From: an uncultured Deinococcales bacterium
GTDB lineage: Bacteria; Deinococcota; Deinococci; Deinococcales; JAAFIG01
Direction of reading: 5' to 3'
Assembly (NCBI GenBank): GCA_964247135.1
Contig: CAXTTL010000150.1
Location: forward strand, 1 to 11,969
DNA length: 11,969 nt
Position numbers and translations under genes: made by a program. The notes below the pieces were generated by a model. The model had not been told where the DNA came from and searched no databases. It saw nothing but the letters and a program-made list of their open reading frames with translations. Below, piece after piece: positions 1-11,969 of the stretch. Positions within the stretch are counted from its first letter, which is position 1; each line of letters starts with the position of its first letter.

Positions 1-1233
1 AGCGCCAGCGTCCAAAATGATCTCGCCAGGGTCTTGTCGGTCGGCGGGGTGCGGATTGAAGCGCCAGTGCCAGGCAAAAGCGTGATCGGGATTGAAGTGC
101 CAAACTCGGAACGCGAACCAATCACCTTCAGGGCTGGCATCGAATCCGAGAATTTCCAGAAACGCAAAACCAAACTGCCATTGCTGCTCGGCAAAAGCAT
201 TGACGGTGACATGCTGATCGAAGACCTGGCAAAAATGCCGCACCTGTTGATTGCTGGCAGCACGGGTTCGGGCAAATCGGTTTGCGTCAACACGCTTATC
301 ATGAGCCTGCTGTTTCGTTATCTGCCCACCGAATTGCGATTTGTGATGGTCGATCCGAAAATGGTCGAACTCACGCCTTACGACGGTATTCCCCACTTGG
401 TGCGCCCCGTGGTCACCAACCCGAACGACGCGGCTGGTGTGCTTTTGGGTTGCGTGGCGCACATGGAACGCCGTTATAAAATGATGAGTGAGATTCAAGC
501 CAAAAACCTCGAGCAGTACAACATCAAAGCCAAAGAGGCGGGCGAACCCGAACTGCCGCATTTGGTCATCATCATCGACGAGCTTGCAGATTTGATGATC
601 ACCAGTCCCAAAGAGGTCGAAAGTTCAATCATGCGACTGGCGCAAATGGCTCGAGCCACAGGAATGCACTTGATCCTTGCCACGCAACGCCCGAGTGCCG
701 ATGTGATTACCGGACTGATCAAAGTCAACATTCCTGCCCGTGTTGCCTTTGCCGTCTCGAGCGGCATCGATTCGCGCACGATTCTGGATTGCATGGGCGC
801 AGAACGCCTCACGGGGTACGGCGACATGCTCTTTAACCGTCCAGGACTTTCAAAACCAATGCGCTTGCAAGGACCTTATATTTCGGAAAACGAACTCGCG
901 CGAATTACCGAATTCTTGCGCCGCCAATTTTTTGACGACGATTTTGGCGAAAGCTACGGCAGCGACTTTGACGGCGTGACCGAAACCACCCCGACCTCCA
1001 AACTCGAGCCAATCGATTACAGCGACCCCTTCATCAAAAAAGCCGCCGAAGTGGTGATTGAAGAAGGTTATGCCGCCGTCTCGAGGTTGCAGCGCCGCCT
1101 GAGTGTCGGTCATGCGCGGGCGGGGAAATTGATCGATGCGCTCGAGGCGATGGGGATTGTGGGACCGTACAAGGGCAGCAAGACGCGAGATGTGCTGGTT
1201 GCCAGGGATCAACTTTCAGAATACTTTGGTTAA
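1..1233 (+). CDS. ftsK: DNA translocase FtsK/SpoIIIE, C-terminal motor and gamma domains (5'-truncated by window edge)
   Basis: Frame is open from base 1 ([22 protein letters not shown]). Contains Walker [16 protein letters not shown], Walker [31 protein letters not shown] and the winged-helix gamma domain [28 protein letters not shown]. Confidence 0.97.
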
Positions 1234-1239
1234 ACCCAC

Positions 1240-1245
1240 TATACT
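1240..1245 (+). promoter_or_regulatory. -10 box TATACT, leaderless promoter of the Uma2 gene
   Basis: TATACT-ggtttc-ATG(1252): 6-nt spacer, no Shine-Dalgarno. Typical Deinococcus-Thermus leaderless architecture. Confidence 0.65.
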
Positions 1246-1251
1246 GGTTTC

Positions 1252-1818
1252 ATGACCCAGGCACTCGAGCGACCACAACAACCGCAGCCGTATAAATTTA
1301 CGGTGGCTGTGTATGAAGCCATGTCTGAAACGGGAATGCTGGCTGGTCGTACAGAATTGATTCACGGGGTGATTGTTGAAATGCCACCAATGGGAGATGC
1401 GCACGTAGACGCTGTCGTGACCTTAACCGCCAAACTGTTCACAGCCTACTTTCCTCGAGCCGCCATTGCCTGCCAAGTGCCAGTTCGCTTGCCACCCTAC
1501 GGTGAACCCGAACCCGATTTTATGTTGGTGACAGCCAACTCGAGGGGTGTGCGCGAAGCATCAGATGTCTTGCTGATTATTGAGATCAGCAACAGCACCT
1601 ACAAACTCGACACCGAAGAAAAGCTTCCAATGTACGCCGAACATGGCATTCGAGACGTTTGGATTTTGAACGTCAAACTCAACCAACTCGAGGTGTACCG
1701 CAACCCGAAAAACTCCGCGCCTGGAGGTTGGGGTTACGACCCAGCCATCATTTGCCAACCAGGAACGACAATGGCACCCATCGAGTTTCCCCAAGACCCG
1801 CTCGAATGGTGGACGTGA
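1252..1818 (+). CDS. Uma2/DUF820 family PD-(D/E)XK nuclease-fold protein
   Basis: 188 aa with RTELIHGVIVEMPPMGDAH, EPEPD, LLIIEISNST, KLPMYAEHGIRDVWILN and LEVYRNP, all typical of Uma2. Confidence 0.9.
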   Translation: MTQALERPQQPQPYKFTVAVYEAMSETGMLAGRTELIHGVIVEMPPMGDAHVDAVVTLTAKLFTAYFPRAAIACQVPVRLPPYGEPEPDFMLVTANSRGVREASDVLLIIEISNSTYKLDTEEKLPMYAEHGIRDVWILNVKLNQLEVYRNPKNSAPGGWGYDPAIICQPGTTMAPIEFPQDPLEWWT

Positions 1819-2513
1819 ACAACCAAAATTCCCAAAATGTATTCTCGAGTTATCCACTGACAATTGGCTTGCTCGGGTTGTTGGCTGTTTTGTACGTGCT
1901 CGAGGCGAGTTACGGCGGTTTTAACTTTGCCAACATCGGCAACGGCGCGAGCATCGAGGCGCTTGTTGCATATGGAGGGAACGCGCACGAACTTGCGGTG
2001 AGCAAATCCGAGTGGTGGCGTTTGCTGACGGCGACCTTGCTTCACGGCAGCCTCGCGCACATCATCATGAACAGCTTTTCACTCTGGAATTTGGCGCGTC
2101 CGCTCGAGAGATCATTTGGACGCGAAACGCTTCTAACCGTGTTTGTCGTGACTGGCATCGCCGCATCGCTCAGTTTTGCATTGTTCGGCTCGAGGAACAC
2201 AATCTCGATAGGCGCGAGCGGTGCGATTTGCGGAATGTTGGGATTTTTGATTTCCTATGGCTCACGAAATCTCGAGGAATTATCCAAACAAATTCAGCGC
2301 AATTGGATTAACTTTGCGCTGTTGTTCGTGATCGGTTTCGCTATTCCAAACGTGGACAACTGGGCGCACGGCGGCGGTGTGATTTCGGGAATTGTTCTGG
2401 GCTTGATCTATCCAAGATTCCCTCGAGCGATTCGTATCAACCTGGGACGATTGAGTGGCGTGTTGTTGCTCTCGAGCGCGGTCTGGATTCTCAAACTCGC
2501 CGTTCTGGGTTAA
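1815..2513 (+). CDS. Rhomboid family intramembrane serine protease
   Basis: WWRLLTATLLH, HIIMN, catalytic GASG and H in AHGGG, several hydrophobic helices. Start moved to GTG 1815, which forms a GTGA overlap with the Uma2 stop. Confidence 0.92.
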   Translation: MNNQNSQNVFSSYPLTIGLLGLLAVLYVLEASYGGFNFANIGNGASIEALVAYGGNAHELAVSKSEWWRLLTATLLHGSLAHIIMNSFSLWNLARPLERSFGRETLLTVFVVTGIAASLSFALFGSRNTISIGASGAICGMLGFLISYGSRNLEELSKQIQRNWINFALLFVIGFAIPNVDNWAHGGGVISGIVLGLIYPRFPRAIRINLGRLSGVLLLSSAVWILKLAVLG

Positions 2514-3319
2514 AGCTTCACGACTTTGTACTCGAGCTTCACGGGTTCGATGCCCCCCACGGCGCGAAGCGTATCCATTTCCTCGAGGGGCTGTTCCCCT
2601 TCGCCTTGAAAAACTGTGATCTCGAGCGTGTCGAGGTCAAACGTACACAAATGTCCAGTCCAATATGCGCCCAAATCGATAAAAACGTTTTGTCCGATTC
2701 GTGTTGGAAAGCCTATTGGCGTGTGACCGTGCAAACTGAACAAGACGCCTTCGGGGACTGGAAATGGACCTTCTTCGGGTCGCGCCCAAACCATCAGGTC
2801 CTCGAGGCTGCGATAGCCTTTGATCTGGCACGGCGGTGCGGCATGAACGCAGAATATATCGCCGCGAACGCCGCCCTCGTGCCGATACGTGAACTGACAG
2901 CGATTGGCAAAGGTGATCAATTCTGGCGGCAATCCCCAGGGTCCAAAGGCGTCTGAAGCGCCGCCCTTGTCAAAATCGTCGTCCCAACCGCCGTACTCGA
3001 GAATCACGGTATCGCCACCGTTTTTGATCCAATTCTCGAGCGCGAGTTTGGCATCGTTGCGACGCAGGTCGTTGTTCTCTTTTTGAAAACGGTCGTAACA
3101 TTCGTCCACCTCGAGCATGATGGCTTCGTGGTTGCCGCGCAGCAAGGTCATGCGCCCCTCGTCGGCGAGTTTGGTCAATAAACGCACGGCGTCCTTGTTG
3201 CGGTGTCCACGGTCTACCGCGTCGCCCAAAAAAACAAATTCGGTGTCGGCGGGCGTGTTCGCCAGAATCCCCTCGAGCAGGTCGGCGCGTCCGTGAATAT
3301 CGGCAATCGCAAGTTTCAC
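2510..3319 (-). CDS. Calcineurin-like metallophosphoesterase (PPP/ApaH/PrpA-like)
   Basis: Motifs DIHG, GDAVDRG, RGNHE, VHA, HGHTP and IDLG. Stop shares TTAA with the rhomboid stop. Confidence 0.92.
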   Translation of the reverse strand: MKLAIADIHGRADLLEGILANTPADTEFVFLGDAVDRGHRNKDAVRLLTKLADEGRMTLLRGNHEAIMLEVDECYDRFQKENNDLRRNDAKLALENWIKNGGDTVILEYGGWDDDFDKGGASDAFGPWGLPPELITFANRCQFTYRHEGGVRGDIFCVHAAPPCQIKGYRSLEDLMVWARPEEGPFPVPEGVLFSLHGHTPIGFPTRIGQNVFIDLGAYWTGHLCTFDLDTLEITVFQGEGEQPLEEMDTLRAVGGIEPVKLEYKVVKL

Positions 3320-3366
3320 AAGTTCACCATGATTTGTCTACGGCTCGAGATGCGGTTTGGTTTCAT
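3316..3366 (-). CDS. Candidate 16-aa leaderless uORF (MKPNRISSRRQIMVNL)
   Basis: TAAACT -10 box (3373-3378, minus strand) lies 6 nt before ATG 3366. Its TGA overlaps the phosphoesterase GTG start (GTGA). Confidence 0.35.
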   Translation of the reverse strand: MKPNRISSRRQIMVNL

Positions 3367-3395
3367 GGATTCAGTTTAACGCAAAGTCCGTATTT

Positions 3396-3420
3396 GTAGG
3401 GACGCATGGATATGCGTTCT
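3396..3420 (+). repeat. Degenerate GTAG-type REP-like hairpin
   Basis: GTAGGGACGCAT-ggat-ATGCGTTCT. Same GTAGGG-stem architecture as the element at 8016-8042. Confidence 0.5.
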
Positions 3421-3447
3421 GGGATTCTCGAGTTTCCCAAAACGGCG

Positions 3448-3453
3448 TAAACT
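3448..3453 (+). promoter_or_regulatory. -10 box TAAACT, probable leaderless promoter of the PfpI gene
   Basis: TAAACT-gaggtc-ATG(3460), 6-nt spacer. Confidence 0.6.
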
Positions 3454-3459
3454 GAGGTC

Positions 3460-4041
3460 ATGATCGAAACCAAGTTCATCCCTTTTACCAAATCTGAATC
3501 TCGAGTTCTGAAGTTACAAGGTTTAAAGATCGTTTTTGTGGTCGCCGATGAAGTCGAAGACCTCGAGTATCACGTTCCCAGAATGCGGCTTCTCGAGGAG
3601 GGTGCAGTGGTGGTGACGGCGGCGTTAAAGGCTGGAGCTTATGTTGGCAAGGGCGGTTTGGGTTTGACGGCGAGCTTGGCGACCTCGGAATTGCAAGTCA
3701 GCGATTTTGACGCGGCGGTGATTCCTGGCGGGTGGGCGCCCGACAAAATGCGGCGCGACCAGCACCTTTTGGCGTTTTTGCGCGACATGAAAGCCAGCCG
3801 CAAAACTCAGGCTTACATTTGCCACGCGGGCTGGGTTGCTGCCAGCGCGGGCATTCTCGAGGCTGGAAGACCCGTGACGGGCAGTCTGGGCATCAAAGAC
3901 GACATGCTGGCTCGAGGGGCGGTCTGGCAGGACGTGGCGGCTTTTCGTGATGACGATTTGGTCTGGGGTCGGGTGGTGGCGGACATTCCAGACTTTTGCC
4001 GCGAATTGGTGGCGGCGCTCGAGGGTACGCGCTCAGGCTAA
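3460..4041 (+). CDS. DJ-1/PfpI family (type 1 glutamine amidotransferase-like) protein
   Basis: VEDLE (conserved Glu), DFDAAVIPGGWAPDKMRRD, nucleophile elbow ICHAGW, DDLVWGR. Confidence 0.92.
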   Translation: MIETKFIPFTKSESRVLKLQGLKIVFVVADEVEDLEYHVPRMRLLEEGAVVVTAALKAGAYVGKGGLGLTASLATSELQVSDFDAAVIPGGWAPDKMRRDQHLLAFLRDMKASRKTQAYICHAGWVAASAGILEAGRPVTGSLGIKDDMLARGAVWQDVAAFRDDDLVWGRVVADIPDFCRELVAALEGTRSG

Positions 4042-4956
4042 CTCGAGCTTTTGAGAATCCGCAATTTGCTGCGCCGCGACACACGCCGCGCCGATCACAC
4101 CAGCATCCGCACCAAGTTCAGCTTGACGAATGCAAACGGGGGCAAACTCGAGGGCGTTTTTGTTGGCGGCGGCTTGAATGCGATCCAGAAAAAAACTGCC
4201 CGTTTCTGAAACGCCGCCGCCCAGAATAAAAACTTCTGGGTCCACGATCAATTGCAAATCGCAGATCACCTGCCCAATCAAACCGGCGGCTTGGTCAATG
4301 ATGTTTAGGGCGCTCGAGTTGCCATCCGTAGCCAGGGCGAAAACCTCTCTGGTGCTCATGGAACGTCCAAAGACCTGGCTTGCCTTGTTTGCAATGCCAG
4401 TGCCGCTTGCAACCCCCTCCAAAGCCCCCAGAATGCCCGTGGCAGCCAACGCGCCGCCCTGATGGACGCGCACATGCCCAACCTCGCCGGCGATACCGTG
4501 AAAACCGCGCCAGATTCGGTTGTCTTGAATGATTGCCCCGCCGATGCCGGTCGAAATCGTCAGAAAAACGCTCGAGTCGGCAAAACGTGCCGCGCCGTAC
4601 AGATGCTCGGCGAGCGCGGCGGCTTTGGCGTCGTTCTCGAGCGCCACCGGTTTGGCAAAACCCAGTGAAAGTGCTTCCCGCAAAGCTACATTTTCAAATC
4701 CTGGAATGTTGACGGCAATCCGCACGCTGCCCTTTACAGCATCCACACTTCCTGGTGAACCCACGCCAATCGCTTTGACATTTGGCGCGAATCTCAGTAG
4801 CTCATGTCCCAACTCGAGCATTGCTGACATGACAGACGATGCGCCAGTTTGCGGTGTTGGCACAATTCGCTTCTCGAGAATTTGACCGTTCAAAACGACT
4901 GCGCCAGCAATTTTTGTGCCGCCGAGGTCAAGTCCAATCAAGGGTTCGTCTGTCAT
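4033..4956 (-). CDS. ROK family sugar kinase (glucokinase/amino-sugar kinase-like)
   Basis: N-terminal ATP motif IGLDLGGTKI, ENDAKAAALAE, STGIGG, GEVGH, DPEVFILGGG, LGADAGVIGA. No HTH domain. Confidence 0.92.
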   Translation of the reverse strand: MTDEPLIGLDLGGTKIAGAVVLNGQILEKRIVPTPQTGASSVMSAMLELGHELLRFAPNVKAIGVGSPGSVDAVKGSVRIAVNIPGFENVALREALSLGFAKPVALENDAKAAALAEHLYGAARFADSSVFLTISTGIGGAIIQDNRIWRGFHGIAGEVGHVRVHQGGALAATGILGALEGVASGTGIANKASQVFGRSMSTREVFALATDGNSSALNIIDQAAGLIGQVICDLQLIVDPEVFILGGGVSETGSFFLDRIQAAANKNALEFAPVCIRQAELGADAGVIGAACVAAQQIADSQKLELA

Positions 4957-4969
4957 GTTTCACCATTGC

Positions 4970-6016
4970 TCACAAGGTTTTTGTGACTTTTTTCAAGGAC
5001 CGAGGAGAATCTGGATTCAAACCCTTGACCAAACTGAGGTGTCCAGCAAACAAATACGCCGCAACAATCGCCACAATTGGGTCGGTCAAACGATGCCCAG
5101 TCGCGGGTGTGTTCAACCGTGTGGAAGCCGGAATTTCGGGCGTGTCATCACCGATCAAGACCAATTCTGCACCCCTGGACGCCAAATCCTGATAGCGTTC
5201 CAGCGTGCCTTGGGCGGTCGCGTCTCGGGCTTGAAAGGCAATCACCGGAAAACCTGGTTCGACCAAAATGATTGGACCGTGCGCGAATTCGGCGCTGCTG
5301 AACGCCTCGGTTTGCAGCACGCAGGTCTCTTTGAGTTTGAGCGCTGTCTCTTGCGCAATCGGATAGTGGATGCCTCGAGCCAGACTGACCATCGCCTCGG
5401 CGTAACGGTAACGCTCGCTGCGGTCTTGGGCGCTCTGTTCAAGCTCGAGCGTGGTTTTAAGGTTTGCAGGAAGGTTTTGTAGCGCGGCTTGCAGCGCGTT
5501 GTCTTGACTGAGATTCGCAATGACCTGAAGCGGTGCGACCAGACTCGCCACAAAACTTTTGGTCGCCGCGACCGCCAATTCCTCACCCGCCAGCATCGGC
5601 AGCACAAATTCGGCAACATCCTCGAGTGGCGAATTGTCTTGATTGACCAGTGCCACCGTGAGCGCCCCAGCCTCTCGGGCGGCACGCAAGGAATTCACGA
5701 CATCGGGTGATTGCCCAGATTGGGAAATGGCAATCACCACCGATTTTTTCAAACGCAATTTGGTTTGATACGCCGTAATCACGCTCGGCGAACTCGAGGC
5801 GGTCACCAAACCCAACTGCGTCTCGAGCGCGTACTTTAAGAAATTTGCCGCGTGGTCGCTGGTTCCCCTGGCGATGGTCACGGCAAAATCTGGGTTGTGC
5901 TCTCGGATGGCTCGAGCCAAGTTTTGATACCTGGCTTGATCGGTGTTCAGCAACCTAGAAACGACACTGGGTGTTTCCCTGATCTCGAGCAGCATGTGCG
6001 GCGTGGTGTTGTTCAT
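4970..6016 (-). CDS. Double-SIS-domain sugar-phosphate deaminase/isomerase, glucosamine-6-phosphate deaminase NagB-II-like
   Basis: ARGTSDHAA, ISQSGQSPD, AVAATKSF, ETALKLKE, EFAHGP and GlmS-like C-tail PDSPRSLKKVTKT, with no glutaminase domain. Start at ATG 6016 is preferred because of GAGGT-N5-ATG; the alternative is ATG 6043. Confidence 0.85.
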   Translation of the reverse strand: MNNTTPHMLLEIRETPSVVSRLLNTDQARYQNLARAIREHNPDFAVTIARGTSDHAANFLKYALETQLGLVTASSSPSVITAYQTKLRLKKSVVIAISQSGQSPDVVNSLRAAREAGALTVALVNQDNSPLEDVAEFVLPMLAGEELAVAATKSFVASLVAPLQVIANLSQDNALQAALQNLPANLKTTLELEQSAQDRSERYRYAEAMVSLARGIHYPIAQETALKLKETCVLQTEAFSSAEFAHGPIILVEPGFPVIAFQARDATAQGTLERYQDLASRGAELVLIGDDTPEIPASTRLNTPATGHRLTDPIVAIVAAYLFAGHLSLVKGLNPDSPRSLKKVTKTL

Positions 6017-6100
6017 GGTTGACCTCGAGTTGAGTTTATTCATTTCTTGTCAAATATTGATCTACCGATACGGGAATTGAAGCGCTCAACAATCATTGCC

Positions 6101-6955
6101 TCACTTCACCGCACCCTCGAGTCCTCGCATGAAAAACCGTTGGGCGAAGGCGAAAATAACCATGACCGGAATCATCATGATCATGGCACCGGCGGCGATA
6201 TTGAACGGGTCGTGGTTGAGTTGGCTTTTGAGTTGCAGCATCGCCACGCTCAAGGGTTGCAATTCTGGATTAAAAATCAGCGCAATCGATGGCCAGAAAT
6301 ACGAATTCCAGGTGTTCACCAGCGTAAAAATACCCAGTGCGGTCAAGCTTGGAATGGAGAGTGGGATCATTACCCGAAATAAAATTTGCAACTCGGTTGC
6401 GCCGTCCATCCGTGCCGCCTCGAGCAGCGCATCGGGAACGCTCATGTAGGCTTGACGCATCAAGAAAATGCCGAAGGCGGTGGCAATAATTGGGATCACC
6501 ACGCCCCAGTACGTGCCGAGCAAGCCGATGCGGTTTAAAGTAATCACGTTCACGATAAAACTGGTTTCACTGGGCAAAACGAGCGTCGAAAGGATGGCGG
6601 TAAAAATAATGTTTCGTCCTGGAAACTCGAGTTTGGAGAGCGGGTAGGCTGCCAGCGCCGATACGAGCAGCGTGCCGATCACGCTCAGACCAGAAATCAC
6701 AATCGAATTCCAGAGGTATTTGTTTAAACTAAAATCCCTGAACACCGCGAAAAAATTGTTCAGCGTGATGACTTTGGGAAACAAACTGCCTGGAAAATCG
6801 TAAATGCTGACGCCGCTGGTCACGGTTTTGTCGGTCAGTGAAATGGCGAGCGTCCACAAGAATGGAAACAAGGCAAATAGCGCAATCAGAATCAAACCCA
6901 AATACGTCAAAAAACTCGAGATTCCGCGTGCCGTGGTTACTCGAGGGCGTGTCAT
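6101..6955 (-). CDS. Carbohydrate ABC transporter permease (MalG-like)
   Basis: EAA loop LLEAARMDGA, AAYPLSKLEFPGR, WNSYFWP, multiple transmembrane helices. Confidence 0.95.
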   Translation of the reverse strand: MTRPRVTTARGISSFLTYLGLILIALFALFPFLWTLAISLTDKTVTSGVSIYDFPGSLFPKVITLNNFFAVFRDFSLNKYLWNSIVISGLSVIGTLLVSALAAYPLSKLEFPGRNIIFTAILSTLVLPSETSFIVNVITLNRIGLLGTYWGVVIPIIATAFGIFLMRQAYMSVPDALLEAARMDGATELQILFRVMIPLSIPSLTALGIFTLVNTWNSYFWPSIALIFNPELQPLSVAMLQLKSQLNHDPFNIAAGAMIMMIPVMVIFAFAQRFFMRGLEGAVK

Positions 6956-7890
6956 GCTTTCCTCTGTCTGTCGGGTGCTTCTTGGGTCAGTTTAAAATTC
7001 AGGTAACTGAGGAAAAACCCGACGATGGCAATCAGCAACCCCGCCGCGCTCGCCGTACCAAACGCAAATTTGCTGCCAAAAGCTTTGCTGTAAACGTACA
7101 TCAATGCCGTGTAGGTGCTGTTCAGTGGTCCGCCGTTGGTGAAGACAATGATTTCCTCGAGCACCCGAATGGCGGCGAGCGTGGACAGCAAACTGCACAG
7201 CAAAATCGTCGGACGCATCAAGGGCACGGTCACGCGCCAAAAGGTTTGGCTTGGGCTGGCGCCGTCGAGCCGTGCCGCCTCCTCGAGTTCGAGCGGAATG
7301 GCTTGCAAGCCACCCAGGTACAAAACCATGTAATAACCAAAACCGCGCCAAAACGTGACGAGCATGATCGCCCAAATGGCGGTGTCGGGGTTGTTCAGCC
7401 AGCCGAAAGCGTTAAACTCGAGCTTGCCACCGAAAAGACTGGCAATGGCGTTCACAACGCCAACGATAAACTTTAAGCCCCAGTTTAAAACCCCGTCCTT
7501 GGAATACACCCAATCCCACATCACCGACGCCAGTGAGATGCTGGTGATGACAGGCACGTAATAGGCGGCGCGAAAAAAAGTGATGGCGGGAAGTTTGCGG
7601 TTGACCAGCGTCGCCACGCCCAAACTGGCGAGTTGCAGCACCGGAACGACCAGCAAATACTTCAAGGAATTCCAGATTCCAGTGCGAAACAGTTCATCGG
7701 CAAAAACGGTTTTGAAATTCTCGAGTCCGACAAAATTCGCTGAAATTTCACCGCTCAAGTTTTTTTGACTGTAATCGGTAAAACCGAGCCAAGAGCCGTA
7801 AATTACAGGATAAAACGTGAACAACGCCATCAAGATCAAGGCTGGGGCGAGAAACGCGTAAGCCAAGAAAAGTGTATTGGATTTTCGCAT
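6952..7890 (-). CDS. Carbohydrate ABC transporter permease (MalF/UgpA-like)
   Basis: FVGLENF, EAA loop LEEAARLDGA, SD GGAGG upstream, ATGA overlap with the next permease. Confidence 0.95.
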   Translation of the reverse strand: MRKSNTLFLAYAFLAPALILMALFTFYPVIYGSWLGFTDYSQKNLSGEISANFVGLENFKTVFADELFRTGIWNSLKYLLVVPVLQLASLGVATLVNRKLPAITFFRAAYYVPVITSISLASVMWDWVYSKDGVLNWGLKFIVGVVNAIASLFGGKLEFNAFGWLNNPDTAIWAIMLVTFWRGFGYYMVLYLGGLQAIPLELEEAARLDGASPSQTFWRVTVPLMRPTILLCSLLSTLAAIRVLEEIIVFTNGGPLNSTYTALMYVYSKAFGSKFAFGTASAAGLLIAIVGFFLSYLNFKLTQEAPDRQRKA

Positions 7891-8015
7891 TCATTGACCT
7901 CCAGTCTTTGGGGTGGCTCAAGCGGTGCAAATAAATTCTCGAGATTTTATTGAATTTGCTTTGTTGTGCTTTAAAAATGTTGGGTTCTTTCAATTTGGGG
8001 CACGGTATCAGGTCA

Positions 8016-8042
8016 TAGGGGCGAGGCACGCCTCGCCCCTAC
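8016..8042 (-). repeat. GTAG-type REP-like palindrome between the binding-protein and permease genes
   Basis: Minus strand reads GTAGGGGCGAGGC-GT-GCCTCGCCCCTA, a perfect 12-bp inverted repeat starting with GTAG. Confidence 0.75.
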
Positions 8043-8065
8043 AGGGTCAATCTGCTCGAGCTTGC

Positions 8066-9331
8066 TTACTTCGCGTTGGCGTTCCAGAAGGCGACGGCAT
8101 CGTTCAAAGCGGCTTGGGCGCTCTTCTTGCCCAGGAATGCGGCTTCGATGTTGTCGTTAAAGTTCTTGTAGATATCGTCGGTGTTCTTTGGTGACTTCCA
8201 GCCTGGGGTGATGAAGCGTCCCGCGCCTGACACCAAACTGGTGGCGACATCGAGCGCATCGTTCGGGTTGGCGGCTTTGAGGTCGGGGTCTTTTTCAGCG
8301 CCTTTGGTGGTCGGCACGATACCAGCCAGTTTCGAGAATTTGACCTGGTTGGCGTTGTTGGTCATGAACAGCGCAAACAAGGCGGCTTCCTTTTGGTTTT
8401 TGCTGGCTTTGGGAATGACCAGGCTCATGCTGCCACCGGTTTGCACACCCGCCGAACCCAGGGGCGCTTCGACGACTTTGGTTTTGGCGTAAATGTCTTT
8501 GTTGGCGTCTTTGACTCGAGTCAGGGCTTGCGCACCGCCGATGATGAAGGCGCTCTTGCCTTGGCTGTAGAGTTCGTTATTCAGTTGAAACGCTTCTTTG
8601 CGCAGCAGGTCTTGCGGAATCACGTCTGATTTCATGAGGTTGACAAATTTGGTCAGCAGCTTGGCGTGGGCTGGGCTGTTAAACACCGCTTTGCCGTCCT
8701 TCACGATTGGCAGACCCTCGAGGTAAAAATGCCCTAAAAAGCTGGCACCGTTGGGGTCTTTGATCGGGGGTAACCAACCGTAAGCGCCTGTGGCGGCTTT
8801 GATTCGTCTTGACATGCTCAGCACTTCGTTCAGCGTTTTTGGTGGTGATTTGATGCCTGCTTTTTGCAGCAATTCGCTGTTGTAAGCCATCACGCCCTGA
8901 TCGGTCCAACCGTACCAAGGATAGCCGTAATTTTTGCCGTCCACGTTGAACATGCCAATCGTGTTGTCCCAGAATTGTGCGCGGAGTGCATCGTTGCTGG
9001 TCAGGTCATTGACGGGCGTCAACAGTCCGTCTTGGGCAAACGAAGCCGTGGCATCGATCCAGAGGTTGACCACGTCTGGGGTTTTGCCCAGCGCAATCGC
9101 GGCTTGGAGGTCGCGCACCATCGTGTCTTGCTTGTCGGCAAGCTTAACCGTGATGGTCGGGTTTGCCTTTTCAAAATCGCCAATCACGCCCTTCAGGTAC
9201 GGGTCAAACTTGGGCGACAAATACCAGGACCAGAATTCGATCTCGGTTTTTTGGGTTTGTGCCAAACTCGAGATTCCCAAAGCCCCCGTGAGTGCCAAAA
9301 TTCCTGCGCCGATCAGTAACTTCTTGTTCAT
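8066..9331 (-). CDS. Sugar ABC transporter substrate-binding protein (family 1)
   Basis: Start re-called at ATG 9331 (AGGAG-N4-ATG). Signal peptide MNKKLLIGAGILALTGALGISSLA with no lipobox Cys, IEFWSW, FEKANP, GKTPDV, GLLTPV, DGKNYGYPW, GKKSAQAALNDA. Confidence 0.93.
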   Translation of the reverse strand: MNKKLLIGAGILALTGALGISSLAQTQKTEIEFWSWYLSPKFDPYLKGVIGDFEKANPTITVKLADKQDTMVRDLQAAIALGKTPDVVNLWIDATASFAQDGLLTPVNDLTSNDALRAQFWDNTIGMFNVDGKNYGYPWYGWTDQGVMAYNSELLQKAGIKSPPKTLNEVLSMSRRIKAATGAYGWLPPIKDPNGASFLGHFYLEGLPIVKDGKAVFNSPAHAKLLTKFVNLMKSDVIPQDLLRKEAFQLNNELYSQGKSAFIIGGAQALTRVKDANKDIYAKTKVVEAPLGSAGVQTGGSMSLVIPKASKNQKEAALFALFMTNNANQVKFSKLAGIVPTTKGAEKDPDLKAANPNDALDVATSLVSGAGRFITPGWKSPKNTDDIYKNFNDNIEAAFLGKKSAQAALNDAVAFWNANAK

Positions 9332-9435
9332 ACAGCTCCTTTTTTGGTCAGTAATTTTGACCAGTGAATGAATGAGAGAATCATCGCTCGAGCCACGTGG
9401 CGAACAACGAAACATGGATTGCTTTTGCTGGCTCG

Positions 9436-9465
9436 AGTCTAGATCAAAAAGTTGTGACCAGACAA
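9436..9465 (-). promoter_or_regulatory. Candidate promoter of the ABC/catabolic operon
   Basis: Minus strand TTGTCT-N18-TAGACT, overlapping GGTCA-type inverted repeats. Confidence 0.35.
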
Positions 9466-9490
9466 GTCTTAAGTTTGACCTGTCTTGGGT

Positions 9491-10669
9491 TTAACTCGAG
9501 ACAGGTGCGCGAATGCTGCTGAGAACCGCCAGGGCTGCCGCCCCATACAAACCAGAGCGCTCTCCCAAGCGGGTGTAATCGATTCGCAGTTGCCGCGTCG
9601 AAAGTGGCAAACTTTTGGAATAAACACTTTGGCGGATGCTGGCGAGCAGCAACGGACTGATTTGGGCAACCTCGCCGCCAATAAAAATTCTGGAAGGATT
9701 GAGTAAATTTACCGTGGCAGCCAGCACTTGACCGATGGCGCTGCCCGCACGGTGAATGATTTCGTTGGCAGCAATGTCACCGTCCAAAGCCGCTGCCCCA
9801 ACATCCTGGATAGTCAATTCATTTGGTTGTTTGTTCAAGGCTTCGGTTGCCCTCCGAACAATGGCTTGTGCTCCCGCCAGCATCTCGAGGCAACCAACAT
9901 TGCCGCACACACATCGCTGTCCGTTTGGATCGACGCAGATATGGGCGATATCGCCCGCCGCACCGTCCGTGCCACGGTAAATGTCACCCTGGGCAATAAT
10001 CGCCGCGCCAATGCCGGCGCTCAGTTTGACCACCACAAAGTTTTCTGACCTGCTCGAGGTGGGGGCGTTTGTGCGGTGATGCCACAGTTCACCCAATGCC
10101 ATCACGTTGACGTCGTTATCGACAACCACCTTCAAGCCCAAACTCGAGTTGAAATAGTCTTGAAATGACATGCCCTCCCAGCCCGCCATCAAAATCGGGT
10201 GAACCATCGTGCCGCCTTCAAAGTCCACCGGTCCTGGAACGCCCAAACCAATGCGTCCAATGGAGGACGGCTCGAGATGATGTTGTTGCAAAAGGTTTTT
10301 GATGCTTTTGCTGATGGTTGGCATGACGGTTTGCGGACCGCTTCGGACATCAACCTCTTCGCTGGTGATGGCAACAAACTGCAAGTTCGCGTCAGACAGG
10401 GCGATGTGCACCATGTTTGCCCAAAGGTCAACGCCGATCACATGACCAAATCGGGTCGAGAGGTGAACTTCGCTGGCGGGACGCCCCGTGTTCGCATGTT
10501 GCGTGCCGCCCTCCTCGAGCCAGCCTTCCGCCAGCAAATTGCTGACCAGGGCATTCAATTTGCTTTTGGAAAATTTGGTCTGTTCGATCAGCCTGTGACG
10601 CGACGGTGTGCCTTCCCAGAAGACGTGCTCGAGAATGCTGCGTTCGTCGCTGCTGAAGTTTTGGCTCAC
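9491..10669 (-). CDS. ROK family transcriptional regulator (NagC/XylR-like)
   Basis: N-terminal wHTH (SRHRLIEQTKFSKSKLNALVSNLLAEGWL, GRP), GVPGP, DNDVN, GAAGDIAH and intact Zn motif CVCGNVGCLE. Confidence 0.93.
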   Translation of the reverse strand: MSQNFSSDERSILEHVFWEGTPSRHRLIEQTKFSKSKLNALVSNLLAEGWLEEGGTQHANTGRPASEVHLSTRFGHVIGVDLWANMVHIALSDANLQFVAITSEEVDVRSGPQTVMPTISKSIKNLLQQHHLEPSSIGRIGLGVPGPVDFEGGTMVHPILMAGWEGMSFQDYFNSSLGLKVVVDNDVNVMALGELWHHRTNAPTSSRSENFVVVKLSAGIGAAIIAQGDIYRGTDGAAGDIAHICVDPNGQRCVCGNVGCLEMLAGAQAIVRRATEALNKQPNELTIQDVGAAALDGDIAANEIIHRAGSAIGQVLAATVNLLNPSRIFIGGEVAQISPLLLASIRQSVYSKSLPLSTRQLRIDYTRLGERSGLYGAAALAVLSSIRAPVSS

Positions 10670-10675
10670 GGTTTG

Positions 10676-10681
10676 ATTGTA
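10676..10681 (-). promoter_or_regulatory. -10 box TACAAT, leaderless promoter of the ROK regulator
   Basis: Minus strand TACAAT-caaacc-GTG(10669), no SD. Confidence 0.65.
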
Positions 10682-10831
10682 TTGGTTTTGATGAAGACTC
10701 GAGTTTTATTTTAGAAGAGTTTTTTCACGAATAGGATAATCGTGAAACTAATCACGTGATCGTGGTTGCCTCACCTGCTCGAGGCACAAAAGCATGTTTC
10801 ACTCGGGTTGAAGTCAGCCGTTTCCAAACAC

Positions 10832-10860
10832 TTGACCAAAATGAACTTGCCTGTTACACT
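10832..10860 (+). promoter_or_regulatory. Sigma-70 type promoter of tRNA-Ala
   Basis: TTGACC (10832-10837), 17-bp spacer, extended TGn-TACACT (10855-10860), 23 bp upstream of the tRNA. Confidence 0.75.
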
Positions 10861-10883
10861 TCTCTCCGCTCGAGAGAGCATGT

Positions 10884-10958
10884 GGGGGCGTAGCTCAGTG
10901 GGAGAGCGCCGCATTTGCAATGCGGATGTCGTGGGTTCGAATCCCTCCGCCTCCACCA
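10884..10958 (+). tRNA. tRNA-Ala (anticodon TGC)
   Basis: Acceptor stem GGGGGCG/CGCCTCC with the G3:U70 Ala identity pair, discriminator A and encoded CCA. D arm AGCTCAGTGGGAGAGC, anticodon arm CCGCA-TTTGCAA-TGCGG, T loop TTCGAAT. Confidence 0.97.
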
Positions 10959-10962
10959 AACC

Positions 10963-10990
10963 AGACGGGCTTAACGGCTCGTCTTTTTTT
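10963..10990 (+). terminator. Rho-independent terminator after tRNA-Ala
   Basis: Stem-loop AGACGGGCT-TAAC-GGCTCGTCT followed by a T run. Confidence 0.85.
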
Positions 10991-11018
10991 ATGGAAATGT
11001 GAGGCAGACTTTGAAGCG

Positions 11019-11024
11019 TAGAAT
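11019..11024 (+). promoter_or_regulatory. -10 box TAGAAT, probable leaderless promoter of murI-rph
   Basis: TAGAAT-tgaagcc-GTG(11032), downstream of the tRNA terminator. Confidence 0.6.
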
Positions 11025-11031
11025 TGAAGCC

Positions 11032-11862
11032 GTGAACCGAGATGCTCGAGCACCCATAGGCGTTTTTGATTCCGGCGTCGGCGGTTTAACCGTGCTCAAA
11101 GCCTTGCGCGAGCAACTGCCAGGCGAGGATTTCATTTACCTCGGCGACACTGCAAGGTTGCCTTACGGTCGCAAACCTCCCGAAATGGTGCGCGAATTCG
11201 CCCAACAAATCTCGAGTTTTCTCGTCAATCAAGGCGTGAAATTTTTGGTGATCGCCTGCAACACCGCCACCAGTTGCGCCCTGCCAGGACTTGCCGACGA
11301 CCTGCCGATTCCCGTGCTCGGCGTGATCGAACCTGGCGTGGCGGCGGCTCGAGCGATAAACCACGGCGGACAAGTCGGTGTGGTCGCCACCAAAGGCACG
11401 ATCAACGCCCGCGCTTATCAATCCAGGCTCGAGAAAGCTGGGTTGCGCGTCTGGTCGCAAGCCTGCCCCATGTTTGTGCCGTTGGTGGAAGAGGGACTGG
11501 CAGACTCGCCCGAAGCTGAGTTGATTGTCAGGCATTACCTTTCAGACCGCCCGAGTGACCTCGAGGTTTTGATTCTGGGCTGTACGCATTACCCGATGCT
11601 GAAAAACGTGATTGCCAACGAACTCGGAACTGGCGTGGTGATCGTCGATTCTGCCAGCGTCACCGCGAGTGAGACCGCGCTCGAGTTAAGTCAAATGCAG
11701 CTTCTCAACCCAAAAACCAGTGGGGGAGAAGTCATTCATTACGTGACTGGCGACCCGCAAAGTTACCAACACACCGCCAGCGTGATCGGCGGCGTGAACG
11801 GCGAAATCAGGTTGCTCGAGATTGAAAAACTTTTGGAAAGAAGCCCCCAACATGCCAACTAG
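11032..11862 (+). CDS. murI: Glutamate racemase
   Basis: PIGVFDSGVGGLTV, GDTARLPYG, catalytic ACNTAT and LGCTHYP. Start at GTG 11032 is preferred; the alternative is GTG 10999. Confidence 0.97.
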   Translation: MNRDARAPIGVFDSGVGGLTVLKALREQLPGEDFIYLGDTARLPYGRKPPEMVREFAQQISSFLVNQGVKFLVIACNTATSCALPGLADDLPIPVLGVIEPGVAAARAINHGGQVGVVATKGTINARAYQSRLEKAGLRVWSQACPMFVPLVEEGLADSPEAELIVRHYLSDRPSDLEVLILGCTHYPMLKNVIANELGTGVVIVDSASVTASETALELSQMQLLNPKTSGGEVIHYVTGDPQSYQHTASVIGGVNGEIRLLEIEKLLERSPQHAN

Positions 11863-11969
11863 ACAAAACCGCAGCAACCTGGAAACCCGCGCCCTAAGCG
11901 TTCAACGCGGCGTGAACCGTTACGCCGAAGGTTCGGCGCTGGTGAAACTCGGCAACACCGAAGTGCTCG
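11852..11969 (+). CDS. rph: Ribonuclease PH, N-terminus (3'-truncated by window edge)
   Basis: Not in the ORF track. ATG 11852 gives MPTRQNRSNLETRALSVQRGVNRYAEGSALVKLGNTEVL, matching the RNase PH AEGS-x-LV-x-x-G-x-T-x-VL motif. murI-rph synteny is common. Confidence 0.88.
   Translation, partial: MPTRQNRSNLETRALSVQRGVNRYAEGSALVKLGNTEVL

Follow-up and report, generated by a model that had tools for sequence, protein, structure and literature searches.

CTCGAG in the window

What keeps a single six-base palindrome, CTCGAG, at 81 copies in 11,969 bases of bacterial DNA? The window, by which we mean the whole stretch of that length, contains a dispersed and, owing to the palindrome, strandless array of the hexamer at 508..11820 (first copy 508-513, last 11815-11820; mean spacing ~140 bp). 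A sequence-only reading had counted about 81 copies against about 3 expected and had likened the word to HIP1, the highly iterated palindrome (HIP) of cyanobacteria. The count of 81 is exact, and 200 dinucleotide-preserving shuffles yield a mean of 2.23 (sd 1.42, maximum 7), with none reaching 81.

Protein identities in the window come from a Pfam scan of the coding frames other than two ORFs (284 and 312 aa). The C-terminal part of an FtsK gene (1..1233, plus strand, open at its 5' end; PF01580, PF09397) carries six sites, divided 3/1/2 among the three phases; they fall on the invariant peptides LE, ARA, VSS and VSR and, in one case, on a newly created LE in the variable linker. The plus strand continues with the gene of a putative PD-(D/E)XK endonuclease of the Uma2/DUF820 type (1252..1818; PF05685, E 6e-27; 4 sites) and a rhomboid protease gene of uncertain start (1851..2513; 6 sites). 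All eight sites of a metallophosphoesterase gene (2510..3319, minus strand) lie in the Leu-Glu phase, and a 140-bp spacer (3320..3459; sites 3344 and 3427) separates this gene from a DJ-1/PfpI gene (3460..4041, plus; 6 sites). The end of the latter overlaps that of a converging ROK-family gene (4033..4956, minus; 7 sites), and site 4018 in the DJ-1/PfpI gene and site 4042 in the ROK gene are 24 bp apart. The minus strand further encodes a SIS-domain protein (4970..6043; 8 sites, with all three phases used), the two ORFs of membrane-like sequence (6101..7890; 5 and 4 sites) and, beside them across a 175-bp spacer (7891..8065; sites 7938 and 8055), a solute-binding protein (8066..9415) whose 4 sites (3.0 per kb) are the most thinly spread in the window. 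A 75-bp spacer (9416-9490; one site, 9432), a second ROK-family gene (9491..10669, minus; 7 sites) and a 214-bp spacer with three sites (10670..10883; 10698, 10778 and 10869; 14 per kb) precede a tRNA-Ala(TGC) gene (10884..10958, plus; 0 sites) and an Asp/Glu racemase-family gene (10999..11862, plus; 7 sites).

The word had been said to occur in every full-length protein gene, in all three codon phases and in most long spacers, and the window bears this out. All 12 coding frames carry 4-8 sites, the phases comprise 45 CTC-GAG, 11 xCT-CGA-Gxx and 16 xxC-TCG-AGx sites, and each of the four interior spacers of at least 75 bp has at least one site. Nine sites lie outside the listed genes; besides the tRNA gene, spacers of 18, 40 and 57 bp and a 107-bp end piece are site-free.

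Genome-wide abundance and codon usage

The window's genome (G000; a draft of 5,091,702 bases, 84% complete, in contigs of 2-116 kb) contains 33,925 copies of CTCGAG, one per 150 bp. The zero-order observed/expected ratio (O/E) of the word, 24.8, is the highest of all hexamers (next unrelated hexamer 5.8), and its anagram GAGCTC has 0 copies genome-wide; this comparison had been proposed in the sequence-only reading. Enrichment is not confined to one contig: it extends to all 386 contigs, at 2.6-11.3 sites per kb, and to 18 further assemblies of the window's family.

Might the excess stem from codon or dipeptide usage, from a dispersed repeat or from an artefact (assembly or synthetic)? The Leu-Glu phase holds 63% of coding sites, and CTC and GAG are preferred codons in GC-rich relatives, which in part explains the milder CTCGAG excess there. 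However, a synonymous-codon shuffle that keeps each protein and each gene's codon usage leaves 3,748-3,870 coding copies (5 replicates) where 27,415 are observed, a 7.2-fold excess, and the word is denser in spacers (7.8-10.1 per kb) than in coding DNA (6.55 per kb). Glu-Leu pairs are not enriched, and the anagram is missing. The flanks are nearly uninformative (strongest G at -1 / C at +1, 39%), and the copies stand alone as six-base words outside any longer repeat. The pattern also recurs in 19 separate assemblies, one of them a closed single contig. The shuffles and the non-coding density refute this reading, to which we assign a negligible probability.

The preference itself is strong. Leu-Glu pairs are written CTCGAG in 77.2% of cases, versus 4.9% expected from codon use elsewhere; this bias would correspond to an odds ratio of ~66 and a population-scaled coefficient near 4. 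By phase, 77/42/48% of CTCGAG opportunities are occupied in G000 versus 9/2/2% in the unbiased genome G124, and 61% of the protein-neutral opportunities in G000 are occupied overall.

Maintenance of sites and effect on proteins

Are the copies actively held? With the approach that Xu et al. 2018 (PMC5861425) applied to HIP1, we compared 229 kb of G000 with the aligned DNA of G137, a genome of the same genus, at 85% identity. CTCGAG is conserved at 1,292 of 1,613 sites (80.1%); the corresponding figures are 44.6% over all remaining hexamers, 34.9% over the remaining palindromes and 36.3% over one-off CTCGAG variants. Such positional conservation cannot tell selection from strong biased repair or conversion and, at 61-77% saturation, much of its genic part could be independent re-creation. 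Non-coding sites are conserved at 179 of 218 (82%) versus 44.8%. The codons CTC, GAG, CGA and TCG are conserved at 79-88% within the word versus 49-63% outside it, and sequence 1 to 60 bp from the word evolves at the background rate (0.84-0.85). CTCGAG displays both signatures described for HIP1 by Xu et al. (PMC5861425), namely conservation above control words and better conservation of codons inside the word. A force at the DNA level holds the copies on exactly six bases, overrides codon choice and acts equally in non-coding DNA, and the copies are gained and lost by point substitution.

This force also swaps amino acids conservatively, converting LD, IE, VE and LQ into LE. Among 190 ortholog pairs, Leu-Glu occurs 1,044 times in G000 versus 578 times in G124, the corresponding Glu-Leu counts are 492 and 431, and only 25% of the CTCGAG-encoded Leu-Glu pairs of G000 are also Leu-Glu in G124.

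The abundance might instead be a functionless by-product, in which biased repair or gene conversion, for example in a polyploid genome, turns near-cognate hexamers into CTCGAG faster than they decay. Such a process would fit a force that does not distinguish genes from spacers and acts on all six positions alike, the differences between G000 and G137 being distributed over the six. It would also fit the transition neighbours, which are somewhat raised and not depleted (O/E in G000: TTCGAG 1.74, CCCGAG 1.43, CTTGAG 1.17), as constant turnover predicts, and amino-acid changes that resemble a cost rather than a benefit; for alternate HIPs, Elhai raises the possibility of epiphenomena (PMC4390886). 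However, Vsr-type repair would guard positions 3/4 only and deplete CTTGAG, neither of which is seen, CTCGAG richness is stable over five genera of the window's family, and single sites are kept across genera, those in phases 1 and 2 included. To our knowledge, no repair enzyme converts any of the 18 neighbours of a 6-bp palindrome into the full palindrome, and we consider the by-product explanation unlikely.

Spread across Deinococcota

All 19 genomes of the window's family are hyper-rich in CTCGAG. Among Deinococcaceae, G002, G122 and G123 are rich, and G124, from the genus of G122 and G123, has an O/E of 1.01; the 111 Deinococcus-like genomes are all poor, Deinococcus avoiding the word, and Thermus-like genomes show no enrichment. 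A discrete lineage-level determinant is suggested. HIP1-like behaviour, as first proposed, is upheld in that the abundance is genome-wide and lineage-wide, covers all phases and spacers, and is independent of codon and dipeptide usage. The suggestion that Meiothermus-related genomes are CTCGAG-rich is partly right: named loci of Meiothermus/Calidithermus are mildly enriched, at 2.8 times the protein-preserving expectation, against 7.3 times in the window's family. Two methylases common to the rich genomes G000 and G123 are 67% (PvuII-like) and 75% (Dam-like) identical, above the protein median of 52%, and indicate gene exchange between these two rich lineages. Our literature search found no publication on hyper-abundant CTCGAG in the window's lineage.

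Search for a methyltransferase

Is the word marked by methylation? In a HIP1-type mechanism, an orphan CTCGAG (or TCGA) methyltransferase, either of an unrecognised family or itself often replaced, would mark the sites. Copies would then build up through a role of the methylated sites in repair or replication, or by the methylation-directed mismatch-repair ratchet of Elhai. We regard this mechanism as possible but doubtful. Cyanobacterial HIPs are described as occurring together with methylases that read them (PMC4390886), Nocardia is reported to have orphan CTCGAG methylases (PMC4752239), and a preprint (10.64898/2026.06.24.734251) lists CTCGAG and TCGA as methylated motifs that are shared within one hot-spring host-phage group. 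Moreover, G000 is 84% complete, and its methylases L095, L097 and L100 have no assigned specificity.

However, the CTCGAG/TCGA methyltransferase without a cognate endonuclease that the sequence-only reading had envisaged did not emerge: the XhoI-family endonuclease (PF04555) occurs in 0 of the 19 genomes of the window's family, and its partner methylase (PF01555) in 0 of these 19 and in 0 of 125 Deinococcaceae, including the rich G002 (96% complete), G122 and G123. Across Deinococcota, the XhoI-type endonuclease is found in 7 of 364 genomes and the PF01555 family in 43 of 364; 24 of 32 Thermus-like genomes, none of them enriched, carry the latter. G000 has no TaqI-sized PF07669 enzyme, and none of its profiled methyltransferases is common to all CTCGAG-rich genomes. 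Their orthologs are patchy within the window's family (L100 in 3, L097 in 4, L103 in 6 and L101 in 5 of 18; 34-genome panel), and the assignable enzymes fit avoided words (M.PvuII-like, CAGCTG, 15 sites; M.HaeIII-like, GGCC, O/E 0.02). G002 has a single C5 enzyme and a pair of large PF07669 proteins, none of which finds a G000 counterpart above 35% identity. The inner-C C-to-T excess expected of m5C is missing, with 37 differences at positions 3/4 versus 54 and 46 at the other pairs, and the ratchet, on the repair range of ~1 kb given by Elhai (PMC4390886), would saturate at that distance and not at one site per 150 bp.

Site spacing

Close CTCGAG pairs are under-represented in coding DNA only, and the effect is missing or reversed in convergent spacers. 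Because this repulsion is coding-specific, it lends no support to a bound protein, and hairpin avoidance is a better account of it than the footprint of a protein. Dimers of a nucleoid-associated protein might occupy the tens of thousands of CTCGAG copies and give the chromosome its structure. This reading would agree with the even coverage of G000 (mean 33.2 sites per 5-kb window, sd 7.9, minimum 8; largest gap 2,644 bp), with a pair correlation that is flat (1.04-1.07) from 75 to 480 bp, and with the nucleoid role that Xu et al. 2018 inferred for HIP1 (PMC5861425). Nevertheless, we judge it improbable, given that the pair correlation has no periodic peaks, that exclusion limited to coding DNA is no sign of a footprint, and that a candidate protein is lacking. 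A periodicity of 10-90 kb has been claimed for HIP1; the contigs of G000 span 2-116 kb.

Proposed explanation

CTCGAG is a genuine, force-held HIP of this uncultured Deinococcales family, and we propose, with a probability of roughly 40%, that a factor reads it as a mark of DNA from the lineage itself. This factor would recognise CTCGAG specifically and bind or process DNA there, and DNA carrying the word would be favoured, allowing copies to accumulate, most plausibly via natural transformation and homologous recombination. The accumulation may reflect molecular drive or selection resembling that of uptake sequences, similar to the current proposal for HIP1 in cyanobacteria. Within the window's family, the reader would apparently differ from recognisable XhoI/TaqI-type methyltransferases and endonucleases, and no reader protein was identified. 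Protein constraints may limit the density, as may selection against the 6-bp-stem hairpins that nearby copies would form in transcripts. Among the directions raised from the sequence, our analysis prefers an uptake or nucleoid protein. Deinococcus and Thermus are naturally competent yet unenriched, and therefore competence alone is no predictor of CTCGAG. Known uptake sequences have 9-12 bases and are non-palindromic, which counts against an uptake role.

Comparison with known systems

The XhoI/PaeR7I-type restriction-modification pair, in Deinococcota a PF04555 endonuclease and a PF01555 methylase, addresses the same six-base word and is present inside the phylum, but it is missing from the window's family (0/19). 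Genomes normally avoid restriction sites and do not accumulate them. The DUS of Neisseriaceae and the USS of Pasteurellaceae are likewise lineage-specific short words that occur genome-wide at protein-compatible positions and are shared by related species, and they are thought to spread via uptake bias and recombination. They are, however, non-palindromic, 9-12 bases long and spaced at about one per kb, with a pilin receptor known in Neisseria, whereas CTCGAG is a six-base palindrome at one per 150 bp whose putative role in uptake or recombination is drawn by analogy. Very-short-patch repair on CCWGG in E. coli also shifts an oligonucleotide genome-wide, through repair at a methylated palindrome, but by much less than two-fold and with a loss of the deamination product; CTCGAG shows a 25-fold excess, undepleted CTTGAG (O/E 1.17) and protection of six positions. 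Orphan CTCGAG methylases are described in Actinobacteria (Blow et al. 2016, PMC4752239; the MamA pair of M. smegmatis, PMC7526240), and Blow et al. link that of Nocardia to a clustering of sites at the origin of replication, unlike the genome-wide abundance seen here.

The closest likeness is to HIP1 (GCGATCGC) and the alternate cyanobacterial HIPs (Elhai 2015, PMC4390886; Xu, Lawrence and Durand 2018, PMC5861425; Rodriguez-Cruz et al. 2026, PMC13756078), which are also short palindromes, 15- to 300-fold over-represented. Like CTCGAG, HIP1 is dispersed as single copies over genes, in all frames, and spacers, spreads by substitution, is lineage-wide except for occasional close relatives that lack the abundance, and resides in genomes that avoid many other palindromes. 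HIP1 has DmtA and DmtC, whereas no co-distributed methyltransferase was found for CTCGAG in the genomes examined. CTCGAG further differs in being a 6-mer rather than an 8-mer, in belonging to another phylum, in being several times denser (6.7 per kb versus the 0.3-2.7 per kb of Table 2 in PMC4390886) and in measurably near-doubling one dipeptide, Leu-Glu, in the proteome.

Abundance of CTCGAG

The window contains 81 copies of CTCGAG, the first at position 508 and the last at 11815-11820, against a mean of 2.23 (sd 1.42, maximum 7) in 200 dinucleotide-preserving shuffles, which confirms the hyper-abundance claimed in the sequence-only reading. Each of the 12 protein-coding frames carries 4-8 copies (45, 11 and 16 in codon phases 0, 1 and 2, that is, CTC-GAG, xCT-CGA-Gxx and xxC-TCG-AGx), and all four interior spacers of at least 75 bp carry at least one; the tRNA-Ala gene carries none. 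The window corresponds to contig C150 of the metagenome-assembled genome (MAG) G000, which comprises 5.09 Mb in 386 contigs of 2-116 kb, is 84% complete and has 52.7% G+C. CTCGAG is its top hexamer: the 33,925 copies amount to one per 150 bp and give a zero-order observed/expected ratio (O/E) of 24.8. Otherwise only words that overlap CTCGAG exceed an O/E of 6, and the next unrelated word stands at 5.8. The density is 2.6-11.3 copies per kb on every contig, and the longest copy-free run is 2,644 bp. The anagram GAGCTC, which had been suggested for comparison, has no copy in G000. Confinement to one contig, an outcome that would have spoken against the claim, is not what we find: all 386 contigs carry the word, and all 19 genomes of the window's family are rich in it. 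The hyper-abundance is both genuine and extreme.

Positions 4033-10669 of the window form an ordinary sugar-utilisation cluster, with a gene for a SIS-domain protein, one for a solute-binding protein, two of the ROK family and two open reading frames (ORFs) with membrane-like sequence. A Pfam scan places a putative PD-(D/E)XK endonuclease of the Uma2/DUF820 family at 1252-1818 on the forward strand. This family is expanded in cyanobacteria. Rough first-look counts gave 25 Uma2 candidates in G000, 10-42 in 17 of the 18 other family genomes and 5 in G134, and the family is also multi-copy in Thermus-like genomes (matches in 32 of 32) and several Trueperaceae genera. No match was found in any of the 23 genomes of family f3 or in the CTCGAG-rich Deinococcaceae genome G002. 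Uma2 copy number was rejected as a correlate of enrichment because, by these rough counts, Uma2 is equally abundant in the non-enriched Thermus-like genomes and without a match in G002.

Codon usage and the proteome

Is the enrichment a by-product of codon or dipeptide usage? A simple ORF and codon-score procedure called 4,178 genes in G000 (82% coding), which contain 27,415 copies, 17,145, 4,045 and 6,225 in phases 0, 1 and 2. Synonymous-codon shuffles within genes, which preserve the protein sequence and codon usage of each gene, leave 3,748-3,870 copies in five replicates, a 7.2-fold difference, and shuffling of codon order leaves 1,583-1,701. Leu-Glu pairs are spelled CTCGAG in 77.2% of cases, against 4.9% predicted from the codon usage found outside these pairs. 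Spacers are at least as dense as genes, with 7.2 copies per kb in non-coding sequence overall and 7.8-10.1 in short spacers versus 6.55 in genes. The synonymous shuffles, the Leu-Glu coding bias and the spacer density rule out a codon or dipeptide artefact. Disappearance of the enrichment under codon-preserving shuffling had been set beforehand as a refuting outcome; the enrichment persists, with 27,415 copies against at most 3,870. If a mutation-selection balance is assumed, the Leu-Glu odds ratio near 66 would correspond, by our arithmetic, to a population-scaled coefficient of about 4.

The positions beside CTCGAG are nearly uninformative, the strongest being G at -1 and C at +1 (39%), and the copies are thus isolated hexamers rather than fragments of a longer element. 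A longer repeat or extended motif such as GCTCGAGC was rejected on these weak flanks, and GCTCGAGC accounts for only 4,225 of 33,929 8-mer contexts.

CTCGAG has also rewritten the proteome. In G000 the word occupies 77%, 42% and 48% of the protein-silent opportunities in phases 0, 1 and 2 (61% over all silent opportunities), compared with 9%, 2% and 2% in the unbiased Deinococcaceae genome G124. Leu-Glu is the most over-represented dipeptide of G000 (O/E 2.36, versus 1.02 for Glu-Leu), and Ser-Ser, which can be encoded by TCGAGC/T, reaches 1.62. Across 190 ortholog pairs of G000 and G124 (63,050 aligned residues, 50.5% identity), Leu-Glu is nearly doubled (1,044 vs 578), with 492 vs 431 for Glu-Leu and 312 vs 454 for Leu-Asp. 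Just 25% of the CTCGAG-encoded Leu-Glu pairs of G000 are also Leu-Glu in G124, where the commonest counterparts are LD (68), IE (32), VE (24), LQ (24), LR (23) and LS (23). In FtsK of the window's family, the word sits on the invariant peptides LE, ARA, VSS and VSR through recoding, and in the variable linker a new Leu-Glu has been created in the window's genus. FtsK is the one gene in which common origin and convergence of shared positions across relatives were compared, and coincident positions are likely because the word is saturated.

Conservation of the word

Conservation was assessed with 350 kb of the same-genus genome G137, of which 229 kb aligned to G000 at 85% identity. CTCGAG is kept at 1,292 of 1,613 sites (80.1%), whereas all other hexamers are kept at 44.6%, other palindromes at 34.9% and one-off variants at 36.3%; it is the best-conserved hexamer among those with at least 80 occurrences. 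Conservation is 82%, 69% and 82% in the three phases, again versus 44.6% for other hexamers, and non-coding copies are kept in 179 of 218 cases (82%) versus 44.8% for other non-coding hexamers. By our arithmetic, the non-coding figures correspond to an approximately fourfold lower per-base rate in CTCGAG. The codons CTC, GAG, CGA and TCG are conserved at 88, 87, 79 and 88% inside the word and at 54, 63, 49 and 60% outside it. An active force holds exactly the six bases of CTCGAG.

Error-prone patch repair around the sites was rejected because the flanks evolve at the background rate (0.84-0.85 at 1-60 bp from conserved copies). The site differences between G000 and G137 are single transitions over all six positions (54, 46 and 37 at position pairs 1/6, 2/5 and 3/4), and this spread points neither to an m5C hotspot nor to Vsr-type protection at a single position. 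A test for the Vsr signature likewise revealed no depletion of deamination neighbours and no protection limited to the methylated C position; CTTGAG/CTCAAG has an O/E of 1.17 in G000, and the one-off neighbours are not depleted. We regard a functionless conversion bias as an unlikely origin of the word.

Spacing of the copies

Copies are spaced slightly more regularly than a geometric distribution would give (CV 0.96), and close neighbours are strongly under-represented. The pair correlation stands at 0.15 for 6-8 bp and at 0.35-0.52 for 9-17 bp, reaches about 1.0 at roughly 65 bp and then stays level at 1.04-1.07 as far as 480 bp; periodic peaks are absent over this range. Copies exactly 6 bp apart are trivially ruled out, since they would generate GAGCTC. 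A nucleoid role for the word appears improbable to us.

The short-range repulsion is also seen with the protein held fixed, by scoring Leu-Glu pairs according to their distance from the nearest other copy. The fraction spelled CTCGAG is 45% at 9-14 bp, 58% at 15-17 bp, 70% at 18-23 bp and 81-86% at 45-200 bp; beyond 500 bp, in motif-poor regions, it is 36%. Within coding sequence the repulsion is strong (pair correlation 0.17-0.46 at 7-18 bp) and in tandem spacers it is weak, but in convergent spacers, which bear terminators, it is missing or even inverted (1.03-1.33 at 12-30 bp; 99 pairs vs 85.8 expected). This contrast between coding sequence and convergent spacers led us to reject the repulsion as evidence for a bound protein. 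Two copies on one strand can pair as a 6-bp stem, and avoidance of hairpins within transcripts, with tolerance or use at gene ends, fits the repulsion better than a footprint does. The window offers an example of close copies tolerated at gene ends: a CTCGAG pair 24 bp apart (4018-4047) lies at the overlapping 3' ends of the converging genes 3460-4041 (forward strand) and 4033-4956 (reverse strand).

Distribution among Deinococcota

FtsK relatives put G000 among uncultured "Deinococcales bacterium" MAGs; the 84%-complete MAG contains no 16S rRNA. We counted CTCGAG in 364 Deinococcota genomes, with genome sizes rounded. All 19 genomes of the window's family, from five genera, have 4.3-6.8 copies per kb, with GAGCTC mostly at 0-25 copies, whereas the 111 genomes of the Deinococcus-like genus have at most 0.36 per kb. 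The exceptions among Deinococcaceae are G002 (3.6 per kb) and the congeners G122 and G123 (8.6 and 7.0), set against 0.3 in G124 of the same genus. The 33 genomes of Meiothermus/Calidithermus-like genera have 1.4-3.5 per kb, several-fold above GAGCTC, the 32 Thermus-like genomes about 0.6-1.6, similar to GAGCTC, and the 128 Trueperaceae genomes 0.3-2.8. Protein-preserving shuffles of fetched loci gave O/E values of 7.3 for other genera of the window's family, 2.8 for named Meiothermus/Calidithermus, 1.6 for other Thermaceae, 1.8 for Trueperaceae and 0.24 for named Deinococcus. The richness of Meiothermus-related genomes mentioned in the sequence-only reading is thus partly borne out, as a 2.8-fold enrichment over shuffles, but the extreme state is that of the window's family and of a small number of Deinococcaceae. 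Deinococcus and Thermus are naturally competent; Deinococcus-like and Thermus-like genomes are without CTCGAG enrichment.

In 92 kb of G123, the O/E is 28, GAGCTC and CAGCTG are absent, and the profile is as in G000; 400 kb of G124 gave an O/E of 1.01 and no palindrome bias. Proteins of G123 and G000 have a median identity of about 52% (31 proteins), whereas their PvuII-like methylases (L096 and L106) are 67% identical and their Dam-like methylases (L103 of G000 and its counterpart on contig C72 of G123) 75%. This excess over the proteome median suggests horizontal exchange of restriction-modification genes between the two rich lineages.

G000 avoids many other palindromes: GAGCTC occurs 0 times, GGGCCC 1, CGGCCG 3, AGGCCT 4, CGTACG 5, GGATCC 7, CCGCGG 11, CAGCTG 15 and GCATGC 17, and the tetramers GGCC and CTAG have O/E values of 0.02 and 0.07. 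Such avoidance, together with resident near-copies of M.HaeIII and M.PvuII, indicates that ordinary restriction pressure is heavy in the lineage.

CTCGAG density is about half the usual value on contig C112, which encodes a 1,499-aa N6-methylase/SNF2-helicase fusion, and on C75, which encodes a TraG-like conjugation ATPase. Both are likely mobile elements, partly adapted to the host word. The ATPase and the fusion, accompanied by genes that are accessory or without assignment, moderately support the view that motif-poor segments are foreign DNA.

Methyltransferases and restriction enzymes

The sequence-only reading had suggested, among other possibilities, a CTCGAG/TCGA methyltransferase behind the word, and had proposed to correlate enrichment with XhoI/PaeR7I/TaqI-like methylases lacking an endonuclease. 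For the known methylase families, in incomplete genomes, neither link is supported. The XhoI-family endonuclease (PF04555) is absent from G000, and the same search finds it in 7 of the 364 Deinococcota genomes (G150, G152, G153, G155, G166, G174 and G356; loci L198-L205), none of which belongs to the window's family or to Deinococcaceae. Two of the 7 have endonuclease genes with stop codons, and the carriers have 0.7-2.0 CTCGAG per kb. The conserved neighbour is a convergent PF01555 methylase of 340 residues, which shows 79% identity in a comparison of two carriers. This partner family occurs in 43 of the 364 genomes; among them are 13 of the 23 genomes of family f3, and 24 of the 32 Thermus-like genomes keep the methylase alone. 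Both endonuclease and methylase are found in 0 of 19 genomes of the window's family, and the methylase in 0 of 125 Deinococcaceae; the best match in G000 is 25% identical. The partner methylase was rejected as an orphan driver because it is present in non-enriched Thermus-like genomes and absent from the rich family. The phylum's known CTCGAG system does not track enrichment.

The recognisable DNA methyltransferases of G000 comprise five PF01555 hits, two C5 enzymes, three large PF07669 proteins (two MmeI-like and the SNF2-helicase fusion on its motif-poor contig), one PF02384 enzyme and the Dam-like L103. L096 is a near-copy of the solved M.PvuII (E 1.5e-149) and L099 of the solved M.HaeIII (E 6.5e-124). 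G000 avoids their sites, CAGCTG and GGCC, and near-identity assigns the two enzymes to these words. Four further loci were traced across 34 genomes, of which 18 belong to the window's family and 16 do not. Family orthologs of L100, L097, L103 and L101 occur in 3, 4, 6 and 5 of the 18, respectively, with L103 also in G123, and on this patchiness the four were rejected. For L095, L096, L099, L098, L087 and all three large PF07669 proteins, comparison extended at most to the hits in five contrast genomes. No PF01555 enzyme is found in the rich genome G002 (96% complete), and nothing in G000 matches the one C5 enzyme or the two large PF07669 proteins of G002 at more than 35% identity. The large PF07669 proteins were rejected as a common driver at no more than 31% identity between G000 and the genomes G002, G123 and G001.

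An orphan methylase that escaped detection here could nevertheless lie behind CTCGAG. The search was limited to the Pfam families PF01555, PF00145, PF07669, PF02384 and PF02086 in incomplete MAGs, and within that scope no methylase ortholog common to the rich genomes was found. We hold this explanation to be rather unlikely.

Two of these loci have features of their own. At the L096 locus (G000:C36:17500-23500), a divergent 163-aa ORF (1736-2227, reverse strand) lies beside the PvuII-like methylase ORF (2511-3560, forward strand) and could be its putative endonuclease. Over its 777 bp, the gene of the 258-aa N4-cytosine-type methylase of L095 (contig C189 of G000; 2357-3133, reverse strand) has 0 CTCGAG copies instead of the roughly 5 that the density of G000 would predict, and it is probably a recent arrival.

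Proposed role of CTCGAG

We propose, with a probability of roughly 0.4, that CTCGAG is a recognition word for a putative reader and is kept because uptake, recombination or repair favours the DNA that carries it. A bolder form of this proposal, which we consider unlikely as a whole, would make CTCGAG a 'self' word. Its putative reader would be unlike recognisable methyltransferases or restriction enzymes and would mark DNA to be taken up, recombined or protected. Because the determinant would be transferable, deeply separated lineages of Deinococcota (G002, G122/G123, the window's family and, more weakly, Meiothermus and some Trueperaceae) would have converged on the word and would preferentially exchange genes with one another. 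If true, highly iterated palindromes would be a general, methylase-independent bacterial strategy and not a cyanobacterial peculiarity.

CTCGAG supplies a second, denser and simpler case of a highly iterated palindrome (HIP) in another phylum, which allows a comparative test of every hypothesis on HIP1, the cyanobacterial word. The orphan-methylase link appears to fail here, at least for recognisable methylases. The natural on/off contrasts of G122/G123 versus G124 and of Meiothermus versus Thermus suit a gene-content search for the determinant, and Meiothermus and Calidithermus are culturable, mildly enriched relatives for direct methylation, binding and transformation work. The near-doubling of Leu-Glu and the use of most silent opportunities show how far a DNA-level word can reach into the proteome. 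CTCGAG is also a practical marker of foreign DNA, and for binning, in the rich lineages. The present analysis adds a phylum-wide map with within-genus contrasts, the assignment of methylases to avoided sites, the exclusion of the phylum's XhoI-type pair, an estimate of saturation and the explanation of repulsion as a coding-specific hairpin effect.

Comparison with known systems

The HIP1 puzzle has been open for three decades, and work on it has, to our knowledge, been almost confined to cyanobacteria. We found no description of CTCGAG over-representation in Deinococcota in the main text of open-access papers. CTCGAG exceeds the order-of-magnitude over-representation of the HIP class, is dispersed as single copies in all frames and in non-coding sequence without being driven by codons, and is conserved above control words, with codons better kept inside the word. 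The HIP1-like behaviour proposed from the sequence holds on every sequence-level comparison of abundance, dispersal and conservation. A quasi-periodic distribution at 10-90 kb is a further criterion of the cyanobacterial palindromes. The analogy fails on a single mechanistic criterion, a co-distributed methyltransferase for the word or its core, as judged from known Pfam families in incomplete MAGs.

Maintenance of HIP1 is argued from positional and codon conservation tests (Xu et al. 2018, PMC5861425), and HIP palindromes are described as sharing their distribution with methyltransferases specific for the word or for its core (Elhai 2015). HIP1 is further stated to have a methylation-dependent enhancing effect on transformation, and a role as an uptake sequence is proposed (Rodriguez-Cruz et al. 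2026, PMC13756078); HIP1 density was also analysed there by regression with correction for phylogeny. For CTCGAG itself, published descriptions cover orphan methylases with site clusters at the origin in Nocardia (Blow et al. 2016), a predicted restriction-modification pair in M. smegmatis (PMC7526240) and, in a 2026 preprint (10.64898/2026.06.24.734251), one hot-spring host-phage group that shares methylated CTCGAG and TCGA.

XhoI-type restriction-modification combines a PF04555 endonuclease with an adjacent methylase, neither of which occurs in the window's family. Very-short-patch repair bias of the Vsr type would be expected to deplete neighbours and to protect a single position, and CTCGAG displays neither. 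DNA uptake sequences (DUS/USS) promote the preferential uptake of word-bearing DNA through a specific receptor. They are asymmetric words of 9-12 bases that occur about once per kb, whereas CTCGAG is a symmetric 6-mer that occurs once per 150 bp.
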